This document shows positions 1 through 64,000 of a stretch of 64,000 nucleotides of DNA, piece by piece. How positions within the stretch are numbered: the first letter of the stretch is position 1; the number at the start of each line of letters is the position of its first letter. The DNA is from Chloroflexota bacterium. Lineage in GTDB: Bacteria > Chloroflexota > Anaerolineae > J102. The notes under the pieces were generated by a model that searched no databases, had not been told where the DNA came from, and was given only the letters and a program-made list of their open reading frames with translations. The stretch spans positions 24,512-88,511 of the forward strand of contig JAADII010000116.1 in assembly GCA_013151415.1 (NCBI GenBank), read 5' to 3'. The translations under genes were made by a program, and so were the position numbers.

Positions 1-761
1 TTGAGTGCGACCTGGGCGGGCGTCTTGCCGCCATGACCCTCCCCGATTTCGCGCATTAGGGCGATAAGCGGTTGCACTCGCTCCAACATGTTTCGGCGAA
101 AACGCAATCGACGCAAACCCGGCGGCCGCGACTGAGGTGAATACTTGCCGGTGAGCAAGCCCTGCGCCAAAGGGCTGTAAGCGATGAGTGTGACGCCCTG
201 TTCTCGGCAATAGTCAAGCAAGCCGCTTTGCTCGGGTTGGCGATAAAGCAAGCTATAAGAAACCTGGTTGGATGCGAGCGCGAGACCGCGGCGGGCCAAA
301 GCCGCAACGGCCCGTTGGGTCTGTTCGAGATTGTAGTTGGAAACGCCCACCGCGCGCACCAACCCCGCTTCAACGGCGTCGGCCATGGCGTTCATCCAGC
401 TTTCGATGGAAACCGGCGGAAAGGGCCAATGCATTTGGTAGAGATGCACCTGTTCCATATGCAGCCGTTTCAAACTTTTGTTCAGAGCCTTGGATAGCCA
501 ACGCGCCGAGACGCGATAAGGATAGGGAAAACACTTGGTGGCGACGACCAGCGGCGTATTGCAAAGGTGGATCAGACGCCCCACCAGGCTTTCGGAGCGA
601 CCGCGACCGTAGATTTCCGCGGTGTCTAGAAAATTGATGCCGGCAGCAACCGATGCTTCGAACGCCTGGCGAATGTCGTCGTCTCCAAATCCCTTGCCAT
701 AGCCCCACATCAAGCGATCGCCCCAGGCCCATGTCCCCAAACCAACGACGCTGATGCTCAT
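1..761 (-). CDS. Aldo/keto reductase family oxidoreductase, partial. The C-terminus runs off the window start.
   Basis: Manual reverse-strand translation from the ATG at 761..759 gives MSISVVGLGTWAWGDRLMWGYGKGFGDDDIRQAFEASVAAGINFLDTAEIYGRGRSESLVGRLI... and stays open to position ~3. The GxGTWxxG and LDTAxxYG motifs are typical of AKRs. It is absent from the ORF track because no stop codon lies inside the window. Confidence 0.6.
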   Translation of the reverse strand, partial: MSISVVGLGTWAWGDRLMWGYGKGFGDDDIRQAFEASVAAGINFLDTAEIYGRGRSESLVGRLIHLCNTPLVVATKCFPYPYRVSARWLSKALNKSLKRLHMEQVHLYQMHWPFPPVSIESWMNAMADAVEAGLVRAVGVSNYNLEQTQRAVAALARRGLALASNQVSYSLLYRQPEQSGLLDYCREQGVTLIAYSPLAQGLLTGKYSPQSRPPGLRRLRFRRNMLERVQPLIALMREIGEGHGGKTPAQVAL

Positions 762-819
762 ATGGGTTCGCCCCAGCTGCACTTGGTCTGGAAAGGAGGT
801 CTTTTCATTCATTGCCCTA

Positions 820-2124
820 TCATTGCTCCTCGATGCTTAACGGCAAGCCGTCAGGGTAAAATATGCGCGTCCATTGCATAGGCTCGACCGCCATGCCGTT
901 GATGCGCAGCTCCCAATGCAGATGAGCGCCTGTCGAGAGCCCGGTTGTGCCCACCAATCCAATGGGCTGCCCGCGCGCGACGCGTTGGCCAGGCTCTACG
1001 TCGATGCTGGAAAGATGCCAGAAGTTGGAGTAGACGCCCATGCCGTGGTCGATGATGACCGCGCCCCCGCGTACGAACAGCTCATCGGCCAACGCGATGA
1101 CGCCATCGGCGGGAGCCAAAATGGGCGCGCCCTCGCTTGCGGCCCAATCGGATCCTGCGTGAAAAGAGCTCACCGGCCCACCGTTGTAGCTGCGCCTCGT
1201 GCCAAAGGGCGAAGTCTGCACATGCCCTTCGCCAATAGGAAAGCGAAACGGGCCGCGCCATAAGCGCTCTGGCGTCACATTCGCCCAAACTTTCTGCACG
1301 CGCGTGAGCTCTTCGCGCACGCGCGTCCGATCCCGCAGAATGCCGCCTTTGGACGGAGGCAGCACGATATTTTGAACCAGATAATCGCCGGGCAGAATAT
1401 CGATTTCGCGACGAACCGTCGTCTGACCAATTTCAATGATTAGGGGAAACAGCCCCGGTTCGAGCAGCGCGTCTGTAGGGATGAGCGCGCTATAACGATG
1501 ACCTAAATCGCTTAAGCCCTCGTAAACAAAGGTGAGTGATTGCTCGTTGAAACGAGCCCGGGGCGGTATGCGTTTGTTGAGCGTCACGCGAGCCACTCCG
1601 GTGCGCCCACGAACAATGGTCGGCGTATAGGCGACTTGAACGAATGGAGGGGGCAAATTGGCGGACGATGGGGCGGGAATGCGAATTTCGGGCTCAGTAA
1701 GCAAGAATTCGGCGCGAGCCGGGCCATTGGCTTGCAATAGTTGCTCAGGTTCGAGACCCAGACGACGGGCCAAACTGGACAGGTCTTCACGCGGCCGCAT
1801 GGCATGGGGGGTCACGCGCCATGTTCGCGTCGTCGACGCGGCCGGCATTGCGGAAGAGGGTTGGGATATCGCGTTTGCGGGCGCAGCGCCTGCCGGAGCG
1901 GGAATGACCAGGGATTGGCCTGCATATATCAGATCGGGATCCGTGATATCATTGGCATCGACGATGGCTTGAACCGAGACATCGTATTGCGCGGCGATTG
2001 CGGCCAAGGTTTCGCCAGGTTGCACCACGTGGACGCGCGGCGCGAGCGGCTGAGCCCATGGCTGTTGCAACGGCCCAGCCAACGCCAACCATAAAGAGAG
2101 TAAAACAGCCTGGAGGATGCTCAT
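820..2124 (-). CDS. Secreted LysM-domain M23 family metallopeptidase
   Basis: Signal-like N-terminus MSILQAVLLSLWLALAG (start chosen at an internal Met, with cat at 2122-2124). LysM motif VHVVQPGETLAAIAAQYDVSVQAIVDANDI. C-terminal M23 motifs HAGSDW...IIDHGMGVYSNFWHLSS...GTTGLSTGAHLHWEL. Confidence 0.8.
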   Translation of the reverse strand: MSILQAVLLSLWLALAGPLQQPWAQPLAPRVHVVQPGETLAAIAAQYDVSVQAIVDANDITDPDLIYAGQSLVIPAPAGAAPANAISQPSSAMPAASTTRTWRVTPHAMRPREDLSSLARRLGLEPEQLLQANGPARAEFLLTEPEIRIPAPSSANLPPPFVQVAYTPTIVRGRTGVARVTLNKRIPPRARFNEQSLTFVYEGLSDLGHRYSALIPTDALLEPGLFPLIIEIGQTTVRREIDILPGDYLVQNIVLPPSKGGILRDRTRVREELTRVQKVWANVTPERLWRGPFRFPIGEGHVQTSPFGTRRSYNGGPVSSFHAGSDWAASEGAPILAPADGVIALADELFVRGGAVIIDHGMGVYSNFWHLSSIDVEPGQRVARGQPIGLVGTTGLSTGAHLHWELRINGMAVEPMQWTRIFYPDGLPLSIEEQ

Positions 2125-2341
2125 CTTTTCTAGCTTACCGCAGATCGCGAAATGGGCCAAATTGCCGGATGGGATTTGCAAGAGCGCCTTTTATGCGTTC
2201 ATGCATGGCCGTTAGACCGCCCTCGTTTGCTGTGCAAGCTCTCTTGGAGAGGGTTCTTTGGCGCTGTTTGGGCTAACAGGGAGGTGCATAATGCGCCTGA
2301 TGTGGAATTTATTCTTATCGTCCACCAAAACCGTCTTTTTG

Positions 2342-2370
2342 TTGTTTTTCGTCGATTACTATGCTACAAT
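2342..2370 (+). promoter_or_regulatory. Candidate sigma-70 promoter (TTGTTT, 17 nt, extended TGcTACAAT) in the AT-rich divergent region upstream of the PLD-family gene
   Basis: -35 TTGTTT at 2342-2347, a 17-nt spacer, TG at 2362-2363 and -10 TACAAT at 2365-2370. It lies in the lowest-GC stretch between two divergent genes. Confidence 0.3.
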
Positions 2371-2490
2371 GGAATCACTCATAGATTGTAATAGCCATGC
2401 TCTAATGCATGATGCATGATTGGCGATGGCATGCATAGCGATAACATATTGAGTGAACGGCATGCGTTTTTCTATGAAGTGTGAATCTGG

Positions 2491-4554
2491 GTGAAAGCAG
2501 GCTCCTTCTCCATTTTATCCGTCACCTCGATGAGACACAGGGATTCTCGACTTCAACGCATTTTTCTTGTCCTCGTCCTTGTTCTTGCGCTGGCGGCCTG
2601 CGTCGACTCGTCTCCGGCCGCGGACGCGACGCCCACGACGCAAACCGCGTTTGAGCCTCCGGCCAGGGCGGCCCCGCAGGAGCTGTGGGTGTTGCCAGAT
2701 GATGGCGTCGAGCCGCTGATCAGCCTTATTGGCTCAGCGCAGAGGTCGATTCGTTTCAAGGTGTATTTGCTAACACGCGAGGATATTCGAGCGGCTTTGG
2801 TTCGGGCGGCGAATCGGGGTGTGAATGTGCGGGTGTTTATAGAGCGAGAACCCATTGGGGGTGGGGCGAGCAATCGTGAGAGTTATGAAAAATTGCGTGA
2901 AAACGGCGTCGATGTGCGTTGGGCGTCGGGACGCTTTCGTCTCATGCATGAAAAAACGCTGGTGGTGGACGATGAAACCGCATTGGTGGCCACCTTCAAC
3001 AATACAAACGCGGCTTTCACTCAAAATCGTGAATACGGATTACTCGTCCGCTCTCCACTCTTGGTGACGGATGTCATCCATGTGTTCGACGCCGATTGGA
3101 CGCAGAGCCCCTATCAGCCGCGAGAGGGTGGCGCTGTGGTTCTCAGCCCTGACAACAGTCGCGCTCGCATCGAGAGCCTTATCGCCGAGGCGCAATCCAC
3201 TCTTTGGCTGGAGCAGGCCTCGCTGCTCGATGACGCGGTCACCGATCTTTTGGTTGACGCCGCGAAACGGGGTGTGGACGTGGTTTTCATTGGGCCTTTA
3301 CGTTCAGGTGAAGAGGATTACTCATGGCCCAATTATCAACGTTTGCTCGAATCCGGCGCGCGCGTGGCGCGCTTGGGCGCTCCTCAAGTCCATGCGAAGG
3401 TCATTTTGGTCGATGAGCGCATTGCGTTGATTGGCTCCATAAACCTCACCTATTCCTCGCTAGAACTGAATCGGGAATTGGCCGTTCTCACCACGGATTC
3501 CGGCGTTTTGGCGCGGCTGCGCGCCACGCTTGCGTCAGATATGGCTCAAGCGCAACCCTTGCAGGCTGGAGGCCCCGCTCGAGAACGGTTGGTTTCTTGG
3601 CGGGATGCGCCCAATTACATGGGGCGAGAGGTGACGGTCGAGGGAGCGGTGGTTCGAACTTACAACTCGGGTAAGGTGGTCTATCTCAATTTCGATGAAG
3701 ATTACCGCACTACGCTGAGCATCGTCATTTTTCGAGACGATTGGGACAAATTCCCGCAACCGCCAGAGACGCACTATCGCGATCAGGTCATTCGGGTCAA
3801 GGGGTTGGTGAAGGAATACAAGGGCCGGCCAGAGATCGTGGTTTCGTCGCCCGAGCAGATCGAGGTTGTGGCTGCGGCGCTCCCATCCCGTCCTGAAGCC
3901 ACCCCTCGACAATCTGCCGAACCGCCGGTCATCTCTTGGCGAGATGCGTCCGAGTTTGTCGGACAACAAGTGGTGGTGGAGGGGAAAATCGTTCGCACGT
4001 ATGATTCGGGCAAGGTGACCTTTCTCAACTTCACCGAAGATTGGCGAGGAACCTTGAGCATCGTCATCTTTGCCTCGGACATAGACAAATTTCCCCAATC
4101 GCCCGCTTCCTATTATCGAGATCGCTTCATTCGGGTGAGGGGTCGAATCAAAGAATACAAAGGCGCTCCTGAAATCATTGTGGAATCACCCGCTCAGATC
4201 GAGATCATGAGCGGTTCGGCCGATGACGACGCTCTCGCCACGCGCCCGCCGCCTTCTACGCCCACCGGCGTGGTCCCCTGGTTGGATGCGGGACAATATG
4301 TGGGTCAAACCATCACGGTGGAAGGGCGCGTGGTGCAGACGCATGACGCGGGCTCCATTACGTTTCTTAATTTTTCGCGCCAGCGAGGGCAATTCGTGGC
4401 GGTGGTTTTCGCCGAAGATTACGAGCGTTTTCCCAAACCTCCGGCCGAGATGTATGAGGGCCAACGTTTGTGGATCACGGGTTTGGTAAGTGAATATCGC
4501 GGCATTCCGCAGATCGTCGTCCGTTCGCCAGAGCAAATTGAAATATTTCCTTGA
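2491..4554 (+). CDS. Secreted or lipoprotein phospholipase-D-family enzyme (two HKD motifs, Nuc/cardiolipin-synthase-like) with three tandem C-terminal OB-fold-like repeats
   Basis: N-terminal signal with LALAAC lipobox-like motif. HKD motifs LMHEKTLVVDDETALVATFNNT and VHAKVILVDERIALIGSINLT. Three repeats of about 110 aa follow, each W(R/L)DAxxYxGxxVxVEGxVVxTxxxGxxxFLNF...SIVIF...IRVxGxxKEYKGxPEIxVxSPxQIE. Confidence 0.7.
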   Translation: MKAGSFSILSVTSMRHRDSRLQRIFLVLVLVLALAACVDSSPAADATPTTQTAFEPPARAAPQELWVLPDDGVEPLISLIGSAQRSIRFKVYLLTREDIRAALVRAANRGVNVRVFIEREPIGGGASNRESYEKLRENGVDVRWASGRFRLMHEKTLVVDDETALVATFNNTNAAFTQNREYGLLVRSPLLVTDVIHVFDADWTQSPYQPREGGAVVLSPDNSRARIESLIAEAQSTLWLEQASLLDDAVTDLLVDAAKRGVDVVFIGPLRSGEEDYSWPNYQRLLESGARVARLGAPQVHAKVILVDERIALIGSINLTYSSLELNRELAVLTTDSGVLARLRATLASDMAQAQPLQAGGPARERLVSWRDAPNYMGREVTVEGAVVRTYNSGKVVYLNFDEDYRTTLSIVIFRDDWDKFPQPPETHYRDQVIRVKGLVKEYKGRPEIVVSSPEQIEVVAAALPSRPEATPRQSAEPPVISWRDASEFVGQQVVVEGKIVRTYDSGKVTFLNFTEDWRGTLSIVIFASDIDKFPQSPASYYRDRFIRVRGRIKEYKGAPEIIVESPAQIEIMSGSADDDALATRPPPSTPTGVVPWLDAGQYVGQTITVEGRVVQTHDAGSITFLNFSRQRGQFVAVVFAEDYERFPKPPAEMYEGQRLWITGLVSEYRGIPQIVVRSPEQIEIFP
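3591..4551 (+). repeat. Three tandem intragenic repeats (about 339 bp each) encoding OB-fold-like modules of the PLD-family protein
   Basis: Repeat starts near 3591, 3927 and 4270. The conserved protein pattern is visible in the translation. Confidence 0.7.
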
Positions 4555-4895
4555 TTCGTCATGCTTGATACGCTTCCGACCATTTTGTTTACACAACCCT
4601 CCATTGCCATTACAATATGAATGCCTTTGGGTCTTGCCCATGCCTTGCGAGCGAATAATGCATCACGTTGTTCCCATCGTTTCATGGTTCATGGGCTTTG
4701 GCCTTTATTTTCATTCATGATGGTTTCATTCTCCCCAGCCTCTCGCGAACGTCCGCTCATCTTTTTCCGGCGCATGCTGTTTTGTTCGTCTGGCGCTGGA
4801 AATTGCGTTGCGCCTTGCCAGGTCTTTTCAGGTGGGCGGCTTTCATCTCCTCGTTTCTTGAAGGTCATTGCATCTTGGAATATCGATAACACGCC

Positions 4896-5978
4896 ATGGA
4901 CATAGGTATTATTGGTTTGCCCAACAGCGGCAAGACCACTCTATTCAACGCGCTCACCCGCGGCACAGTTGAGACTGCGGGCTATACATCAGGCCGAATG
5001 GAAGTGCACACGGCTATCGTGCAGGTCCCCGACCCGCGCCTGGATCGTCTGGGCGACATGTTTCGCCCCAAAAAGCTCACGCATGCGCATATCACCTATC
5101 GCGATATCGCCGGTTTGGCGCGCGGTATCGGCGAGGCCGGTGGCCTGGCCGGCCCTTTGCTCAATGAAATTGGTCAAAACGACGCGTTGCTTCTGGTCGT
5201 GCGAGCGTTCGAGGACCCAAACATCCTCCATCCCGAAGAGAGCATTGATCCGGCCCGCGATATCGAGTTGGTCGAGACCGAACTTATGCTCAACGATATG
5301 CTCATTATCACAAAACGCTTGGAGCGCATCGACCAGCGCGTGGGCAAAGGCGGCGATCCCAAGGAGGTGGCCGCAATGAAACGAGAGCGCGAGATCCTGG
5401 CGCGGTTGCTGGAACATTTGGAAACCGAGCGACCTTTGCGCGAGTTCGAGTTGGCGCCCGATGAGGAGAAGCTGCTGCGCGGGTTTAGCCTGCTTTCGCA
5501 GAAACCGTTGCTTGTGGTGCTAAACATCGACGAAGACGCGGATGAACGCATGGCGGAAGCGTTTTCCACCCCGACGCGACCCGCCATCGCCTTGCGCGGC
5601 CAACTTGAAGCTGAGCTCGCGCAAATGGAGCCGGATGAAGCAGCGGAGTTTCTGGCCGAATTTGGCATCGAAGAGCCAGGGTTCAACCGCGTTATTCGCG
5701 CCAGTTACGAGTTGATGGATGTTATTTCTTTTTTCACGGTAAGTGAAGAGGAGGTGAGATCCTGGACGATCCGCAAGGGTGCGACCGCCTTGGATGCGGC
5801 CGCCGCTGTGCATAGTGATCTTGCTCGCGGGTTTATTCGCGCCGAGGTTATCGCCTTTGACGAACTGGTGGCGGCCGGATCGTTAGCCGAAGCGCGCCGT
5901 CGCGGGCTGTTGCGGCTGGAGGGCAAGGAATATGTGGTGCAAGATGGCGAAATCGTTCATATTCGTTTCGCATTATGA
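4896..5978 (+). CDS. ychF: Ribosome-binding ATPase YchF (Obg-family GTPase/ATPase with C-terminal TGS domain)
   Basis: MDIGIIGLPNSGKTTLFNALT G1 motif, DIAGL G3 motif, and the C-terminal TGS-like segment FFTVSEEEVRSWTIRKGATALDAAAAVHSDLARGFIRAEVI. Confidence 0.9.
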   Translation: MDIGIIGLPNSGKTTLFNALTRGTVETAGYTSGRMEVHTAIVQVPDPRLDRLGDMFRPKKLTHAHITYRDIAGLARGIGEAGGLAGPLLNEIGQNDALLLVVRAFEDPNILHPEESIDPARDIELVETELMLNDMLIITKRLERIDQRVGKGGDPKEVAAMKREREILARLLEHLETERPLREFELAPDEEKLLRGFSLLSQKPLLVVLNIDEDADERMAEAFSTPTRPAIALRGQLEAELAQMEPDEAAEFLAEFGIEEPGFNRVIRASYELMDVISFFTVSEEEVRSWTIRKGATALDAAAAVHSDLARGFIRAEVIAFDELVAAGSLAEARRRGLLRLEGKEYVVQDGEIVHIRFAL

Positions 5979-6015
5979 GCAAAACGGCGCGGTTTGGCAT
6001 TTCGATCCAATGGCG

Positions 6016-6056
6016 AGAAAAAAGAACGACTCCTTACAACGGAGTCGTTCTTTCAA
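6016..6056. terminator. Bidirectional intrinsic terminator between convergent ychF and the HdeD-like gene
   Basis: Perfect 12-bp inverted repeat AAGAACGACTCC (6022-6033) / GGAGTCGTTCTT (6041-6052) with a 7-nt loop. It is flanked by an A-run upstream and TTTCAA downstream. Confidence 0.55.
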
Positions 6057-6082
6057 TATGCGTGAAGGAAAAAGATGTTGGA

Positions 6083-6616
6083 TTACGGCTTAAGCTTGAA
6101 CGCGGCGACCAAGGCAAAGATGCCAAAGACGAGGCCGAAGGAGCCCAACACGAAGGGCAGCGCGGCCGCGCCGATGAGGGGATTGGCCATCAGCACAGCG
6201 CCGAAGAGAATGCTTAACACGCCCAAGACGCCAATGCCCCAGCCTCCGCCCTGGAAGGCCTGGATCAAATTGATCACGCCAATGACCACGCCAAAGATGC
6301 CCATCACCCAAACCCCGGTGGCCGGCACGATGATCGTGCTAATCAGGGGATGTTGGAGAATGAGCAAGCCGGCCATGATGCCGATGACGCCGGAAAATAG
6401 TTTCCAGCCCCAAGACGTATTGTCGATGAAAATGCTCACGATGGCGAAAATGCCGGTAATGAGCCAATAGACGCCGAGGAATGTCACCAAAGCAAACATG
6501 GTGACGCCGGGCGAAGTGAGCAGCAACACGCCGATGATGATGGCGGCGATGCCTTCGAGGAGCACAACCCACCAGGGGATCATGCCGCCGTCGGGAGCCA
6601 TGGTGTCGGTGGCCAT
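6083..6616 (-). CDS. HdeD-like / DUF308 family integral membrane protein
   Basis: Six predicted TM helices with repeated GxxxLxxGIxxIxxG patterns (WWVVLLEGIAAIIIGVLLL, GVYWLITGIFAIVSIF, GIMAGLLIL, GIFGVVIGVINL, GVLSILFGAVLM). Confidence 0.5.
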   Translation of the reverse strand: MATDTMAPDGGMIPWWVVLLEGIAAIIIGVLLLTSPGVTMFALVTFLGVYWLITGIFAIVSIFIDNTSWGWKLFSGVIGIMAGLLILQHPLISTIIVPATGVWVMGIFGVVIGVINLIQAFQGGGWGIGVLGVLSILFGAVLMANPLIGAAALPFVLGSFGLVFGIFALVAAFKLKP

Positions 6617-7019
6617 AAGGGTCCTCCTTTATGATGAGAGTATGGCGATTGAGACAAGGCTAAACCGAAGTCATCTTGAAAATCAATCGTCTTCGCGCGA
6701 ATGCGCGAATAGATGATGGAATGAATAGGACAAGGCGCGTTCCCCCCAATGGGGCTGGCGTCCAAAGAAATCGAGCTTTTTGCCGAATTCTTGTCCCGGA
6801 ATCATTGAGAAGAGGCTCAGAGCCAATGAAACGCAGGTTTTCAATATGACTTTGTTTAGTGAAACAGAATCATTATAACTGACGCTTCGTTGGGACACAA
6901 AATATGTCGCGTAGGGGGTGATTGAATCAGAACCGCGGCGTTCTCGCCTACTCGGCCTCGCGGTTTTCTCGATTCAAGGTCTTTTGTTTTGCCGCGCCAG
7001 AAGCCATGAAAGAAAAGGC

Positions 7020-8666
7020 TCAACGAGTGATGGCGTTGATGTTCGCGTCTCGGCAATCGCACGCTTTGGCCGCGCGACCGTTTGGCCCTTTCAAACCGCC
7101 CTGATATTCAAAACGACCGAACGCTCGCCAGCCCTCCATGTCGAAGGGTGCGGGGCCTGCGGCCGCCACCCACATGCCGTTATACATGCGCGCGAAGTGC
7201 ACATGCGAGCTGTCGGCCATGCCGCCTTCACACGCGGGCCGTCCCACTTTGTCACCGGCCTTCAAGACAACGCCCTGTTGTGGACGGTCGGTGATATGCA
7301 GATACTGAAGGACCCACCCTGTATGTGGGTTGCCGTCGCCATCGAGATCGAGCAAAACCTGGCCCTCTTCACTGCGCGCGACCACGCCCTCCGCCGCCGC
7401 GCGAGCCCAGGTTTGCGCGGGAATGCAGGTTCCGGGCGTCACATCTTCGGGCACCAGGTCCAGGGCCGCCCAAGCACTACCAGATCCCCAAGCGCCATGA
7501 GGGCCTCCGGTGAGAAACCATGTCTCGCCTTTGGCCCAGGGCAATAGCAGGTCGGGTTGGGTTAGGCCGGCTGGGAGGGGCGGGCCTGCATCCAATGCCA
7601 TGGGATCGCCGAACAGCCGTTGATATGCGTCTGAAAAGGCTTGTATTTCGGCTTCGAAGTCGGCCCATTTGCTGTCGCGGGCCAACGCCCGCTGTATGGC
7701 CACTGTGGCCGGGTTCAGGCCCGGCGCGGCGCGTGCAACCACCCCGTTGTAAAAGCGAATGGCGGTTTCACCCCGGTCTTGCCAACCATAATAACCGCGG
7801 TTCAGTTCCTCCGCGGCCCATTCCAATTGAGACCATAAGCCAGACGCCCCGCCAAAATGACCTAATGGATAGTCAATCGCTCGCGACGACGGCTCTGGAT
7901 TGGTCACCCAGCCGCCGCGCGCCTCCAATAGGGCCAACAGAACGCGCGGGCCTACACTATAATGATCGGCGATGCGGTTCAATATCTCGGCTCCGCTCAT
8001 CTCTCGCCCCCCGGGCATGCGCCGGCGATATGTGGCGAGATAGCCCCCCTGCCCCTGCACAAACGCTTCTATATCAAAATCGTTGTAGGCCGGGCCGTAG
8101 ACGAATTCGCTGTCGGGAATCAGGATATCCGCTGGCGTCAGACGGCGGGTGTGGTGCGGAATCACCAGCATTTGTCCGATGGCGAGCATGTTGGGGTTGT
8201 CGAGCTCGCTGTATTTGATGATATCGGCCACGCTCACGCGATAACGCGCGGCAATGCCGGATAGAGTTTGATTTTCGTATACGCGAATAAATTCCAACGC
8301 CGCGTCGGGCGGAACTGTGGGACCAGGCGTGGGCGCGAGAGGTCGGGTGGGCGTGGCGGTGGGTGTGAGCGTAGGCGTGAGTGTAACCGTGGGCGATGAG
8401 GTCGGCGTGCGCGTGGGCGGGGGGGGTGTGGGGGTGGCTGTGAGCGTGGGCGTTAGGGTGGGCGTGTTTGTGGCGGAAACCGCCGCGACAAACGGCTCGC
8501 TCCCAACGCGCGCCGCGGTGGGCGCGATGGCGGCCGACCGACATCCCGCCAACAGCCCGGCCCATAGCGCGATAATCCAAATTCGTCTGTCGATCAATCG
8601 CGTCATGTAAAAAATATCGACAATCAGACGATAAGGCCGATGGGACAATGGCCTGATGACCGCCAT
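7020..8666 (-). CDS. Secreted LysM-domain protein with a C-terminal M23-like peptidase domain and a Pro/Thr-rich linker
   Basis: Signal/TM N-terminus, a PT-rich linker (TPTLTPTLTATPTPPPP...) and LysM EFIRVYENQTLSGIAARYRVSVADIIKYSEL. The C-terminal HxH region (SSHVHFARMYNG) is M23-like. Confidence 0.6.
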   Translation of the reverse strand: MAVIRPLSHRPYRLIVDIFYMTRLIDRRIWIIALWAGLLAGCRSAAIAPTAARVGSEPFVAAVSATNTPTLTPTLTATPTPPPPTRTPTSSPTVTLTPTLTPTATPTRPLAPTPGPTVPPDAALEFIRVYENQTLSGIAARYRVSVADIIKYSELDNPNMLAIGQMLVIPHHTRRLTPADILIPDSEFVYGPAYNDFDIEAFVQGQGGYLATYRRRMPGGREMSGAEILNRIADHYSVGPRVLLALLEARGGWVTNPEPSSRAIDYPLGHFGGASGLWSQLEWAAEELNRGYYGWQDRGETAIRFYNGVVARAAPGLNPATVAIQRALARDSKWADFEAEIQAFSDAYQRLFGDPMALDAGPPLPAGLTQPDLLLPWAKGETWFLTGGPHGAWGSGSAWAALDLVPEDVTPGTCIPAQTWARAAAEGVVARSEEGQVLLDLDGDGNPHTGWVLQYLHITDRPQQGVVLKAGDKVGRPACEGGMADSSHVHFARMYNGMWVAAAGPAPFDMEGWRAFGRFEYQGGLKGPNGRAAKACDCRDANINAITR

Positions 8667-8695
8667 CGTCCCATCGATGTCGTCGCCTGTTGAGA

Positions 8696-10180
8696 CTATT
8701 CGGGTTGGGCCAGCGTAAAGATGAGCGCGCCGCCAGGATAGCGGAGCGTAAGTTCGTCTCCCTCGATGACAAAGTCGGTCACCTGGGCCAGGTTGAGCAA
8801 GTATTGCGTCTCTTGAGCCATGATGATCTCTTCACAGACGCGACGCGATGCGGTGATATCGCTAAAGGCGATAGCTCCGTGCGTTGCGCTGCCGGTGATC
8901 TCGTAAGAGGCGGTGTATTGGTTACAGCCGGTCGAACCGGAGAGCTTCCCGCGCTCGAATTCCGCTGTAATGGGCGCTTGCTCTAAAGCGGCTTCTAGCT
9001 GCCACAAAACGCCTTCTAGCGATGCATTGATCTCGATGGAAAGGCTGACGGCATGGCTGAGACCGTTTTCATCGATGACCGTGAGCATTACCTCGTAGGT
9101 TCCGGGTTCTTCATATGTGGTGGTCACCTTGCTTTCTCTCGGGCCGGATGGCGTTTCGCCATTGCCCAGATCCCAGGCGTAGTTGACGATGGGACTGCTG
9201 CCGGCTTGCGAGCCGGTGGCGTCGAAAGTGACTTTCTCGCCCATAACGGCTTGCGCAGGCCCCTGAATTATGGCTGTGGGCGGCGTTTCTTCTGCCGGTT
9301 CGATGGTGATCTCCACCACGGCCTCGCTTGTCTCCCCAGCGTTATCGGTGACTATCAATGTCACTTGATACGCGCCGGCCTCGGCGTATGTGTGTTCGAC
9401 CACTGCGCCGACGCCTTGGGCGCCATCGCCAAAGTTCCATGCGTAGTTGACAATGGGTCGCCCGCCTGTAGACGCGGAGCCGTCGAATCGAACCGCTTCG
9501 CCGGCTTTGGCCAAAGCCGGCCCTTGGATGACCGCTTTGGGAGGCTCGGCTTGCTCTTCGATGCGCACTTGCACGCTGGTGGAGTCGCTGAGCCCTTTCT
9601 CGTCGGTGACGGTGAGGGTGACGATGTAAGCGCCGGGCAAGTCATAGACATGCGTCACAGTCGCTCCTTGCCCTCCTGCCCCGTCGCCAAAGTCCCAATC
9701 GAAACGAACCAGCGCGGTCGCTCCTGCGGAGGGGCTGCCATCGAATGTCATCGCTTTGCCCACCTCCCCGCGCGTGGCCGCGTCGATAACGGCCTTGGGC
9801 GGCCGGCCCGGCTCAGGGGTGGCCACAGGCGTTGCGGTGGGCGGTGGTGGGGTGGGTTGCTCGCGGCCGCCAACGAAGCCGGAGCCAACAACGAACGCGC
9901 TGACCGCACACAAGCTGGCCACTGCAATGACCAACAAACCAATCAGGATGGTGACAGTGCGCTTTTGCTTGTTGACGTCCTTGGTGTCGGTCTCTATTGG
10001 CGCGGTTTCGCTTTCGCTCTCCGATGCAATGGCTTCGGCTTGGGTCTGCGTTTCGGCCGCGTCCGTTTCCGTTTCGACGCCGCTTTCAGATGTCCTGGCC
10101 GTCTCGTCGGGTTGGGTGATGGCAGGCTGCTCTTCGGCTCCATCATTGGGTTGTATGTCATGATTCTCCATCGGGCGCAC
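8696..10180 (-). CDS. Membrane-anchored surface protein with three PKD domains and a C-terminal META (HslJ-like) domain
   Basis: Acidic disordered N-terminus, one TM helix (VTILIGLLVIAVASLCAVSAFVV), and three PKD-like repeats (VRFDGSASTGG...YAWNFGDG...HTYAEAGAYQVTLIVTD). The C-terminus has a META-like segment WQLEA...LSGSTGCNQYTASYEI...RRVCEE. Confidence 0.7.
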   Translation of the reverse strand: MRPMENHDIQPNDGAEEQPAITQPDETARTSESGVETETDAAETQTQAEAIASESESETAPIETDTKDVNKQKRTVTILIGLLVIAVASLCAVSAFVVGSGFVGGREQPTPPPPTATPVATPEPGRPPKAVIDAATRGEVGKAMTFDGSPSAGATALVRFDWDFGDGAGGQGATVTHVYDLPGAYIVTLTVTDEKGLSDSTSVQVRIEEQAEPPKAVIQGPALAKAGEAVRFDGSASTGGRPIVNYAWNFGDGAQGVGAVVEHTYAEAGAYQVTLIVTDNAGETSEAVVEITIEPAEETPPTAIIQGPAQAVMGEKVTFDATGSQAGSSPIVNYAWDLGNGETPSGPRESKVTTTYEEPGTYEVMLTVIDENGLSHAVSLSIEINASLEGVLWQLEAALEQAPITAEFERGKLSGSTGCNQYTASYEITGSATHGAIAFSDITASRRVCEEIIMAQETQYLLNLAQVTDFVIEGDELTLRYPGGALIFTLAQPE

Positions 10181-10267
10181 TCCTTTGGTGTTGGGGTTGA
10201 TTCGTGATCAAAACTGGATGATCAAAACTCTAAGGGCGGGCGCGGCGAAGATTTCCCGGCTTGTTGA

Positions 10268-10819
10268 TCATCCACTTCGCCTTTTCAATCGTCGCTGCAG
10301 ACGGCGAAGAAGGCGTTCATTCTGAACGGCTGGCCAGGCGTATATCACATAAGTCCGGGCCAATTTGTCGTGGAAACCCTGGCGTCGGTCGTCAATGGCG
10401 ATCCACAGAAAGCCCAGACCCAGGGGCGCGAAGCTGAACGCATAGGCCACGTATCGCCAAACGCTGCGCAAAAAGGAAAGGGGCCGGCCATCGGTCTGAA
10501 CGATGCGCACGCCTACAAGACCCTTGCCAATGCTCTGGCCAGCCAGAGTCCAGCTCACGCCATAATAAAGAACGGGAATGAGCGCCAGGATGATGAGCTT
10601 GGCCCACCGCCCCACATGGCACATCCAGAATCGAACCGCCGCGCCCGAGCCACTGACCGCGCAGTTGTCGGGATCGACGCCCATGCCCTGAAAGAGGAGA
10701 TTGAACATCCAGGCCGACACGCCCACCACAATGGCTATCAGGGCCGTATCGATGAGAAAGGCGATAAGCCGACTCATGCAGCCGGCATATTCGCCCTGAT
10801 ACGTTCGCTCTTCCATCAT
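10268..10819 (-). CDS. RDD family membrane protein
   Basis: RLIAFLIDTALIAIVV near the N-terminus, conserved R..D..D spacing, three TM segments, and ...DRRQGFHDKLARTYVI at the C-terminus. Confidence 0.7.
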   Translation of the reverse strand: MMEERTYQGEYAGCMSRLIAFLIDTALIAIVVGVSAWMFNLLFQGMGVDPDNCAVSGSGAAVRFWMCHVGRWAKLIILALIPVLYYGVSWTLAGQSIGKGLVGVRIVQTDGRPLSFLRSVWRYVAYAFSFAPLGLGFLWIAIDDRRQGFHDKLARTYVIYAWPAVQNERLLRRLQRRLKRRSG

Positions 10820-11778
10820 GGCGCCTCATCGTGGTTCTCGAGCGTCTGCTTCTGACGACGGACGCGGATCGTGTCGGATAGGGCTTTTACTTTGGGGGGC
10901 GAGGGCGGAAGCTCCTCGCGTGGCGGGCGTCGAAGCAGGGCGCGCGCCAGAGTTTCGATAAGAGAGTCGCCGGTGACGGTGCGCTCCCTCACTTCCTCGA
11001 CGAGTTGTCCGGCCATGCTCAGGCTTTGGCCTTGTACGAGCGATTGCACCGCGTCGGGGTTTTCTTGTTGCAGATATTCGATGTAAGTGTCGCCCTGAAC
11101 CTGCACCAGCATGCGAATGGAGGGGTCTTGGGCCAGCGCTTGAACGATTTCCGCGATGGCGTCTTCGGTTATCGCGCGCGTCAGCGCGCGACTGCGCTCC
11201 TCTTCCTGACCGCCCAACTCGATCCAGCGCTCGACCTGCGCCTGGCCGCGGATGGCGGCCTCTTCCACTCGGCGGCGGATGGGCTGGGCCAACCGGCTGT
11301 TGGTCATGGGCGATGTGGCTGAAAGACCCATTTGCGCGGCCGCGTTGGCCAAGCGCCATCCAAGACGAAAGCCCTGTCGCGGGATTTCAGAAGCCTCGAT
11401 CATGAGGCCAACAAGCCCGCGTCGAAATCGGTCTGTCGCTGTATTTTCAGATTTGGGGGCCGCCGGGGCGATGACGGCTTCGCGCGCGGCCGCGTCCGCT
11501 TCTTGCAACAAGCGCAAGAGCAATTCGGCGCCCTCGACGCCCGCGCCAATGAGCAACCGCACCAACGCGCGATAGGCGTCGAAGGTTTCTTCATGCGGCC
11601 CAACAGCCAGGGTCGCATGTTCTGTCGCGACCTCCCCGGCGTCTTCCTGCTCATCTTTGGCTGCGTCCTGTGCCCGGGGTTCCGCGGTTGGCGAGACGCG
11701 GTCTTCCTCCGGCATGGCGGTTTCGGTCGAGAAAGAGGACGATTGGGTGGGATTGGGGAGGCGCGTGGGCTCTGTCAT
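10816..11778 (-). CDS. Hypothetical protein (alpha-helical, acidic N-terminus), translationally coupled to the RDD gene downstream
   Basis: Long ORF in an operon. The N-terminal extent is uncertain: the first 4 codons overlap the adk stop region by 4 nt (11775-11778) as in a coupled operon, and the 3' end overlaps the RDD start by 4 nt. No recognisable domain by eye. Confidence 0.4.
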   Translation of the reverse strand: MTEPTRLPNPTQSSSFSTETAMPEEDRVSPTAEPRAQDAAKDEQEDAGEVATEHATLAVGPHEETFDAYRALVRLLIGAGVEGAELLLRLLQEADAAAREAVIAPAAPKSENTATDRFRRGLVGLMIEASEIPRQGFRLGWRLANAAAQMGLSATSPMTNSRLAQPIRRRVEEAAIRGQAQVERWIELGGQEEERSRALTRAITEDAIAEIVQALAQDPSIRMLVQVQGDTYIEYLQQENPDAVQSLVQGQSLSMAGQLVEEVRERTVTGDSLIETLARALLRRPPREELPPSPPKVKALSDTIRVRRQKQTLENHDEAP

Positions 11779-12458
11779 GTCGCTGTCTCGGAAAGAAGGT
11801 GGCGCTCGGCCAAGGTTTGAATCAGCGCCTGTTGCACTTCGTCGGGAGGACGATTGCCGTTGATTTCGGCCAGGAGTCCCTTGGCGAAGTAGTAGCCCAC
11901 CAGAGGCGAGGTCTGACGATAGTATACATAAAGTCGGTGTTTGATGGTTTCTGGCTTGTCGTCGTCGCGCTGATAAAGTTCACCGCCGTCGATATCGCAC
12001 ACGCCGTCAATTTTGGGCGGTTTGAATTCGACATGGTAAACCGCGCCGCACGAGCGGCAGACGCGACGGCCTGAAAGGCGACGAATCACTTCGCTGTCGT
12101 CGACCAGCAGCAAAGGCGCCAGGCTTACGCCGCCTTCGTCTTGAAGCATCTCGTCTAGCGCGACGGCCTGATGAAGATTGCGAGGGAATCCATCGAAGAT
12201 CGCGCCGTGAGCGCAATCGGAACGGCTGAGGCGCTCTTCCACCATGCGGATGGTGACTTCATCGGGCACGAGCTCGCCCGCATCCATATAGCGTTTGGCC
12301 AGGAGGCCAAGCTCGGTTTTGTTCTTGAGGTTGTAGCGGAAGAGATCACCGGTGGAAATTTGCGGAATGCCCAGTTTATCCTGCAACATTCGCGATTGGG
12401 TGCCCTTGCCCGAACCGGGCGGGCCAAGGAAGATGAGATAGGTCTTGGAGGCGCTCAT
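11775..12458 (-). CDS. adk: Adenylate kinase with zinc-binding LID
   Basis: P-loop GPPGSGKGTQ, the NMP-binding segment, and a LID with CRSCG...CDIDGGEL (Cys4 zinc knuckle). Confidence 0.95.
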   Translation of the reverse strand: MSASKTYLIFLGPPGSGKGTQSRMLQDKLGIPQISTGDLFRYNLKNKTELGLLAKRYMDAGELVPDEVTIRMVEERLSRSDCAHGAIFDGFPRNLHQAVALDEMLQDEGGVSLAPLLLVDDSEVIRRLSGRRVCRSCGAVYHVEFKPPKIDGVCDIDGGELYQRDDDKPETIKHRLYVYYRQTSPLVGYYFAKGLLAEINGNRPPDEVQQALIQTLAERHLLSETAT

Positions 12459-12476
12459 GACTAATGTGGATGTGGT

Positions 12477-13424
12477 TTAGAAATGAGTGAAATAGAGGAT
12501 GGCGACCGAAGAGAGTCCCCAGGCGATGGCAGTGAAGAAAAGATGCTTGTCCTTGAAAAGGAGTTCGTCTGGCGAGCCGCCAAGCTCTTTGACGCGAACA
12601 AGGTAAATATAGCGAAAGAGAAAATAGACCACAAAGGGGATGGTCAGCATCATCAAATCGTTTTTCGGCAAGTTTTCGGCCGAAAAGGTGTAAAGAGAAT
12701 AGGCCACGATGGTGGCTGCGGTCATAATGCCGATGAGTTGATCCAGCAAAGGCACCGTGTATTCGTCGAGGATGGCGCGATGGTTGCCGGCCTCTTTGTC
12801 CAGCGAGGTGATCTCGGCGCGACGCTTTCCCAAGGCGATAACCAAGGCGATGAAGGTGACGCACACATAGAGCCAGGGTGAAAATCGCTCGACCTGAACC
12901 ACGATCGCGCCTGCGAGCACGCGCAAAACAAAACCCATCGCCACGATCATGGCATCGACAATGACAACATGTTTGAGGTAAAATGAATATGCGACGTTGG
13001 TCAAGAAGTAGAGCAGCGTGACCGCGGCCAAAGTCCAATCCAGCGCGAACGCCGCCGATAAGGCCATGAGCAACAGCCCAATCATGGCGGCTATGGCCAC
13101 CCAGGGCGATAACGCGCCCGAGGCCAGAGGTCGATTTCGCTTTGTGGGATGCGCCCGATCTTTTTCAATGTCCACCAGATCGTTGAGCAAATAAACCGAA
13201 CTCGACACCAGGCAAAAGATCACAAAGGCCCCGACGGTGCGCATCAAGGGTTGCGGCTGCATGAACTTGACATCGAACACCAAGGCCGCAAACACAATCA
13301 GGTTTTTGCTCCACTGACGCGGTCGCATAGCCCGCCAAAGCTCGCGCAGAGTGAAGCCGAGGCTAGACTTCGTCTGTACGGCGTCTGTTTGAATCTCTCC
13401 CTGGGATGATGGTGCGGTTGTCAT
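12477..13424 (-). CDS. UbiA-family prenyltransferase (decaprenyl-phosphate phosphoribosyltransferase-like)
   Basis: NDLVDIEKD (NDxxDxxxD) motif followed by KRNRPLASG, with about 8 TM helices. The N-terminal RPRQWSKNLIVFAALVF is typical of the DPPR-synthase subgroup. Confidence 0.7.
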   Translation of the reverse strand: MTTAPSSQGEIQTDAVQTKSSLGFTLRELWRAMRPRQWSKNLIVFAALVFDVKFMQPQPLMRTVGAFVIFCLVSSSVYLLNDLVDIEKDRAHPTKRNRPLASGALSPWVAIAAMIGLLLMALSAAFALDWTLAAVTLLYFLTNVAYSFYLKHVVIVDAMIVAMGFVLRVLAGAIVVQVERFSPWLYVCVTFIALVIALGKRRAEITSLDKEAGNHRAILDEYTVPLLDQLIGIMTAATIVAYSLYTFSAENLPKNDLMMLTIPFVVYFLFRYIYLVRVKELGGSPDELLFKDKHLFFTAIAWGLSSVAILYFTHF

Positions 13425-13578
13425 AAGCGATTGCGCGTCATCAGAGAGATGAAAGCGGTTTGCGCCAACCAGGCGTGCAATGACCCGGCAACCAACCTGG
13501 AGTTTTGGATTGCGGACTTTGGACGCATCATAGCGCCGTATCTTAATCCCGACTCCGCCAAGAGGTCAAGTTATTTCG

Positions 13579-14355
13579 ATGGCAAAAATCCGGCTCGACC
13601 AATTGCTTGTGGCGCGCGGCCTGTGCGAAAGCCGCGAACAAGCGCAACGACTGATCATGAGCGGCAATGTGTTGGTGCATGATCGCCCTCTCACCAAGCC
13701 GGGCTCCCGCGTGAGCGACGATGCTGAGGTGCGGTTGCGCGCCAGGCCCCAATATGTGAGTCGCGGGGGCGAAAAGTTGGCCGCCGCCCTGGATGCATTC
13801 GCCATCGAGCCCAAAGGCTGGGTTTGCGCAGATATTGGCGCTTCCACAGGAGGTTTCACCGATGCGCTTCTTCAGCGCGGCGCGGCGCGAGTGTATGCCA
13901 TCGATGTGGGCTACGGACAATTGCATTGGCGTTTGCGACAAGACCCGCGCGTGGTGGTGATGGAGCGAACCAACGCGCGCCATTTAGTGGCCCTGCCCGA
14001 TCCCATCGATTTGGTGACCATTGACGCGTCCTTTATTTCGCTCAAATTGCTTTTGCCCGCGGCTCGGCGTTTGCTGCGACCGCAAGGCATGATTGTGGCC
14101 CTGATCAAACCTCAGTTCGAGGCCGGACGCGAACAGGTGGGCAAAGGGGGCGTTGTGCGCGATCCGGCTGTTCATCGCCGCGTGCTCAAAGATATGCTCT
14201 CGTGGACGGCCGAGGAAGGGTTTTCGCCTCAAGACCTGATCCCCTCTCCGCTGTTAGGCCCGAAAGGAAACCGCGAGTTTTTGTTGTGGCTGTGGCCAAG
14301 CCAGCCCACTCGGCCTCTTTCGCTGCGCGAACGGCTCGCCCGCTCCATGGGCTAG
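13579..14355 (+). CDS. tlyA: TlyA-family rRNA 2'-O-methyltransferase (S4 domain plus FtsJ-like MTase)
   Basis: N-terminal S4-like [29 protein letters not shown], then the MTase region [32 protein letters not shown]. Confidence 0.85.
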
Positions 14356-14467
14356 ATGGCAAGACCCAAGAAAAGCGAGCATTGGGGCGGCATTTTTCAA
14401 ACCCACGCGCCCTGGTCTGGTCGTCTAACGGCTAGACGCGTTTTATCAAGCGCCAAACACCCCCTTT

Positions 14468-14884
14468 CTATTGCGCTGCGCGGATGCCGTAGTGGGTGCG
14501 CCGGCCGCCGATGACGCGTAAGATGGTGTTTGGATCGCGCCAGGGCAAATATTCATGAATCTCGCGGGGGCTGAGCGGACGATTGCCATTGATCAGAAAT
14601 ACGCGAAAGACGGCCGCAGCAATGGGCAACGATTCATGGATGTATCCGGGGTCGTTTGCGCAACGGGTGCGCAAACACATTTCCAACGCGTCCGCTCGCG
14701 TCACCTCCGCCGTTTCGGGATCGATCCAGTCCACTTCCTGCGAATCCAATGCAGGATCAAACCGTTCTCGACATTCTTCGCACAGTTGTTCGTAAAGATA
14801 AAGACGATAATTGCGGTCGTGGCTCGACCACCACTCCCAGTCGATATGAAAGGGCGTATCAATAGTCGGTCGTTTCCAGGCCAT
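14468..14884 (-). CDS. Hypothetical protein (Cys- and Trp-rich, about 139 aa), downstream partner of the 525-aa hypothetical
   Basis: ORF-track ORF 14468..14977 trimmed to the internal Met (MAWKRPT...) so that it does not overlap the upstream gene's stop at 14896. No recognised domain. Confidence 0.4.
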   Translation of the reverse strand: MAWKRPTIDTPFHIDWEWWSSHDRNYRLYLYEQLCEECRERFDPALDSQEVDWIDPETAEVTRADALEMCLRTRCANDPGYIHESLPIAAAVFRVFLINGNRPLSPREIHEYLPWRDPNTILRVIGGRRTHYGIRAAQ

Positions 14885-14895
14885 ATGTTTTTTCC

Positions 14896-16473
14896 TTAAA
14901 TGCTCCAGTAGCCGCTGCCCGTATCGACAGCGCCGGGAAGTTGGGCCAGGGTCGCGAAAATAGGCCCCGGCGGACATCGGCGCACGACATTGATGGCGCT
15001 ATATAATGTCTTGACATGAACCACGCCCTGAGGGCTCAGTTTGATGAGTTCGGGCGCGATCTGGCGCACCAGCTCTTCAACGCTGACGCCCTTGTCTCTG
15101 AGCATCTGAGCATATTCGGCCATGGCTTCATCATCCGCCACTTGCAAAACGAGGTGATCGTCGAACACAAAGGAGAACTGGTAGCGCAACATTTCAAAGG
15201 TGAGGCGTCCTTCGGTGACATAAGCGGTGCGCACCCATTCTCGCCGCGGGCGGTGCGGCTTGAAGTCCACCACCACTTCGCCCGGCGCTTCACCGCGCTC
15301 CACCGAAATGCGAACGCCCACGGCCAGCTTGTGTTGTTTGTACCACTCGCGCAGCCCGGCCACGTAACGCCCTTCATGAACCACCCAACCGGGAAAACGA
15401 TTGCCCCATCGGCCATCGATAAAGGTCACGGCCGTGGCGAAACCATCGCCTTTGGGGAAAAATGCGCGCAGGTTGGGCGGCAAGGGCAGGGTTCCCGAAA
15501 CCAAATGCGGATAGATGAGATGCACCACGGCCGAGTTCATGGCCGGGGGCGCCTCTTCGGCAAGGCCGCCCTCCGTCCACTCGTCGTTCAGCTCCCATTC
15601 CGCCTGGAGCAATTCCACACTCAAAGCGGCGCGGTCATATTCGACCGGCTCATATTGCAAGATGGGCGGTGTTTCCACAGCTTCGGGCGGCATCATGCGA
15701 CGCAAGAACCAAAGCATCTTTCCCTGCTCGCCCACTTGAGCGAACCGTTCATCTTGATAAAGCGCGGTTTCCAAGGAAAAAATTCGCACCGATTCGGGAA
15801 TGTCGAGGTCGAGTTCCACCGTTTCCAATAACGCGTCTGTGCTCATTGGCGCCGCATTGACATCGATGGCGGCTTCGGCGATGTTGAGGTGGCCAAGATT
15901 CACTTCCACCATTTGGTCGGTGGTCAGCCATAGCGCGCCCGCACTCACGAAAATATCGGGATGTTCGCGCAAATGGGCCTCTAGCCGCGGGAGCAAAGCG
16001 TCTTTCACCTGAGCCAGAATCTCGGGCGGCGTGAGCAGATCTTGCGCATCGAAAATCACTTCGTCGCTTTCGCGATTAAGCGCATGCGGCGCGGCCAGAT
16101 TGGCGGCAAACATGCGCTTTTCGCTCGCGTTTTCAAAGCGCACTGTAATCACATCGAAGGGCCCATATTCAGGATTATCGCCCGCGCGCATGTCTACAAC
16201 TTCGGCCAGACGGAAGTTGAAATGAGGAAAGACCACCCGATCGCCCACCTTATAGGCTTCTTTTGGATCATAAAGCAGGCCGCGCGTCAGCTCTTTGCGG
16301 ATCCGGCTTTCCTCGAGTTCTTGACGGCGCTGAATCAGCGCAATGGCCAGACTTTCGAGACGCTGCGGTTCATCCGCTTCGGCCAATAATTCATATAAGA
16401 ATTCGTGGTCCGAATCATCGATTTCGTATTCTTCCCGCCAGTAAGCGGGGTCTTGAGTTTGTCGTTGGATCAC
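14896..16473 (-). CDS. Hypothetical protein (525 aa), no recognisable domain
   Basis: Long uninterrupted ORF in a GC-normal region with host-like codon usage. Annotated from ORF integrity only. Confidence 0.45.
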   Translation of the reverse strand: MIQRQTQDPAYWREEYEIDDSDHEFLYELLAEADEPQRLESLAIALIQRRQELEESRIRKELTRGLLYDPKEAYKVGDRVVFPHFNFRLAEVVDMRAGDNPEYGPFDVITVRFENASEKRMFAANLAAPHALNRESDEVIFDAQDLLTPPEILAQVKDALLPRLEAHLREHPDIFVSAGALWLTTDQMVEVNLGHLNIAEAAIDVNAAPMSTDALLETVELDLDIPESVRIFSLETALYQDERFAQVGEQGKMLWFLRRMMPPEAVETPPILQYEPVEYDRAALSVELLQAEWELNDEWTEGGLAEEAPPAMNSAVVHLIYPHLVSGTLPLPPNLRAFFPKGDGFATAVTFIDGRWGNRFPGWVVHEGRYVAGLREWYKQHKLAVGVRISVERGEAPGEVVVDFKPHRPRREWVRTAYVTEGRLTFEMLRYQFSFVFDDHLVLQVADDEAMAEYAQMLRDKGVSVEELVRQIAPELIKLSPQGVVHVKTLYSAINVVRRCPPGPIFATLAQLPGAVDTGSGYWSI

Positions 16474-16629
16474 TCCTGTTTACTCCGAATTAGGCGATGA
16501 ACATGGATCAATAGGGCGTTGTCAACAGGTTTGCTTGGCGCTCGTCATATAGACTTGCGCCTGAGCGAATCTTGAGATTTTCATTGTCTGTGAAGTATAA
16601 CGCAAGAACAGGGGTTTTTCCAAAGCCCT

Positions 16630-17943
16630 TTACGGCCCCGGCGTGACATTGGCCCATGAAGGCGGAGGCGGGCATTCTTGCTGAGGCTCTTGCGCAGGGC
16701 GGGGAATGGGCGGGGCCTCGAACAGGCTTTCGATGGCCCGATGCACCTTATCGCCATCAGACGTGACCAGATAAGCCCCGCTGGGCAAGTAAAGCCGCTT
16801 GGTGTATTGCGAGTCAAGCACCAGCGCATGCACGTCTTGCATATTGATGCCGCTGGCCATCTGCGCCAGCCCCACCAGGTCCATCAGGCTTAGATTGGTG
16901 CTAAAATAATCTTTGAAAATGCCCCACAGTTTGGGAATCTGGCTGAGAACTCCCGCACGGACAAATTGCTCGCGCGCGGCGGATAGGAATATCTGCTGAC
17001 GTCGGGCGCGAGAATAATCGGATGAGCCGTAACGATAAGTGACGAACTTCAACGAGGTCTCGCCATCGAGATGATTAGGCCCCGCGGGCAAATGCAAAAT
17101 ATCGCCAATGCCAGCGCCATCAGGCAGGGGCGCGTAATCCCAGAATTCGCAGGGCAGGGTCACATCCACGCCCCCTAATGCGTCGATAATCTCTACAAAG
17201 CCCTGGCGGTGCAATCGCGCGTATTTATCCAGGCGGATGCCAAAATTATAGGCGAACGTTCTTTGCAAAAGGCCAAATCCCCCTCCTTCCGCGCCAAAAT
17301 AATCGCCGATAAAGTCGAGTTGATTGATGCGACGATAACCGACTTCGGGCACATAGGCCCAATAGTCGCGAGGGAAAGAGATGATGCCCACGCGATTGTT
17401 TTCCCTATCCACCACCACCAGGAGCATGGTGTCGGTGCGCCAATCGCCGCGCCCCGGACGCAGATCACTGCCTAACAAGAGGATGTTCTGGGTGTTGGCC
17501 AGCGTCTGGGAAGGGGGGGCGGGGGTGGGAATGCAATCGACATAGGGGGTGCAGCCGGGGGGATTGTCGGTGGCCGCGCCTGCATCGATGGTGTTGGTGA
17601 GGCTTTCGGATGGGGCCGTTTCTTCGGTGGGAATAGACGTGGCCGTGGGGTGGGGCGTGTTGGTGGGGGTGGTCGTGAGCGTTGGGGTGGCGGTGGAGGT
17701 GGCGGTGGACGATATCGCGGGCGTTTTGGTCGATGCAAGCGTGGATGTGGGTGTGGAAGTGGGTGCGGGCGTTGGCGTGGCCGTGGGAGAGGGCCGCTCT
17801 GTGGGCGTGGCCGATGGCGAGCGCGTGGCCGCGCTCGTGGGCGCCGCGGCCGCTGCATCAGGCGTTGGCGTGGCGACCGGCGCCGCGCAGGCCGTAAACC
17901 AGAGCGCAAAAAGAAGAACGACGAATGAGCGGTGGAATTTCAT
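16630..17943 (-). CDS. LCP family (LytR-CpsA-Psr) cell-envelope polymer transferase with a Thr/Pro-rich linker
   Basis: Start trimmed to MKFHRSFVVLLFALWFTACAAP (cat at 17941-17943) to avoid overlap with the upstream paralog. LCP motifs LLLGSDLRPGRGDWRTDTMLLVVVD and GIISFPRDYW. Confidence 0.75.
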   Translation of the reverse strand: MKFHRSFVVLLFALWFTACAAPVATPTPDAAAAAPTSAATRSPSATPTERPSPTATPTPAPTSTPTSTLASTKTPAISSTATSTATPTLTTTPTNTPHPTATSIPTEETAPSESLTNTIDAGAATDNPPGCTPYVDCIPTPAPPSQTLANTQNILLLGSDLRPGRGDWRTDTMLLVVVDRENNRVGIISFPRDYWAYVPEVGYRRINQLDFIGDYFGAEGGGFGLLQRTFAYNFGIRLDKYARLHRQGFVEIIDALGGVDVTLPCEFWDYAPLPDGAGIGDILHLPAGPNHLDGETSLKFVTYRYGSSDYSRARRQQIFLSAAREQFVRAGVLSQIPKLWGIFKDYFSTNLSLMDLVGLAQMASGINMQDVHALVLDSQYTKRLYLPSGAYLVTSDGDKVHRAIESLFEAPPIPRPAQEPQQECPPPPSWANVTPGP

Positions 17944-17974
17944 ATGTAATGCCTTATGATCTCCAAGGATTGAC

Positions 17975-19246
17975 TCAACGGCAATTGCGCGGCTTTTGCG
18001 GCGATTTGAGAATGGTGGGTTTATCCCAGATATGAAGGATGCCGTTTTGTATCGCGTCCATGCGAGGCAGCAACACGGCCGCGCCTTGAGGCGTGGTCCA
18101 ACTATCGGTCTCCTTGAAACCAATGACGAAGCCGTGCGCCTTGTCCGGATCGACCTGAAGCCCCAAGCGCGCCAGCGTGATGATGTCGGTGAAACCCAAA
18201 TCGGTTTCGATAGCGCCTCTGAGCGCATCGTAGAGCGCGGGAAGGCGAGTGATGACATTGATCTCTCGAGCGCGATTGCGCACGGCAATGAGCACGCGTT
18301 GCTGACGTCGCGCTCGGTCTACGTCGCTGGTGGATTTGCGTTCGCGCACATATCGTAGCGCGAAAAGGCCATCCATGTGATACTCGCCCGGCTCCAAGGT
18401 TTGCCACACCAGTTCCTTGCTGCCAGGCTCGCGCGGAAAACGGCCGCTAATGGGGCAATCCACTTTGACATCAATGCCGCCCAATGCATCGATCACATCT
18501 TGGAAGCTTTTGAAATCGATCTTGACGTAATTGTCGATGCGAATGCCGAAGTTTTGCGCCAGCGTTTCTTCGAGCAAACCCACGCCGCCGCTTTTGTAGT
18601 CATAGAGCTCGCCAAAGAAGGTGGCGGTGTTGATGCGATTCTCTCCCACTGTGGGGATTTTCACCCACAGGTCGCGAGGGAACGAGATCACTCCCACCTC
18701 TTTGCGCGCGAAGTCTACGGCTACGACCATGATCACATCCGAACGCCAGGGTTGCCCTTCGACGCGTTCGTCTGAGCCGAGCACCAATATATTGAGGGTG
18801 TGGTCGATGCCTAAAGGACGGTCTTCTGCTGTGGGGGTGGGTTCGACCACAGCCACTGTGGCGGGATTGGCCGTGGGCGAGGGTTCGATCAGGGCGACGG
18901 TCGCGACCGCGGGCGGCTCGGCCGCGGTTGGGGTGGGCGGCTGCGACGGCGGCGTGGCTGTGGTTTCGTCTATGGCCGCCGGGGGCGGAGGCGGGTTTGG
19001 AGGAACCTTGATGCGCACAGGAGTGCGCGGGGGCGTGGGGTTGGGGTATGCTTGTTCTATCTGGCCATCCTCGGTCCCGGCCGAGGCGTCCGCCGCCGGT
19101 GAATTGGATGTTGCTCCCGGGATGGGCACAGGCGCGCTGGCTGGCGTGACCGAGGGTTGCGGGATGAGTAGCATCCCGCCAGGCGCCGCGTTGCACGCAG
19201 CCAACAGCAGGAGAAGGGGGAAAAGATAAATTATCGAGCGGCGCAT
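17975..19246 (-). CDS. LCP family (LytR-CpsA-Psr) protein, tandem paralog
   Basis: Signal/lipobox-like MRRSIIYLFPLLLLLAACNA, a P-rich linker, then ILVLGSDERVEGQPWRSDVIMVVAVD and GVISFPRDLW. Confidence 0.75.
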   Translation of the reverse strand: MRRSIIYLFPLLLLLAACNAAPGGMLLIPQPSVTPASAPVPIPGATSNSPAADASAGTEDGQIEQAYPNPTPPRTPVRIKVPPNPPPPPAAIDETTATPPSQPPTPTAAEPPAVATVALIEPSPTANPATVAVVEPTPTAEDRPLGIDHTLNILVLGSDERVEGQPWRSDVIMVVAVDFARKEVGVISFPRDLWVKIPTVGENRINTATFFGELYDYKSGGVGLLEETLAQNFGIRIDNYVKIDFKSFQDVIDALGGIDVKVDCPISGRFPREPGSKELVWQTLEPGEYHMDGLFALRYVRERKSTSDVDRARRQQRVLIAVRNRAREINVITRLPALYDALRGAIETDLGFTDIITLARLGLQVDPDKAHGFVIGFKETDSWTTPQGAAVLLPRMDAIQNGILHIWDKPTILKSPQKPRNCR

Positions 19247-19352
19247 TGGCGGAGCACCTTTCTGGTTGGAAAATGACGTCCAATGTCCGGAGCCCGAAGC
19301 TCAGACGAGGAGGTCTCGGGACGATAAGACAGTGGTCGTTTGGTTTATGGTC

Positions 19353-20288
19353 TTATGTTGATCGACGTAGGCCATTTTCATCGCTATCGGCCGATGGTCG
19401 TCCGTGTCGCAAGCATTCGAGAATGGCGGGTGCGATGCCGGTGAGGTCGTTCACCTGACGAAAGTGACGCGCGCCAGGCCCCCAAACGATGAGCGGCGCG
19501 GGATTGTAGGTGTGTCCTTTCGTGCTGGGGTCTTCCAGATTGCCGTGATCGGAGGTGATAAGCAATGTCGCCTGGGGTGGCAGCGTTTCCAAAAGGCCGC
19601 CGAGCATGGCGTCGATGCGTTGCAGGGTTTCGACCGGCGACCAGGCGATGCGACGATGACCGCATAGATCGGGAAGGAAGGTTTCCCAAAGCGTGAGATC
19701 ATGACGCGCGGCGAGCCGCGCCAGCCGCTGACCCGCCCTTTCGGGTGCGACGTAAGGCAATTCGGGCGCATAGGATGCGCGAGCCAATTCATGGGTGATG
19801 TCCCAATAAACAGCGCGGCCGCGAGCGAGGTCATCGAAATCGCGAAATCGCAGCCCCGCGGCCATGTTGGCCCATGTTGTGGCCGAATGACGATTGCGTC
19901 GATTCGCGCGCGTCCAATAATAGGGGCTGTAGGCATTGGCGAATGTCACGCGGAAACCGCTTTCTTTCGCCTTTTTAAGAAAACTATGCTTGGCAATGGT
20001 ATCACGTAACGCCCGAGTTGGAAAAGCGCTAATGTGCATGCCCTCGAGTTGAGGCCCATTGACGCCTGTAAAGAGCGTGGTTTGGCCAGTGGCGCTTTGG
20101 GGCAAGCCCTCTACGCCGAGACAAGCGTCGATGCCGCGAAAGAGGTGGTCCGCGCGGTCGATTTCATGCTCGGCCGTTAGCGGGCCGCCGCAGAGGCGCT
20201 CGAGCGCAGGATATCGCGTCTTGGCAAAGGGATTGGAGGGATGATTGGGGCCAAGGCCGACGCCGTCTAAAAAGATGAAAAGGAGCAT
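19353..20288 (-). CDS. Alkaline-phosphatase-superfamily metalloenzyme-domain protein (cofactor-independent phosphoglycerate mutase / phosphopentomutase-like)
   Basis: Start set at MLLFIFLDGVGLG, 2 nt after the cinA stop. A C-terminal LLITSDHGN motif is typical of the AP-superfamily metal site. Confidence 0.55.
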   Translation of the reverse strand: MLLFIFLDGVGLGPNHPSNPFAKTRYPALERLCGGPLTAEHEIDRADHLFRGIDACLGVEGLPQSATGQTTLFTGVNGPQLEGMHISAFPTRALRDTIAKHSFLKKAKESGFRVTFANAYSPYYWTRANRRNRHSATTWANMAAGLRFRDFDDLARGRAVYWDITHELARASYAPELPYVAPERAGQRLARLAARHDLTLWETFLPDLCGHRRIAWSPVETLQRIDAMLGGLLETLPPQATLLITSDHGNLEDPSTKGHTYNPAPLIVWGPGARHFRQVNDLTGIAPAILECLRHGRPSADSDENGLRRST

Positions 20289-20290
20289 GT

Positions 20291-21529
20291 TCAGTCCTGA
20301 GTTGTCGGCTGCGGGCTTTTGATGGTCTTGTAAAGTCGCATCAGACTGCGAACAGCCAGCCAATTGGCGGTGAACTCATCAACGCCGCCAATTGGAAGAC
20401 GTTTGAGAATGAAATTATGGGGCGTGAGGATGGCCATCCAGGTGTGGCCTCGTTCTGACGACCAGAAACCCTGGTTGGGCTGGGCCGTGCCCAGCAGGGC
20501 CAACACATAATCCGCTGCCGTGCGTTCGCTGGCGGCTAACGCCACGCGACGAGCCGAGATTTCATCCGGGCCCAGGGGGCCTGGCGCGCCATATCGCTGC
20601 TCCAGTTTGGCATAATCCAGGGTGTGAAATGTTTCGGCCAGCACATCTTGCTCGGCCTGGCCAAAATAGCTGGCCGCGCGCCCCTGGCTGTTGGTCTCCA
20701 CCAGAGTCAACTTGGCCTCGCGCTTGCGCAGCTGGGCCGCAATGACGCTGCCCAATGTCTCGTGATCCACCCCATACACCCATGGCGCCAATCGCTCCTT
20801 GATTTCGTTTTCGACCGGCGCGATGAGGGCCAGGGCCCCTTCGCGAGTCGCGGCCCGCGCCGTGATGCGCACATCGACCCGACCCAAGTGCGCGGCGAGA
20901 CCCACTGTAGGGTTGGCCGCGCGCATCAGATGGCCAATACGCTCGTCGATGTCGCTTTCACCCAATCCCGCGGTGTGCACAGTGCGCGCTAGGATAACGG
21001 TTTTCTCGCCGCCCATTTTGGCCTGCAAATAGGGCAAAACATGGTCCGCCAACATGCGTTTCATTTCGCGCGGCACGCCCGGCATGCAGATAATGGCGGT
21101 GCGCTCTGTCTCGACAATGAAGCCAGGAGCGGTGCCAATGGGGTTGGAGAGCGCTATCGCGCCTTCAGGCAAATAGGTTTGGCGTAAGTTGTTTTCGGTC
21201 GGAGTCCGGCCCCAGGCGGCATACATGGCCCTGAGTTGCGCTTCCAATTCGGGCCGGGGCTTTAAGGGCCGTCCTGTCGCTTCGGCTACGGCTTCGCGGG
21301 TGATGTCGTCCACGGTGGGGCCGAGACCGCCAGTGACCAAAATAACGTCTGAACGACTCATGCCCAAGCGCAAGACTTGCGCCAGACGTTGACGATTGTC
21401 GCCCACGGTGGTCTTGTAATAGAGGTTGACGCCCGCATCTCTCAATGCGCGGGCAATGTAAGCGGCGTTGGTGTCTACAATTTCGCCGAGAAGGATTTCG
21501 GTGCCGGTGGTGACGATTTCAGCTTTCAT
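20291..21529 (-). CDS. cinA: CinA-family protein (MocF-like plus PncC-like nicotinamide-nucleotide amidohydrolase domains)
   Basis: MKAEIVTTGTEILLGEIVDTNAAYIARAL...VILVTGGLGPTVDDITREA, the canonical CinA N-terminus. Confidence 0.85.
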   Translation of the reverse strand: MKAEIVTTGTEILLGEIVDTNAAYIARALRDAGVNLYYKTTVGDNRQRLAQVLRLGMSRSDVILVTGGLGPTVDDITREAVAEATGRPLKPRPELEAQLRAMYAAWGRTPTENNLRQTYLPEGAIALSNPIGTAPGFIVETERTAIICMPGVPREMKRMLADHVLPYLQAKMGGEKTVILARTVHTAGLGESDIDERIGHLMRAANPTVGLAAHLGRVDVRITARAATREGALALIAPVENEIKERLAPWVYGVDHETLGSVIAAQLRKREAKLTLVETNSQGRAASYFGQAEQDVLAETFHTLDYAKLEQRYGAPGPLGPDEISARRVALAASERTAADYVLALLGTAQPNQGFWSSERGHTWMAILTPHNFILKRLPIGGVDEFTANWLAVRSLMRLYKTIKSPQPTTQD

Positions 21530-22671
21530 GGCGCGTGCGAGGCGCGATGGTAGTCGTCAATGGTTTCTTGATAGATGCCAAGCAGCCGTTGCGTAAGCAC
21601 TGGCACGCTAAAACGCTCCGCGTTGGCCCGCGCAGCCCGTCCCATGGCCCTGGCTCGACCCGGATTGCGCACCAAAAGCAAGATGTTCTCAGCAAATTCG
21701 ATCTCGTCTTCCACCGAAACCAGACAATCGACCCCGGGCCGCGCGCTTTCGAGCAACGCCACGCTGTTCACCAACACCAGGGGCAGGCCCGCGGCCATGG
21801 CTTCAAGCACCACCAGCCCCTGCGTTTCGGTGGTCGAGGCGAAGACGAAAATGTCGCTGGTGAGCAATTCTCTCGGCACCTGATCGAAAGGCACAGGCCC
21901 CAAAAAGTTTACGCGCGCGGCGACGCCAAGGCTCTCGGCATATTTTCCCAGCGCGCCCAATTCGGGACCGCCGCCCACCACCTTCAAATGGAGAGCCGGG
22001 TCTTCGGCCGCGGCGCGGGCGAACGCGCGCAAAAGGAAATCGAGATTTTTCTCTTTGGCCACCCGGCCCACATAAACCAGTTGTTTGCGCTTATCGTTGA
22101 TCAAAGGCGGATGCTGACGCGGGGGAAAGACCGACAAATCCACCGGCGTGGGCAAGATGTCTACAGGCCGTTCGATGCGATATTCGGGCAAAAGCTCCAG
22201 CACTCGAGCCGAAGGCGCGATGATGCGATGCGCCTGGTTGGCGTAGTCCCCCACCAAACGCTTGGTCAAGCGTTTGGCGATGTCGGTTTCGAACCCCACA
22301 TAATGGGTGTATTCGTGATAAAGGGTGTGAAAGGTGAAAACAAGTGGAATGCCCAACGCCTGACTAAAATTGACGGCCTCTTTGCCAAGAATAAAAGGAT
22401 GATGCGCGTGGAGCACCTGTAGTTTGAGTCGCGGCACCAGCCATGTGATTTGGGGCGCCATCACCACGGGAAAGGTGTAATCCATGCGCAGCGGCACGGC
22501 TGGGTAACGAAAGATGAACGGCTCGTCATCTTCGTACCCGCGACCTTCGGGCGCGAACAAAGCCACAAAATGTCCAGCCTCCTCCAGCCCTTTGCGATAA
22601 AGGCTGATGGAGCGCACAACGCCGCTGATTATGGGCTTGTAGGCGTTGCTGAACATGCCGATGCGCATCAT
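21526..22671 (-). CDS. Glycosyltransferase family 4 (GT-B, group 1)
   Basis: MRIGMFSNAYKPIISGV N-terminus and a C-terminal E..G....EAMAAGLP.V nucleotide-sugar-binding motif (ETQGLVVLEAMAAGLPLV). It overlaps cinA by 4 nt. Confidence 0.8.
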   Translation of the reverse strand: MMRIGMFSNAYKPIISGVVRSISLYRKGLEEAGHFVALFAPEGRGYEDDEPFIFRYPAVPLRMDYTFPVVMAPQITWLVPRLKLQVLHAHHPFILGKEAVNFSQALGIPLVFTFHTLYHEYTHYVGFETDIAKRLTKRLVGDYANQAHRIIAPSARVLELLPEYRIERPVDILPTPVDLSVFPPRQHPPLINDKRKQLVYVGRVAKEKNLDFLLRAFARAAAEDPALHLKVVGGGPELGALGKYAESLGVAARVNFLGPVPFDQVPRELLTSDIFVFASTTETQGLVVLEAMAAGLPLVLVNSVALLESARPGVDCLVSVEDEIEFAENILLLVRNPGRARAMGRAARANAERFSVPVLTQRLLGIYQETIDDYHRASHAP

Positions 22672-22740
22672 GAGTCGTGTTCTTGATGGTTGGAAAAGGG
22701 CGAGAGTGGGTGATGAGCAACGCGGCTTACGCGCTGCGAC

Positions 22741-24075
22741 TCACACGCCCAGTTGGGCCAGGGTGAGCACATTGCGCAGATGACGGGCTACGGCTTTCTG
22801 GTTTTCGTCATCGGCCGCTTGTTTCTCAATGGCCTCGATGCTCTCTCGCAAGAAATCTAGAAATTCCGGCGTGATCTCCTCTTTGTGCTCCTGCAACACG
22901 GCCTTGACCCCCTGTGGATATTCAGCTTCGGTGAGCAGGTAGAGCAAGCGAATTTCAGGCGGGATCGCTTGCTCCATCGTCTCGGTAATGATGCGCCACA
23001 GTTCTTTCAAACGCTCGCTCGCCGCCGTGGCTCCTCGTTGCTGAGCTTCTTCGATATTGGCCAGGAGCACGGTCATTACGGTTTGGTCAATGTAAGGCAG
23101 CATTTCGCGCACGGCCTTTTCCATGTCCGGTGCCGCGAGAAGCGTTTGCAAAACCTGGTTTGCTTCGGCCAAGACCTGTTGGTCGGCCGCCTGCAAGATG
23201 TTGAGCACCTCGAGAATGCGCTCCCGTTTGGCCTCTTGCGCTTCGCGTTCGTCAGGCGGCAAAGCCTCGATGCGTTCGGCCAGCTCGAGGAAGAATGAGT
23301 AATCCATCAAGGGACGGGCGGCTACGGCGATGGCCTCGGCTTCATCCATATCGGCTTTGAGAATGGCCTCGAGCACAGAGCGACGAGTGGGGCGCTCGCC
23401 CAGGCGCTCCACGGCCTGACGCTGCTTGAGCACCTTGCGCCCAAATTCGGTGATGGGCAAGAGCCGCTCTTCCAACTCGGCCAGTGATTTGGCGGCCTCC
23501 TCCCGCGCTTCGGCCTGGGCCGAAAGCTGAAAACTGCGCAGGATGCGGAAAAACTCTTCGTCGAGCAGTGCTTCGTTTTCCTTGACCGTGACATTGAAAG
23601 CGATGCCGTCGTTTTGAATGCGGGCCAGTTCCTCCACTAACTGCGCCTTTTTACGGCTGGCCTCCAACATTTCGGGCGTGACCCCCTCGAAGCCCAAAAG
23701 CTTTTCGAGAAGGCTGTCCATGGTGAGAAATTGCTGCGGGGTCAGCATGTAGCCGCGACGTTTTTCCGCAGGCAGCGAATCCATAAGCGCCTTGGTCAGG
23801 TCGCCGATGAGCTTCTGGCGTTGATTTTCAGAGAGGTTTAATTGCGGTGGGATGAATACGGCCAGAAACTCATGTTCGGGATCATGATAGAGCAAAGGCG
23901 CAGCCACATAATTGACCTGTCTGCAATGAGGGCACTGGCTGGCGTTGAGCTGACCGGCCAGGACCACTTGTTTGAGCTCGGGGGTTTCCCCCACGTCTAC
24001 GACATGAAAAATGGGCGCTTGATACTGCGCGCCGCAATGTGGGCAGGGAATGGTGGTCGTGGTAGGAGGGAGCAT
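22741..24075 (-). CDS. CpXC-domain protein (N-terminal Cys4 zinc ribbon) with a long alpha-helical repeat region
   Basis: CPHCG...18 aa...CPHC zinc ribbon (CpXC-like), followed by about 330 aa of Glu/Leu/Ala-rich helical repeats. Confidence 0.5.
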   Translation of the reverse strand: MLPPTTTTIPCPHCGAQYQAPIFHVVDVGETPELKQVVLAGQLNASQCPHCRQVNYVAAPLLYHDPEHEFLAVFIPPQLNLSENQRQKLIGDLTKALMDSLPAEKRRGYMLTPQQFLTMDSLLEKLLGFEGVTPEMLEASRKKAQLVEELARIQNDGIAFNVTVKENEALLDEEFFRILRSFQLSAQAEAREEAAKSLAELEERLLPITEFGRKVLKQRQAVERLGERPTRRSVLEAILKADMDEAEAIAVAARPLMDYSFFLELAERIEALPPDEREAQEAKRERILEVLNILQAADQQVLAEANQVLQTLLAAPDMEKAVREMLPYIDQTVMTVLLANIEEAQQRGATAASERLKELWRIITETMEQAIPPEIRLLYLLTEAEYPQGVKAVLQEHKEEITPEFLDFLRESIEAIEKQAADDENQKAVARHLRNVLTLAQLGV

Positions 24076-24159
24076 GAGGTTGGGTTGGGGTTAGAGTTGA
24101 AATCAAAGATGGGGGTTGAATTTAGCTGGTTTTGGCGTGGGCTTGGCTTCAAGCCGAGA

Positions 24160-24696
24160 CTAATCGGTGAGTTCGTTGTGTTCACGCGTTTCAAAATATT
24201 CGCGATAGAGTTGAGCGCGACGGCGATAGGTGGCCGCGCCGCGCGCGCCTTCGGCCCGGCCGGCTTCGTCCAACTCGCGCACGACGCGCGCGGGCGCGCC
24301 CATGGCCAGAGCGCCGGCGGGAATGCTGGCCCCCGGAGGAACCACCGCGCCCGCGGCCACAATCGCGCCAGCGCCAATATGCGCGCCATTGAGCACGGTG
24401 GCGTTCATGCCAATGAGCGCGCCGTCGTCGATGGTGCACCCATGCACCACCGCGGCGTGGCCAATGGTGACGTTGGCGCCGATGCGAGTGGGATAGCCCG
24501 GGTCTGCATGCACGACCACATTGTCCTGAATGTTGGTTCCTGGCCCCACCTCGATCTCGTCTGCGTCGCCGCGCAAAACAGCGCCGAACCAGATGCTGGC
24601 TTCGGCGCCGATGGTGACGTGGCCGATGACGGTGGCGGTGGGGGCGATGAATGCAGTGGGATGAATTCTGTCAGGTTGATGAGTGATAGCGTCCAC
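24160..24696 (-). CDS. Gamma-class carbonic anhydrase family / hexapeptide-repeat protein (PaaY/YrdA-like)
   Basis: IHPTAFIAPTATVIGHVTIGAEASIWFGAVLRGD plus left-handed beta-helix hexapeptide repeats and a conserved His triad context. Confidence 0.8.
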   Translation of the reverse strand: MDAITHQPDRIHPTAFIAPTATVIGHVTIGAEASIWFGAVLRGDADEIEVGPGTNIQDNVVVHADPGYPTRIGANVTIGHAAVVHGCTIDDGALIGMNATVLNGAHIGAGAIVAAGAVVPPGASIPAGALAMGAPARVVRELDEAGRAEGARGAATYRRRAQLYREYFETREHNELTD

Positions 24697-25159
24697 GGCT
24701 GGTTGATTTGGTCCGTTGTCAGGTTTTCTGGTTTGTCCTCGCGGCGAGCGTCCCTGCCAGGGCGTGCGATCCCTGTCTTGGGTGGGGCGTTGCTCGTCGA
24801 AAGGATATCAACTTGAACACAATAACACATAAGTTTAGCACGAATGAGCCAATAGGGCCTAATCATGGCTTTCGCGAAAGGCGATGTTGGCCGCAATCCA
24901 TGAGTCGAGAAGCAAACAAGGGCGGGTGGAGCGGGCCTTTGGAAGAGCCCCGAATGAGGGAGCGCCGTTTCGACCAACGCGTTTTTGAAGGATGCGTCCG
25001 ATCCAGTACAATTGCATTATGGCGCAGGCGATGCAGTTGCTCACCTGGAATTTTCGCGCATCCTGAGAGTCCAAATCGAGACCACAACGACGCGGTGGAG
25101 TATGCCGAATGCCCCCATGACCATCATCACCTCTCCCATCGCTATGTGAAGGGCCATCC

Positions 25160-26023
25160 ATGAAACATCAATCTATTTTGAAGAAAGATCTCACCGAGAT
25201 TTTTGGCGAGCCGCCCGCTCGCATCGAGCCTTTGAGCGGCGGTTGCGTGGGCGAGGTGTATCGCGCGCAAATGCAAGACGGTCGGGCCTTTGTGGTGAAG
25301 GTGGACCAAAGCCAAACGCCGGTGTTGGCGCGCGAAGCGTTCATGCTACGTTATTTGCTCGAGCGTAGCGAACTCCCGGTTCCGCAAGTGATCCATGATT
25401 CTCCACGGCTGTTGGTGATGGAGTTTTTGCCGGGAAGCAGCCATTTTTCTCGGGCCGCACAGCAACACGCGGCCGATCTGTTGGCTGCATTGCACGCCAT
25501 CTCCGCGCCGGCGTTTGGTTTGGAGCAAGACACCCTTATCGGCGGTCTGCATCAACCCAACCCCTGGACCGCCTCCTGGCTCGATTTCTTCCGCGAAAAC
25601 CGCTTGCTTTTCATGGCGCGTGAAGCTTTGAACGCGGGGCGCTTGCCCGCCCGCATCTATGCTCGGGTGGAGAAATTGGCCGGGCGTTTGGAACGATGGT
25701 TAGAGCCGCCCGACAAACCCTCTCTCATCCACGGCGATGTTTGGACGACCAATGTGCTGGCCCAAGGCGACCGAATCACCGGCTTTCTCGATCCGGCCAT
25801 TTACTACGCTCATCCAGAGATCGAACTGGCGTTCATCACCCTGTTTCACACCTTCGATGAAGCGTTTTTTCATCATTATGCAGAACAACGCCCCATTGCG
25901 CCGGGTTTTTGGGAAGCGCGACGCGATCTATACAATCTGTATCCCCTCTTGGTTCATGTGCGTCTTTTTGGCGGGGGCTATGTGGGCTCGGTGGAGCGAA
26001 TTCTGGCGCGCTTTGGGGTCTGA
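25160..26023 (+). CDS. Fructosamine/ketosamine kinase family protein (APH-like fold)
   Basis: Catalytic-loop motif LIHGDVWTTNVL and the overall length and pattern of fructosamine-3-kinase relatives. Confidence 0.7.
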   Translation: MKHQSILKKDLTEIFGEPPARIEPLSGGCVGEVYRAQMQDGRAFVVKVDQSQTPVLAREAFMLRYLLERSELPVPQVIHDSPRLLVMEFLPGSSHFSRAAQQHAADLLAALHAISAPAFGLEQDTLIGGLHQPNPWTASWLDFFRENRLLFMAREALNAGRLPARIYARVEKLAGRLERWLEPPDKPSLIHGDVWTTNVLAQGDRITGFLDPAIYYAHPEIELAFITLFHTFDEAFFHHYAEQRPIAPGFWEARRDLYNLYPLLVHVRLFGGGYVGSVERILARFGV

Positions 26024-26098
26024 AATCTGTTTTGGAAGCGCATCGTCCCTGATAATGCAACCGGCCACAGGTTTCGTGGCCGGTTGCTAACTTTTGTT

Positions 26099-27388
26099 TT
26101 AGGCCGCCGAAGCGAACGCGCGCGCAGCCGCCTCGAGGGTGGCGTCGATTTCCGCTTCGTTGTGCGCGGTGGAGAGAAAGCCCGACTCGAACTGGGACGG
26201 CGCCAGATAGACCCCTTGCGCCAGCATTTCCTGGAAATAGACCGCGAAACGTTGGCCATCCGCGCGCGCGGCCGAATCCCAATCGGTGACCGGCTCGGAC
26301 GCGAAGAACACGCCGAACATGCTACCCAGGCGTTGCGCGACGATGTCCACGCCCGCGGCCCGCGCGGCCTCTTCCAATCCGGATATCAAACGCGTCCCCA
26401 CCCGCTCGTAGTGAGCCCAGGCGTCGGGAGATCGCAACTGTTTCAAGGTGGCGATGCCCGCGCTCATGGCCAGGGGATTGCCCGAAAGCGTGCCCGCCTG
26501 ATAGACCGGCCCGGCCGGCGCGACCATTTCCATGATCTCGCGGCGACCGCCATACGCGCCCACGGGCAGACCGCCGCCGATGACTTTGCCCAATGTGGTC
26601 AGATCGGGCTTCACATCATAGAGCGCCTGCGCGCCGCCCGGATGCACGCGAAAGCCGGTCATGACCTCGTCGAAGATGAGCAACGCTTCGTGCGCGGCCG
26701 TGATCTCGCGCAGACCCGGCAAGAAATCGGGCTTGGGCGGGATCATGCCCATGTTGCCCGCGACCGGCTCGACAATGACCGCGGCGATGTCACGTGGGTG
26801 CTGATCGAAAAGCTGCGCCACCGAATCGAGATCGTTGAAGCGCGCGAGCAACGTGTCTGCGACCGTGGCCGGCGGCACGCCCGGCGAATCGGGCAGGCCC
26901 AGCGTGGCCACGCCCGAACCGGCCTTCACCAATAGCATGTCGGCATGGCCGTGGTAATTGCCCACGAATTTCACGATCTTGTGGCGACCGGTGAACGCGC
27001 GCGCCAGGCGCAGCGCGCTCATCACAGCCTCGGTGCCCGAATTGACGAAACGCACCATCTCGATGTTGGGCATGAACGTGCGGATGAGTCGGGCCAGCTC
27101 GATTTCCAGGGGGCTGGGCGCGCCGAAGCTCGCGCCCCTGGCCGCGGCCTCCTGAATGGCCTGGGTCACCGCGGGGTGCGCGTGGCCCAGGGCCAGCGGC
27201 CCCCACGAAAGCACATAATCGATGTAACGATTGCCGTCCACATCGACCAGATACGCGCCTTCCCCCCGCTCGATGAACAACGGTTGACCGCCCACCGCGC
27301 GAAACGCGCGCACCGGCGAGCTTACGCCGCCCGGCATCAAAGTCTTTGCTTCGGCAAAAAGGGAGATGGAAGTGGAAATGGTGTTCAT
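26099..27388 (-). CDS. hemL: Glutamate-1-semialdehyde 2,1-aminomutase
   Basis: [21 protein letters not shown]...YIDYV and a PLP-lysine region, over full length. Confidence 0.95.
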
Positions 27389-27394
27389 GGTTTC

Positions 27395-27418
27395 AGTTCA
27401 CCGTTCACAGTTCAGAGT
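27395..27418 (-). promoter_or_regulatory. 24-nt conserved intergenic motif ACTCTGAACTGTGAACGGTGAACT (copy 1 of 2) in the hemE-hemL spacer, sense orientation on the minus strand
   Basis: Plus strand reads agttcaccgttcacagttcagagt. Its reverse complement matches the nuoH-nuoI spacer motif at 22/24 positions. Confidence 0.6.
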
Positions 27419-27425
27419 TGGCGGT

Positions 27426-28517
27426 TTAGGATTCAGAGTCGCCCGTTGGTTGGCGATGGTTGGTCTGCTCATGCACATAATCCACGAGCCGCTTCACATG
27501 GTCGCGAGGCGTGGTGGGGAGAATGCCGTGCCCGAGATTGAAAATGTGCCCTGGCCGACCGTTGGCCCGATTGAGCACATCATCGATTCGCGCCCGCAGT
27601 TCGGGCCAGGGGGCCATCAGGGCTATGGGATCAAGGTTGCCCTGGATGGCTTTTTCCTCGCCGATGCGCGTCCAGAACCAATCCAACGGCATGCGCCAGT
27701 CCACGCCGATGACATCGCCGCCGCAAGCCGCGACATCGTCGATATAGGCCGCGGTTCCGGCGCTGAAGTTGATGATGGGGACGTTGGCTTGCTGCAAAGT
27801 GCGGAAGAGTTCGACATTGTACGGGCGAACATAGCGCAAATAATCGGCCTGGCTTAAGGCCGCGCCCGCCCACGAATCGAAGACTTGCAGGGCCGACGCG
27901 CCGGCTTCCACCTGTTTGAGCAGGTAATCGGCCTGCACCGTGACCAATTTTTTCATCAGGCGACCCCAGGCTTCGGGTTCGCGCATCATCAGGCTCTTGG
28001 TCTTGGCGTAGGTCTTGGAGCCGCGGCCTTCGATGGCGTAACTGGCCAGAGTGAACGGCGCGCCGGCAAAGCCGATGAGCGGGATGCCGCGCGAGGTGAG
28101 CTCTTCGCTTGCAAGCCGGATCGCGGTCAGGGTGTACCGAAGGATCGTCTGTTCGGCTGGAGGCGTGGATAGCCGCTCGATGTCGTAAATGGTGGAGATG
28201 GGATTGTCGAGCAAGGGGCCAATGCCCGGCACGAAATCGAGATTCAGCCCCATGCCCACCAAAGGCGGGAGAATGTCGGCGAAGATGATGGCCGCGTCCA
28301 GATCGAAGGCCTCGATGGGTTGTAAGGTCACCTCGGCCGCGAGCTCGGGCGTGGTGATCATGTCCATCATGCTGTATCGCGCTCGCAACTCGCGATATTC
28401 GTGCATGTATCGCCCGGCCTGGCGCATCAGCCAAACCGGCGTGTGAGCCGCGCGCTCGCGACGACATGCTTGCAGAAAAGGGGAGTTTTCAAGTGATGAG
28501 GCCATGTTCATATTCAT
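27426..28517 (-). CDS. hemE: Uroporphyrinogen decarboxylase
   Basis: [17 protein letters not shown] signature near the N-terminus, over full length. Confidence 0.9.
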
Positions 28518-29554
28518 TCTTCGTGCAGCCAGCGGGCCGCGTCTTTGGCGTGATAGGTGAGAATAAGGTCTGCGCCGGCGCGCTTGATGCCGAGCAGGGT
28601 TTCCAATGTCACTTTCCGCTCGTCCAGCCAGCCCCTGGCCGCGGCCGCTTTGATCATGGCGTACTCACCGCTGACGTTATACGCAGCCAGCGGCAATTGT
28701 GGGAAGGCCGCTTTCACGCGCGCGATGACATCGAGATAAGCCAGGGCGGGCTTGACCATGAGAAAATCGGCGCCCTCCTCCACATCCAGCCCGGCCTCGC
28801 GGAGGGCTTCGCGCGCGTTGGCCGGGTCCATCTGGTGAGATTTGCGATCTCCGAACTGGGGCGCGCCCTCGGCCGCATCGCGAAACGGCCCATAAAACGC
28901 GGACGCGTATTTCACCGCATAGGACATGATGGCGATGTGTTGGAAGCCGTCATCATCCAACGCCCCGCGAATGGCCTGCACCATGCCATCCATCATGCCG
29001 CTGGGCGCGACGATGTCCGCGCCGGCATTGGCATGGGAAACCGCCACTCGACCCAGGATGTCGAGCGTGTCATCGTTCATGATCTCGCCATCCAGGTCGA
29101 GCAGGCCGCAATGCCCGTGGTCGGTGTATTCGCACAGGCACACATCGGTGATGACCACAAGTTCGGGCGCGGCCTGCTTGAGCTCGCGTATGGCCTGCTG
29201 CACGATGCCATCCTCCGCGAAGTTCTCCTGGCCCACCGGGTCTTTGCTCGCGGGGATGCCAAAGAGAATAACCGCGGGAATGCCCAGGCTGAGAATCTCT
29301 TCGGCCTCCGCGGCCAGTTGGTCGATGGAGAGTCGAAACTGGCCGGGCATGGAGGGGATGGGATGGCGCACCCCGCGGCCATGTTGGACGAAAAGAGGAT
29401 AAATGAAATCCGCGGGATTCAATTCGGTCTCGCGCACCATGCGTCGCAATGGTTCGCTGCGACGCAACCGGCGCGGACGGATGGGGAGATTGTATGTGAT
29501 CCACATAAGCTGAAATCGAGTTACTAATGAGATGACAAGATCGATGCTGGCCAA
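28514..29554 (-). CDS. hemB: Porphobilinogen synthase (delta-aminolevulinic acid dehydratase)
   Basis: [21 protein letters not shown]-terminus, an active-site Lys context, and the metal-binding Cys cluster [14 protein letters not shown]. Confidence 0.95.
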
Positions 29555-29595
29555 AGTAATCCCACACTTCCAGGTGGGGCATTTAAGACCAAATA

Positions 29596-29604
29596 TGCTA
29601 GAAT
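29596..29604 (+). promoter_or_regulatory. Candidate extended -10 element (TGcTAGAAT) only 7 nt upstream of the PIN-gene ATG; the transcript may be near-leaderless
   Basis: TG at 29596-29597 and TAGAAT at 29599-29604, with the ATG at 29612. No clear -35 was found. Confidence 0.3.
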
Positions 29605-29611
29605 TGTCAGT

Positions 29612-30064
29612 ATGAAACGGGTCTATCTCGATTTATGCGCCATTCAGCGACCGCTCGATACGCCGAAGCATATTCGGATCATCCTTGAGTCTGAAGCAAT
29701 TCTTGGCATCTTGCGATTTTGCGAGCTCGGCGAGATCGAAATCGTGTCTTCTGACGCACTGGTCTACGAGGCCCAACGCAATCCGCTGGCGCTACGTCGA
29801 GAGCACGCCTTTTCTGTACTGGAAAAGGCTAAGGAACACGTTTCAATCGGAACGCGGAGTGAGCAACGCGCTCAAGAATTCTTGACTCGTGGTCTTAAGC
29901 CATTGGATGCTTTGCACCTGGCGCTGGCCGAAAAAGCCGGAGTCGATTATTTTTGCACTTGCGATGACCGTTTTTTACGAAAGGCCAGGAGAATGCAAGA
30001 CCTTTCTGTTATGGTAGTTTCTCCACTCGAGTTGATCGAAGAGGTGGAAACTTATGGTGATTGA
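29612..30064 (+). CDS. PIN-domain protein (VapC-like predicted ribonuclease)
   Basis: Acidic residues at canonical PIN spacing: D7 in VYLDLCAI, E in ILESEA, D in [13 protein letters not shown], and the C-terminal TCDDRF motif. GC is noticeably lower than in the flanking hem genes. Confidence 0.6.
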
Positions 30065-30278
30065 AACTAAACCTCTCATAGACGTGAATCGGCGAGCCAT
30101 TCATCTGCTTTACAAGGAGCTCGGCATCGTGGATGCGGTCCGCTTTATGCGGCAGTTTGCGGTGGGTTTTGGCGACTACACCGAAGAACGCGACATCCTC
30201 TTTGCAGATCAGAGCCTGGAGGACATCCTGGCCGAAATCGCCGCAAGAAGAAGCGATGTCTCCGTTGTTAAAGAGTAG
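30054..30278 (+). CDS. Small protein (74 aa) overlapping the PIN gene by 11 nt; putative cognate partner (antitoxin-like or DUF433-like) of unknown function
   Basis: ATG at 30054 lies inside the last codons of the PIN ORF. The C-terminal LEDILAEIAA resembles a DUF433-like helical tail. No confident family assignment. Confidence 0.35.
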   Translation: MVIETKPLIDVNRRAIHLLYKELGIVDAVRFMRQFAVGFGDYTEERDILFADQSLEDILAEIAARRSDVSVVKE

Positions 30279-30280
30279 AT

Positions 30281-31060
30281 TTACTCGGCGCTTACAGCAG
30301 TAAAATATGCAGCCAGGGCCTGGACAAGGTGGGGCATGGTGTGACGCGTGGGAACGACGTGGACGGGCAAGCCGACCGCTCGGCACGCGCGCGCGGTAGT
30401 CGGGCCGATGCAGGCGATGACCGCGTCGCGCGTGATTTTCTGAATGAGCGGTTCGGGTTTGGTGATGTCAAGAAAATGGTGAACCGCGGAGGGGCTGGCG
30501 AAGATGATGGCGTCGAAACCGCTTGCCAGGCGGGCGAGAGCCGCTGGATCGGGTGAAGGGGGTGCAGCATCGTAAAGGGGGATGTCGTCCACCTGCGCCC
30601 CGCGGCGACGAAGAATCTCAATGATTTCGGGCCGTCCCTTGCGCGAGCGGGGAAGCAGAACGCGACGACCGCGCACATCACCCAGGCCGCGGGCCAGGGC
30701 TTCGCCCGTGAATTTATCGGGGATGAAATCAACGCGCACCCCGCGCGCTTCCAAGAGTTGGGCCGTGGCCGCGCCCACCGCAGCCACTTTTGGGCCGTTC
30801 GTCCTCCTTGAAACTTGCCCCTGCCCCAAATTTTCGGCAAAGAAGCGCACCGCGTTGGCGCTGCTAAAGATCACCCAATCATAATCAGCCAGATGCGGTC
30901 TGACCCGCTTGAGCTCAGGTGAATCGAGGGCGATGAAAGTGATGGCGGGAAAGAGAATAGCTTCCGCGCCCAGGGCCTCGAGCAAAGCTTTTGTTTCAAC
31001 GGCCTGCTCTGCGCTACGCGTGATCACGACCCGGCGGTTGGTCAAGGGTTTAGCGCTCAT
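30281..31060 (-). CDS. hemD: Uroporphyrinogen-III synthase
   Basis: Start trimmed to MSAKPLTNRRVVITRSAEQAVETKALLEALGAEAI (the track ORF extends upstream into hemC). HemD-like two-lobe pattern with VAAVGAATAQLL and IACIGPTTA. Confidence 0.8.
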   Translation of the reverse strand: MSAKPLTNRRVVITRSAEQAVETKALLEALGAEAILFPAITFIALDSPELKRVRPHLADYDWVIFSSANAVRFFAENLGQGQVSRRTNGPKVAAVGAATAQLLEARGVRVDFIPDKFTGEALARGLGDVRGRRVLLPRSRKGRPEIIEILRRRGAQVDDIPLYDAAPPSPDPAALARLASGFDAIIFASPSAVHHFLDITKPEPLIQKITRDAVIACIGPTTARACRAVGLPVHVVPTRHTMPHLVQALAAYFTAVSAE

Positions 31061-31976
31061 AAACCAGCAACTCCTTTGCGCCTTGCTCGAGCGCTTGTTG
31101 AGCCATGCGACGGCCCAAGGCCTCGGCGTCCGATCCGCTCCCCTCCACCCGCACCACGGCCCCGCCATCCACGGCCGCGACCAGGGCGGTGAGATGGATT
31201 TCACGATTCGGCGGAGGCGCGTACGCGGCCACGGGCGTGGAGCATCCCGCGCCCAACGCATGCATGAACGCGCGCTCGGCCACCACCGCGGCCTCCACTT
31301 CGGGCTGATGGATGGCCTGCAAGATGCGCCGCGTGCGTTCGTCGTCGCCGCGACACTGCACGGCCAGCGCGCCCTGACCCGGCGCGGGCAACATCAACCC
31401 CAGCGGAAGGCGCTGACGGATATGGCGCTCGAGACCCAACCGCTCGAGACCGGCCGCGGCCATGATCGCGGCGTCGTATTGGCCTTCCATCACTTTGCGC
31501 ACGCGGGTCTCCACATTGCCGCGGATGGATTTCACCTGCAAATCAGGGCGATGATGCAAAATTTGCGCCTGTCGCCGCAAGCTGCTGGTCCCCACCACCG
31601 AGCCGGGCGGCAACGTCTCCAACGTCCACGGCTCCCGCGCCACCAACACATCCCGCACATCGGCTCGCCCCACCAGCGCGCCCAACACCAGCCCCTGGGC
31701 ATTCTCCACAGGCAAATCTTTGAGCGAGTGCACGGCCAGGTCGATCTCGCCCTCTCGCAACGCGCGCTCCAATTCCTGCGTAAAAAGTCCCTTGCCGCCG
31801 ATTTTGGGCAAGGCCAGATGAAGCGTCTTGTCACCCCGGGTGACGAAAGGTCGCGTCCGGCATTCGATCTCCGGCCAGGCGCGACCGATTAGCTCGATGA
31901 TGTGGTTCGTTTGCCACATCGCCAGCTTCGATGTGCGGGTTCCGATGATGAGGGCGGTTTTCATGGAAAAAGACAA
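31050..31976 (-). CDS. hemC: Hydroxymethylbilane synthase (porphobilinogen deaminase)
   Basis: IGTRTSKLAMWQT...VHSLKDLP...GTSSLRR...RGNVETR canonical motifs. Confidence 0.95.
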   Translation of the reverse strand: MSFSMKTALIIGTRTSKLAMWQTNHIIELIGRAWPEIECRTRPFVTRGDKTLHLALPKIGGKGLFTQELERALREGEIDLAVHSLKDLPVENAQGLVLGALVGRADVRDVLVAREPWTLETLPPGSVVGTSSLRRQAQILHHRPDLQVKSIRGNVETRVRKVMEGQYDAAIMAAAGLERLGLERHIRQRLPLGLMLPAPGQGALAVQCRGDDERTRRILQAIHQPEVEAAVVAERAFMHALGAGCSTPVAAYAPPPNREIHLTALVAAVDGGAVVRVEGSGSDAEALGRRMAQQALEQGAKELLVYER

Positions 31977-32043
31977 AAATTCGTGTTAATTCGTTTCATT
32001 CGGGTCAAAAAAATCAAGGGCAATTTCGTCAGAGCGCGGGTTC

Positions 32044-33297
32044 TTAACTCAACCCAAAAAGTTCGCGCACGGTTTGTTCGTATGGCTCGATCTCTCCGAG
32101 TGCGGCTTTCTGGCGCAATCTGACGGTGGGTTCATGCAAAAGTTTGTTCATTAGGGCCTGGGAAAAATATTGAAGCTGGCGGCGAGTGGGTTCATCCACC
32201 TCGCCCAGATAGCGCATGGTGCGTTCTAGCTCGTAATGTCGGATAGCCTCGGCTTTTTCGCGTAATTCGCGGATAAGTGGACGAATGGCCAGCTCGCGTA
32301 ATTCCACGGTCAGCTTGGCCATTTCTTCGTCGATGATCGCTTCGACCGCGGGCGCGCACCGTTGCCGAGCGGCCAGACCTTGATCCACCTGCTGTTTGAG
32401 CTGATCGATGCCGATAAGATGGAAGCCGTCGATGTCTGCGGCGTTCGCAGCGATGTTTTGAGGAACGGCAATGTCGACAGCCGCAAGAGGGCGGCCTTGC
32501 CGACGCTTCATCACCCTTTCGAGCAGCCCGCGGTCAATAAGCGGTTCGGGCGAGGCGGCCGCGGTGAGGGCCACATCAGCCCAAACAAGGGCTTCTTCCA
32601 GTTGGTCCAGCCCCCACAGCCGATGGCCATGTTCGAGCGCTTCCGCGCGAGCGCGTTCGGGGCGACGGTTGACAATGCCGATCGTACGCACCCCGCGGCC
32701 GCGCAAGGATTTTAAGCCCAGGCGACCCATTTCACCATAACCCACCACCAGGCCGCGCGCGGCTTGTGGTTTGTCCACGCTTGCAAGCAGGGCCTGAATG
32801 GCCACCGAGCTCATGCTAACGGGATGGCGGCTGATCGCGGTTTCGTTACGAGCGCGTTTGCCCGCGCGCACCGCGGCGCGAAAGATCGCGTTCAGTTGCG
32901 GACAAATGGTTTTTTGCGAGATGGCCGTTTCCCAGGCGTCGGTCACCTGTCCCAATATTTGCGATTCGCCCAAGACCATGGATTCCAACCCCGCGGCCAC
33001 GCGCATTAGGTGCTTTTGGGCCTCTTCTCCTCGGAAAATGCGTCCGTTTTCCTGCAATGTTTGCAGCGGGATTCCTGTGATGTCTGCGATCTCGGTTAGG
33101 AGCGCATTGGGCGAAACAGGAAAGCGCTCTTCATTAATATATAATTCGGCCCGGTTGCAGGTGATCAGGCTCACATAACCTATCTGAACCCGACGCTTAT
33201 CGCAAACTTGGGCGATGGCTCGGGCGATGTCGGCCCGTTGTTCGACGGCCGCGGTTTGATAGGCCCAACTGAGACAGAAAACGGTGGATGAGGGCAT
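32044..33297 (-). CDS. hemA: Glutamyl-tRNA reductase
   Basis: The LITCNRAELY catalytic Cys motif, an NADPH-binding GxGxxG (VVGYGEMGRLG), and a dimerisation helix over full length. Confidence 0.9.
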   Translation of the reverse strand: MPSSTVFCLSWAYQTAAVEQRADIARAIAQVCDKRRVQIGYVSLITCNRAELYINEERFPVSPNALLTEIADITGIPLQTLQENGRIFRGEEAQKHLMRVAAGLESMVLGESQILGQVTDAWETAISQKTICPQLNAIFRAAVRAGKRARNETAISRHPVSMSSVAIQALLASVDKPQAARGLVVGYGEMGRLGLKSLRGRGVRTIGIVNRRPERARAEALEHGHRLWGLDQLEEALVWADVALTAAASPEPLIDRGLLERVMKRRQGRPLAAVDIAVPQNIAANAADIDGFHLIGIDQLKQQVDQGLAARQRCAPAVEAIIDEEMAKLTVELRELAIRPLIRELREKAEAIRHYELERTMRYLGEVDEPTRRQLQYFSQALMNKLLHEPTVRLRQKAALGEIEPYEQTVRELFGLS

Positions 33298-33858
33298 AAG
33301 GCGTATGACAATATAAGCGGTGGTGAGCGAAATGTTGCGCAGTCTCGCCCCACCTTATGCCATTCCCGGTCAAATTGTATATGATCTATGTCACATTTTC
33401 GTACTTTTTTATAGATTTCTGTAGATTTCTAATCGCGATTTCATCTCATTGGCTCGATCTCGCCCCTCGGATGCCGGCGCATGCCGTAGCTGGCTCCACA
33501 TATGCGCGATGACCAGGCCATGATTCAGCTTGTTTTACAGCCATCACTCGGCCAGTAAAAGGCTCCTCTGGCTTTGGTCATGAACACGCGATCTCAGCAG
33601 GCTCTCAATCGCCATCCAGTCACATCGACGATGGGTGAGGCAACTCAACCGCCTTCACCGGCGCGCGAACGTCAAGATTTGGATAATGAAAGAGGGCGAA
33701 CCAGGCCAAATCATGATAGAACAGAAGGCATCGCTCTCGCAACCCCTGCCGGTTGCAAATAATGGTGCGCCGCGCTCTCTTTGATTTGGTTGGATCGTTT
33801 TGTGATTGGTTTCTGCATTACAAAACTGGTGGCGACTCGCTTTTTCCAACAAGGGGAG

Positions 33859-33888
33859 TTGACGAGCGGGCAAGCCTCGTGATAGAAT
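33859..33888 (+). promoter_or_regulatory. Candidate sigma-70 promoter of the nuo operon (TTGACG, 18 nt, extended TGaTAGAAT)
   Basis: -35 TTGACG at 33859-33864, TG at 33880-33881, and -10 TAGAAT at 33883-33888, about 55 nt upstream of the nuoA ATG. Confidence 0.35.
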
Positions 33889-33941
33889 CCACGAACTTGT
33901 AGCAAGCATCACAACTCATCTCTTCCAACAGGGTTGTCCTC

Positions 33942-34298
33942 ATGGTTCTTGACTACCTACCCCTGCTCATCCTTTTCATTATTGCCGCCGGATTCGCGGC
34001 CATTGCCATCATTCTTCCCACGGTGCTCGGCCCGCGAAACCCCAACAAAATGAAGCAGGAACCCATCGAATCGGGCATGATCCCCTTCATGCAGGCGTGG
34101 CGTCGCTTTCCCGTGCAATATTACATGGTGGCGATGCTTTTCATCATCTTCGATATCGAGGTGATCTTTTTCTATCCCTGGGCCGTGGTGTTGGGCAAAT
34201 TAAAACTCTTTGGCTTGATCGAGATGGCCATCTTCTTGGGCATCTTGCTCATCGGCTATTTCTATGTTTGGCGCAAAGGCGCGTTCGAGTGGCAATAG
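33942..34298 (+). CDS. nuoA: NADH-quinone oxidoreductase subunit A
   Basis: 118 aa with 3 TM helices and the conserved FFYPWA pattern. Confidence 0.9.
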   Translation: MVLDYLPLLILFIIAAGFAAIAIILPTVLGPRNPNKMKQEPIESGMIPFMQAWRRFPVQYYMVAMLFIIFDIEVIFFYPWAVVLGKLKLFGLIEMAIFLGILLIGYFYVWRKGAFEWQ

Positions 34299-34307
34299 GA
34301 GCAACTC

Positions 34308-34844
34308 ATGGGTCTCGAAACTCATTTATCCAATAGTGGCGTGATCACCACCTCGCTGGAATATATGGTCAACTGGAGTCGGCGCAACTCGGTCTGGCCC
34401 CTGTTGTTCGGCCTGGCCTGCTGCGCCATCGAGATGATCACCACCGGCACCGCGCGGCACGACATCGCCCGTTTTGGCAGCGAGCTTTTCCGCGGGTCTC
34501 CGCGGCAAGCCGATTTGATGATTGTGGCCGGTCGGGTGAGCAACAAGATGGCGCCGGTGATCAAACGTCTTTACGACCAGATGCCCGAACCCAAATGGGT
34601 TATCGCCATGGGCATTTGCGCCAGCGCGGGCGGGCCATTCAACAACTACGCCATCGTGCAGGGCGTGGACAAGATCATCCCGGTCGATGTCTATGTGCCC
34701 GGCTGCCCTCCCCGCCCCGAAGCCCTGCTCTACGCGCTGACCCAGCTCCAGGCCAAAATCGATAAAGAAAAGCTCACCGACCACAACGCCACCCCCGAAC
34801 CGGTCGCGCCCGACATCGTAGCCGACCTCCCGCCGTTACCTTAA
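34308..34844 (+). CDS. nuoB: NADH-quinone oxidoreductase subunit B (N2 cluster subunit)
   Basis: CCAIEM...GxC...CPP cysteine motifs ([27 protein letters not shown]). Confidence 0.95.
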
Positions 34845-35018
34845 TAGATACTGGATAGTAGATACTGGATAGTTAGATACTGGATAATAGATATTGGGTA
34901 TTGGATAGTAAATGTTCGATATGAGTACGAAAAGCCCACTACCATCACAATATCCAATACCTAATACCTAATATCCCAAATACCCAATATCCAATACCCA
35001 AACACCCAAAACCCACCC
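34845..35018. repeat. AT-rich imperfect palindromic intergenic element (TAGATACTGGATAG tandem units on the left arm, TATCCAATACC units on the right arm) between nuoB and nuoCD
   Basis: Left arm tagatactggatag occurs 3 times in tandem; the right arm carries inverse complements. GC is about 30%, versus more than 60% in the flanking genes. Confidence 0.6.
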
Positions 35019-36761
35019 ATGCTCGACCCCATCGTTTCTCTCCGCGAAGCGTTTCCCGACGACGTATTGGATAGCAAGGTCTATCGCCAGACGCCCATCG
35101 TCACCGTGCGGGCGGATAAGCTGCTCGAGGTGATGCGCTTTCTGCGCGATGACCTGAAATACAACCTGCTCAGCGATCTCACGGTCGTCGATAATCTTCA
35201 TCTGCCCGAATTCAACGGCTCGGACGCGCGTTTCGTGGGCGTGTACCAATTGCGCAGCATCGAGCGCGACGGCGAATTGCTGCAGATCAAAGCGCCCATG
35301 CCGGGCGGCGATAACCCGGCCATCCCCAGCGTCACCTCGCTGTGGCCGGGTGCGAACTGGTACGAACGCGAGGCGTATGATCTCTTTGGCGTGAACTACA
35401 CAGGCCATCCCGACCTGCGTCGTCTGCTCATGCCCCATGACTGGGTGGGCCATCCTTTGCGCAAGGATCAGCCTTTGGGCGGTGAAAGAGTGCCCTTCAC
35501 CCTGACCTGGGAGGACGAGGAGTTTGCGCATCTGGGCCGACAGATCATGCGGCCCTTGCAAACGCCCGAACCTGTGCCCAGCCGCATGGACACGCGGCAT
35601 ATGGTGGTGAACATGGGGCCGCAACATCCCGCAACCCACGGCGTGTTGCGCCTGATTGTGGAGCTGGACGGCGAGACCATTGTGGCCGTGGAGCCGGACA
35701 TCGGCTATCTGCACAGCGGCTTCGAGAAACAGGGCGAAAACGTCCGATACAAGGACTTCACCTATTACACCGACCGCATGGATTATGTCTCGGCCATGCA
35801 AAACAATCTGGCCTATTCGCTGGCCGTGGAGAAGCTGTTAGGGGTCGAGGCCCCGCCGCGAGCCCAAGCCATTCGCGTCATCGTGGCCGAGCTTCAACGC
35901 ATCGCCAGCCATCTGGTGTGGTTGGCGACCCACGCGTTGGACGTGGGCGGCACGGGCCTGGCGCTGCTGATGTACGCGTTTCGCGAGCGCGAGGCCATCC
36001 TCGACCTGTTCGAGATGGTGTGCGGCGCGCGGCTGACCACTTCCTATATTCAGGTGGGCGGGGTGCAGTGGGATTTGCCGCCCGCGTTCGAGCCGCGGCT
36101 GCGCGAGCTGCTGGCCATCTTGCCGGAGCGGTTCGACGAATACGAACGCATGCTCACCGACAATCCCATCTGGCGCAAGCGGCTTGAGGGCGTGGGCTAT
36201 CTCAGCGCGGAAGACGCCATCGCCATGAACGTGACCGGCCCCATGCTGCGCGGTAGCGGCGTGAAATACGACCTGCGCAAGGCCCAGCCCTACTGCAATT
36301 ACGACCAGTACGATTTCGAGATACCCTGTTACACCGAGGGCGACAGTTACGCGCGCTATTTCGTGCGCATCGAGGAGATGCGGCAATCGCGACGCATCGT
36401 CGAGCAGGCCCTGGACAATCTGCCCGATGGCGATTATCGGCTGGACGACCCCAAAATCGCGCCGCCGAAACGAGACCTCCTGGACCAGAGCATGGAGGCC
36501 CTGATCCACCATTTCAAGCTGTTCACCGAGGGCTTCCGACCGCCGGCCGGCGAGGCCTATCACGGCATTGAGGCGTCCAAGGGCGAGATGGGCGTTTATC
36601 TCGTCTCGGATGGCGGGCCAAAGCCCTACCGTTGCCGGGTGCGCACGCCCAGCTTCGCCAATCTCCAGGCCATCGAAATCATGTCCAGAGGACACCTTTT
36701 CTCCGACCTCGTCACTGTCATCGGCTCGATCGACATCGTGCTGGGTGACGTGGATAGATAG
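35019..36761 (+). CDS. nuoCD: NADH-quinone oxidoreductase subunit C/D (30-kDa and 49-kDa subunits in one ORF)
   Basis: N-terminal NuoC-like region of about 170 aa, followed by NuoD with [18 protein letters not shown] and C-terminal RxxSF..L..IE..S...L.D motifs. Listed as one ORF in the provided track; continuity not independently re-translated. Confidence 0.9.
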
Positions 36762-36770
36762 GAGACGATG

Positions 36771-36806
36771 AGACGATAAGACCATCGTCCCATCGTCTTA
36801 TCGTCT
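36771..36806 (+). promoter_or_regulatory. Stable stem-loop (12-bp perfect stem AGACGATAAGAC / GTCTTATCGTCT, 12-nt loop) in the nuoCD-nuoEF spacer
   Basis: The inverted repeat is read directly from the sequence. Adjacent gacgat(g/a)aga tandem words allow alternative pairings. Confidence 0.45.
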
Positions 36807-36871
36807 GACCTCACGCGAACAAATTTCTAACCATATTCGAGACAACATTGCCCCGTTAGCAAACGTCACTC

Positions 36872-38743
36872 ATGCTCTCTGACACTGCACGTTCTGAAAT
36901 TCAGGCCCTGATGGGCCGTTATCCACAGCCTCGCTCCGCGATCTTGCCCGCGCTTTATGTGGCGCAGCGCGAGATCGGCTGGCTTCCCACCGAGGCCATG
37001 GACGAAATCGCGACGCTCTTTGGCATGGAGCCGATGGAGGTGTACGCCATCGCCGGCTTCTACAACATGCTGTATAAGGAGCCAAAGGGCCGCTATCATA
37101 TCGAAATCTGCACCAATGTGCCCTGCAAGCTGCGCGGAGCCGACAAGATGGCCGAGCACTTGCAAAAACGGTTGGGCGTCGGCTTTGGCGAAACCACCGA
37201 GGACGGTCAGTTCACCCTCGATCACATGGAGTGTTTGGGGTCGTGCGCGACCGGGCCTATGTTCTTCGTGCGACGCAGCGGCAGCGATTGGGGCCGGTAT
37301 TATGAAGACCTCACGCCAGAACGCATCGACGCGATCCTGGAAGATTTGCTTTCGGGTGAGGATTGGCCCATGGAGCGCTCGCCGGCCGGGCCATACCATC
37401 ACGACCATCATCCCGAGACCAACTTCCTCCTGGCCCGCATCGACAAGCCCGACAGCCACACCATTGAGAGTTACCTGGCCGATGGCGGTTATCAGACCGC
37501 GCCCAAAGTGCTGGCCATGTCGCCGCAAGAGGTTATCGACGAGGTGAAAAAGGCCGGGGTGCGCGGTCGCGGGGGCGCGGGGTTCCCGGCCGGGGTGAAG
37601 TGGGGCTTCATCCCCAAAGACCTGTATCCGCGCTATCTGGTGGTCAATGCGGATGAGTCGGAGCCGGGCACGTTCAAGGATCGGCTCATCATCGAATACG
37701 ACCCGCACGAATTGCTCGAGGGCATCATCTGCACGGCCTGGGCCATCCAGGCGCACTACGCCTTCATTTATATACGCGGAGAATACATGTTCGGCGCGCA
37801 GCGCCTAAACCAGGCCATCGCCGAGGCCAAAGCGCGCGGTTTTCTGGGCAAGCATATTTTCGGCACGGATTTCGATCTGGAAGTGATCGTGCATCGCGGC
37901 GCGGGCGCGTACATCTGCGGCGAAGAAACCGCGCTGCTCAGCTCGCTCGAGGGCTATCGCGGCCATCCCCGACTCAAGCCCCCCTTCCCCGCGGTGGCCG
38001 GGCTTTACGCCAAGCCCACCATCGTCAACAACGTGGAGACCATCTCGCATGTGCGCCATGTGCTCGAGCATGGCGCGGATTGGTATCGCCAATGGGGCAC
38101 AGAACGGAGTCCGGGCTTCCAGTTGATCTGCCTGAGCGGCCAGGTGAAGAAGCCGGGCGTGTATGAAATTCCCTACGGAACCACGTTTCGCGAGCTGATC
38201 TACGACATGGCCGGGGGCACGGTGGATGATCGACCCATCAAGAGCATCATCCCCGGCGGCCTCTCCATGCCCCACATCCTGCCCGACAAGCTCGACATCG
38301 GCATTGATTTCGAGTCGTTGCAACAGGCCGGTTCGTTGCTCGGCTCGGGCGGCGTGATCGTCATTTGCGAGGGCGAGAACATCGTCCCCATCACCCGGCG
38401 CACATTGGGCTTCTACCGCGAAGAGTCCTGCGGCAAGTGTTCGCCCTGTCGCGAGGGCGTCGGCTGGATGGAGAAGATCCTCAAGCGCGTCGAGGCCGGC
38501 CAGGGAACGCTGAGCGACCTGGACACCATGGAACGGGTCACCAAGTATATCGAGCAACAGTCCTTCTGCCCCTTTGGCCCGGCCGCGGTGTGGGGCTTGC
38601 AGAGCACATTGCGTCATTTCCGCAGCGAATTCGAGGCGTACATTCTGGAAACCAACCCCGACCAGGAGAAGCCCTCATTGCCCGCGCGGCCCATCTACCG
38701 GCCCTATGTGGGCGAGCCGCTGGAAAACATGTTGGATGACTAA
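36872..38743 (+). CDS. nuoEF: NADH-quinone oxidoreductase subunits E and F (24-kDa and 51-kDa subunits in one ORF)
   Basis: N-terminal NuoE [2Fe-2S] motifs CTNVPC...CLGSC, then NuoF with the GRGGAGFP FMN/NADH site and C-terminal CGKCSPCREG and SFCPFGP cysteines. Listed as one ORF in the provided track, which is unusual; continuity not independently re-translated. Confidence 0.85.
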   Translation: MLSDTARSEIQALMGRYPQPRSAILPALYVAQREIGWLPTEAMDEIATLFGMEPMEVYAIAGFYNMLYKEPKGRYHIEICTNVPCKLRGADKMAEHLQKRLGVGFGETTEDGQFTLDHMECLGSCATGPMFFVRRSGSDWGRYYEDLTPERIDAILEDLLSGEDWPMERSPAGPYHHDHHPETNFLLARIDKPDSHTIESYLADGGYQTAPKVLAMSPQEVIDEVKKAGVRGRGGAGFPAGVKWGFIPKDLYPRYLVVNADESEPGTFKDRLIIEYDPHELLEGIICTAWAIQAHYAFIYIRGEYMFGAQRLNQAIAEAKARGFLGKHIFGTDFDLEVIVHRGAGAYICGEETALLSSLEGYRGHPRLKPPFPAVAGLYAKPTIVNNVETISHVRHVLEHGADWYRQWGTERSPGFQLICLSGQVKKPGVYEIPYGTTFRELIYDMAGGTVDDRPIKSIIPGGLSMPHILPDKLDIGIDFESLQQAGSLLGSGGVIVICEGENIVPITRRTLGFYREESCGKCSPCREGVGWMEKILKRVEAGQGTLSDLDTMERVTKYIEQQSFCPFGPAAVWGLQSTLRHFRSEFEAYILETNPDQEKPSLPARPIYRPYVGEPLENMLDD

Positions 38744-38798
38744 CGCCTGGTTCAAAGTTTCTGGTTCCTGGTTCAAGGTTAACGCCACCACCCGCCAC

Positions 38799-38875
38799 TT
38801 GACACTTGACACTTGACACCTGACACCTGACCCTTGACACCTGACACTTGACACTTGACACTCAACACCTGACCC
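38799..38875 (+). repeat. Eleven tandem heptad repeats (T/C)TGAC(A/C)C, consensus TTGACAC, ending 3 nt before the nuoG ATG
   Basis: Read directly: ttgacac x3, ctgacac, ctgaccc, ttgacac, ctgacac, ttgacac x2, tcaacac, ctgaccc. They are preceded by ctggttcaa(a/g)g mini-repeats at about 38746-38780. Confidence 0.85.
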
Positions 38876-38878
38876 CTC

Positions 38879-41401
38879 ATGTCCGATTGGATCACCATCA
38901 CCATCGACGGCAAAGAAATCCAGGCCAAGCCGGGCGAACTGCTCGTGGACGCCGCGGCTCGCGCCGGTATCCATATTCCCGTTTTTTGCTATCATCCCAA
39001 GCTCGATCCTTTGGGCGCGTGCCGCATGTGTTTGGTCGAGGCCGAGGGGCGTCGCGGCAAGATGCTCATCACGGCCTGCACCACGCCCGTGGCCGATGGC
39101 GGCGTCTATTATTACGAATCGGAGCGGGCCGTGGACGCGCGTCAGGGCACGCTCGAACTCATTCTCATCAATCATCCCCTCGATTGCCCCATCTGCGATA
39201 AGGGCGGCGAGTGCCCCTTGCAAGACCAAACCCTCGAGCACGGGCCGGGCAAGTCCCATTTTTGGGAGGAAAAAAACCACAAGGCCAAGCATTATCCCCT
39301 CAGCGATCTGATCATGCTCGACCAGGAGCGTTGCATCGTTTGCTGGCGCTGCATTCGCTATCTGGAAGAGTGGGAGGACAAGCCGCAGTTGGGGCTGTTC
39401 CATCGCGGGGGCGAGACCGTCATCGACAAGTTCCCCGACGGCAAGCTGGACGCCTACACCAGCGGCTCCATCATCGACATCTGTCCGGTGGGCGCGCTGA
39501 CCAACCGCCTGGCCCGCTTCTCCTATCGACCCTGGGAGCTGGAGAAAACGCCCTCTATTTGCACGCATTGCGGCATGGGTTGCAACCTGCGCATCGACAG
39601 CCGCACCCATCGCATCCGCCGCAATGTCGCGCGAGAAAACGCGGCCGTCAACGATGAGTGGATCTGTGACAAAGGCCGTTTCGCGATGGGCTTCGCGTCC
39701 CATCCCGAACGCTTGCAAGAACCGCTGGCCCGCATCAACGGCGAGCTTCGCCCCGTCTCCTGGCCCGAGGCGCTGGATCGGGTGGTTCGGGGCCTGAAGC
39801 GGGTGGTCGAGACGCACGGCCCGGCCGCGGTGGCCGCGATTGGCTCGGCCAAGCTGTCCAACGAGGCCAATTATCTGCTGGCCAAGTTCATGCGCGGGGT
39901 TGTCGGCTCGAACAATCTCGACTTTCGCGAGGGATCGGCCGTGGTGGCCGACCCGCGCGGGATCCCCTCGCTGGCCGACGCCCGCGACGCGGATGTGATC
40001 GTCCTCATGGGCTGCGATCCCGGCGAGGAGATGCCGGTGCTGGCCAATTTCCTCAAACGCGCGGTCCTTCGCGGGGGCGCGAAGATGATCATTGTGCACC
40101 CGCGAGCCATCGAGCTGACGCAATACGCGGCCGCGTTCATCAATCCCACCATTGGCGCGGAGAGCGCGGCCTTCGACGCGCTGACGCGCGCCACCCTGGA
40201 CGCGAGCGACGCCATCATCCCCGATTGGCTGCCCGAGGTGGAGGAGGCGGCTCAAGTGGCCGGGATTTCGGTCGAGGATGTACGCGAGGCCGCGCGGCTG
40301 TTGTCACAGGCCAAACGGCCCTTCATCGTCTACGGCGTGGATTACGCCTGGGGATACGGCGCGCGCAACCTGGTCACGGCCCTAACCAACTGGGTGGTGG
40401 CCGCGGGGCATGGCGAGCGGCTGGGCTTTTTGCACAGCCAGGCCAACGCGTTGGGCGCGGCCGATATGGGCATGGCGCCCGACCGGCTACCCGGTCATCG
40501 GCCCCTGAGCGACGCCCGCGCCCGCCGCGAACTGGAGGCTCGCTGGCAAACCGAAATCCCCACCCAGCCCGGCCTCAGCTACGGCGCGATGATGGCTTCG
40601 ACCCCTGACCGCATCCGCGCGCTCTATCTCATGGGCGCGGACCCGGTGGGTGAGAAGCCCGCGGACGCGAAAGCGCTGGCCGAACTCGATTTCCTGGTGG
40701 TGCAGGACATGTTCCTGACCGAGAGCGCGAAGCTGGCCGACGTGGTGCTGCCGGCCGCGTCCTATGCCGAAAGCCGGGGCACGTTCACCAACACCGAGCG
40801 CCGCGTTCAGCGCGCGCCCCAGGCTGTGCGCACGGTGGGCAAGTCGGTGGCCGACTGGGCCATCCTCATGCACCTGGCCCGCCGTTACGCGCCCGACAAG
40901 AAGGACGCCTGGGACACGCCCTCGGTGGACGCGATTTTTGCGGAAATCGCGGAGGTGGTTCCGGCCTATCGCGGCATGAGCTGGGAAAATCTGGGCGAGA
41001 GCGGCCAACAATGGCCCAGAGACGCGGTTTCCCTCTCGCGCGAGCTGCGGCCGCACAGCGGCGCGGCCATCCCGCCCAGCCCGGATTATCCTTTCCGGCT
41101 GGTGGTGGGCTCGTTGTTGTGGGATGGCGGGACCGTGTTCGCGGCCACGCCGCAAATGGCCGGTCTGGCGCGTCAGGCGGCCTGGCTCCACCCTGACGAC
41201 GCGGCCCGTTTGGGCGTTCAGGAGGGCGACGCCATCGAAATTCGCTCTCGCGGCGGTTCGATCCGAACTTTCGCACACCTCGATCCCTCCATCAAACCCG
41301 GTTCGGTCTTCGCGCCTTATTCGTTCCCGGCCGCGCCCGTGGGCAACCTCTTCGACGATTATGTCCCTCGCACCTCGGTCGCGATTGAAAAGGTGACATG
41401 A
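38879..41401 (+). CDS. nuoG: NADH-quinone oxidoreductase subunit G (75-kDa subunit, molybdopterin-oxidoreductase-like)
   Basis: N-terminal 2Fe-2S/4Fe-4S cysteine clusters (CYHPKLDPLGACRMCLVE, HPLDCPICDKGGECPLQD, CIVCWRCIRY, CPVGAL), then a long MopB-like domain. Confidence 0.95.
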   Translation: MSDWITITIDGKEIQAKPGELLVDAAARAGIHIPVFCYHPKLDPLGACRMCLVEAEGRRGKMLITACTTPVADGGVYYYESERAVDARQGTLELILINHPLDCPICDKGGECPLQDQTLEHGPGKSHFWEEKNHKAKHYPLSDLIMLDQERCIVCWRCIRYLEEWEDKPQLGLFHRGGETVIDKFPDGKLDAYTSGSIIDICPVGALTNRLARFSYRPWELEKTPSICTHCGMGCNLRIDSRTHRIRRNVARENAAVNDEWICDKGRFAMGFASHPERLQEPLARINGELRPVSWPEALDRVVRGLKRVVETHGPAAVAAIGSAKLSNEANYLLAKFMRGVVGSNNLDFREGSAVVADPRGIPSLADARDADVIVLMGCDPGEEMPVLANFLKRAVLRGGAKMIIVHPRAIELTQYAAAFINPTIGAESAAFDALTRATLDASDAIIPDWLPEVEEAAQVAGISVEDVREAARLLSQAKRPFIVYGVDYAWGYGARNLVTALTNWVVAAGHGERLGFLHSQANALGAADMGMAPDRLPGHRPLSDARARRELEARWQTEIPTQPGLSYGAMMASTPDRIRALYLMGADPVGEKPADAKALAELDFLVVQDMFLTESAKLADVVLPAASYAESRGTFTNTERRVQRAPQAVRTVGKSVADWAILMHLARRYAPDKKDAWDTPSVDAIFAEIAEVVPAYRGMSWENLGESGQQWPRDAVSLSRELRPHSGAAIPPSPDYPFRLVVGSLLWDGGTVFAATPQMAGLARQAAWLHPDDAARLGVQEGDAIEIRSRGGSIRTFAHLDPSIKPGSVFAPYSFPAAPVGNLFDDYVPRTSVAIEKVT

Positions 41402-41459
41402 TGCTCGCCATGAAATCACCGTCTTACTGACCCATTATTCACCGATCACCCTGTCCTCT

Positions 41460-42485
41460 ATGGAAATTCTCATCATCTCCATCATCAAAAGCCTGGCGCT
41501 GATCGTCATTTTGCTAACGGGCTTCGCGTATCTGACCTATTATGAGCGCAAGCTGTTGGCGCGGTTCCATGTGCGCTTGGGGCCAAACCGGGCCGGCCCG
41601 CGCGGGCTGCTGCAACCCATCGCGGATGCGGTCAAGGCCATCTTCAAAGAGGAGATCGTGCCCGACCATGTGGACAAGCCCGTCTATCTTTTGGCTCCGG
41701 CTCTGGCGCTTATTCCGGCCCTGGTCGCGTTCGCGGTCATTCCTGTGGCCCCGGCCATGACGTTGTTTGGCCGCACCATTGATTTCGCGGTGGCCGACAT
41801 CAATGTGGCTTTGCTCTATGTGGTGGCCATCACCAGCGTGGGCACGTATGGCGTCATTTTGGGCGGCTGGAGCAGCAACAACAACTATTCGCTGTTGGGC
41901 GCGCTGCGCACGGCCTCGCAGATGATCAGTTATGAATTGCCTCTGGGCATCTTATTGGCCGCGATTGTGCTCAGCACCAACATCGGCCGTGAGATGGGCA
42001 CGCTCAGCCTGCACGAGATCGTGTTGCAGGATCGGCCCTGGTGGTTGTGGTTGTGGCTCTGGCTCGCTTTTCCCGTTTTCTTCATTGGCGTGCTGGCGGA
42101 AAGCAATCGCAGCCCCTTCGACCTGCCCGAGACGGAAAATGAGCTCATCGCCGGGTTCCAGATCGAGTATGGCGGCATCAAATTCGCGCTCTTTTTCATG
42201 GCCGAGTACATCCACATGATCACCGGCTCTGCGCTCATGGCCACGCTCTTCTTTGGCGGCTGGCGCGGGCCTTTTGTGGTTCCGGGCACCTGGCACGGCG
42301 CGCTTATCGGCTTTGGCTGGCTCTTTATTAAGATTCTGGCTTTGTTGTTCCTGTTCATTTGGGTGCGCGCGAGCGTGCCCCGCGTGCGCTACGATCAGCT
42401 TCTTCATTTCTGCTGGAAGTTCCTCACCCCGCTCTCCATCGCCTACCTCGTCATCACCGCGGTCATTGTCGTGTTCGCAGGATGA
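41460..42485 (+). CDS. nuoH: NADH-quinone oxidoreductase subunit H
   Basis: 8 TM helices with the conserved R(F)DQL and YERK(L)L(A) motifs ([18 protein letters not shown]). Confidence 0.95.
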
Positions 42486-42495
42486 TTTGGAACAC

Positions 42496-42519
42496 ACTCT
42501 GAACTGTGAACCGTGAATT
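42496..42519 (+). promoter_or_regulatory. 24-nt conserved intergenic motif ACTCTGAACTGTGAACCGTGAATT (copy 2 of 2) in the nuoH-nuoI spacer
   Basis: 22/24 identical to the sense-strand motif in the hemE-hemL spacer (reverse complement of 27395-27418). Confidence 0.6.
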
Positions 42520-42555
42520 CCGAACCCTAACCCCCTCTCTCTTTCTCAACCTCTC

Positions 42556-43035
42556 ATGTCCGGACTAAAAGACGTTTACGAAAGCGCCCGCGAGATCGGC
42601 AAGGCCATGGGGCTCACGCTCAAGACCCTGGCCACCGAAAAACCGATCACCGTAGAATATCCCGACCAGCCCATGGCCGTGTATCCGCGCTTTCGCGGGC
42701 GGCACGAGCTGCGCCGCTATGAAAACGGCATGGAGCGTTGCATTGGCTGTTGCCTGTGCGAGGCGGCCTGCCCCACCGGCGCCATCTATGTCGAGGCCGA
42801 GGAGAACGATCCCGACAACCCCATCTCGCCGGGTGAACGACACGCCAAAGTGTACGAAGTGAATCTGCTGCGCTGCATCTTCTGCGGCGATTGCGAACGC
42901 GCCTGCCCCACCGAGGCCATTGTGCTCGGCCATTACATCGACCTGGCCAGTTACGATCGCCGCGACTTTATTCTGACCAAGGAAGATTTGCTCAACCCGC
43001 CCGAACCGAACACCATCATTCGGCCTGCGGGATGA
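42556..43035 (+). CDS. nuoI: NADH-quinone oxidoreductase subunit I (2x[4Fe-4S] ferredoxin)
   Basis: [12 protein letters not shown] and [12 protein letters not shown] motifs. Confidence 0.95.
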
Positions 43036-43109
43036 GATTTGGAGATTGCATCAGCCCTTTCGGGCTTCGCAATGACGCATCCTTTTAACGCAACACGCAC
43101 TACGCAATC

Positions 43110-43616
43110 ATGGCACTTCTACTCTTTCTAGCCCTGGCCCTTGTGGCGCTGCTCGCCGCGGTTGGCATGGTGACCAGTCGCAATGCAGTGCATAGCGCCC
43201 TGTTCATGTTGGTGAATTTCGCGGTCTACGCCATCTTTTATATCATGCTCAACGCTCAATTTCTGGGCGTGGTGCAGGTTATCGTTTATGCTGGGGCCAT
43301 TGTCGTGCTGTTCCTCTTCGTCGTCATGCTCATTGGCGGCGAGATCGGCGCGGTTCGCAGTTCATTGCGGCGCTACACTTACGCGGCCGCCTTGATTCTC
43401 GGCGCGTTGTTCGTCGCGATGATCGGTCTCGGCATCGCCCAAACCATATCGACGGACCAAACCGTGGCGGGCGCTCCGGCGGCCGGCGGGGTGGAGGCCA
43501 TCGGCATGGCCCTGTTCACCACCTATCTTTTGCCCTTCGAGCTGGCGTCGTTGCTCTTGCTGGCGGGCATGGTGGGCGGCGTGGCCCGCCGTTACAAAGC
43601 CCTCGATGAGGATTGA
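43110..43616 (+). CDS. nuoJ: NADH-quinone oxidoreductase subunit J
   Basis: Five-TM hydrophobic protein of typical length in the conserved operon position. Confidence 0.85.
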   Translation: MALLLFLALALVALLAAVGMVTSRNAVHSALFMLVNFAVYAIFYIMLNAQFLGVVQVIVYAGAIVVLFLFVVMLIGGEIGAVRSSLRRYTYAAALILGALFVAMIGLGIAQTISTDQTVAGAPAAGGVEAIGMALFTTYLLPFELASLLLLAGMVGGVARRYKALDED

Positions 43617-43619
43617 ACC

Positions 43620-43922
43620 ATGGTTCCCATCACCTATTATCTCATCCTATCTGCGGTGATCTTCACCATTGGCGCGGTGGGCGTGCTGGTTCGCCGCAAC
43701 GCCATCATGATTTTCATGTGCATCGAGTTGATGCTTAACAGCGTCAACCTCACGCTGGTGGCCTTCGCCAATCAATGGGGCAATCTCAACGGCCAGATTT
43801 TCGCCTTCATCATCATGGCCGTGGCCGCGGTCGAGGTGGCCGTGGGTCTGGCCATCGTCATGGCCATTGTGCGCCACAAAGACACCACCAACGTCGATGA
43901 AATCCATTTATTGAAGTGGTGA
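43620..43922 (+). CDS. nuoK: NADH-quinone oxidoreductase subunit K
   Basis: 100 aa with 3 TM helices and the conserved E in ELMLNSVNL. Confidence 0.9.
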
Positions 43923-43926
43923 AGCT

Positions 43927-45879
43927 ATGATTTTCGATTACGCCTGGCTGATTCTTTTGTTCCCGGCCCTGGGTTTGCTTTTCAACGCCTTCTTTGGGCG
44001 ACGCGTCGGGCATAAAGTCGCGGCCATTGTCGCCAATCTGGCCGTGGCGCTCTCTTTCCTCATGGCCGTGGCCCTGGCCATGGGTCTCAGCGCACTGCCC
44101 GGCGATGAGTCCAGCGTCGAGGTGTTGCTTTGGCCCTGGATACATATTGCCGGTTTTCAGGTGGACATGGCCCTGCTCATCGATCCGCTGTCGTCGGTCA
44201 TGATACTGGTCGTGACCGGCATCGGCCTGCTCATCCACATCTACTCGGCCACATATATGAAGGTGGATGACGAGCACCAGCCCATGGACGAGCGCCGCTA
44301 TGCACGGTTCTTCGTGTATATGAACCTGTTCATTCTCATGATGCTCACGCTGGTGCTGGCCAACAATTACGTCATGCTCTATCTCGGCTGGGAAGGCGTG
44401 GGGTTGGCTTCCTACCTGCTCATCGGGTTCTGGTTCTACAAACCCTCCGCGGCCGACGCGGCCAAGAAGGCGTTTCTGGTCAATCGCGTGGGCGATTTCG
44501 GCATGGCCCTGGCCATCATGTGGATGTTCTTCCTCTTTGGCAAGGAGGCCGGAAGTCTCTCCTTCGACGCGGTGTTCGCGGCTCTGGAAACGGCGTCGCC
44601 CGCGGTCGTGGCCGCGCTGACCGGCGTGACCTTGCTTTTGCTTTTGGCCGCGACCGGCAAATCCGCACAAATCCCGCTCTTTGTGTGGTTGCCCGACGCC
44701 ATGGAAGGCCCCTCGCCCGTCTCGGCCCTCATTCATGCCGCGACCATGGTCACGGCCGGCGTCTACATGCTGGCCCGCTCGCACCCTCTGCTCGAACTCG
44801 CGCCGGCCACCATGACGCTCATCGCCTGGATCGGGGGATTGACCGCATTGATGGCCGCGAGCATCGCTATAGTGCAAACCGATCTCAAGCGCATTCTGGC
44901 CTACTCCACCATTTCGCAGTTGGGCTATATGTTTTTGGGTGTGGGCGTGGGCGCGTATGTGGCCTCGGTCTTTCATCTTTACACCCACGCCTTTTTCAAG
45001 GCCTTGCTCTTCCTCGCGGCCGGGTCGGTCATGCACGCGCTGCACGGCGAGCTCAACATCGACCTCATGGGCGGCCTGCGCAAGAAACTGCCCGTCACCT
45101 ACGCACAGTTTCTCATCGGCGCGCTGGCCCTGGCCGGATTCCCCCTCCTTTCAGGCTACTGGTCCAAAGACGCCATTCTCTTGGGCGCGTTTGTCACCTC
45201 TTATCCGCTCTACGCCATCGGCCTTTTCACGGCTTTGCTCACCGCGTTCTACTCGTTGCGCGCGGTCTATCGCGCGTTCCACGGCCAACCGCGCGACGAA
45301 CATCTCTACGACCATGCGCACGAACAACCTCGTGGCATGACCTGGCCCCTTTGGGCGCTGGCCTTCGGCGCGGTTTTTGCTGGTTTGCTTGGCCTGCCCG
45401 CGATTTTCGGCAAGGAATTCGGCTTTCCCGTGGGCAATCTCATCGAGGGTTGGCTAAAGCCCACATTTGAAGGTTTGTCCGAACCTCATGTGGCGTTTTC
45501 CACTGAGATGGCGTTGTTCATTTCTTCAGGTTTTGTGGCGCTCATCGGCATCTATCTGGCCTATGCGCGCTATGTCAAACAGTCCGGCTGGACGCTTTCG
45601 TTGCAAAAAGCGCTATCGCCTTTGCAACCGGCTCTGGAGAACAAGTATTGGGTCGATGAAATCTACTTCGCGGTCATCGTCAACCCGCTGCGAGCGCTGG
45701 CCCGATTCTTCGCCACCGGAGCCGAGGGCGTCATCGACGGCGTGGTCAACGGCGTGGGCGCGGTGACCACGGCCGCGGGCGTGGGCATCGCCCGTCTTCA
45801 AACCGGCCTGCTCAGTTGGTACGCTCTCTCCCTCTTCCTCGGCGTGGTTTTGCTGTTGATTTACTTCGTTTTTGCATAG
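43927..45879 (+). CDS. nuoL: NADH-quinone oxidoreductase subunit L (antiporter-like)
   Basis: 650 aa. The Mrp-antiporter-like core has WLPDAMEGPSPVSALIHAATMVTAGVY. Confidence 0.95.
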   Translation: MIFDYAWLILLFPALGLLFNAFFGRRVGHKVAAIVANLAVALSFLMAVALAMGLSALPGDESSVEVLLWPWIHIAGFQVDMALLIDPLSSVMILVVTGIGLLIHIYSATYMKVDDEHQPMDERRYARFFVYMNLFILMMLTLVLANNYVMLYLGWEGVGLASYLLIGFWFYKPSAADAAKKAFLVNRVGDFGMALAIMWMFFLFGKEAGSLSFDAVFAALETASPAVVAALTGVTLLLLLAATGKSAQIPLFVWLPDAMEGPSPVSALIHAATMVTAGVYMLARSHPLLELAPATMTLIAWIGGLTALMAASIAIVQTDLKRILAYSTISQLGYMFLGVGVGAYVASVFHLYTHAFFKALLFLAAGSVMHALHGELNIDLMGGLRKKLPVTYAQFLIGALALAGFPLLSGYWSKDAILLGAFVTSYPLYAIGLFTALLTAFYSLRAVYRAFHGQPRDEHLYDHAHEQPRGMTWPLWALAFGAVFAGLLGLPAIFGKEFGFPVGNLIEGWLKPTFEGLSEPHVAFSTEMALFISSGFVALIGIYLAYARYVKQSGWTLSLQKALSPLQPALENKYWVDEIYFAVIVNPLRALARFFATGAEGVIDGVVNGVGAVTTAAGVGIARLQTGLLSWYALSLFLGVVLLLIYFVFA

Positions 45880-45991
45880 TTGGATATTGGATATTAGATA
45901 CTAGATATTAGATATTAGATATTCTTCAATACCCAATATCCAATACCCATTGTCCAATACCCAATATTCATTACCCATTATCCAAATATCC
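45880..45991. repeat. AT-rich imperfect palindromic intergenic element (GGATATTGGATATTAGATA left arm, TATCCAATACCC right arm) between nuoL and nuoM. It belongs to the same family as 34845-35018.
   Basis: Read directly: ttggatattggatattagatactagatattagatattagatatt, then aatacccaatatccaatacccattgtccaatacccaat.... GC is about 30%. Confidence 0.6.
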
Positions 45992-47476
45992 ATGGATTTC
46001 ACATCCTTGCCTCTTCTTTCCCTGATCCTTTGGCTGCCTTTGGTGGGTGCGCTGCTGCTGATGTTCCTCTTTTCTGAGCGAAGCATCAAAGTGGCCGCGT
46101 TGCTCATCAGCCTGGCCGATTTCGCGCTTTCGCTGGGCCTGCTGGCCGGTTGGCGAAGCACGGGCGCGATGCAGTTCGAGGAGTTCATGCCCTGGATAAC
46201 GCAGTTGAACATCAACTATCACCTGGGCGTGGACGGCATCAGCCTTTTCCTGGTGCTCCTCACCACTTTGATGGGGCCCATCGTCGTGCTCTTCTCTTGG
46301 AACAACATCCAGGAGAACTTACGCGCGTTTCTGATCTTGCTGCTCGTGCAACAGACGGCCATGTTGGGCGTGTTCATGGCCCTGGATTTGATCCTTTTCT
46401 TCCTCTTCTGGGAGATGAGCATCATCCCCATGTATTTCCTCATCGGCAAGTGGGGCTCGGGACGGCGAGTCTATGCGGCCACCAAGTTCCTGCTCTACAC
46501 GTTGGCCGGCTCCGCCTTCATGCTCATCGCCATCATCGCCTTGTATGTGGTCACAGGCAGTTTCGATTGGGTTGATCTGCGCGGGGCGACGCTCACGCCC
46601 GCGCTGGAATTCTTGGCGTTCTGGGCTTTCGCCATTGCTTTCGCGGTGAAGGTGCCCCTTTTCCCGCTTCACACCTGGTTGCCCGACGCGCACGTGCAAG
46701 CGCCCACCGCGGGTTCGGTCATTCTGGCCGGCATTTTGCTGAAGATGGGCACCTATGGCTTTCTGCGCTTCTCGTTGCCCCTCTTCCCTCAGGCCGCAGT
46801 GACTTACGCGCCCTGGCTGGCCGGCGTCGCCATCATCGGCATCCTTTACGGCGCTCTGACCGCCCTGGTGCAAAAGGACGTGAAATCTCTGGTCGCGTAT
46901 AGCTCCATCGCCCATCTGGGTTTCGTCATGTTGGGCATCGTCACCTTCACCAGCCAGGGGCTATCGGGCGCGGTGTTGCAAAACATCAATCATGGCCTCT
47001 CCACGGGCGCGTTGTTCCTCCTGGTGGGCATGCTCTACGACCGCCGCCACACGCGCATGTTGGCCGATTACGGCGGCTTGTGGAAACAGGCTCCTCTGTT
47101 CAGCGCCATCTTCGTGCTGGTGGCCATGTCTTCCGTAGGCCTGCCAGGCTTGAACGGCTTTGTGGGCGAATTCACCATTCTCGTGGGCGCGTTCCGCGTG
47201 AACATGATCTGGGCCGCGTTGGGCACATTGGGCATCATCTTCGCGGCCTGGTATCTGCTCACGGCCGCGCGCGGGCTGCTGTTTGGCCCTCTGGACGAAA
47301 AGAACAAAGACCTGCCTGACCTGAACCGCCGCGAGTTCTGGCTGCTGGTTCCCATTCTCATTCTTTTCTTCATTATCGGTCTTTTCCCCAACCTCTTCTT
47401 CGACAAAATCAATCCCTCGGTCGAGGCGCTCATGCGCGATGTGGGCCAGGCGGCCATCGTGCGGGTTGTCGATTAA
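45992..47476 (+). CDS. nuoM: NADH-quinone oxidoreductase subunit M (antiporter-like)
   Basis: Start trimmed to MDFTSLPLLSLILWLP (atg at 45992) because the longer ORF begins inside the AT-rich repeat. Conserved WLPDAHVQAPTAGSVILAGILLKMG. Confidence 0.9.
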   Translation: MDFTSLPLLSLILWLPLVGALLLMFLFSERSIKVAALLISLADFALSLGLLAGWRSTGAMQFEEFMPWITQLNINYHLGVDGISLFLVLLTTLMGPIVVLFSWNNIQENLRAFLILLLVQQTAMLGVFMALDLILFFLFWEMSIIPMYFLIGKWGSGRRVYAATKFLLYTLAGSAFMLIAIIALYVVTGSFDWVDLRGATLTPALEFLAFWAFAIAFAVKVPLFPLHTWLPDAHVQAPTAGSVILAGILLKMGTYGFLRFSLPLFPQAAVTYAPWLAGVAIIGILYGALTALVQKDVKSLVAYSSIAHLGFVMLGIVTFTSQGLSGAVLQNINHGLSTGALFLLVGMLYDRRHTRMLADYGGLWKQAPLFSAIFVLVAMSSVGLPGLNGFVGEFTILVGAFRVNMIWAALGTLGIIFAAWYLLTAARGLLFGPLDEKNKDLPDLNRREFWLLVPILILFFIIGLFPNLFFDKINPSVEALMRDVGQAAIVRVVD

Positions 47477-47515
47477 GAGAAACCCCTCTGCTCCGATAGC
47501 GTAGTCGATTTCGAT

Positions 47516-48982
47516 ATGAACCTCTCCTCCCTCAACTGGAACAGCCTACTTCCCGAACTTGTCATCGTCGCGACGTCGCTGATCGTGTTGATCACGGCGG
47601 TGGTGGGCAAAGTGAGCCGCGTGGATCGCATCGCGCGCGGCCATGCGCTGGCCGTGGTCACCCTCATCGGCCTGCTGATTGCAGCCGGGCTCACCATCAT
47701 GCAACTGTCGCAGCCGGCAAGCGATTTCATGGGCATGGTGCAATCGGACGCGCTCAGCCATTATCTCAATCTGGTCATCTTGTTGGCCGCGGCGCTGGCG
47801 GTGTTGCTGGCCTGGGACTATCTGGGACGATTCACCTACAGCTTCAGCGAATTCTATTCCCTCTTGCTCCTGGCCGTGGCCGGGATGATGTTCTTGGGCA
47901 AATCGACCGAGCTGATCACGCTTTTCGTCAGCCTGGAGATTCTCTCCATCTCCCTCTATATCCTCACCGGTTTCAATCGCCACCAGCTGGCCAGCGCCGA
48001 GGCGTCGCTCAAGTATTTTCTGTTGGGCGCGTTTGCATCGGGGTTCATCGTCTATGGCGCGGCTCTGCTCTACGGCGATACGGGGAGCACCTGGTTCTCG
48101 GACATCGCGGCCAACGCGTCGGGCGGCTTCCTCACCCTGGCCGGATTCGCGTTGTTGCTGGTGGGATTCGCGTTCAAGATCGCTGCGGTTCCCTTCCACA
48201 TGTGGACGCCGGACGCGTATCAGGGCGCGCCCACGCCGGTGACGGCCTTCATGTCGGTGGGGACCAAGGCCGCGGCCCTGGTTGCGCTCTTCCGCGTGTT
48301 GCAGAGCGCGGTCAGCGCGCCATACGAAACCTGGGCCTGGGCGCTGGCCATTCTCTCGCTGCTCACCATGACCGTGGGCAATGTGGCCGCGCTGCGTCAG
48401 ACCAGCATCAAGCGTCTGCTGGCCTATAGCTCCATTGCCCAGGCCGGTTATATGCTCATCGGACTGGTCGCGGGCACGGTGCTGGGCCTGCAAGCCATGC
48501 TGTTTTATCTCTTCGCCTACGCGTTCATGAACATCGGCGCGTTTGCGTGCGCGTCCTTGCTGGAAAGCGACGATTGGAGCGAGCTTCAGGACGCAAGCAT
48601 GGCCAACGCCCGCGGCCTTTTCAGCCGTCAGCCCTTGCTTGCCACGGCCCTGGCCATCTTCATGTTTTCCCTGGCCGGCATCCCGCCCCTGGCCGGATTC
48701 TTCGGCAAGCTTTATCTCTTCGACGCGGCCATCGACGCGGGCTGGCTGTGGCTGGCCCTGGTTGCAGTCATCAACAGCGTGATCAGCGCTTATTACTACA
48801 TGCGCGTGGTCGTGGTCATGTTCATGGAAGCGCCCGATGAATCCACCCGCGTGCGTCTACCCATCCCCGATTCGGCCATCCTGGCCATCGTCATCGCGGT
48901 GTTGGGCGCGCTTTTGCTGGGCATCCTGGCCGGACCGAGCTTCGCGTCGTTGGGACAGGCCGTGGTGGCATGGCGGTTTTGA
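47516..48982 (+). CDS. nuoN: NADH-quinone oxidoreductase subunit N (antiporter-like)
   Basis: 14-TM protein with the conserved HMWTPDAYQGAPTPVTAF. Confidence 0.9.
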   Translation: MNLSSLNWNSLLPELVIVATSLIVLITAVVGKVSRVDRIARGHALAVVTLIGLLIAAGLTIMQLSQPASDFMGMVQSDALSHYLNLVILLAAALAVLLAWDYLGRFTYSFSEFYSLLLLAVAGMMFLGKSTELITLFVSLEILSISLYILTGFNRHQLASAEASLKYFLLGAFASGFIVYGAALLYGDTGSTWFSDIAANASGGFLTLAGFALLLVGFAFKIAAVPFHMWTPDAYQGAPTPVTAFMSVGTKAAALVALFRVLQSAVSAPYETWAWALAILSLLTMTVGNVAALRQTSIKRLLAYSSIAQAGYMLIGLVAGTVLGLQAMLFYLFAYAFMNIGAFACASLLESDDWSELQDASMANARGLFSRQPLLATALAIFMFSLAGIPPLAGFFGKLYLFDAAIDAGWLWLALVAVINSVISAYYYMRVVVVMFMEAPDESTRVRLPIPDSAILAIVIAVLGALLLGILAGPSFASLGQAVVAWRF

Positions 48983-49156
48983 GGGTAATCGAAAGTTTTC
49001 GCCTGAGGAAATTGACGCCTTGATAGACTGGCTACGTAAATCGATCGGGGTCGTAATGGAATACGGCTTAAAAGAATAGACATGGCATCGAAACTTCACC
49101 TTACGAAGCGCGCGTAAATCGCCAAGCGTTTCTCGTTCTTGGGTGAATTGTCGCGA

Positions 49157-49217
49157 AGCCCTCGTATGTATGAGGGTTTAAGTCGGCTCAGTTGAGTCGC
49201 ACTTGGCGTGAAGTGCG
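49157..49217 (+). terminator. Two consecutive hairpins downstream of nuoN (CCCTCgta...tatGAGGG then TTTA; CGCACTT-ggcgtg-AAGTGCG). Candidate operon terminator, with no strong U-tract.
   Basis: Inverted repeats read at 49159-49176 and 49198-49217. The second has a perfect 7-bp stem. Confidence 0.3.
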
Positions 49218-49285
49218 ATGCAACTATCACAGACATTCACGCGCCGCCGGCTAAAACGATGGAGTCACGGCGGATTTTGACAAAG

Positions 49286-49315
49286 TTGAGAAGATGGCCA
49301 ATGGCAAGGTATAAT
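49286..49315 (+). promoter_or_regulatory. Candidate promoter of the ATPase/DUF4276 pair (TTGAGA, 18 nt, TATAAT)
   Basis: -10 TATAAT at 49310-49315 and -35-like TTGAGA at 49286-49291. A perfect TTGACA at 49277-49282 is 27 nt away and was not used. Confidence 0.35.
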
Positions 49316-49354
49316 CTTTCCGCATATGCTCCAAATCGAGTATAAACCGAGGCA

Positions 49355-50497
49355 ATGACGCGAGGGTCACTGATGGCATCTCTTCTGTTGGAAAGCATAA
49401 CACTTCAAGGTTACAAATCCATACGCGAGGCCAAGATCGCGTTAGCCCCTATCAACGTGCTCATCGGAGCCAATGGTTCGGGGAAGTCCAATTTCATTAC
49501 CCTTTTCAGGTTCATGAACAGAGTTATGAACCTGGGAATGCAGAAACATGTGGCCCAGGCGGGAGGAGCCGACCAGATACTTCATTACGGTCGCAAGACC
49601 ACAGAACGCCTATACATCGAATTGTGGTTCCGCACAGGCGAGAACACCGCGAATGGTTATGCCTGCTCACTCATCCCGACCGCCGAAGACTTGCTTGTGT
49701 TCGACGAAGAACGCATTTTTTTCCACGATCGCCGGCGTTACGGACGACCATACGAAAGCAAGGCGTCCACCAAAGTGCACGACGAGACGAGGTTGCTCGA
49801 TTGGCACCAGAATAAAGACCAAGTTGCACACTATGTGTTAAGAGCGCTGCGTTCGTGGCAGCTCTACCACTTCCACGACACCAGCGAAACAGCCCGTGTC
49901 AAGCAAACGGGTGACATCCACGACAACCTGTTTCTCCGCCCTGATGCATCGAATCTGGCGGCTTATCTCTTCCTACTGCGTGAGACAGAGCCCGAATACT
50001 ACCATAATATTGTGGAAACTGTTCGGATGGCCGCGCCCTTTTTCGGTGATTTTGTCTTGCGTCCCTCCCCATTCAATCCCGAAAAAATCCGCCTCGAATG
50101 GCAAGAGCGGGGATCAGACATCCTTTTTGGCCCGCACACACTGTCCGATGGAACGCTGCGTTTCATTTGTCTGACGACCCTATTCTTACAGCCACCGGAC
50201 CGCTTGCCGGCAACCATTGTCTTGGACGAACCTGAATTGGGTCTTCATCCATTCGCGATCACGCTCCTGGCCAACATGATTCGAAGCGTTTCCGAACACA
50301 CCCAGGTCATCCTCGCCACACAATCTGTCACCCTGGTGAACCAATTCGCCCCGCAAGACATCCTTGTCGCCGACCGCATCAAAGGGGAATCCATCTTCCG
50401 TCGTTTGTCTGAGGAAGAGATGATCGCCTGGTTGGAAGATTACGGCCTTGGAGATCTATGGGAGAAAAACCTATTGGGAGGACGGCCGGCGTTATGA
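49355..50497 (+). CDS. ABC-type (AAA_21/AAA_15-like) ATPase, first gene of a two-gene putative defence module
   Basis: Walker A GANGSGKSN, signature-like LSDGTLRF, Walker B IVLDEPELGLHP and H-loop ILATQS. The gene is lower-GC than its surroundings. The start could be M1 or M7. Confidence 0.75.
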   Translation: MTRGSLMASLLLESITLQGYKSIREAKIALAPINVLIGANGSGKSNFITLFRFMNRVMNLGMQKHVAQAGGADQILHYGRKTTERLYIELWFRTGENTANGYACSLIPTAEDLLVFDEERIFFHDRRRYGRPYESKASTKVHDETRLLDWHQNKDQVAHYVLRALRSWQLYHFHDTSETARVKQTGDIHDNLFLRPDASNLAAYLFLLRETEPEYYHNIVETVRMAAPFFGDFVLRPSPFNPEKIRLEWQERGSDILFGPHTLSDGTLRFICLTTLFLQPPDRLPATIVLDEPELGLHPFAITLLANMIRSVSEHTQVILATQSVTLVNQFAPQDILVADRIKGESIFRRLSEEEMIAWLEDYGLGDLWEKNLLGGRPAL

Positions 50498-51162
50498 AGA
50501 AGGTGCTGATCTATGTGGAAGGCCAAACAGAGGAGACCTTTGTGCGCGATGTGGTGGGACCCTTCTTGGCGGACAAACATATATATTTGGTTCCTATTCT
50601 GGCTCGAACCAAACGCACCCGATCTGGTCGCGCTTTCAAAGGCGGAATTGTCTCATACAAACAGGTGCGAAGGGATATCATTCGCATATTAAACGACAGC
50701 AGTGCAAGCTTAGTCACTACGATGATTGATTACTACGGACTACCCAACGATTTTCCCGGCAAATCCAACATGCCGTCGGGAACGCCATACCAACGAGTCA
50801 CCCACCTGGAAGACGCTTTTCGGCGCGATATCAGTCATCCCCGGTTTACTCCTTTTCTGACGCTACACGAATTTGAGGCGTTGCTGTTTGCTCAGCCAGA
50901 GGAAATTTTACGCGCCTTTCCCGAAACACCACAAGCAGACCGCCTGATAACCGAACTGTCGAAGGCTTCCCCTGAAGAAATCAACGAAGGGCCGCAGACC
51001 CATCCGGCCGCACGGATCATCCGCTATATCCCGCATTACAGAAAGCCTTTGCACGGTCCGATAATCACGCGTCGAATAGGGCTATCAGTGATTCGTTCCA
51101 AATGCCCGCATTTTGACCAATGGGTGACCTTGTTGGAAACACCCATCAACCGAAAAACTTGA
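50494..51162 (+). CDS. DUF4276-like protein (predicted Toprim/RloB-like nuclease partner of the ABC ATPase)
   Basis: ATGA start/stop overlap with the upstream ATPase (translational coupling). N-terminal MKKVLIYVEGQTEETF is typical of DUF4276 proteins. Length is 222 aa. The family call is from recall of the motif, not from an HMM. Confidence 0.55.
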   Translation: MKKVLIYVEGQTEETFVRDVVGPFLADKHIYLVPILARTKRTRSGRAFKGGIVSYKQVRRDIIRILNDSSASLVTTMIDYYGLPNDFPGKSNMPSGTPYQRVTHLEDAFRRDISHPRFTPFLTLHEFEALLFAQPEEILRAFPETPQADRLITELSKASPEEINEGPQTHPAARIIRYIPHYRKPLHGPIITRRIGLSVIRSKCPHFDQWVTLLETPINRKT

Positions 51163-51185
51163 ACGTGATAGTTTTAGGAGGCGAT

Positions 51186-51500
51186 ATGATTGTTCGCATG
51201 TGGCATGGCCGCGTTCCAACAAGCAAAGCTCAGGAATATCGAGCGTTTCTCAATGCGCGAGCGATACCCGACTATCAATCGGTCGAGGGCAACATCAGCG
51301 TTCACATTCTCGAGCGAACCGAGGGCGAAGTCACCCATTTCATCACCATGACATTCTGGGAAAGCCTGGACGCGATTAAAGCGTTCGCCGGGGAAGACAT
51401 CGAGGCTGCGAAATACTATCCCGAAGACAAAGACTTCCTGCTCGAGTTCGAACCCCGCGTCGTGCATTACGAAGTGGTGGGGCGATCGAAACCAAGCTGA
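51186..51500 (+). CDS. Antibiotic-biosynthesis-monooxygenase (ABM/Dabb)-like small protein
   Basis: About 105 aa with a ferredoxin-like beta-alpha-beta pattern (MIVRMWHGRV...HFITMTFWESLDAIKAF). Start trimmed to the ATG at 51186. Confidence 0.45.
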   Translation: MIVRMWHGRVPTSKAQEYRAFLNARAIPDYQSVEGNISVHILERTEGEVTHFITMTFWESLDAIKAFAGEDIEAAKYYPEDKDFLLEFEPRVVHYEVVGRSKPS

Positions 51501-51511
51501 ACCCTCTTTCC

Positions 51512-52498
51512 ATGGGGACAAAACTTGAAAATTCAGCGCGCCTCTGGTTTAATGATGCACGCGCCCGATCGAGCAAGAGAGATCGGGCCGCGTTGTTTAT
51601 GATCAGAAATCCCTCACGCCACAATACCCTCTTCTTTTTGCTCACATTTATGGTCGCGGCCCTGGCCTTGACATTTGCCGCGCCCATGATTGCGGGGGCA
51701 TATCCGTGTGATATTGATTGGGATATGGGGGAGCGCGGATTCTGTGTGCGTCCGCCCACGCCCGAACCCGGGCCGGGTTGGTTCACTTATACAGTGAAAG
51801 CGGGCGATACGTTGTGGTCGATTGCCGCGCGTTATCAGTTGGATGTGGACACCCTGCGCTATAGCAATCCCGCGCTCATGCGAAACCCCGATCGCCTGGC
51901 CATTGGCGAGCAGGTGCGGATTTTGCCAATTCTGGGCGCGATCCACCGAGTGAAACAAGGCGAGAGCCTGGAAGATATCGCCCAACGTTGGAATGTGACG
52001 CCGGAAGAAATTCGGAACTATCCCGCCAATCGCGCGCGCGTTCGGCGGCTAAAATCCGGGGATGAGCTCGTCATTCCCGGCGGTTATCTGGAATTGAACA
52101 TCCCCCCACCCGCGCCTTCTCCTGGCTCGACCTTCGCCTGGCCCTTGCGTGGATGGATAACCCAAGGGTATTCGGCCAAACATCGCGCTCTGGATATCGC
52201 CACGGCTTATGCCGCGCCCGTGTACGCAGTCGGCGATGGCGTGGTGGCTCGCGCGGGTTGGTTGTTCACTGGCTACGGTTATTCGGTCATTATTAACCAC
52301 GGCAACGGGCTGCAAACGCTTTATTCCCATATGAAGGGCCCGCTTGTGCGCGTGGGCGCACGCGTCAAGCGAGGCCAAATGATCGGCCAGGTGGGTTCGA
52401 CGGGTCGCTCCACCGGGCCGCATGTGCATTTCGAGGTGCGAAAGAATAACGTTCGCGTTGATCCTACCCCCTATCTTCCCCCGCCGCCTCCGCGTTGA
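51512..52498 (+). CDS. Secreted peptidase with two LysM domains and a C-terminal M23 domain
   Basis: LysM1 YTVKAGDTLWSIAARYQLDVDTLRYSNP and LysM2 HRVKQGESLEDIAQRWNVTPEEIRNYP. M23 motifs HRALDIAT...IINHGNGLQTLYSHM...GSTGRSTGPHVHFEV. Confidence 0.8.
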   Translation: MGTKLENSARLWFNDARARSSKRDRAALFMIRNPSRHNTLFFLLTFMVAALALTFAAPMIAGAYPCDIDWDMGERGFCVRPPTPEPGPGWFTYTVKAGDTLWSIAARYQLDVDTLRYSNPALMRNPDRLAIGEQVRILPILGAIHRVKQGESLEDIAQRWNVTPEEIRNYPANRARVRRLKSGDELVIPGGYLELNIPPPAPSPGSTFAWPLRGWITQGYSAKHRALDIATAYAAPVYAVGDGVVARAGWLFTGYGYSVIINHGNGLQTLYSHMKGPLVRVGARVKRGQMIGQVGSTGRSTGPHVHFEVRKNNVRVDPTPYLPPPPPR

Positions 52499-52649
52499 TG
52501 ATGGATCCCCGCTGAAAACGATTTCATTGACATAATGTACAAAATCATATCGGTTTAGCAGGTTTTTGGCCCTGAACTTGGGTGGTTTTTTTACCGGGTG
52601 GTCCTCAGGGTGAAAACGATTTCAGCCCGCGCTTTCAAACGCCGAAGGC

Positions 52650-53207
52650 TTAATCGCCGGACGCAGAATGCGCAGGCGTGGGCGAGGGCGTGGGGGTTTC
52701 GGTTGGCGCAGGAGTTGGGCTGGGCGTGGGCGAAGGCGTGGGCGTTGATGTGGGGGTGGGTGAAGGCGTGGGGGTGTTGGTGGGCGGCGGAAAGAGCAGG
52801 GGCGTGTCGCTTTGCGGTTGCGAGGGCGCCAATGGCTGCACAACGGGAGGGCCGAGAGGGAAATCGCCTCGCCACATAAAGGTGAGCAGCGCGGCCAACA
52901 CCAACACGGCGAAAGCTGGCGCGGCCCACGCCAGGAGACGGTTCAAGCGGCCCCCGCGAGAGGCCGACGCCTGTCGCGCCGCGCTTTCGGCCGCCGCGGT
53001 GAGAAAGGCCGAGCGTCCCGGACGCAATCCATGCGGGGGCGGGGGCGCGTCGGCCAGGCTGTGTTGCACCTGACGAGCGACAAAGATCAGCGCGCGCTCC
53101 TCCGCGGGCAATTGCTGCATTGTCGCGCCGCTCTTGCCCTCGATAAGTTCGTCGATGGCTCGATCGAGCAGCAGGTCTCGGTCGGCTGAAGATGGGCGAA
53201 TGTTCAT
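52650..53207 (-). CDS. Anti-sigma factor (single TM, Pro/Thr-rich extracytoplasmic tail)
   Basis: 4-nt overlap with the upstream ECF sigma gene. TM helix LLAWAAPAFAVLVLAALLTFMW and a PTPSPTPTSTPTPSPTP tail. Confidence 0.55.
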   Translation of the reverse strand: MNIRPSSADRDLLLDRAIDELIEGKSGATMQQLPAEERALIFVARQVQHSLADAPPPPHGLRPGRSAFLTAAAESAARQASASRGGRLNRLLAWAAPAFAVLVLAALLTFMWRGDFPLGPPVVQPLAPSQPQSDTPLLFPPPTNTPTPSPTPTSTPTPSPTPSPTPAPTETPTPSPTPAHSASGD

Positions 53208-53770
53208 TGCACAAGGGTTGGGGAGAGGATTTTGCGCAAATTAGCCAGCCCGCGGCGTTGAAGCGCTCGTACGGCCTCTTCAGTCTTGCCCAAAATCGCG
53301 GCCACTTGAGGCGCGGTCATTCCTTCGCCAAATCGAAGCAAAATAACGTCTCGTTGATCATCGGTCAACTGATCAATGGCCTTTCGTAGCGTCTCGCTCT
53401 GTAGGCGCTGCCCTACAAGATGCTCCGGGTGCGATTCGGGCGGCATGGCGATGCCCTCATGCAGACTGCTGGTGGGGCGCCGTTTGTTGTAACGAGAATC
53501 ATCGACGATGACATTGTACGCAATGCGATAAAGCCAGGATTGAAGCGCATCGCGAGCAAACTTGTCGCGATCCAGCGCTTCCAACATTTTCAAAAAGACG
53601 ACGCCGGTCAGGTCTTCAGCGCGGTGCGAATCGCCAACATGACGATAAATGTAGGCGTAAATCTTATGGGCGTAAGTGTCGTAGATGGTGGCCAATGCTT
53701 GGGGGTCGCGCTGTCTGGCTCGTTCCAGCAAATCCGCCTGATCGACCATGGGCGAGCGTCCTTCGTGCAA
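53204..53770 (-). CDS. ECF-family RNA polymerase sigma-70 factor
   Basis: Region 2 with YRHVGDSHRAEDLTGVVFLKM...WLYRIAYNVIVD and region 4 with LTDDQRDVILLRFGEGMTAPQVAAILGKTEEAVRALQRRGLANLRK. Confidence 0.85.
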   Translation of the reverse strand: MHEGRSPMVDQADLLERARQRDPQALATIYDTYAHKIYAYIYRHVGDSHRAEDLTGVVFLKMLEALDRDKFARDALQSWLYRIAYNVIVDDSRYNKRRPTSSLHEGIAMPPESHPEHLVGQRLQSETLRKAIDQLTDDQRDVILLRFGEGMTAPQVAAILGKTEEAVRALQRRGLANLRKILSPTLVQ

Positions 53771-53865
53771 TAAAAAAAGCGCCGGGCGCCATCAGGCCGC
53801 ATGGTTAGGCTGGCGTGGCCTGCGTCACCTATACTGACGCCGAGCGCTTGAGTTTCGGTATGACT

Positions 53866-54777
53866 TTATAGCCGCCGCGCGCCGCATTGGCGGCAAAATC
53901 GATCCGATTCCGCGAATTTAGCGCCGCATTGGCGGCAAAATCGGTCGCGGCCGGTTGTTTCGGCCCCTTTCGCTTTGCCCTTTTTTCGCGCTCGGACCGC
54001 GGGCGCGACCGTTTCGAACTCATCTTCGCGACCACTTCGCCAGAGCAAGACCAAGCCGCCGATAATGAGAATGACGGCCAATCCTCCCAGCCCCCACACA
54101 ATATAATTGGGCGAGGGGGCGGCGGCCTGCGTTGCGGGAGGTGCGGGTTGCGGCGGCGCGGGGGCGGGCGCAGAGGCTGGGTTTGTCCATGCACCCGTGG
54201 GGTTGTTGTAGGAGATGTTTTGCACCAAATCGCTATTTGCACTGAGCGCGCCCACTTCTCGCACAAAAAGGGGCGCGTTGTCGGGCGCGGCCCCGGCCGA
54301 TTGCAATGGCGGATCACTGCTGATCTCTTCGCTTCCCGGCGGCAATAGCGCTTCGATGATGGCCTGATCGGCCTGCACATAGCCCGCAGGCAGATCAAAA
54401 CGCGCGTCGCGACGCGCGTCCGTCGTCTTCATGGCCGCGTAATACTCTATCCGAAAGCGATCGCCATCGGACAGAAGCGAAATGATCTGAAAACCATTTT
54501 CGCTGCCCGCGATGTTCCATTCGGCATTCAACAACGAGCCGTCCGCGCCTGAGGTGGCCACTGCATTGATTTGTGCATCGGCCGGAATGGGAAAACGAAC
54601 GGTTTGGCCGGCTTGCGGCAATGCGCCGTCGATGATGACCAGAAGACGAGGATCATCATATTCGGGCCACAACGCCACGCGCAGCATTTTGAGCGGCGTG
54701 GCCTCTTGCGCAAACGCGGGGCCAAACGCCAGGAGCGCCACAACGAGTAAGAGGGGGGCGAATCGTTTCATTTTCAT
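53866..54777 (-). CDS. Secreted/membrane protein with a C-terminal TM helix and a duplicated cytoplasmic zinc-ribbon (RFCRQCGA x2)
   Basis: Signal MKMKRFAPLLLVVALLAFGPAFAQ, a late TM helix LGGLAVILIIGGLVLLW, then DRFCRQCGAKFAESDRFCRQCGARRL. The duplication is visible as a 21-bp direct repeat at about 53880-53950. Confidence 0.5.
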   Translation of the reverse strand: MKMKRFAPLLLVVALLAFGPAFAQEATPLKMLRVALWPEYDDPRLLVIIDGALPQAGQTVRFPIPADAQINAVATSGADGSLLNAEWNIAGSENGFQIISLLSDGDRFRIEYYAAMKTTDARRDARFDLPAGYVQADQAIIEALLPPGSEEISSDPPLQSAGAAPDNAPLFVREVGALSANSDLVQNISYNNPTGAWTNPASAPAPAPPQPAPPATQAAAPSPNYIVWGLGGLAVILIIGGLVLLWRSGREDEFETVAPAVRARKKGKAKGAETTGRDRFCRQCGAKFAESDRFCRQCGARRL

Positions 54778-54920
54778 GCGATGTTATTTTTCAATCAGAG
54801 GTTTGGGTTCCGAAATCCGAGATCGAAAATCGGAACAAGGGATCGATGCGTTTGACGCCCGGTAGTATAGCATGGAAGGGGATTTTGGGGAACCGGTGAA
54901 AGTAAGCGTTTTTTGACCAT

Positions 54921-54991
54921 AAAAAAAGACGATAGGACGTGGAACGATGGGCTTTCGTTCGAGAATCGCCCCCGTCCCGACCTATCGTCTT
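54921..54991 (-). terminator. Intrinsic terminator of the nrdR-nrdJ operon (11-bp stem AAGACGATAGG / CCTATCGTCTT with a structured loop, followed by a U7 tract on the minus strand)
   Basis: Plus strand: aaaaaaa (54921-54927), gacgatagg ... cctatcgtctt (to 54991). On the minus strand the stem is followed by TTTTTTT. Confidence 0.55.
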
Positions 54992-55041
54992 TGGGTCGCG
55001 CGTTTATGCAAGGTCGAAAATGGTCTTCGCGCGACGCTGGT

Positions 55042-57525
55042 TTAGCACTCGCTATAACCGCAATTGATGCATTTCTTGCAGCCTTCAACGTACATCACGC
55101 TGGCCTGACCACATTCTGGGCAAAGGTCGCCGATCTGATTCAGGGGGAGCTCCATCTGCTCGGCCGGCGGCGGAGGGGACCCGGTGAGCAATTCGGTCTC
55201 CATCTCGTTTAGATATTCACTGAGCACCTGGGCGATGGCATCGGGAAGCGAGCGCACGCGACCCGCGCCGAATCCCAACGAGCGACCGCCGCCAATGCCC
55301 GCCAACTGATAGACGATCTGCTGCAGGCGCTCCGATGGATCAAGCGGGCTGGGCATGCGCAAGATGTAACTCATCAAACGGCCCAGCGCTTCGGACACCG
55401 ATGCCACATCGGATCCGGCCTTGCCCACATTCAAGAACACCTCGAAGGGTTCGCCATTCTCTGTGCTGTTCACGGTAATGTAAGCTGTGCCCAAAGGCGT
55501 GGGCTGGCGATACGTTGAGCCGCGCAGCCGGGTGGGGCGGTGCTTGCGGGTGGGCGCGGGCGGCGCCACCGGTTCACTGGGCGGGGTCAACACCGGAGCC
55601 GCGCCGTTCTGTTGTTTTTTGGCCTCCGCCACCGCTTTCGTTTCCAACACCACCTCTTTGCGACTGCCGGTCACATACACTGTCAGGCCTTTGCAGCCCA
55701 GGTCCCAGGCCAGTTGGTACGCGGTTTTTACATCTTCGACCGTGGCGTCGGGCGGAAAGTTCGCGGTTTTCGCGATGCTGTTGTCAACAAAGCGTTGCAG
55801 CGCAGCCTGCATATAAACGTGCTCTTCGGGCGTCACGTCCATGCTAACCACAAAGGTGTGTAGGATGTCGGCGGGCAATTCGCCGATGTGTTGGCAGGTG
55901 CCTGAATGAAGGATTTCGTCAATAATCCGTTCGCGTTGCTCACCCTCGATGCCGGCGCGTTCCAATGCTTTCATGAATAGCGGGCTCACATAGGTGAGCG
56001 CCACATCGCCTTCAGCTTCCTTTACATAACGAGTGTAAGCCAGCGCAAACACCGGCTCGCAGCCATAGCCTTCACACCCTGTCACTGTGCCTATGGTGCC
56101 TGTGGGCGCGATGGTGGTTTGCGCCCCGTTGCGGATGCCATGCGCCTTGAGACCGGCTACAATGGCTTCCCAGTTTAGGGGCGGCCGGCCAAAATCGTGT
56201 GAATAGGGATTGAGCGGGGTTGGAGGTTGCCATCGAAGATTTTGCGGATCATAAATCGAGCCGCGAATGGCCGGGAAGGGGCCTCGCTCGCGCGCCAATT
56301 CGATGGACGCGCGCATGGCGTGAAAGCGCACAAATTCCATGATCTGCCCGGCCAGGTCCAGGGATTCTTCTGAACCGTAGCGCACGCCCAACATATACAT
56401 CACGTCGGCCAGGCCCATGACGCCCAGCCCGATGCGTCGCACCCGATGCGCGGCCTCTTTCAGTTGTGGCACGGCTGGCACATAGGCGTTGGCTTCGACA
56501 ACATCATCCAGGAAACGCGTGGCCAGGCTCACACTCTGTTCCAACGCATCCCAATCGATTGCGCCCTTCTCGTTCACATGGCGAGCCAAATTGATGGAGC
56601 CCAAACAACAATTTTCATATGGGCCAAGCCATTGCTCGCCGCACGGATTCGTCGCTTCCAGATCATACAAATGAGGCACGGGGTTGGTGCGGTTGGCCGC
56701 GTCGATGAAAAGCACGCCCGGTTCGCCGTTGCGATGCGCATAGGTGGCGATTTTGTCGAACAATTCGCGAGCGTTCACTGTGCGCCACACTTTGCCTGTG
56801 CGCGGATTCACCAGATCGAAATCGCGGTCTTCCCGAACGGCTTTCATGAATGCATCGGTGACGCCGACCGAAATATTGAAATTCGTGATTTTCCCTTCAT
56901 CGGCCTTGCAGGTGATGAATTCTTCGATGTCGGGGTGATCGACGCGCAACACGGCCATGTTTGCGCCGCGCCGCGTGCCGCCTTGGGCGATGACGCCAAA
57001 GGCCTTGTCATACGCCTCCAAAAAGCCCACCGGCCCGGTGGCGATGCCGGCCGAGGTCATCACTTTGTCGCCGCGCGGCCGTAGGCGACTGAAGGAAAAT
57101 CCGTTTCCGCCGCCCGTTTGTTGAATCAGGGCCGCGTTGCGCATGGTTTGAAAAATGCCATCCGGGTGCTTGCCCATGTCGTCTTCGATGGGCAGCACGA
57201 AACAGGCCGCGAGCTGGCCCAACGGCGTGCCCGCGCCGGTGAATGTGGGTGAATTGGGAAAGAAGCGCAATTCGGTGATGAGATCATAAAATTCGTGGGT
57301 GACGACGCCCACTTCGCCGCCGAAATAAGATTCCACTTTGGCCACATGGCTGGCCACGCGGTAAAACATCTGCGCCGGCGTTTCCAGGGGGCGGCCATTG
57401 AGCCCCTTGCGCAAGTAGCGGCGCTTTAGCACCTCGATGCTGTTGGGCGAGAGACGAATGGTTTCGTCGCGAACATAATCAGGGTACGCGCTTTCGCTCT
57501 GTTTTGAGTGCGTTTTCGCGTTCAT
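55042..57525 (-). CDS. nrdJ: Class II (adenosylcobalamin-dependent) ribonucleoside-diphosphate/triphosphate reductase
   Basis: 827 aa. N-terminal [26 protein letters not shown], class II active-site motifs ([18 protein letters not shown]), and the C-terminal Zn motif CPECG...[12 protein letters not shown]. Confidence 0.9.
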
Positions 57526-57705
57526 TTCAGAGATGCTCCTTGGGCGTGAGAGGTGGGGGAAAGGTAGCGGGATTGGTAATTTGAAGTTATGACTCTCTGC
57601 GCCTCTATATGTTTTTGGGGCGGAAAAATCCCCCGGCGAGAAACCGAAGCCGACCTCCGCTCCGGTTAACTCGTCAACGAGGGTGAGAGAGATTCTTTTC
57701 GTCGA

Positions 57706-58152
57706 TTATTCACGACCCATCAAGCGGTCGATCTCCCGCCGCACCGCTTCCAGGTCGGGTAATTCCATATAAACGGTGGCGAAACGGATATAGGCCACAG
57801 GATCGATGGCCTTCAGCCTATCCAACACCATGTTGCCGATGGTCGAACTGGGGATTTCGGCTTTGCCTGCTCCGTAAACATACTCCTCGATCTGCTCGAC
57901 GATCCCTTCCAGATCGGCCATGGCGATGGGACGCTTGGCGCAAGCCACGCGAATGCCGTTCAGCAATTTGGTGCGATCGAAAGGCTCGCGGCGTCCGTCC
58001 GATTTGACAATATGCACCGCCGTGCTGATTTGTTCATAGGTTGTGAATCGCTTGCCGCACTGCTTGCACAGCCTTCGGCGGCGAATGCCGTCACCCGAAT
58101 CACGCGTATCGATCACGCGTGACTGCGTGTGACCACAATGAGGACATTTCAT
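57706..58152 (-). CDS. nrdR: Transcriptional repressor NrdR (zinc ribbon plus ATP-cone)
   Basis: Start trimmed to MKCPHCGHTQSRVIDTRDSGDGIRRRRLCKQCGKRFTTYE (cat at 58150-58152), followed by an ATP-cone. Confidence 0.9.
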   Translation of the reverse strand: MKCPHCGHTQSRVIDTRDSGDGIRRRRLCKQCGKRFTTYEQISTAVHIVKSDGRREPFDRTKLLNGIRVACAKRPIAMADLEGIVEQIEEYVYGAGKAEIPSSTIGNMVLDRLKAIDPVAYIRFATVYMELPDLEAVRREIDRLMGRE

Positions 58153-58190
58153 AGTTTTATGTCTAAATATGGTGGTTTTTTTTAGCCCAA

Positions 58191-58206
58191 ACACAATATC
58201 TAGTAT
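58191..58206. promoter_or_regulatory. Candidate NrdR box (ACACAATATCTAGTAT; 14/16 match to the palindromic NrdR-box consensus acaCwAtATaTwGtgt), just downstream of a candidate nrdR promoter
   Basis: Read directly. It lies 12-27 nt downstream of the extended -10 at 58218-58226 on the minus strand, so it would overlap the transcription start. Confidence 0.4.
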
Positions 58207-58217
58207 ATGGGGAAGAG

Positions 58218-58247
58218 AGTATAGCACATCTTTCCTTGCTCCTGCAA
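58218..58247 (-). promoter_or_regulatory. Candidate sigma-70 promoter of nrdR-nrdJ (minus strand: TTGCAG, 18 nt, extended TGcTATACT)
   Basis: Plus-strand ctgcaa at 58242-58247 gives -35 TTGCAG. Plus agtatagca at 58218-58226 gives TGCTATACT on the minus strand. Confidence 0.35.
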
Positions 58248-58606
58248 AGCTCCTTTTCACAGCTTCGGCCTTTGTCTTGGCAGGCTGGCGCTGTTGGTCG
58301 CCCCCTTTCCTGTCGCCACTTCCCCTCCTGCGCCGCTCGGCCAGAGGGCGCGGCGCAGGAGGGGATTCCCGGCCCCAAGCCCAAAACATGCCCGCTTTTC
58401 CCCTCTTTTTGCGCCCAAATCGGGGCAAAAGTCGGGCGTCATGATGCAAACAAAAAGAAGCGCTCTCTTGTGAGCGCTTCTTCTAGCCGCATAACATGGG
58501 CGGAACTCATGCGCAGAGCATGTTTTTACGCGTCGCACATCGCGCGCGTCGCGCAAAGCCTCCCATCGAACTGTTACGAAATTTTAAGCTTTTTTCAACG
58601 TTCAGT

Positions 58607-59689
58607 TCAAGACGTCTGGCGACGATGGCGCGAGCGTCGGAGGAACGTGGGGATTTCCAGATCCGCGTCGTCGTAGGTGCGGGTGGGGAAATCGATGGTT
58701 TTGCTCGAGGTCGCGGGTTGTTGTTCGGAATGAGCGGCATCGAAACCCGTGGCGATGACTGTAATGCGCAATTCGTCGTTCAAGCTGGGATCGATGACCG
58801 CGCCGAAGATGATGTTCGCTTCGGGATGGGCGGTTCGACGGATGATCTCGGCCGCTTCGTTCACCTCGAACAGGCTCATGTCTGGGCCGCCCGTGACATT
58901 GAATAGAATGCCGCGCGCGCCGTCGATGCTGATGTCCAGCAGTTGCGAATGAATGGCCTCTTCGGCCGCCTGTTGCGCCCGATTTTCACCTCGGCCCGAG
59001 CCTATGGCCATCAAGGCCGCGCCGCCCTCGCTCATGATCGAGCGCACGTCCGCGAAGTCGAGGTTAATGAGACCCGGAATGGTGATCAATTCGCTGATGC
59101 CCTGAATGCCTTGGCGCAATACGTCGTCGGCCGTGGCGAAAGCCTCCTGAATGCTGGCTCGCTTGTCCACGATCTGCAGAAGCCGGTCGTTGGGAATGAC
59201 GATGAGGGTGTCTACATGTTCTTGAAGCGCGGCCGCGCCCTCTTCGGCCAGCTGTCGCCGCCGGGTTCCCTCAAAGGTGAAGGGTTTGGTGACGACGCCA
59301 ATGGTGAGCGCGCCGGTCTCTCGGGCCAGGCGCGCGATCACGGGCGCCGCGCCTGTGCCTGTGCCGCCGCCCAAACCCGCGGTCACGAAGATCATGTCCG
59401 CGCCTTTGAGGATCTCCATGAGCTCCTCGGCCGATTCCTCGGCTGCGCGTTGGCCGATGTTGGGATCGCCGCCCGACCCCAAACCTTTGGTTAGCTTATC
59501 GCCAATGCGCACGCGCAAGGGCGCTTCCGCCAGCATGAGCGCCTGGGCGTCGGTGTTCACAGCCACGAATTCAACGCCCTGAATGCCTTCGTTGATCATT
59601 CGGTTCACCGCGTTGCCGCCGCCGCCGCCCACGCCGATGACCTTGATCTGGGCCAGGTTTTCTACGTAGGGTTGTGATGCTTTGCGCAT
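58607..59689 (-). CDS. ftsZ: Cell division GTPase FtsZ
   Basis: [13 protein letters not shown] tubulin signature, the T7 loop NLDFADV, and a C-terminal variable tail. Confidence 0.95.
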
Positions 59690-59812
59690 GAATGTCGCCT
59701 CCTGAAAAAAACGGTTGTTGTGCGCCGGTTTTTGGCTGCACGGGGGAAAAACAACGCGTTCTCCCTTATCATAACCGGCGCAGCGAAAAATCTCAAACTT
59801 ATGTTTGGCTGG

Positions 59813-61027
59813 TTAGCCAGGCAGTAAACTTCGGAGCCATTCGCGTAAACGAGGCATCATCGGCGATTGGCGCCGCACGTGCTCGGTGGGCCCGCGGCGA
59901 ACCCCCCAAAGCAAGAGCCCCAAACCTGTGGCGTAGGCCGGGGTCAGCCATTGGCGGTGCACATCGCCCACGCTATTGGGAATGCCGGTGCGCACCGGCA
60001 TGCGGAAGACCCAACGCCCCATTTCCTTCACGCCCTGCAATTGCGCAGAGCCGCCTGTAAGCACCACGCCGGCCGGAAGCAGGCCGTCGTAGCCCGAGCG
60101 TTTGATCTCCCGTCGGATGAGCAGCAAGATCTCCTCGCTGCGCGCTTCCAGAATTTCGGCAATATAGCGTCGCGATATGGCTTGCACCGACGCGTCGCCA
60201 AACGCGGCCGCGCTCACCGTCTCATCTTCGGCCACCCGTTCGGGAAGCGCGTGTCCGTAGCGGACTTTGAGATGTTCGGCCGCATCCAAGGGCGCTCGCA
60301 ATCCTACGGCCAGGTCTCGCGTGAGATTGTCTCCTCCCACATCGAGCACGCTGGTGTGCCAGACCGAGCCGTTGAGAAAAATGGCGATATCGGTGGTGCC
60401 GCCGCCGATGTCGGCCAGGGCCACCCCCAGCTCGCGCTCTTCGGGCGTGAGCACGGCCTCGCCGCTGGCCAGCGGCTCCAACACAAGCTCCTCGATGACT
60501 ACGCCATTGCTTTGGATGCACTTGACCAGGTTATTGATGGCCGCTGTGGCTCCGGTAATAATGTGTGCGTTCACCTCGAGCCGATAGCCGTGCATGCCAA
60601 TGGGTTCCTGAACGCCCTCTTGCTGGTCGATAGTGAAGTTGCGGGCGATGGTGTGAATGATCTCGCGGTCTGAGGGGATGGGGATCGCGCGGGCGGCGTC
60701 GAGCGCGCGGTCTACGTCGTGGCGGGTGATGCTGCGTCCGCGAGGAATGGCCACCGCGCCCACCCCGTTGTGCGAGCTGATATGACCGCCCACGATGCCC
60801 ACATAAGCGCTGCGCACCGGCGTCTCCGCGTCCTGCTCGGCCTTTTCAATGGCCTCGGCAATGGCCTCGGTCGCGGCCGAGACGTTGACAACCACGCCTT
60901 TGTGCAATCCTCGGCTGCGCGCGCGGCCCGCGCCCAACAGGCGCAGATGACCTTCGGGCGAGGCTTCAGCGATAAAGGTGCAAATTTTGGTCGTGCCAAC
61001 ATCAATGGCGGCGATTATCTCGGACAT
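59813..61027 (-). CDS. ftsA: Cell division protein FtsA (actin-like ATPase)
   Basis: AIDVGTTKICTFIAE phosphate-1 motif, DIGGGTTDIAIF phosphate-2, and LTGGSAQLQGV adenosine motif. Confidence 0.9.
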   Translation of the reverse strand: MSEIIAAIDVGTTKICTFIAEASPEGHLRLLGAGRARSRGLHKGVVVNVSAATEAIAEAIEKAEQDAETPVRSAYVGIVGGHISSHNGVGAVAIPRGRSITRHDVDRALDAARAIPIPSDREIIHTIARNFTIDQQEGVQEPIGMHGYRLEVNAHIITGATAAINNLVKCIQSNGVVIEELVLEPLASGEAVLTPEERELGVALADIGGGTTDIAIFLNGSVWHTSVLDVGGDNLTRDLAVGLRAPLDAAEHLKVRYGHALPERVAEDETVSAAAFGDASVQAISRRYIAEILEARSEEILLLIRREIKRSGYDGLLPAGVVLTGGSAQLQGVKEMGRWVFRMPVRTGIPNSVGDVHRQWLTPAYATGLGLLLWGVRRGPTEHVRRQSPMMPRLREWLRSLLPG

Positions 61028-61056
61028 GGTTCTTTCTCTCCTACCTACCTCCGACC

Positions 61057-61935
61057 TCAGCGCCAGTAGGGTCGGCTATAACGGAGGTCCACTTCTTGCA
61101 CGGCAGCATTGTCTTGCAAAATTTGCCTGCGCATGGCCTCCCACATGCTTAGTTTTTCGCGCATGTTATCGGCCGATCCTAAAAGCACGCGCCAGCCTTC
61201 GGGGCTGAAGAAGAAGAGCCCATACGGCTCTTGATAACGGAATGTGTTCACCTCGGGCAATGTTTGCGAGATATAAAGGATGGCTTCCAACAAGGCCGAA
61301 TCGATTTCTCGATCATTTTGGCGCACGACTCCGTTTTCGTCGATGAGTTTGATCAGATCGTCGCGCGCGGTTACGGCCGGGCTGACCACGCCTTCCTCAT
61401 CGATCCAGAACGATTCGTTTTGCACTTGATAAAGCACGATCGGCTCCCGTTCGATGACCTCGATGCGCATTTCCGCGGGCAAACGCAATGTCACGTTGGC
61501 GTCGCGCACATGAGGCAGCTCTAAAACGCGCGCCCGAATCGCGTCGGCGTCGATGAGAAAGATGCTCGAGGGTGTATTGTAAGCGCGTCTCAAGACGGTT
61601 TCGGGGTTGGTGTAGCGCGCATGGCTCACCTCGGCTGCATAGACGGTGAAGCGCGGCGCGCGGACGCCATAAATCAGGCCGGCCAGGCCCATGACCAGCA
61701 TGAGAAGGGCCAAAACATGGCTGCGTCGCCAGGGATGGCGGCGAATGCGACGCCACGCTCGTCTAAATCCCGAGGCGCGGCGCACGCGTCGCGCGTTTTT
61801 CTTGGATGTTCGTAGTTTGCGAACGTCCAAGATAGCGGGCGCGGTTACTTGAAAACGCCGTTTTGGCGCGCGGCGCTTTTTTCGCTTGGCTTCGCCCTTC
61901 TTACGCGTGGGGCTTTGTCGGTAGTAACTTGGCAT
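61057..61935 (-). CDS. ftsQ: Cell division protein FtsQ/DivIB (basic N-terminal tail, single TM, POTRA domain)
   Basis: Arg/Lys-rich cytoplasmic tail, TM helix VLALLMLVMGLAGLIYGV, and a POTRA-like FTVYAAEVSHARYTNPETVLRRA. Position between ddl and ftsA. Confidence 0.75.
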   Translation of the reverse strand: MPSYYRQSPTRKKGEAKRKKRRAPKRRFQVTAPAILDVRKLRTSKKNARRVRRASGFRRAWRRIRRHPWRRSHVLALLMLVMGLAGLIYGVRAPRFTVYAAEVSHARYTNPETVLRRAYNTPSSIFLIDADAIRARVLELPHVRDANVTLRLPAEMRIEVIEREPIVLYQVQNESFWIDEEGVVSPAVTARDDLIKLIDENGVVRQNDREIDSALLEAILYISQTLPEVNTFRYQEPYGLFFFSPEGWRVLLGSADNMREKLSMWEAMRRQILQDNAAVQEVDLRYSRPYWR

Positions 61936-62017
61936 GAGGCCCTGATGGAGGGTGGGGGCGGGTTTCTTGCAACGGGCTTTCAGCCTGATGGCGCGCCTTC
62001 ACCCGATGATGAAAGCG

Positions 62018-63040
62018 TCAGCGCTCCAGCGCCAATTCGATGAGACGATCGATGAGTTGGGGATAGGAAAGACCGCTGGCGAGCCATAGTTTGGGATACA
62101 TGCTGATGCTGGTGAAACCGGGGATGGTGTTCACCTCGTTGAGAAATATCTCGCCCGCGACATCGTCTAGAAGAAAGTCGACGCGCGCCATGCCGCGGCC
62201 GTCGATGGCTCGAAACGCGTCCAAAGCCATGCGTTGAATGGCGGCTTGCTGTTCGGGCGAGAGCGGCGCAGGGATGATCTCGCGACTGGCGCCATCTAAA
62301 TATTTGGCCGCGTAGTCGTAAAATTCGTTGCTGGGCACGATCTCTCCTGGTATAGAGGCTTGTGGGTCTTCATTGCCCAAAATCGATATCTCGATTTCGC
62401 GAACATTGGGCACGGCTTGCTCCACCACAAGTTTTCGGTCGTATTTCGAGGCTAGGGTCAGGCCCGAGACGAGTTCATCTCGATCATGGGCCTTGGTGAC
62501 GCCCACGCTCGACCCCAGGTTCGCAGGCTTAACGAACATGGGATACGTCAGCGACGCTTCCAGATGGGCGATGGTCGCTTCGGGAAAGCGTCGCCAATCG
62601 CGGCGCAAAAGAGGCCGCCAGGGCGTTTGGGGCAGGCCATAAGCCGCGAACATCATCTTGGCCGCGACTTTGTCCATGGCCAGGGCCGAAGCCAACACGC
62701 CGCATCCCACATAAGGGATGTCGGCCAGTTCCAAGAGTCCTTGCAATGAGCCATCTTCACCATACGGGCCGTGCAACACGGGGAATAGCACATCTAAGCC
62801 GGCAAGATGCTCCGGCCTTGGCCAACGGGGCGCGTCTTCGTCTGCCAGCTCGCCCCGAAGCAGGCGCGGCAACGCGTCCTCGCCAAAAAGCCAGCGGCCG
62901 TTCTTGTCGATGCCAATGTGCACAATTTCATAGCGCGCTTTATCCATGGCCTGCAAAATGGATTGCACGCTAATGAGACTGACTTCGTGTTCGTCGGAGC
63001 GTCCGCCAAAGAGGACGCCCACTCGTAGTTTGGAGGGCAT
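62018..63040 (-). CDS. ddl: D-alanine--D-alanine ligase
   Basis: RVGVLFGGRSDEHEVSLISV N-terminus, an ATP-grasp region, and the C-terminal NEVNTIPGFT motif. Confidence 0.9.
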   Translation of the reverse strand: MPSKLRVGVLFGGRSDEHEVSLISVQSILQAMDKARYEIVHIGIDKNGRWLFGEDALPRLLRGELADEDAPRWPRPEHLAGLDVLFPVLHGPYGEDGSLQGLLELADIPYVGCGVLASALAMDKVAAKMMFAAYGLPQTPWRPLLRRDWRRFPEATIAHLEASLTYPMFVKPANLGSSVGVTKAHDRDELVSGLTLASKYDRKLVVEQAVPNVREIEISILGNEDPQASIPGEIVPSNEFYDYAAKYLDGASREIIPAPLSPEQQAAIQRMALDAFRAIDGRGMARVDFLLDDVAGEIFLNEVNTIPGFTSISMYPKLWLASGLSYPQLIDRLIELALER

Positions 63041-63114
63041 ATTGCTTGGTGAATGGCTGATATCCGAGGCCCACCTCCATGATGGGCCGGCCGGACAAGA
63101 AAGAGGCGTGTTGT

Positions 63115-63981
63115 TTAGATGATCTGGATTTCGGGCTCCAGCCTGACGCCAAAACGGCGAAGCACTTCTTCTTGGATGCGAGTCATGAGGGCCAGCACGT
63201 CGGCCGCTGTGGCGTCGCCGAGGTTGATGATGAAGTTGGCGTGTTTCTTGCTAACGCAGGCGCCGCCAATGGTGAGACCTTTCAAACCCGCGGCCTCGAT
63301 TAGTCGTCCGGCGTAATCTCCGGGCGGGTTTTTGAATATGGAACCCGCGCTTTTGTTCACCGGCTGGGTGCGACGACGATGCGCAATGTAGGCTTCTGCG
63401 CGCTTTTGAGCTTCTCGCGTGGGATCGGGCTGCAATTGGAAGAGGGCCTCCAGCACCACCCACGGCCTGGATGAGCCGGCCAGACGACGTTTGAGCATCG
63501 AGGTGCGATAGTCGAAAGCAAGCTCGTGGGCGGCCATTTCGACCACCTCACCGTTGCGCCAGAGACGAATGCGACGCAATGAATCGGCCGTGCATTGGCC
63601 ATGAGCGCCGGCGTTGCCCACCACCGCGCCGCCCACGGTGCCGGGCACGCTCACAGCCCATTCGAGACCGGCCAGCCCGCGACCTAAGCTGGCTCGGGCC
63701 AATTGCGCCAGGGGCGCGCCGCTTTCTGCGCGCACCAATGGGGGCGCGCCTTCTGGCCAGCGCACTTCGCGACATTGGTTTAGCAATACCAGGCCGGCTA
63801 CGCCCTCGTCGCGAATGAGCACATTGGAGCCGCCGCCTAAGATGAGAAAGGGCGCGCGGTGGCGGTGCAGCAGATCGAGCGCGTTGATCAGGTTTTCGAT
63901 GCGATGCAAGGTGAGCAGCATTTCGGCTGGGCCGCCAATGCGAAAGCTTGTATATGGCGCCAGCGGCTGGTTGAATTGCAA
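63115..63981 (-). CDS. murB: UDP-N-acetylenolpyruvoylglucosamine reductase
   Basis: FAD-binding [13 protein letters not shown]...[10 protein letters not shown] and the C-terminal GSIFKNP...AGRLIE motifs. Confidence 0.9.
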
Positions 63982-64000
63982 TCCGTATCGACCGAATTGG

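What the first reader, a model, noticed from the sequence alone, without database searches (positions are those of the whole stretch)
29555..30280. Lower-GC PIN-domain gene plus overlapping 74-aa partner, inserted antisense between hemD and hemB in the heme operon
The hem genes A-C-D and B-E-L are otherwise contiguous on the minus strand. Between hemD and hemB sits a plus-strand two-gene cassette with visibly lower GC (about 50%). Its first gene is a PIN-domain protein with acidic residues in canonical positions and a TCDDRF motif. Its second gene is an 11-nt-overlapping small ORF. The gene order (nuclease first) is the reverse of classic VapBC. An extended -10 (TGcTAGAAT) lies 7 nt from the ATG, suggesting a near-leaderless transcript.

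It looks like a horizontally acquired toxin-antitoxin-like or defence-associated module splitting a conserved biosynthetic operon. Its antisense placement means hem transcription must read through it or restart.
Basis: partly seen in the sequence, partly recalled or inferred. Interest (0 to 1): 0.5.

Follow-up and report, generated by a model that had tools for sequence, protein, structure and literature searches.

The report
Toxin-first PIN module splitting heme operon
A small mobile two-gene cassette, a VapC-like PIN nuclease followed by a conserved but unnamed 74-residue partner, has landed antisense between hemD and hemB; it is most likely an inverted-order toxin-antitoxin module whose partner belongs to a large uncharacterised family.

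Summary
A 150-aa PIN gene (29612-30064) and an 11-nt-overlapping 74-aa gene (30054-30278) lie on the + strand between minus-strand hemD and hemB. Their GC is 50%, against 59% for the window.

The pair is a conserved module. In 11 independent genomic contexts, plus cyanobacterial plasmids, the same PIN family is followed by the same partner family, each time among unrelated neighbours and with lower GC than the flanks. Six relatives have hemD abutting hemB with no cassette.

The PIN has a VapC-like fold (pLDDT 95.7) and all catalytic acidic residues are invariant. The partner family has about 2,500 members and matches nothing in Pfam, NCBIfam, PADLOC, PHROGs or the PDB by sequence or fold. It carries an invariant G-x-G-x-Y-T-x-E-R motif and is more conserved than the PIN.

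A TG(C/T)TAnAAT extended -10 box sits 5-7 nt before the PIN start in 7 of 10 loci, with no Shine-Dalgarno. That implies a leaderless toxin mRNA. The partner has a GGAG-type SD.

Best reading: a horizontally acquired, toxin-first, VapC-type type II toxin-antitoxin module with a new antitoxin family. Toxicity and neutralisation are untested. It is a new variant of a known kind, of moderate interest.

The parts
29596..29604 (+). Extended -10 promoter box TGCTAGAAT, 7 nt upstream of the PIN ATG, with no Shine-Dalgarno between them. Predicted transcription start is at or next to the A of the ATG (leaderless mRNA).
   Evidence: Sequence. TG(C/T)TAnAAT lies 5-7 nt before the PIN start in 7 of 10 independent loci, while the sequence further upstream is unrelated. 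Background frequency of the motif is 3.45e-5 per nt. The generic sigma-70 scan found no -35/-10 pair, which is consistent with a -35-independent extended -10 promoter.
29612..30064 (+). PIN-domain gene, 150 aa, VapC-like putative ribonuclease toxin.
   Evidence: Pfam PF01850 E=4.9e-10, above the cut-off. 1,792 homologues. Invariant D7, E26, E28, D99, E107, D118, D119. AF2 pLDDT 95.7, pTM 0.90. Foldseek top hits are all VapC toxins, TM 0.53-0.66. NCBI names the identical protein 'type II toxin-antitoxin system VapC family toxin'.
30041..30047 (+). Shine-Dalgarno-like GAGGTGG, 6 nt upstream of the partner ATG, embedded in the PIN C-terminal codons (EEVE).
   Evidence: Sequence. GGAG-type motifs occur at the same place in the other loci, inside the conserved QEIE/EEVE codons.
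30054..30278 (+). Partner gene, 74 aa: a small helical protein of an unnamed family and the putative antitoxin. It overlaps the PIN gene by 11 nt.
   Evidence: 2,533 homologues by profile search and 1,593 cluster representatives at 50% identity. Invariant L19 and R46; near-invariant G24, R30, F31, Q34, G38, G40, Y42, T43. No hit in Pfam, NCBIfam, PADLOC or PHROGs. No PDB match by sequence or fold. AF2 model has four helices, pLDDT 68.5. The N-terminus is conserved from ATG 30054; the public record annotates a shorter 66-aa product.
30281..31060 (-). hemD (uroporphyrinogen-III synthase). Its stop codon (30283-30281) lies 2 nt from the partner's stop, convergent with it.
   Evidence: Pfam HEM4 E=3.8e-62. 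Its C-terminus is homologous to those of relatives, so it is native.
28514..29554 (-). hemB (porphobilinogen synthase). The likely start is ATG 29506 (the ORF extends to TTG 29554). It is divergent from the PIN gene, separated by about 105 nt.
   Evidence: Pfam ALAD E=6e-151. N-terminal comparison with L020 and L029.
29572..29582 (+). Left copy of the 11-nt perfect direct repeat AGGTGGGGCAT. The right copy is at 30327-30337, inside hemD. It may be an insertion or duplication scar; its significance is uncertain.
   Evidence: An exact 11-mer shared by the two flanks appeared in 8 of 5,000 shuffles, but the flanks were chosen after seeing the repeat, and similarity does not extend beyond the 11 nt.

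Best explanation
The cassette is a self-contained, horizontally acquired type II toxin-antitoxin-like module of about 0.7 kb, arranged in 'toxin-first' order.

Proposed mechanism:
- Its own extended -10 promoter starts transcription at or next to the PIN ATG, so the VapC-like PIN ribonuclease is translated from a leaderless mRNA.
- The downstream 74-aa helical partner overlaps the PIN gene and has a GGAG-type Shine-Dalgarno. It is therefore made at least as efficiently as the toxin despite being second in the operon.
- The partner binds and neutralises the PIN, probably through its invariant R-F..Q-F..G-x-G-x-Y-T-x-E-R segment.

The module inserted precisely between hemD and hemB, which are otherwise adjacent, and it faces the hem genes. 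As a result, hemB-hemE-hemL must be expressed either by read-through antisense to the cassette or from a new promoter in the 105-nt divergent spacer.

What is shown:
- gene pair, family membership and fold of the PIN, and an intact catalytic site;
- strict PIN-partner linkage;
- mobility and compositional foreignness;
- absence of the cassette from related hem operons;
- conserved promoter and SD architecture.

What is inferred:
- toxicity;
- direct neutralisation by the partner;
- the leaderless transcription start;
- the consequences for hem expression.
For: PIN is VapC-like:
- Pfam PF01850.
- Invariant acidic residues at the positions that the PIN classification paper (PMC5499597) describes as defining the active site, mapped on the AF2 secondary structure: D7 after strand 1, D/E48 after strand 2, D99 at a helix N-terminus, D118/D119 after strand 4.
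- Best structural neighbours are Shigella, Mycobacterium tuberculosis and Salmonella VapC and FitB.

Linkage:
- 11 of 11 independent contexts have the PIN followed by the partner on the same strand, overlapping by 4-14 nt or, in L049, separated by 4 nt.
- This includes the most divergent pair: PIN 35% identical, partner 45-47% identical.
- The same order is seen on four cyanobacterial plasmids.

Mobility:
- The neighbours are unrelated in every locus.
- Module GC is below flank GC in 10 of 10 loci.
- The cassette is within the lowest 2.2% of GC windows in this sequence.
- hemD abuts hemB in six relatives, with gaps of 11 nt (L029) and 1 nt (L020) measured in two of them, and no hem locus carries the cassette.

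Expression architecture: a conserved extended -10 box 5-7 nt from the PIN start, without an SD, in 7 of 10 loci; an SD before the partner. In Synechocystis, all TA loci with leaderless initiation have reverse gene order (PMC4963859).

TA-like decay pattern: a deltaproteobacterial plasmid carries a truncated, frameshifted PIN next to an intact partner.
Against: - The partner is more conserved than the PIN in 32 of 45 pairs. That is atypical for antitoxins, which usually evolve faster than their toxins (own knowledge).
- The charge pattern is not the classic acidic antitoxin with basic toxin: mean pI is 5.5 for the PIN and 6.7 for the partner.
- The generic promoter scan found nothing, and there are no transcription data.
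- No complex model could be made.
- The one apparent PIN-partner fusion (P0375) is probably a frameshift artefact.
Confidence: 0.65

Rival explanations
1. The pair is a two-subunit nuclease rather than an addiction or stress module. In this reading the partner is an obligate cofactor, such as a specificity, RNA-binding or activating subunit, and the PIN is inactive or mis-targeted without it.
For: - The partner is unusually well conserved: mean column identity is 70% among close members, the G-x-G-x-Y-T-x-E-R motif is invariant or nearly so, and it is more conserved than the PIN in 32 of 45 pairs.
- It is a folded helical domain that also occurs as tandem two-domain proteins and next to HTH-like segments.
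- It has no known antitoxin domain.
- A weak, recurring but sub-threshold resemblance to the alpha1-beta2 segment of Sex-lethal RRMs (E 0.03-0.5).
Against: - Patchy distribution, variable neighbourhoods, plasmid carriage and foreign composition are hallmarks of selfish TA modules, not of housekeeping enzymes.
- A degraded PIN beside an intact partner fits an antidote better than a cofactor, since a cofactor would be useless once its enzyme is lost.
- The RRM resemblance is not significant, and the AF2 model is all-helical.
Confidence: 0.17
2. The module is an anti-phage defence (abortive infection) system, with the PIN as effector and the partner as sensor or inhibitor released on infection.
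For: - Many TA modules act in phage defence (PMC10440598).
- A weak PADLOC hit of the PIN to PDC-M11A (E=9e-4, 16 bits).
- One locus lies next to BrnTA and one near an integrase.
Against: - No PADLOC model matches the partner, and the PIN hit is marginal.
- Most neighbourhoods are ordinary metabolic genes, not defence islands.
- No copies occur on viral contigs or phage genomes.
- This reading is a possible physiological role of the TA module rather than a distinct mechanism.
Confidence: 0.1
3. The cassette is an assembly chimera in this metagenome-assembled genome and is not really located between hemD and hemB.
For: - The window comes from a MAG contig.
- The compositional change at both junctions is abrupt.
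Against: - Both flanks are syntenic parts of one hem cluster in the expected order and orientation.
- The junctions are tight: 2 nt from the hemD stop and about 105 nt from the hemB start.
- A chimera would have to insert 0.77 kb cleanly without disturbing either gene.
- The module is found inserted between unrelated genes in many other assemblies.
Confidence: 0.03

Closest known systems
VapBC type II toxin-antitoxin systems (PIN-domain VapC toxin with VapB antitoxin), e.g. Shigella/F-plasmid VapBC, M. tuberculosis VapBCs, FitAB
   Same: - The toxin is a roughly 130-150-aa single-domain PIN with the conserved acidic active site and a VapC-like fold.
- Two small overlapping genes in one operon.
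- Scattered, mobile, plasmid- and chromosome-borne distribution.
   Different: - Gene order is inverted, with the toxin first.
- The partner shows no AbrB, RHH, Phd/YefM or HTH DNA-binding domain and no sequence or fold similarity to any solved VapB.
- The PIN family has no sequence-level match to any PDB chain and only 13-21% identity to solved VapCs.
- The toxin mRNA is predicted to be leaderless.
- The partner is more conserved than the toxin.
Toxin-first type II systems: higBA, hicAB, mqsRA, rnlAB
   Same: - The toxin gene precedes the antitoxin gene, an arrangement reported for only a few families (PMC4803016).
- Some device is needed to keep the antitoxin in excess. mqsA has its own promoters (PMC6918082). 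Here the device is inferred to be a leaderless toxin versus an SD-driven partner.
- In Synechocystis, leaderless TA loci all have reverse order (PMC4963859).
   Different: The toxins of those families are RelE-like, HicA, MqsR or RnlA folds rather than PIN, and their antitoxins carry recognisable HTH, zinc or RHH DNA-binding domains. There is no homology to either component here.
PIN toxins paired with novel small antitoxin domains in the NetFlax network (e.g. PIN D128:SpnP1/SpnP2, PIN D59:SpnP3/DUF2680)
   Same: PIN toxins are known to recombine with many unrelated, often unannotated, small antitoxin domains, several of which were validated by toxicity-neutralisation assays (PMC10440598).
   Different: No evidence was found that this partner family is among the NetFlax nodes. 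The named ones have Pfam DUFs or RHH folds, whereas this one has none. The held copy of the supplementary dataset is truncated, and only passages for a few search terms were read, so absence from NetFlax is not proven.

Membership tests
PIN domain (Pfam PF01850) / VapC-like nucleases | Significant match to the PIN profile above the curated threshold | tested here: met
   E=4.9e-10, 40.5 bits against a gathering score of 23.6.
PIN domain (Pfam PF01850) / VapC-like nucleases | At least four conserved acidic residues: after strand 1, after strand 2, at the N-terminus of helix 4 and after strand 4 (definition from PMC5499597) | tested here: met
   D7 (after E2-6), D48 in the window (after E42-47; D or E at this position in family members), D99 (N-terminus of H97-108) and D118/D119 (after E113-115). 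D7, D99, D118 and D119 are invariant in 33 sequences.
PIN domain (Pfam PF01850) / VapC-like nucleases | [quoted passage not shown] | tested here: met
   The AF2 model (pLDDT 95.7) has only VapC, FitB and PAE2754 among its top 37 Foldseek hits, with probability 1.00 and TM 0.53-0.66.
PIN domain (Pfam PF01850) / VapC-like nucleases | Mg2+/Mn2+-dependent ribonuclease activity and growth inhibition on expression | not testable with these tools
   Requires expression and cleavage assays.
Canonical VapBC type II TA module | Antitoxin gene upstream of the toxin gene | tested here: not met
   The PIN is first in the window and in all 11 contexts and the plasmid copies.
Canonical VapBC type II TA module | Antitoxin with an N-terminal DNA-binding domain (AbrB/SpoVT, RHH, Phd/YefM or HTH) | tested here: not met
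   No Pfam or NCBIfam hit for the window protein or for 39 plus 71 family members. No PDB sequence or fold match. The model confidence is only moderate (pLDDT 68.5), so a cryptic helical DNA-binding motif cannot be excluded.
Type II toxin-antitoxin module (generic) | Two small adjacent co-oriented genes in one operon, strictly co-inherited | tested here: met
   11-nt overlap in the window. In the other contexts the genes overlap by 4-14 nt or, in L049, are separated by 4 nt. Linkage holds in 11 of 11 contexts, including the most divergent pair.
Type II toxin-antitoxin module (generic) | Patchy, horizontally mobile distribution, including plasmids | tested here: met
   Unrelated neighbourhoods; Chloroflexota, Armatimonadota, Parcubacteria, cyanobacterial and deltaproteobacterial plasmids; module GC below flank GC in 10 of 10 loci.
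Type II toxin-antitoxin module (generic) | The antitoxin protein binds and neutralises the toxin, and toxicity is rescued by co-expression | not testable with these tools
Indirect support only: a degraded PIN beside an intact partner in L052.
Known anti-phage defence systems (PADLOC-DB) | Match of the components to a defence-system model | tested here: not met
   The partner has no hit. The PIN has only PDC-M11A at E=9e-4, 16 bits, covering the PIN part of a 486-position model. No viral or phage copies.

The most novel reading that the evidence does not exclude
The 70-aa partner defines a structurally new protein family, with no Pfam, PDB or fold neighbour and an invariant G-x-G-x-Y-T-x-E-R motif. 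It may not be a conventional labile antitoxin. It could instead be a stably folded, dimerising regulatory subunit of a distinct PIN nuclease, being more conserved than the enzyme itself and occurring as tandem repeats and HTH fusions. The pair would then be a new kind of two-component RNA-processing or regulatory system, spread as a promoter-containing leaderless cassette through Chloroflexota, cyanobacteria and other phyla.
Probability: 0.2. Interest if true: 0.6.

Novelty: new variant of a known kind. Interest (0 to 1): 0.4.

Why it matters
- **New family.** It would add a large antitoxin/partner family (about 2,500 sequences at 90% clustering and about 1,600 clusters at 50%) to the VapC world. 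Every member that a source names is currently called 'hypothetical protein'. It would also extend the short list of toxin-first type II architectures to PIN toxins.
- **Dosage control.** The conserved layout suggests a simple built-in solution to the dosage problem of toxin-first operons: an extended -10 box abutting the start codon (leaderless toxin) and an SD-driven partner. This can be tested.
- **Natural experiment.** The precise antisense insertion into an otherwise tightly packed heme-biosynthesis operon shows how a selfish cassette perturbs, or is tolerated within, an essential operon.
- **Tractable material.** Copies on plasmids of cultured cyanobacteria (Chroococcidiopsis, Planktothrix, Nostoc, Calothrix) make the system experimentally accessible.

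Tried and rejected
1. **Modelling the complex through the natural 'fusion' P0375.** MAFFT mis-aligned the partner rows onto the PIN C-terminus (A3). P0375 lacks the last PIN strand and helix, and its linker ends in T-M-NAQA. It is most likely a frameshift artefact, so it was discounted.
2. **AFDB fold search.** The library was unavailable.
4. **Deeper partner profiles.** A2 (39 sequences) and A6 (71 diverse representatives) against Pfam and the PDB gave only scattered single hits and a sub-threshold resemblance to Sex-lethal RRM (E 0.03-0.5). This was rejected because it is not significant and the model is all-helical.
5. **PIN profile against PDB sequences.** No true hit.
6. **Mirror-tree co-divergence of PIN and partner.** r=0.74 overall but r=0.05 without the one distant pair, so it shows only co-inheritance.
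7. **Charge asymmetry test.** No classic acidic-antitoxin and basic-toxin pattern.
8. **Viral and phage association.** None found.
9. **Closer relatives for dating the insertion.** The best hemD identity was 44% in genomes and 49% in metagenomes, so timing cannot be judged.
10. **The 11-nt direct repeat as a target-site duplication.** It is unlikely by chance (8 of 5,000 shuffles), but the right-hand copy lies inside the native hemD coding sequence 46 nt from the stop, and similarity does not extend. A simple target-site-duplication model does not fit.
11. **NetFlax SynP1.** It pairs with YafQ, not PIN, so it is not this family.
12. **Rfam scan of the window.** No RNA family found.
13. **Generic sigma-70 scan.** No -35/-10 promoter in 28400-31200.
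Full report
**1. Checking the observation**

The ORF list shows a 150-aa ORF at 29612-30064 (+) and a 74-aa ORF at 30054-30278 (+), overlapping by 11 nt (sequence). The first ORF matches Pfam PIN (PF01850) at E=4.9e-10 and 40.5 bits, above the gathering score of 23.6.

The minus-strand neighbours are confirmed by Pfam:
- hemB: ALAD, E=6e-151
- hemD: HEM4, E=4e-62
- hemA: GlutR_N and GlutR_dimer
- hemC: Porphobil_deam
- hemE: URO-D
- hemL: Aminotran_3

The partner's stop codon (30276-30278) and the hemD stop codon (30283-30281) are convergent and 2 nt apart. The PIN ATG lies about 105 nt from the probable hemB ATG at 29506.

Composition:
- The cassette is 50.0% GC, against 58.7% for the window and 58-65% for the hem genes.
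- GC3 is 0.50 (PIN) and 0.61 (partner), against 0.63-0.81 for the hem genes.
- Only 2.2% of 600-nt windows are this low in GC, and two of those seven windows are the cassette itself.

TGCTAGAAT lies at 29596-29604, 7 nt before the ATG.

**2. The two genes form a conserved, mobile module**

The PIN has 1,792 homologues at E<=1e-3, mostly 146-147 aa. The window protein is identical to a protein from a Chloroflexi MAG that NCBI names 'type II toxin-antitoxin system VapC family toxin'.

A single-sequence search with the partner found only 7 relatives. A profile of these found 2,533, and an exhaustive HMM search found 1,593 cluster representatives at 50% identity. None has a Pfam domain on record, and those that a source names are called 'hypothetical protein'.

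I looked up genomic contexts starting from PIN homologues (P0010, P0017, P0097, P0126, P0045, P0087) and from partner homologues (P0002, P0004, P0144, P0006). In every one of 11 independent contexts, counting the window, the PIN gene is followed on the same strand by a 66-77-aa ORF that aligns with the window's partner along its whole length. The two genes overlap by 4-14 nt or, in L049, are separated by 4 nt.

The neighbouring genes are unrelated from locus to locus. They include arabinose isomerase, amidohydrolase, amidase with BrnTA and POR, an ABC transporter with a Cys/Met enzyme, HIT with UDG, an integrase with a short-chain dehydrogenase, RecJ with a methyltransferase, Rce1-like, and aldo-keto reductase.

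Even the most divergent partner (45-47% identical) lies downstream of a PIN of the same family (35% identical, E=9e-26).

The module also occurs on plasmids of cultured cyanobacteria (Chroococcidiopsis CCNUC1 pB, Planktothrix agardhii NIES-204, Nostoc TCL26-01, Calothrix NIES-22). It is again PIN-first there, annotated as 'PIN domain-containing protein' plus 'hypothetical protein'. It is absent from viral contigs, phage genomes and PHROGs.

In all 10 loci measured, the module has lower GC than its flanks, by 2.5 to 17 points.

**3. Is it an insertion into the hem operon?**

I fetched 26 loci around hemD relatives from genomes and metagenomes. Seven of them contain both hemD and hemB.
- In six (L020, L029, L030, L031, L033, L034) hemB follows hemD directly. 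In L029 hemD ends at 4765 and hemB starts at 4777. In L020 the positions are 4795 and 4797.
- The seventh (L035) has a same-strand radical-SAM heme-pathway gene in between and belongs to a distant lineage.

None of the 26 loci carries the PIN or the partner.

The window's hemD C-terminus (...HLVQALAAYF...) aligns with those of the relatives (...GLLEALARY..., ...GLVAALVRWF...), so the insertion lies downstream of an intact native hemD.

The inference of a lineage-specific insertion is therefore well supported. However, the closest hemD is only 44-49% identical, so nothing can be said about when it happened or how widely it is shared among close relatives.

An 11-nt perfect direct repeat (AGGTGGGGCAT, 29572-29582 and 30327-30337) brackets the cassette. 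It is rare in shuffles (8 of 5,000). Its right-hand copy lies inside native hemD coding sequence, and the similarity does not extend beyond the 11 nt. I record it as a possible scar of uncertain meaning.

**4. The PIN protein**

An alignment of 33 family members shows D7, E26, E28, D99, E107, D118 and D119 to be invariant, along with R13, D16, R22, S46, S47, H102 and T116. The AF2 model is very confident (pLDDT 95.7, pTM 0.90).

Mapped on its secondary structure, the acidic residues fall where the PIN superfamily classification places the active site (PMC5499597):
- after strand 1: D7
- after strand 2: D48 in the window, D or E in family members
- at the N-terminus of the helix at 97-108: D99
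- after strand 4: D118/D119

The best Foldseek matches in the PDB are all VapC toxins or close kin: Shigella VapC 5ecw (E=3e-5), M. tuberculosis VapC 3h87, 6a7v and 4chg, Salmonella VapC, FitB and PAE2754. TM-scores are 0.53-0.66 and sequence identity only 13-21%. No PDB chain matches by sequence, even with a family profile. The protein is thus a bona fide but divergent VapC-like PIN with an intact catalytic site.

**5. The partner**

It is strongly conserved. Mean column identity is 70% among 39 close members. In a diverse set of 71 cluster representatives, L19 and R46 are invariant, and G24, R30, F31, Q34, G38, G40, Y42 and T43 are nearly so. This defines the signature L..LG...(v)RF..QF..G.G.YT.ER.

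The N-terminus is conserved from the ATG at 30054. The public record instead annotates a 66-aa product beginning MDVNRR, which omits eight conserved residues.

It has no hit in Pfam, NCBIfam, PADLOC or PHROGs, whether as a single sequence or across 39 and 71 members. It has no significant hit to PDB sequences by phmmer or by profile.

Some longer family members carry two tandem partner domains (P0255, P0261, P0267, P0287, P0249, P0270), which hints at function as a dimer. Others carry a partner domain followed by an HTH-like segment: P0271 with HTH_38 at E=5e-5, below the Pfam cut-off, and P0285 with a weak winged-helix hit.

The apparent PIN-partner fusion P0375 lacks the last PIN strand and helix, and its 'linker' runs into ...T-M-NAQA. 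It is best explained as a frameshift joining the two overlapping frames, so I do not count it as evidence.

The partner is more conserved than the PIN in 32 of 45 pairwise comparisons. This is unusual for an antitoxin (own knowledge).

On a deltaproteobacterial plasmid, an intact partner lies next to a truncated, frameshifted remnant of the same PIN family. That decay pattern is expected if the partner is the antidote.

**6. Expression architecture**

Aligning the 70 nt upstream of the PIN start in 10 independent loci shows no similarity except one element. TG(C/T)TAnAAT lies 5-7 nt before the ATG or GTG in 7 of 10 loci, often preceded by a further TG or GTG, and there is no Shine-Dalgarno in between. 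The motif's background frequency in all fetched sequence is 3.45e-5 per nt, so seven occurrences in a 3-nt positional window cannot be chance.

An extended -10 promoter ending 5-7 nt from the start codon places the transcription start at or next to the A of the ATG. That is an inference from standard promoter geometry, and it means a leaderless mRNA for the PIN.

The generic sigma-70 scan found no -35/-10 pair. This is compatible with an extended -10 promoter that does not need a -35 element.

By contrast, the partner's ATG is preceded at 5-8 nt by GGAG-type sequences embedded in the conserved PIN C-terminal codons. In the window this is GAGGTGG at 30041-30047.

Toxin-first order has been reported for only a few type II families: higBA, hicAB, mqsRA and rnlAB (PMC4803016). 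These need some way of keeping the antitoxin in excess, for example the dedicated mqsA promoters (PMC6918082). In Synechocystis, all TA loci with leaderless initiation have reverse gene order (PMC4963859). I therefore infer that a leaderless toxin plus an SD-driven, translationally coupled partner is this module's dosage device.

**7. Consequences for the hem cluster**

With only 2 nt between the convergent stop codons, there is no room for a terminator between hemD and the cassette. hemB-hemE-hemL must therefore be transcribed either by read-through from hemA-C-D, antisense across about 0.7 kb of cassette, or from a promoter in the 105-nt spacer shared divergently with the PIN promoter.

The scan lists a weak terminator-like hairpin on the minus strand at 29578-29561, and I could see only imperfect promoter-like hexamers. 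This question needs transcript data.

**8. Verdict**

The most likely explanation (confidence about 0.65) is a horizontally acquired, toxin-first, VapC-type type II toxin-antitoxin module with a leaderless toxin message and a partner from a large, hitherto unnamed family.

The main rival (about 0.17) is that the partner is a cofactor or regulatory subunit rather than an antidote. This is prompted by its high conservation and by the absence of any known antitoxin domain. A defence role (about 0.1) would be a physiological gloss on the TA reading and has no direct support. Assembly chimerism is very unlikely.

With respect to known systems, this works like a VapBC module, but it fails two canonical VapBC features: antitoxin-first order and a recognisable DNA-binding antitoxin. 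I therefore class it as a new variant of a known kind.

Interest is moderate (0.4). The biology of TA cassettes inserting into operons is ordinary. The unannotated family of about 2,500 members, the conserved leaderless promoter layout, and the availability of copies in cultured cyanobacteria make it a worthwhile, readily testable addition.

Noticed in passing
window 29572-29582 and 30327-30337: An 11-nt perfect direct repeat, AGGTGGGGCAT, brackets the cassette. On the minus strand it reads ATGCCCCACCT, which encodes 'MPHL' in the hemD C-terminus. It occurred in 8 of 5,000 shuffles of the flanks, but the right-hand copy lies inside native hemD coding sequence, so it does not fit a simple target-site duplication.
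   Followed up: partly
window 30054-30278: The public record annotates the partner as a 66-aa protein starting MDVNRR (P0001), apparently from a non-ATG codon at about 30078. Family alignments show conservation from the ATG at 30054 (M-x-x-E-x-K-P-L), so the deposited start is probably 8 codons too short.
   Followed up: yes
window 29506-29554 (minus strand): The hemB start is ambiguous. The ORF opens at TTG 29554, but the ATG at 29506 ([16 protein letters not shown]) gives an N-terminus closer in length to relatives. No clear Shine-Dalgarno precedes either. The choice changes the divergent spacer to the PIN gene from 57 to 105 nt.
   Followed up: partly
window 29561-29578 (minus strand): A terminator-like hairpin, CCCAC-CTGGAAGT-GTGGG followed by ATTACTTTGG, lies between the cassette and hemB and overlaps the 11-nt repeat. 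If functional, it would stop antisense read-through before hemB. Another terminator-like site on the + strand at 30414-30429 lies inside hemD, downstream of the partner.
   Followed up: no
L052 2117-2692 (Deltaproteobacteria bacterium Smac51 plasmid CP026659.1): An intact partner homologue lies next to a 106-aa ORF that is an N-terminally truncated, C-terminally frameshifted remnant of the same PIN family. The toxin has decayed while the partner is retained. The record holds a second partner-like match that was not examined.
   Followed up: partly
proteins P0255, P0261, P0267, P0287, P0249, P0270; P0271, P0285: The partner domain also occurs as tandem two-domain proteins, and fused to C-terminal HTH-like segments (HTH_38 at E=5e-5, below the cut-off; a weak winged-helix hit). 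Their genomic contexts could not be looked up with the tools allowed.
   Followed up: no
L004 vs L005 (about 4650-5260): Immediately downstream of the PIN/partner module lies a BrnT/BrnA toxin-antitoxin pair on the opposite strand. In L004 and L006 no brnT gene is called and a different 105-aa ORF appears in its place, whereas L005 and L007 have brnT. This suggests polymorphism of a neighbouring TA module between otherwise near-identical contigs.
   Followed up: no
L016 3438-4006: In this locus a third gene, DUF2442 (112 aa), overlaps the partner's end by 4 nt. DUF2442 is itself often found in small TA-like pairs, so this may be a stacked module.
   Followed up: no
L035 2-2433: In a distant lineage hemD is the C-terminal part of a fused 423-aa protein, and a 387-aa ORF that looks like a radical-SAM protein (own reading of the sequence, not scanned) lies between it and hemB. 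This is the only relative where hemD and hemB are not adjacent.
   Followed up: partly
partner residues about 9-39 (window 30078-30170): A recurring sub-threshold similarity to the alpha1-beta2 segment of Sex-lethal RRM domains (E 0.03-0.5 in three searches; one family member hits Pfam RRM_1 at E=0.05). It is not significant and conflicts with the all-helical AF2 model.
   Followed up: partly
window 29589-29599 and 29667-29677: An 11-nt inverted repeat (CCAAATATGCT / AGCATATTCGG, 91% complementary) flanks the -10 box and the first 20 codons of the PIN gene. It could be an operator pair or chance.
   Followed up: no

Follow-up and report, generated by a model that had tools for sequence, protein, structure and literature searches.

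Several bacterial phyla are rich in heptameric intergenic repeats, for which no function has gained acceptance since their description in cyanobacteria. In Xanthomonas and Nostoc, GGGNATC and GGGGA(C/T)T units are repeated in tandem, mostly in intergenic regions and mostly between co-oriented ORFs, with 70-75 convergent inverted pairs per genome that have stem-loop potential (Rehm et al. 2015, PMC4692102). Their length and sequence vary extensively among close species, they are generally not associated with IS or transposable elements, and they follow a positional rule, being G-rich after stop codons and C-rich before start codons (PMC4692102). The GGGNATC repeats form G-quadruplexes in vitro, the G-rich strand being the non-coding strand upstream of ORFs (PMC4692102). 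In filamentous cyanobacteria, a hairpin made of 7-bp STRR lies between hupS and hupL, for which roles in transcript stability or translational coupling have been suggested (PMC2670836). As for the TAACTGA direct repeats of marine Beggiatoaceae, cyanobacteria and Bacteroidetes, they are found directly upstream of start codons, where a Shine-Dalgarno motif is usually absent, and some lie inside ORFs (MacGregor 2015, PMC4679880). The closest relatives of two of the Bacteroidetes have shorter, repeat-free intergenic regions, and S1, Csp or CsrA were proposed as candidate binders (PMC4679880). A survey, as relayed in the latter paper, found heptanucleotides to be the commonest long SSRs and attributed them to polymerase slippage (PMC4679880).

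The intergenic arrays reported here resemble the Xanthomonas and Nostoc repeats in that they consist of 7-nt tandem units, lie between co-oriented ORFs, have paired arms and vary among close relatives. Unlike those repeats, they belong to the phylum Chloroflexota, show no preference for four units and fill the whole stop-to-start spacer. They also differ from the GGGNATC repeats by their AT-rich units (TTGGATA/CCAATAY) in a 59% GC genome and by the lack of the G3-4 tract of canonical quadruplexes; the units carry GG only, where the quadruplex repeats have G3-4 in each unit, and we did not place them in that group. Like cyanobacterial STRRs, they are 7-bp tandem repeats that form hairpins between cistrons. 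However, STRRs were described in cyanobacteria with units of their own, whereas the organism here is a Chloroflexota MAG whose closest relatives are Caldilineales/Chloroflexota MAGs; the strict sense of the term was set aside. They share with the TAACTGA repeats a position next to start codons without a Shine-Dalgarno motif. In contrast, the TAACTGA genomes have essentially one unit, arranged in direct repeats with one inverted set only, whereas the arrays described here fall into many unit families per genome and mostly come with their inverted complement. In the broad sense, the arrays fit the heptameric long-SSR class: they comprise at least 3-4 tandem copies of a 7-nt unit, are intergenic, follow the positional rule and vary among relatives. 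Given this fit with the published class, we read the two spacers described below as heptameric SSR hairpin modules. The kind of repeat is already known; for its Chloroflexota (Caldilineales-like) instance, our literature search found no published description of STRR-like arrays in this phylum.

Two related heptamer-array spacers in a nuo operon

The window, which denotes the whole 64-kb stretch of DNA analysed here, holds a 13-cistron nuo operon with nuoA, nuoB, a fused nuoCD, a fused nuoEF and nuoG through nuoN. The Pfam scan took in 10 window proteins. The features needed to follow the two spacers, called copies 1 and 2, are these:

33859-33888, + strand: best promoter-like site of the operon, TTGACG-18-TAGAAT with an upstream TG, 10 of 12 matches, about 50 nt before nuoA
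34308-34844, + strand: nuoB, 178 aa (Pfam PF01058, Oxidored_q6), whose TAA stop (34842-34844) directly adjoins the first repeat unit
34845-35018, + strand: copy 1, the whole 174-nt spacer from the nuoB stop to the nuoCD ATG
34845-34908, + strand: 5' arm of copy 1, G/A/T-rich heptamers with TAGATAC and TGGATAG alternating, followed by GATATTG, GGTATTG and GATAG (Tandem Repeats Finder, TRF, and motif matches)
34909-34947, + strand: non-repetitive centre of copy 1, the loop region of the hairpin (sequence and MFE structures)
34948-35018, + strand: 3' arm of copy 1, C/A/T-rich heptamers CAATACC, CAATATC and CTAATAC reaching the nuoCD ATG (TRF)
35019-36761, + strand: fused nuoCD, 580 aa (Pfam PF00329 and PF00346; identical database protein)
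43927-45879, + strand: nuoL, 650 aa (Pfam PF00662 and PF00361), whose TAG stop (45877-45879) lies immediately before the first repeat unit of copy 2
45880-45991, + strand: copy 2, the whole 112-nt spacer from the nuoL stop to the nuoM ATG (45992)
45880-45923, + strand: 5' arm of copy 2, two TTGGATA units followed by a GATATTA/GATACTA array (TRF and motif matches)
45927-45991, + strand: 3' arm of copy 2, a CAATACC/CAATATC array with 14- and 28-nt higher-order periods that ends at the nuoM ATG and contains the 22 nt identical to copy 1 (TRF, longest common substring)

As a promoter-like site precedes nuoA, the spacers would sit within one transcription unit. Both copies have the same layout: a G/A/T-rich 7-nt array runs from the stop codon to a short centre, and a roughly complementary, near-G-free C/A/T-rich array runs from there to the start codon. 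In copy 1, TRF identified TAGATACTGGATAG x3.7 with a period of 14 and 90% matches at 34845-34897, also resolved as x6.9 with a period of 7, and CAATACC x9.3 with a period of 7 at 34948-35015, ending 3 nt short of the nuoCD ATG. In copy 2, GATATTA x5.9 (period 7, 91% matches) is followed by CAATACC x8.4. The repeat units of both copies are heptamers that alternate as 14-mers, which corrects the earlier note. The description of copy 1 given there, in which tandem units are followed by an inverse-complement arm and the spacer runs into the nuoCD ATG at 35019, is otherwise borne out. Two 100% identical database proteins, of 580 and 494 aa, confirm the start codons of nuoCD (35019) and nuoM (45992), respectively.

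The two spacers are related, judging from their common heptamer family and from the 22-nt exact match AATACCCAATATCCAATACCCA, which is their longest common substring, against at most 11 nt in shuffled sequences. The search for GATAYTGGATA that the earlier note had proposed, run here on the 64-kb window with at most one mismatch, returned 15 matches, all inside these two intergenic nuo spacers, where shuffles predict 0.65 and reach 3 at most. The view that two related AT-rich palindromic spacers with inverted arms interrupt this operon (34845-35018 and 45880-45991) is hence well founded. The GC content of copy 1 is 36.8%, above the 30% or so ascribed to it, and that of copy 2 is 29.5%; the GC content above 60% ascribed to the genome is higher than the mean of the window, 58.7%.

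The terminator scan found no terminator-like site in any nuo spacer, the GC-rich stem followed by a U-tract that defines intrinsic terminators being absent, and the promoter scan found no promoter-like site above chance in the spacers. Small ORFs in the spacers are short ones only, repeat-encoded or antisense. No Rfam family reached its gathering score in the whole window, and a permissive scan returned only generic plant miRNA-precursor hairpin models, with 20-28 bits against thresholds of 88-144.

Arrays at other junctions and leaders without a Shine-Dalgarno motif

Three further nuo spacers (nuoCD-nuoEF, nuoEF-nuoG and nuoH-nuoI) have the same design with other 7-8-nt units, and one of these units recurs outside the operon:

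36762-36806, + strand: hairpin of the nuoCD-nuoEF spacer, GAGACGAT x2.6 followed by CATCGTCT x3, near-perfect and straight after the stop codon (TRF, RNA fold)
38744-38878, + strand: nuoEF-nuoG spacer, with (CACTTGA/CACCTGA) x11 filling the space between a G/T-rich CCTGGTT/CAAGGTT segment and the nuoG ATG, TRF score 107
42486-42555, + strand: nuoH-nuoI spacer, GTGAACN heptamers and, 3' of them, a C-rich tail, period-7 score 0.71
27389-27425, - strand: second GTGAACN site (TRF, CAGTTCA x3.7), immediately before the ATG of a class-III aminotransferase gene and likewise in sense orientation
26099-27388, - strand: class-III aminotransferase gene, downstream of the second GTGAACN site

In the nuoCD-nuoEF spacer, a 65-nt non-repetitive leader lies 3' of the hairpin. 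The two GTGAACN sites have 16 nt in common, between the nuoH-nuoI spacer and positions 27403-27418 of the minus strand. Altogether, the 64 kb contain two TTGGATA/CCAATAY arrays, two GTGAACN arrays and two others. Copies 1 and 2 and the three other nuo arrays are all intergenic, between co-oriented nuo genes of the + strand. Of the seven nuo gaps that measure 58 nt or more, five have a period-7/8 score of at least 0.71; among the 28 other gaps of 40 nt or more in the window, none does. The earlier note had passed over the heptameric nature of the repeats, which places them in a published class, and the likeness of most other nuo spacers, built of other units.

The arrays abut start codons with no Shine-Dalgarno motif before them. 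An 84-nt G-free tract (34935-35018), which includes the 3' arm of copy 1, contains neither a Shine-Dalgarno motif nor a possible start codon, and there is no G at all among the 40 nt preceding the nuoCD ATG. In the window, a Shine-Dalgarno-like tetramer is found at only 12 of 55 gene starts, and the leaders of most genes are C-rich and G-poor. The computed accessibility of the start region is 0.70 for nuoCD and an unremarkable 0.44 for nuoM; start-site accessibility did not separate array-bearing cistrons from the others.

Replacement and turnover of the arrays in related genomes

The genomes nearest to the window are Caldilineales-like Chloroflexota MAGs. In L081 and L082, the coding DNA is 89-90% identical to that of the window, and yet their spacers, of 38, 224 and 54 nt versus 174, 110 and 135 nt in the window, cannot be aligned with the window's and are made of other heptamers (GTAGTGC/GCATTGC, CTCCTTA). 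In L210, whose NuoM is 93% identical, the nuoL-nuoM gap is 178 nt long, with (CATTAAT)n at its end, next to the nuoM ATG. Further away, at 73-81% protein identity, various nuo junctions of L084, L088, L211 and L212 carry TTGGTTA/TTGGAGA to CCAATAA/CCAATCT hairpins, CGTGAAA arrays and CAGTAAT hairpins. The same design was found in L049, L014, L036, L081, L084, L088 and L210-L212; in the more distant Chloroflexota among them (L049, L014 and L036), it is built of GC-rich or other units. The spacers of these relatives and those of the window obey the published rule, with G-rich arrays after stop codons and C-rich ones before start codons. We considered using this arm order as a test of orientation and rejected it, the pattern reading identically on both strands.

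L084 and L212 are 98.7-99.2% identical in coding DNA, but their nuoI-nuoJ spacers are 170 and 115 nt long through changes in unit number. In their nuoG-nuoH spacers, both arms have switched together, TTGGAGA/TCTCCAA in one version versus TTGGTTA/TAACCAA in the other, and the two versions are near-perfect hairpins (z -7.3 and -9.5). The arrays do not differ among five independent assemblies of one strain. As judged from these comparisons, whole units are gained or lost between near-identical strains, and arrays are wholly replaced at 90% coding identity. With respect to the orthologous nuo spacers, whose comparison the earlier note had recommended, the layout and CCAATAY-type arrays do recur in relatives, but the spacer sequence itself is replaced.

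These data bear on the idea, raised in the earlier note, of a MITE/REP-like family, i.e. that the elements are non-autonomous and owe their mobility to a transposase whose gene lies elsewhere in the genome. REP/BIME palindromes can stabilise upstream mRNA segments, and REPs are linked to RAYT transposases. As presented in one account, REPs are discrete palindromes of 20-40 bp that have a conserved GTAG/CGTC head and occur in high copy number (PMC3733652). Like the REP/BIME elements of enterobacteria and pseudomonads, the nuo repeats are palindromic and lie within an operon; they are also AT-rich in a GC-rich genome, with two related copies in one operon, and the same unit family occurs at different spacers in different relatives, CCAATAY-type arrays being found at other nuo spacers in L088 and L211 and CCAATAA/CCAATCT variants in L084 and L212. 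However, where REP/BIME have a discrete conserved palindromic unit, the arms here are variable heptamer arrays in spacers of 112-174 nt. The two copies are not collinear (174 vs 112 nt, with a different order of units and only 22 nt in common), they vary by whole 7-nt units, and they have neither target-site duplications nor terminal inverted repeats independent of the arrays, their ends being a stop and a start codon. The site orthologous to copy 1 in L081/L082 is a different, 38-nt spacer and not a clean excision or empty target site, which leaves no precise insertion site. We assigned the spacers to neither MITEs nor REP/BIME, and the general lack of association of the Xanthomonas and Nostoc heptamers with IS or transposable elements (PMC4692102) points the same way. 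A mobile element at the origin of these spacers is, in our view, barely credible.

Between genomes, the heptamer units resemble one another more than shuffled units do: 31 unit pairs agree within one mismatch versus 18 expected, a number reached in none of 500 shuffles. The window has CGTGAAN in common with L014 and L084, CACTTGA/GTCAAGT with L036, and CACCTGA/CTGACAC with L088 and L036. The CACCTGA unit of the window is present at the same nuoEF-nuoG junction in L088, and GTCAAGT, the inverse of CACTTGA, follows the NuoCD stop in L036. A metagenome scan for CCAATAYCCAATAYCC revealed, among the matches listed, TTGGATA/CCAATAY hairpins in contigs of 37-61% GC and CCAATAY-type arrays in many contigs. 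Also among the matches listed were contigs of only 17-27% GC that bear (GGGGATT)n(CCCAATC)n palindromes; they have the look of eukaryotic telomere-type sequences and were set aside. Array units contain no stop codons, and in metagenome contigs the arrays are therefore swallowed by spurious ORFs, as seen in a crude tally of their ORF contexts.

Recurrent words might denote tandem sites for a single-stranded nucleic-acid-binding protein that would set translation of the downstream, Shine-Dalgarno-less cistron. Ribosomal protein S1, a cold-shock protein (one per heptamer) or a CsrA-like factor would be candidates; we take AUACUGGAUAG to resemble a CsrA binding site. The position of the arrays next to start codons without a Shine-Dalgarno motif and the recurrence of a limited heptamer vocabulary above shuffles fit this proposal, and the same hypothesis and candidates were put forward for TAACTGA (PMC4679880). 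Nevertheless, units differ among the spacers of one operon and are unrelated at 90% coding identity, and this replacement across spacers and relatives argues against one sequence-specific binder. We deem this explanation quite improbable.

Folding and strand asymmetry

On the mRNA strand, copy 1 is predicted to fold with -37.2 kcal/mol (z -3.25) and copy 2 with -25.0 kcal/mol (z -2.57), so that the predicted hairpin potential of the two window copies is real but modest. The nuoCD-nuoEF hairpin yields -31.8 kcal/mol (z -4.08), and the hairpins of relatives reach z values of -6.5 to -9.5 on the same strand. In copy 1 and in the spacers of relatives, the predicted stems start 0-3 nt 3' of the stop codon and are followed by an unpaired, G-poor tail of 25-45 nt; about 40 nt before the ATG are unpaired in the mRNA fold of copy 1. 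The antisense strands of the window copies are predicted to fold end to end and far better, with -71.2 kcal/mol (z -7.3) for copy 1 and -50.6 kcal/mol (z -7.1) for copy 2. Folding, one of the checks suggested earlier, thus does bring out mRNA-strand structure beyond shuffles, but to a modest extent compared with the antisense strand.

The antisense strand is the more stable one in 17 of the 21 spacers examined. In the window copies, mismatches between the arms are A.C in the mRNA, where the antisense has G.U, because the sense strand is rich in C and A, as exemplified by the G-free tract upstream of nuoCD. As the arms are built by unit amplification, their mismatches are not independent events, and the asymmetry is best regarded as a consistent tendency in the predicted folds, short of a formal test. 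C-to-T changes occur in excess on the coding strand as a result of transcription-associated mutation. Such a bias was considered as the cause of the asymmetry and discarded, as its expected result, an enrichment of G.U in the mRNA, is the reverse of the pattern observed.

Selected mRNA stem-loops are the main rival to the heptameric SSR reading. The hairpins would be maintained as elements that block 3'-to-5' exonucleases, direct processing or couple translation; in the coupling version, the terminating ribosome would melt the stem and free the downstream leader. The z values obtained on the mRNA strand in the window and in relatives, the stem immediately after the stop codon with its unpaired tail, and the co-variation of the arms between strains with 99% coding identity all speak for such elements, and stability or coupling was suggested for the hupS-hupL STRR hairpins (PMC2670836). 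Against them, the antisense of the window copies folds far better, and A.C in the mRNA with G.U in the antisense is the reverse of the pattern expected if an mRNA helix were under selection. The nuoB-nuoCD hairpin is missing at 90% coding identity, where the spacer has 38 nt, and some arrays are unpartnered and unfolded, such as (CACTTGA) x11 in the nuoEF-nuoG spacer, with no significant fold (z 0.12). We regard selected mRNA elements as possible but unlikely. A conserved RNA element, the other suggestion of the earlier note, is at odds with spacers that are unalignable at 90% coding identity, with the (CATTAAT)n array of L210, with the absence of an Rfam match and with the better fold of the antisense strand.

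The strong antisense folds raise the question of a function at the DNA level or in antisense RNA: a cruciform, a template-strand G-quadruplex or i-motif, or a structured antisense RNA could modulate transcription or replication. In addition to z values of about -7 for end-to-end folds, the sequence GGGTGGGTTTTGGGTGTTTGGG, on the antisense strand at the 3' end of copy 1, conforms to the G3-N1-7 quadruplex pattern, and GGGNATC repeats do form quadruplexes in vitro, with their G-rich non-coding strand upstream of ORFs (PMC4692102). However, the unit TTGGATA carries only GG runs, the GGG runs of copy 2 are 11 nt apart, DNA energy parameters give both strands the same -17.9 kcal/mol, and the promoter scan found no antisense promoter above chance. 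Such a function appears highly improbable to us.

Discussion

Across the 64-kb window and the relatives, which set the genome-wide scope of this statement, heptamer arrays fill gaps between cistrons in a Caldilineales-like lineage of Chloroflexota. Their tandem structure, placement and turnover and the co-variation of their arms are matters of observation. On balance, we favour the view that the spacers are STRR-like 'long SSR' heptanucleotide arrays that originated by slippage and template switching and play a role in the mRNA. Replication slippage in a 7-nt register may generate the arrays, and intrastrand template switching, i.e. quasipalindrome correction, may keep the two arms complementary; the same unit families would be seeded at several spacers of one genome. 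In the nuo mRNA, the outcome would be a stem-loop just downstream of the stop codon, which, as it has no U-tract, would not act as an intrinsic terminator. It would be followed by a single-stranded, G-poor leader without a Shine-Dalgarno motif, which matches how most window genes start. The effect is probably modulatory, on the stability of segments or on the spacing or coupling of cistrons, and probably depends on the layout and not on the exact sequence.

The heptameric SSR reading does not account for everything. Simple slippage leaves the recurrence of the same heptamer words across genomes unexplained, and the concentration of arrays in the nuo operon within the window is likewise unexplained. 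The compensatory changes of the arms in L084 and L212 could mean selection on RNA structure and not a DNA-level mechanism.

It is tempting to speculate that heptamer-array hairpins are functional, lineage-spanning punctuation for operons without Shine-Dalgarno motifs, and that a dedicated factor reads a limited 7-mer vocabulary, be it a heptamer-register RNA- or ssDNA-binding protein or an enzyme that writes or homogenises the repeats. We consider this joint proposal a long shot. If it were true, initiation, coupling or segment stability would be under the control of the factor at each cistron junction. Such punctuation would also account for the presence of the same words in Chloroflexota, cyanobacteria and other phyla, and for a layout that outlasts the sequences it is built of.

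Regarding annotation, such spacers are not to be recorded as mobile elements or non-coding RNA genes, and they are likely break points for short-read assemblies. Our analysis extends the published positional rule, G-rich after stop and C-rich before start, to Chloroflexota and links the arrays with leaders that have no Shine-Dalgarno motif. The locus also puts the strand asymmetry on display, with A.C mismatches in the mRNA where the antisense has G.U pairs. As an essential 13-cistron operon with arrays at most of its junctions, it represents a compact natural test bed for this class of repeats, in which relatives at 99%, 90% and 80% identity display units gained and lost, arms that co-vary and arrays replaced wholesale.

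Insertions and fusions around the nuo genes

The junctions of the nuo operon tolerate insertions. Two additional genes, one coding for a Tricorn-like beta-propeller and the other for an M23 peptidase, separate nuoB from nuoCD in the 80%-identity clade (L083-L087, 7421-9993), and a CopG-antitoxin-like gene is found at the nuoEF-nuoG junction in L084 (13963-14241), L085, L087 and L213, being uncalled in L083 and L212. The nuoL-nuoM gap of this clade is occupied by a tandem duplication of ~75-100 nt (GCTGCTGATGAACTTCCACCTTGGGGATTCCTCGCTGGCTGATCGAAGC...), which takes the place of a heptamer hairpin.

Tandem duplications in the nuoL-nuoM gap
21560-21700 of relative L084
9780-9925 of relative L212

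Within the window, nuoC and nuoD form a single fused gene (35019-36761, 580 aa), as do nuoE and nuoF (36872-38743), whose 623-aa product comprises 2Fe-2S thioredoxin-like, 51K FMN and 4Fe-4S domains. A heptamer-array hairpin is itself read in frame inside an ORF of 453-463 aa in the relatives L084 (4882-4951) and L088 (8061-8094), where it makes up the linker joining a YqeC-like to a MobA-like (NTP_transf_3) domain, with ...GLEIGDWLLEIDSNNQSPISNL... as an example of the encoded peptide. This arrangement suggests that a once-intergenic array was taken up during gene fusion.

Other repeat families

Besides the heptamers of the nuoB-nuoCD and nuoL-nuoM spacers, the window harbours a second heptamer family, GTGAACN. 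Two of its sites, on opposite strands, share 16 identical nucleotides, ACTCTGAACTGTGAAC, and both are in the sense orientation. CGTGAAN arrays are also present in L014, L084 and L212.

GTGAACN sites
42496-42511, plus strand, nuoH-nuoI spacer
27403-27418, minus strand, leader of a class-III aminotransferase gene

The GTGGGC-type arrays are a phenomenon distinct from the heptamer arrays. The one that was translated (8322-8468) yields a Pro/Thr-rich linker, TPTLTPTLTATPTPPPP....

GTGGGC-type arrays of period 6/12, within minus-strand ORFs
8327-8466
17639-17780
52675-52786

Among the metagenome matches listed, five very AT-rich contigs (L131, L176, L182, L184 and L145; 17-27% GC) contain perfect (GGGGATT)n-(CCCAATC)n palindromes, which are probably telomere-type repeats of eukaryotes, unrelated to the bacterial arrays. 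Also among those matches is a 16-unit array (L153, 11759-11872; 41% GC) in a contig that looks cyanobacterial. There, AATACCC, a unit found in the window, is interspersed with AGTCCCC/AATTCCT, which hints at a vocabulary common to the window's unit and cyanobacterial heptamers.

Leaders and translation starts

Reading of the sequence upstream of nuoCD reveals an 84-nt tract devoid of G (34935-35018) that ends at the ATG and therefore contains neither AUG, GUG or UUG nor a Shine-Dalgarno motif. The antisense of its 3' end, GGGTGGGTTTTGGGTGTTTGGG, fits the pattern of a putative G-quadruplex. Most gene leaders of the window are poor in G and rich in C, frequently ending in CYTC immediately 5' of the ATG; a 4-nt Shine-Dalgarno match precedes 12 of the 55 gene starts, the majority having no such motif.

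Examples of the gene starts in the window
33942
36872
38879
42556
22741-24075, minus strand

This type of leader may represent a style of translation initiation specific to the lineage.

Follow-up and report, generated by a model that had tools for sequence, protein, structure and literature searches.

Tandem repeats of 7-nt units adjacent to start codons have been on record ever since STRR were first reported in cyanobacteria, and they are still without a demonstrated function. The STRR are 7-bp repeats that form hairpins between cistrons, as between hupS and hupL; no function is known for them, and roles in transcript stability or translational coupling have been put forward (PMC2670836). 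According to a citation in PMC4692102, they also occur in Calothrix PCC 7601. A second group, the TAACTGA repeats of Beggiatoaceae, some Cyanobacteria, and Bacteroidetes, ends a few nucleotides before start codons that lack a Shine-Dalgarno (SD) sequence (MacGregor 2015, PMC4679880), and binding of S1, Csp or CsrA has been proposed for it (PMC4679880). The heptamers GGGAATC of Xanthomonas and GGGGAYT of Nostoc are intergenic, with some inverted and some lying within operons (pecE-pecF), and slippage together with the polymerase footprint has been offered as the explanation of heptamer excess (PMC4692102); a reporter study in Nostoc left the role of the heptamers open (10.1101/2022.06.06.494920). 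Heptads are found in promoters as well, namely TTTTGAT in Vibrio cholerae ctxAB (10.1101/2021.05.14.444153) and the 7-bp SSRs of the Haemophilus HMW1A promoter (PMC8262952). For the Chloroflexota we found only a census of the scattered, heptamer-derived (GATAGRA)n satellites carried by Chloroflexus aurantiacus (Subirana & Messeguer 2019, PMC6749651), and we found no literature report of heptad arrays in Anaerolineae or Caldilineae.

The array described here lies in a 64-kb stretch of DNA (the window), in the spacer between nuoEF and nuoG (38744-38878, 135 nt by direct reading; all nuo features are on the forward strand). The upstream gene (36872-38743), which ends with a TAA stop codon at 38741-38743, encodes NuoE and NuoF domains in a single 623-aa protein (NuoE 2Fe-2S, NuoF FMN, and NuoF 4Fe-4S; Pfam); the downstream gene (38879-41401) is nuoG by its Pfam domain set, and its start is backed by an N-terminus, MSDW or MTDW, that is conserved among relatives. 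The 5′ part of the spacer contains G/T-rich mini-repeats (38747-38778), consisting of CTGGTTCAAAG at 38747-38757, CTGGTTC at 38761-38767, and CTGGTTCAAGG at 38768-38778. These are followed by eleven heptads with the consensus YTGACMC (38799-38875), arranged head-to-tail and all in register, and then by CTC and the nuoG ATG (38876-38881). The units are, in order, TTGACAC three times, CTGACAC, CTGACCC, TTGACAC, CTGACAC, TTGACAC twice, TCAACAC, and CTGACCC, for a tally of six TTGACAC, two CTGACAC, two CTGACCC, and one TCAACAC. Direct reading and TRF both bear out the eleven heptads ending 3 nt short of the ATG that an earlier note on this DNA had described; its claim that all units conform to (T/C)TGAC(A/C)C holds for ten of the eleven and fails for the tenth, TCAACAC, which has two mismatches.

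In TRF the array has period 7, 11.1 copies, 84% matches and a score of 107, the top score in the window. Doublets of the unit, with up to two mismatches, occur eight times in the window, all within this array, against 0.19 expected from shuffled sequence; as a heptad satellite of STRR-like type, the nuoG array is real and beyond statistical doubt. On the mRNA the array is rich in C and poor in G (A.27, C.38, G.13, T.22), has TGA in all three frames, and has no G-runs on either strand; the antisense ORFs called across it are artefacts of the repeat, as had been supposed. No purine-rich SD sequence precedes the nuoG ATG, with a single G in the 20 nt before it, and the absence of SD noted earlier is thus confirmed. 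The prediction of an unstructured RNA also held: no inverted repeat was found in the nuoEF-nuoG spacer, and its RNA folds no better than shuffled sequence (z +0.97). The pairing of the 5′ mini-repeats with the array is marginal (duplex of −20 kcal/mol, z −1.5, p 0.066), and the mini-repeats may be a decayed G-rich partner arm. Rfam gave no matches at gathering score in the whole window.

Three further spacers of the same operon are filled with repeats of 7- or 8-nt units, as seen by TRF and direct reading. Between nuoB and nuoCD, a G-richer stop-proximal arm of TAGATAC/TGGATAG units (34845-34897) starts directly after the stop codon, and a G-free start-proximal arm of nine CAATACC units (34948-35015) stops 3 nt short of the nuoCD ATG at 35019; the two arms pair with each other (z −2.4 and −2.7). 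The nuoCD-nuoEF spacer (36762-36806) has 2.6 copies of the 8-mer GAGACGAT and then three of the inverse CATCGTCT. Between nuoL and nuoM, a stop-proximal arm of six GATATTA units (45883-45923) precedes a start-proximal arm of eight CAATACC/CAATATC units (45927-45985) that ends 6 nt before the nuoM ATG at 45992. In all three the second array is the reverse complement of the first and an RNA hairpin is predicted, with fold z-scores of −2.4 (nuoB-nuoCD), −4.1 (nuoCD-nuoEF), and −2.75 (nuoL-nuoM) and arm-arm duplex z-scores of −2.7 to −5.8; the nuoEF-nuoG spacer is the exception among the four repeat-filled spacers in having no hairpin. The tandem repeats in non-coding nuo DNA amount, in the window, to five period-7 arrays in three nuo spacers plus the 8-mer pair, and no period-7 array with a TRF score of at least 40 is present in the remaining 49 kb outside nuo. 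The YTGACMC repeat of nuoG is confined to its own array within the window. A weak array, CAGTTCA, is located at 27394-27419, immediately 5′ of a minus-strand gene.

These features resemble those of several described systems, and none of the named unit families matches. Like STRR, the nuo repeats are 7-bp tandem units in intergenic or intercistronic operon spacers, occur at many loci per genome, and are often inverted and capable of forming hairpins; they differ in that STRR belong to filamentous cyanobacteria and comprise a few genome-wide unit families, whereas the host here is a member of the Chloroflexota, the units are locus-specific, and there is enrichment in complex I operons. The nuoG array differs from STRR further in having no partner arm, although the sibling spacers do have inverted hairpin arms, and to our knowledge YTGACMC is not among the STRR units (STRR1-3). 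With the TAACTGA repeats the nuoG array shares forward heptamer repeats near a start codon, the lack of an SD sequence, stops in all three frames, and a lineage that makes little use of SD; TAACTGA is, however, one fixed unit at ~170 sites in 2-6 copies, whereas the nuoG unit is TTGACAC, in 11 copies and unique in the 64-kb window. The (GATAGRA)n satellites come from the same phylum, and the TAGATAC/TGGATAG arm between nuoB and nuoCD is of GATAG type, but the published work is a census without analysis of position, polarity or operons, and the nuoG unit is unrelated. GGGAATC and GGGGAYT are similar in being intergenic heptamer SSRs that vary in length between relatives, with some inverted pairs and some copies in operons, and dissimilar in that they can form G-quadruplexes, unlike the G-poor nuoG array. 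The ctxAB and HMW1A repeats are likewise tandem heptads upstream of a gene; those, however, lie in promoters, bind a regulator or tune output by copy number, and vary among strains, whereas nuoG is a housekeeping gene for which no promoter was found and the copy number is stable in relatives. Enterobacterial REP/BIME elements are also repeated extragenic sequences that lie between cistrons or after stop codons and form mRNA hairpins. REPs are imperfect palindromes of ~35 nt belonging to one family and mobilised by RAYT transposases; the Chloroflexota arms, by contrast, are tandem heptads with locus-specific units, and the nuoEF-nuoG spacer contains no stable palindrome. The nuoG array fits the descriptive criteria of the STRR-like kind (tandem heptads, intergenic, at multiple loci, start-proximal, and without SD) and belongs to no named unit family.

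A scan of GTDB genomes provided 69 loci for comparison, which are Caldilineales-like, Anaerolineales-like, and, for six of them, an Actinomycetota outgroup (one titled only 'uncultured bacterium'). The nearest relatives of the window are Caldilineales/Anaerolineae MAGs. NuoG of the window is 65-77% identical to that of the Caldilineales-like MAGs and mostly 44-55% identical to that of the Anaerolineales-like ones; its own cluster has a single member, and the next NuoG relative is 72% identical. When the 220 nt 5′ of nuoG were compared across the scanned loci, many relatives were seen to have tandem heptads at this junction with a sequence unrelated to TTGACAC: ATCGTCY (L002), ACGTTCA (L005), AATCATY (L006), ACGCAAC (L009), ACGCATC and ACGTAAA together with their inverses (L010-L012), GAAGATT ... 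AATCTTC (L024, L027, L028, L036, L039, L058), TTTGCMA (L030, L061), and GATTCGY (L037, L038, L043, L051). The search in related genomes that the earlier note had recommended therefore does recover heptad arrays before nuoG, though not arrays of its unit; what recurs at the nuoG junction is the 7-nt period and the position, not the sequence. The nuoG unit itself appears in a two-arm element in the nuoI-nuoJ spacer of one relative (L055), as (GTGTCAA)6, a loop, and (YTGACAC)9, with a fold of −72.7 kcal/mol (z −6.3).

Same-clade relatives include some with array-free nuoEF-nuoG spacers of 49-63 nt, and the array is thus dispensable; several relatives have further genes placed between nuoF and nuoG. 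Between closely related pairs, spacers that contain arrays show 0.92-0.95 identity, as compared with 0.82-0.89 at third positions, and copy number is unchanged at 11-18% third-position divergence, with indels only at greater divergence. The arrays of relatives therefore show no hypervariability, and their constraint is no lower than that of synonymous sites. In Anaerolineales-like relatives that use SD the arrays are followed by a GAGG site, and the heptads of the GATTCGY group are in phase with its SD region, which suggests that arrays were seeded by duplication of local leader sequence; units of the Anaerolineales clade do resemble such duplications, with ATTCGNN beside CCATTCGAGGATTCGTT-ATG.

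Statistics were compiled over the window and the 69 loci (1.17 Mb), with genes called from codon usage modelled locus by locus. Among tandem periods, 7 is the most frequent, at 146 arrays against 65 of period 8 and 33 of period 14; 114 of the 146 period-7 arrays are non-coding, while ~85-90% of the DNA is coding, and arrays with periods divisible by 3 are mostly coding. Of 558 co-directional nuo-nuo spacers, 89 (16%) contain heptad arrays, against 2 of 186 other co-directional spacers nearby (1%; Fisher p 6×10−10). Their density is 0.199/kb within nuo runs and 0.056/kb outside (p 3×10−8), a comparison that is independent of gene calls outside nuo, so that the enrichment of nuo over flanking DNA is 3.6-fold by density and ~17-fold, as an odds ratio, by the share of spacers carrying arrays. 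At least one array is present in 46 of 64 Chloroflexota loci and none in the six Actinomycetota loci. For this lineage, the view that heptads in a respiratory operon are unusual does not survive these counts, nor the three further repeat-filled spacers of the operon itself.

The arrays are also regular in placement and polarity. About half start within ~10 nt of the upstream stop codon, and ~60% end within 30 nt of the start codon; the median nuo spacer is 102 nt long with arrays and 49 nt without. Complementary arms are present in 26 of the 30 spacers with two or more arrays, and in 24 of these 26 the G-rich arm comes first. The usual layout is a stop codon, a G-rich array, its C-rich reverse complement, and a start codon, giving a hairpin, and the nuoG array is a one-armed, C-rich, unstructured form of this element, which is two-armed in the sibling spacers and in relatives. 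A G-rich arm in first place reads alike on both strands of an inverted repeat, and only the bias of one-armed arrays really depends on which way the downstream gene runs: among arrays that have no detected partner and are within 30 nt of a start codon, C exceeds G on the sense strand in 30 and G exceeds C in 6 (p 7×10−5). The polarity bias is the same in both clades. The 3′ arm is not systematically longer than the 5′ arm (14 against 10, not significant).

The translational context was examined in the same loci. An SD-like tetramer at −20 to −4 is found in ~27% of the window's genes, in 18% in the Caldilineales-like loci, and in 50% in the Anaerolineales-like loci. Leaders of the window's clade are depleted in G (0.17-0.20 as against a genome value of 0.30), and the nuoG array (G 0.13, C 0.38) matches the general leader composition of the clade. 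For nuo genes, the unpaired probability of the start region (−25 to +10) averages 0.45 where arrays are present (n = 62) and 0.43 where they are absent (n = 614; p 0.43), and because the two sets do not differ in accessibility the arrays confer no measurable structural advantage. In relatives the arrays do not generally replace SD, as they coexist with GAGG in the Anaerolineales-like genomes. A role of the nuoG array as a translation leader or as an RNA-binding platform is possible.

The unit TTGACAC was also searched for in metagenomes. At least 120 contigs carry (TTGACAC)3, with GC contents of 33-70% and eukaryote-like satellites among them; among the matches listed, no nuo genes adjoin the repeat, its orientation toward start codons shows no bias (10 against 7), and the source contig is not among the 80 loci listed for (TTGACAC)3. 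We do not take (TTGACAC)3 to mark any particular family, given this spread of contigs and the lack of nuo neighbours or orientation bias among the matches listed; by itself the unit TTGACAC is uninformative.

Our preferred reading starts from the anatomy, distribution and polarity observed above and from the absence of a promoter, an SD sequence and a stable structure. It holds that the nuoG array is a lineage-typical STRR-like satellite, born by slippage, which forms a G-poor, unstructured, untranslated leader compatible with SD-independent initiation, and we give this about an even chance of being correct. Set in the untranslated nuoEF-nuoG spacer of the nuoA-N operon of a Caldilineales-like Chloroflexota MAG, the array would have arisen when a 7-nt unit slipped locally during replication, the mechanism put forward for heptamer SSRs generally, and any effect would be exerted through the RNA and irrespective of sequence. 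The array would provide a G-poor, C/A-rich, structure-free and stop-rich stretch reaching to position −3 of the nuoG AUG, at which the ribosome would start without SD pairing, as at most genes of this genome. Position would then constrain composition and orientation, with repetitiveness and the exact unit left free.

Slippage may also have produced the array as a neutral by-product that has no effect on nuoG expression, its polarity mirroring only the local seeding sequence. We regard this as quite possible, if on balance doubtful. A neutral origin would agree with the variation of the unit among relatives and the lack of an array in the nearest ones, with the absence of any gain in accessibility, with the leader-like units of the Anaerolineales clade, with the expansion of arrays within the nuoG reading frame, where they form a variable insert in a loop, and with the status of (TTGACAC)n as a common satellite of unrelated metagenome contigs, with no start-codon orientation bias among the matches listed. 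It fits poorly with the strong orientation and polarity bias, with the close conservation of array spacers at fixed copy number in close pairs, and with a density in nuo that is 3.6- to 17-fold above that of flanking DNA. By analogy with STRR and REP/BIME, the array could instead be a remnant or variant of an intercistronic hairpin that serves mRNA processing or stabilisation, or the translational coupling of nuo cistrons. The significant folds of the three sibling spacers, the complementary arms of most multi-array spacers, the strong fold of the nuoG unit in L055, the weak pairing of the 5′ mini-repeats with the array, and the hupS-hupL hairpins of the literature all point in this direction; the nuoEF-nuoG spacer itself, with no inverted repeat and a fold z-score of +0.97, makes such an origin unlikely.

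The remaining explanations require something of the unit or of its copy number. A platform recognised in a sequence-specific manner by a regulator that binds RNA or DNA (for example of S1, Csp, CsrA or KH type) would suit eleven regularly spaced units, and protein binding has been proposed for both the TAACTGA repeats and the Nostoc heptamers; alternatively, a Rho rut site could tie nuoG-N transcription to translation, since the tract has the general rut composition, being 77 nt long, C-rich (0.38), G-poor (0.13), and unstructured. Either is improbable in our view: the units differ among spacers of one operon and among genomes, so that a single protein cannot read all arrays, and the nuoG unit is present nowhere else in the window. 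Rho binds YC dimers, and UUGACAC itself has no YC dinucleotide, these being confined to CCC runs and to the borders with CUGACMC units (direct reading). A terminator or attenuator in the nuoEF-nuoG spacer was rejected, as no intrinsic terminator was found in the scan of 38300-39300. The earlier note had also suggested an array of −35 boxes, in which multiple TTGACA copies drive a nuoG-N transcript. Six units do contain a perfect TTGACA, the periodicity of the array offers GACACT at 17-nt spacing, and the genes inserted between nuoF and nuoG in several relatives mean that in some genomes a transcription unit can start with nuoG. The idea is nevertheless very unlikely to be right. GACACT, the best −10 available, matches TATAAT at only three of six positions (A2, A4, T6), and a consensus scan for sigma-70 −35/−10 pairs with 16-18 nt spacing returned no sites in 38300-39300; the best sigma-70-like match of the operon, TTGACG-18-TAGAAT with TG (33859-33888), is ~54 nt upstream of nuoA, a second promoter-like site follows nuoN (49286-49315), and the scan found none in the spacers within the operon. 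The sibling units CAATACC and GATATTA have no resemblance to promoters, and because relatives carry unrelated units at the nuoG junction (ACGCAAC, GAAGATT, GATTCGY, TTTGCMA) the match of TTGACA to the −35 consensus looks coincidental. A length-variable contingency tract, likewise raised earlier, or an assembly artefact is scarcely credible. Tandem 7-mers are prone to slippage and the source is a MAG, but the array lies between a stop and a start codon, where gain or loss of 7 nt shifts neither a reading frame nor a promoter spacing, nuoG is a housekeeping gene, and the arrays of close relatives hold their copy number at the divergence given above. The 77 nt are made up of four unit variants in aperiodic order, and equivalent arrays are present in 46 independent assemblies; because they occur in dozens of assemblies made independently, among them contigs of 0.35-1.5 Mb, a class-wide assembly artefact is excluded.

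More speculatively, heptad arrays might constitute an intercistronic RNA module of constrained polarity, its G-rich arm leading and its C-rich arm abutting the start codon, that specifically colonised complex I operons across Anaerolineae and Caldilineae. Such a module might serve to insulate or to couple the translation of adjacent cistrons, or shield C-rich RNA from Rho, and the nuoG array would then be a one-armed derivative, serving as an SD-independent landing pad for ribosomes or as an exposed entry point for Rho, gating nuoG-N expression. We consider this rather unlikely as it stands.

The nuoG array and its counterparts extend heptad repeats to a second lineage that is filamentous and poor in SD, namely the Caldilineales and Anaerolineae. 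If the arrays are functional, they would represent a sequence-nonspecific way to express long operons without SD sites; if they are neutral, they would offer a clean natural system in which to ask why 7 nt is the preferred unit of slippage. Any functional or mutational model has three regularities to account for, namely the enrichment in complex I operons, the near-invariant order of the arms, and the in-frame spread into a loop of NuoG. The last of these was seen in relatives in which two-arm arrays with the G-rich arm first also lie inside the nuoG ORF, distant from any start codon, and proximity to a start codon alone therefore does not explain the polarity. These arrays expand in frame as a variable loop insert of NuoG, and units of the GGGATYA type recur among them.

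The 130 nt upstream of nuoG were compared between L036 and L039, two of the related loci recovered from the GTDB genome scan. The start-proximal arm of the inverted repeat pair together with the leader, 69 nt in all, contains no difference, substitutions and indels being confined to the loop and the 5′ arm; at third codon positions of nuoG the same two loci diverge by 11%. No such asymmetry between the arms is seen in the changes that separate the related loci L024 and L027.

Two gene fusions in the window's nuo operon are common to the relatives: nuoC-nuoD is a single ORF of 580 aa (35019-36761) and nuoE-nuoF one of 623 aa (36872-38743), each with both sets of domains found. The operon has a seam between nuoF and nuoG. 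In several relatives nuoEF is separated from nuoG by at least one unrelated ORF or by several hundred nucleotides, or alternatively, in some, non-nuo genes precede nuoG; interrupted junctions are present in L001 (8095-9824), in L043 (8649-10001) and in many Anaerolineales-like loci. Despite the interruption, some of these loci, L030, L043 and L061 among them, still have heptad arrays just 5′ of nuoG.

Anaerolineales-like relatives also carry two-arm heptad arrays within the nuoG ORF itself, at L033 11346-11534, L030 2970-3096, L025 11343-11445, L052 11356-11455 and L051 7756-7852. The G-rich arm (GGGATCA or AGGGGTC) precedes the C-rich arm (CAATCCC or CAATACC), the heptad copy number varies between genomes from 4.6 to 16, and in all five loci the nuoG reading frame is kept throughout. 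The arrays align as a low-complexity loop insert of variable length in NuoG (GVRDQGLGIRDQ... / ...NPQSPIPNP), positioned after the conserved ...AAVQA; the NuoG encoded in the window does not have this insert.

Three further nuo spacers of the window operon are filled by tandem 7- or 8-mers arranged as inverted pairs: 7-mer pairs in the B-CD spacer (34845-35015) and the L-M spacer (45883-45985), and an 8-mer pair in the CD-EF spacer (36762-36806). Computed folding predicts a hairpin for each, spanning from the stop codon to between a few and ~65 nt before the next start; the 3′ ends of the B-CD and L-M pairs lie 3-6 nt upstream of the ATG, and that of the CD-EF pair lies 65 nt upstream of the next start. 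The nuoI-nuoJ spacer (43070-43109) contains degenerate ACGCAMY heptads (aacgcaac acgcact acgcaatc) that reach the nuoJ ATG and score under the threshold of the tandem repeat finder (TRF). Their unit is similar to that of the ACGCAAC and ACGCATC arrays in the related loci L009-L012.

Outside nuo, the sole start-abutting heptad run in the window is a short one at 27394-27419, immediately 5′ to the start codon (ATG) of a non-nuo gene (26099-27388, minus strand); it reads CTGAACT GTGAACG GTGAACT on the sense strand of that gene and is G-richer than the nuo arrays. G-rich tandem repeats of period 6 or 12 (GTGGGC, GTGGCGGTGGG, GGCGTG) lie inside long ORFs at 8327-8466, 17639-17780 and 52675-52786; on the minus strand they would presumably be translated as peptide repeats.

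No rRNA genes are present within the 64-kb window. Across all of its gene starts (examples surveyed include those of 22741-24075 and 61057-61935, both minus strand, and those at 35019 and 42556), Shine-Dalgarno-like motifs are scarce, accompanying ~27% of genes, and leaders are C-rich and G-poor. The start context YCTC-ATG is common in the window, and is shared by nuoA, nuoB, nuoEF, nuoG and nuoI.
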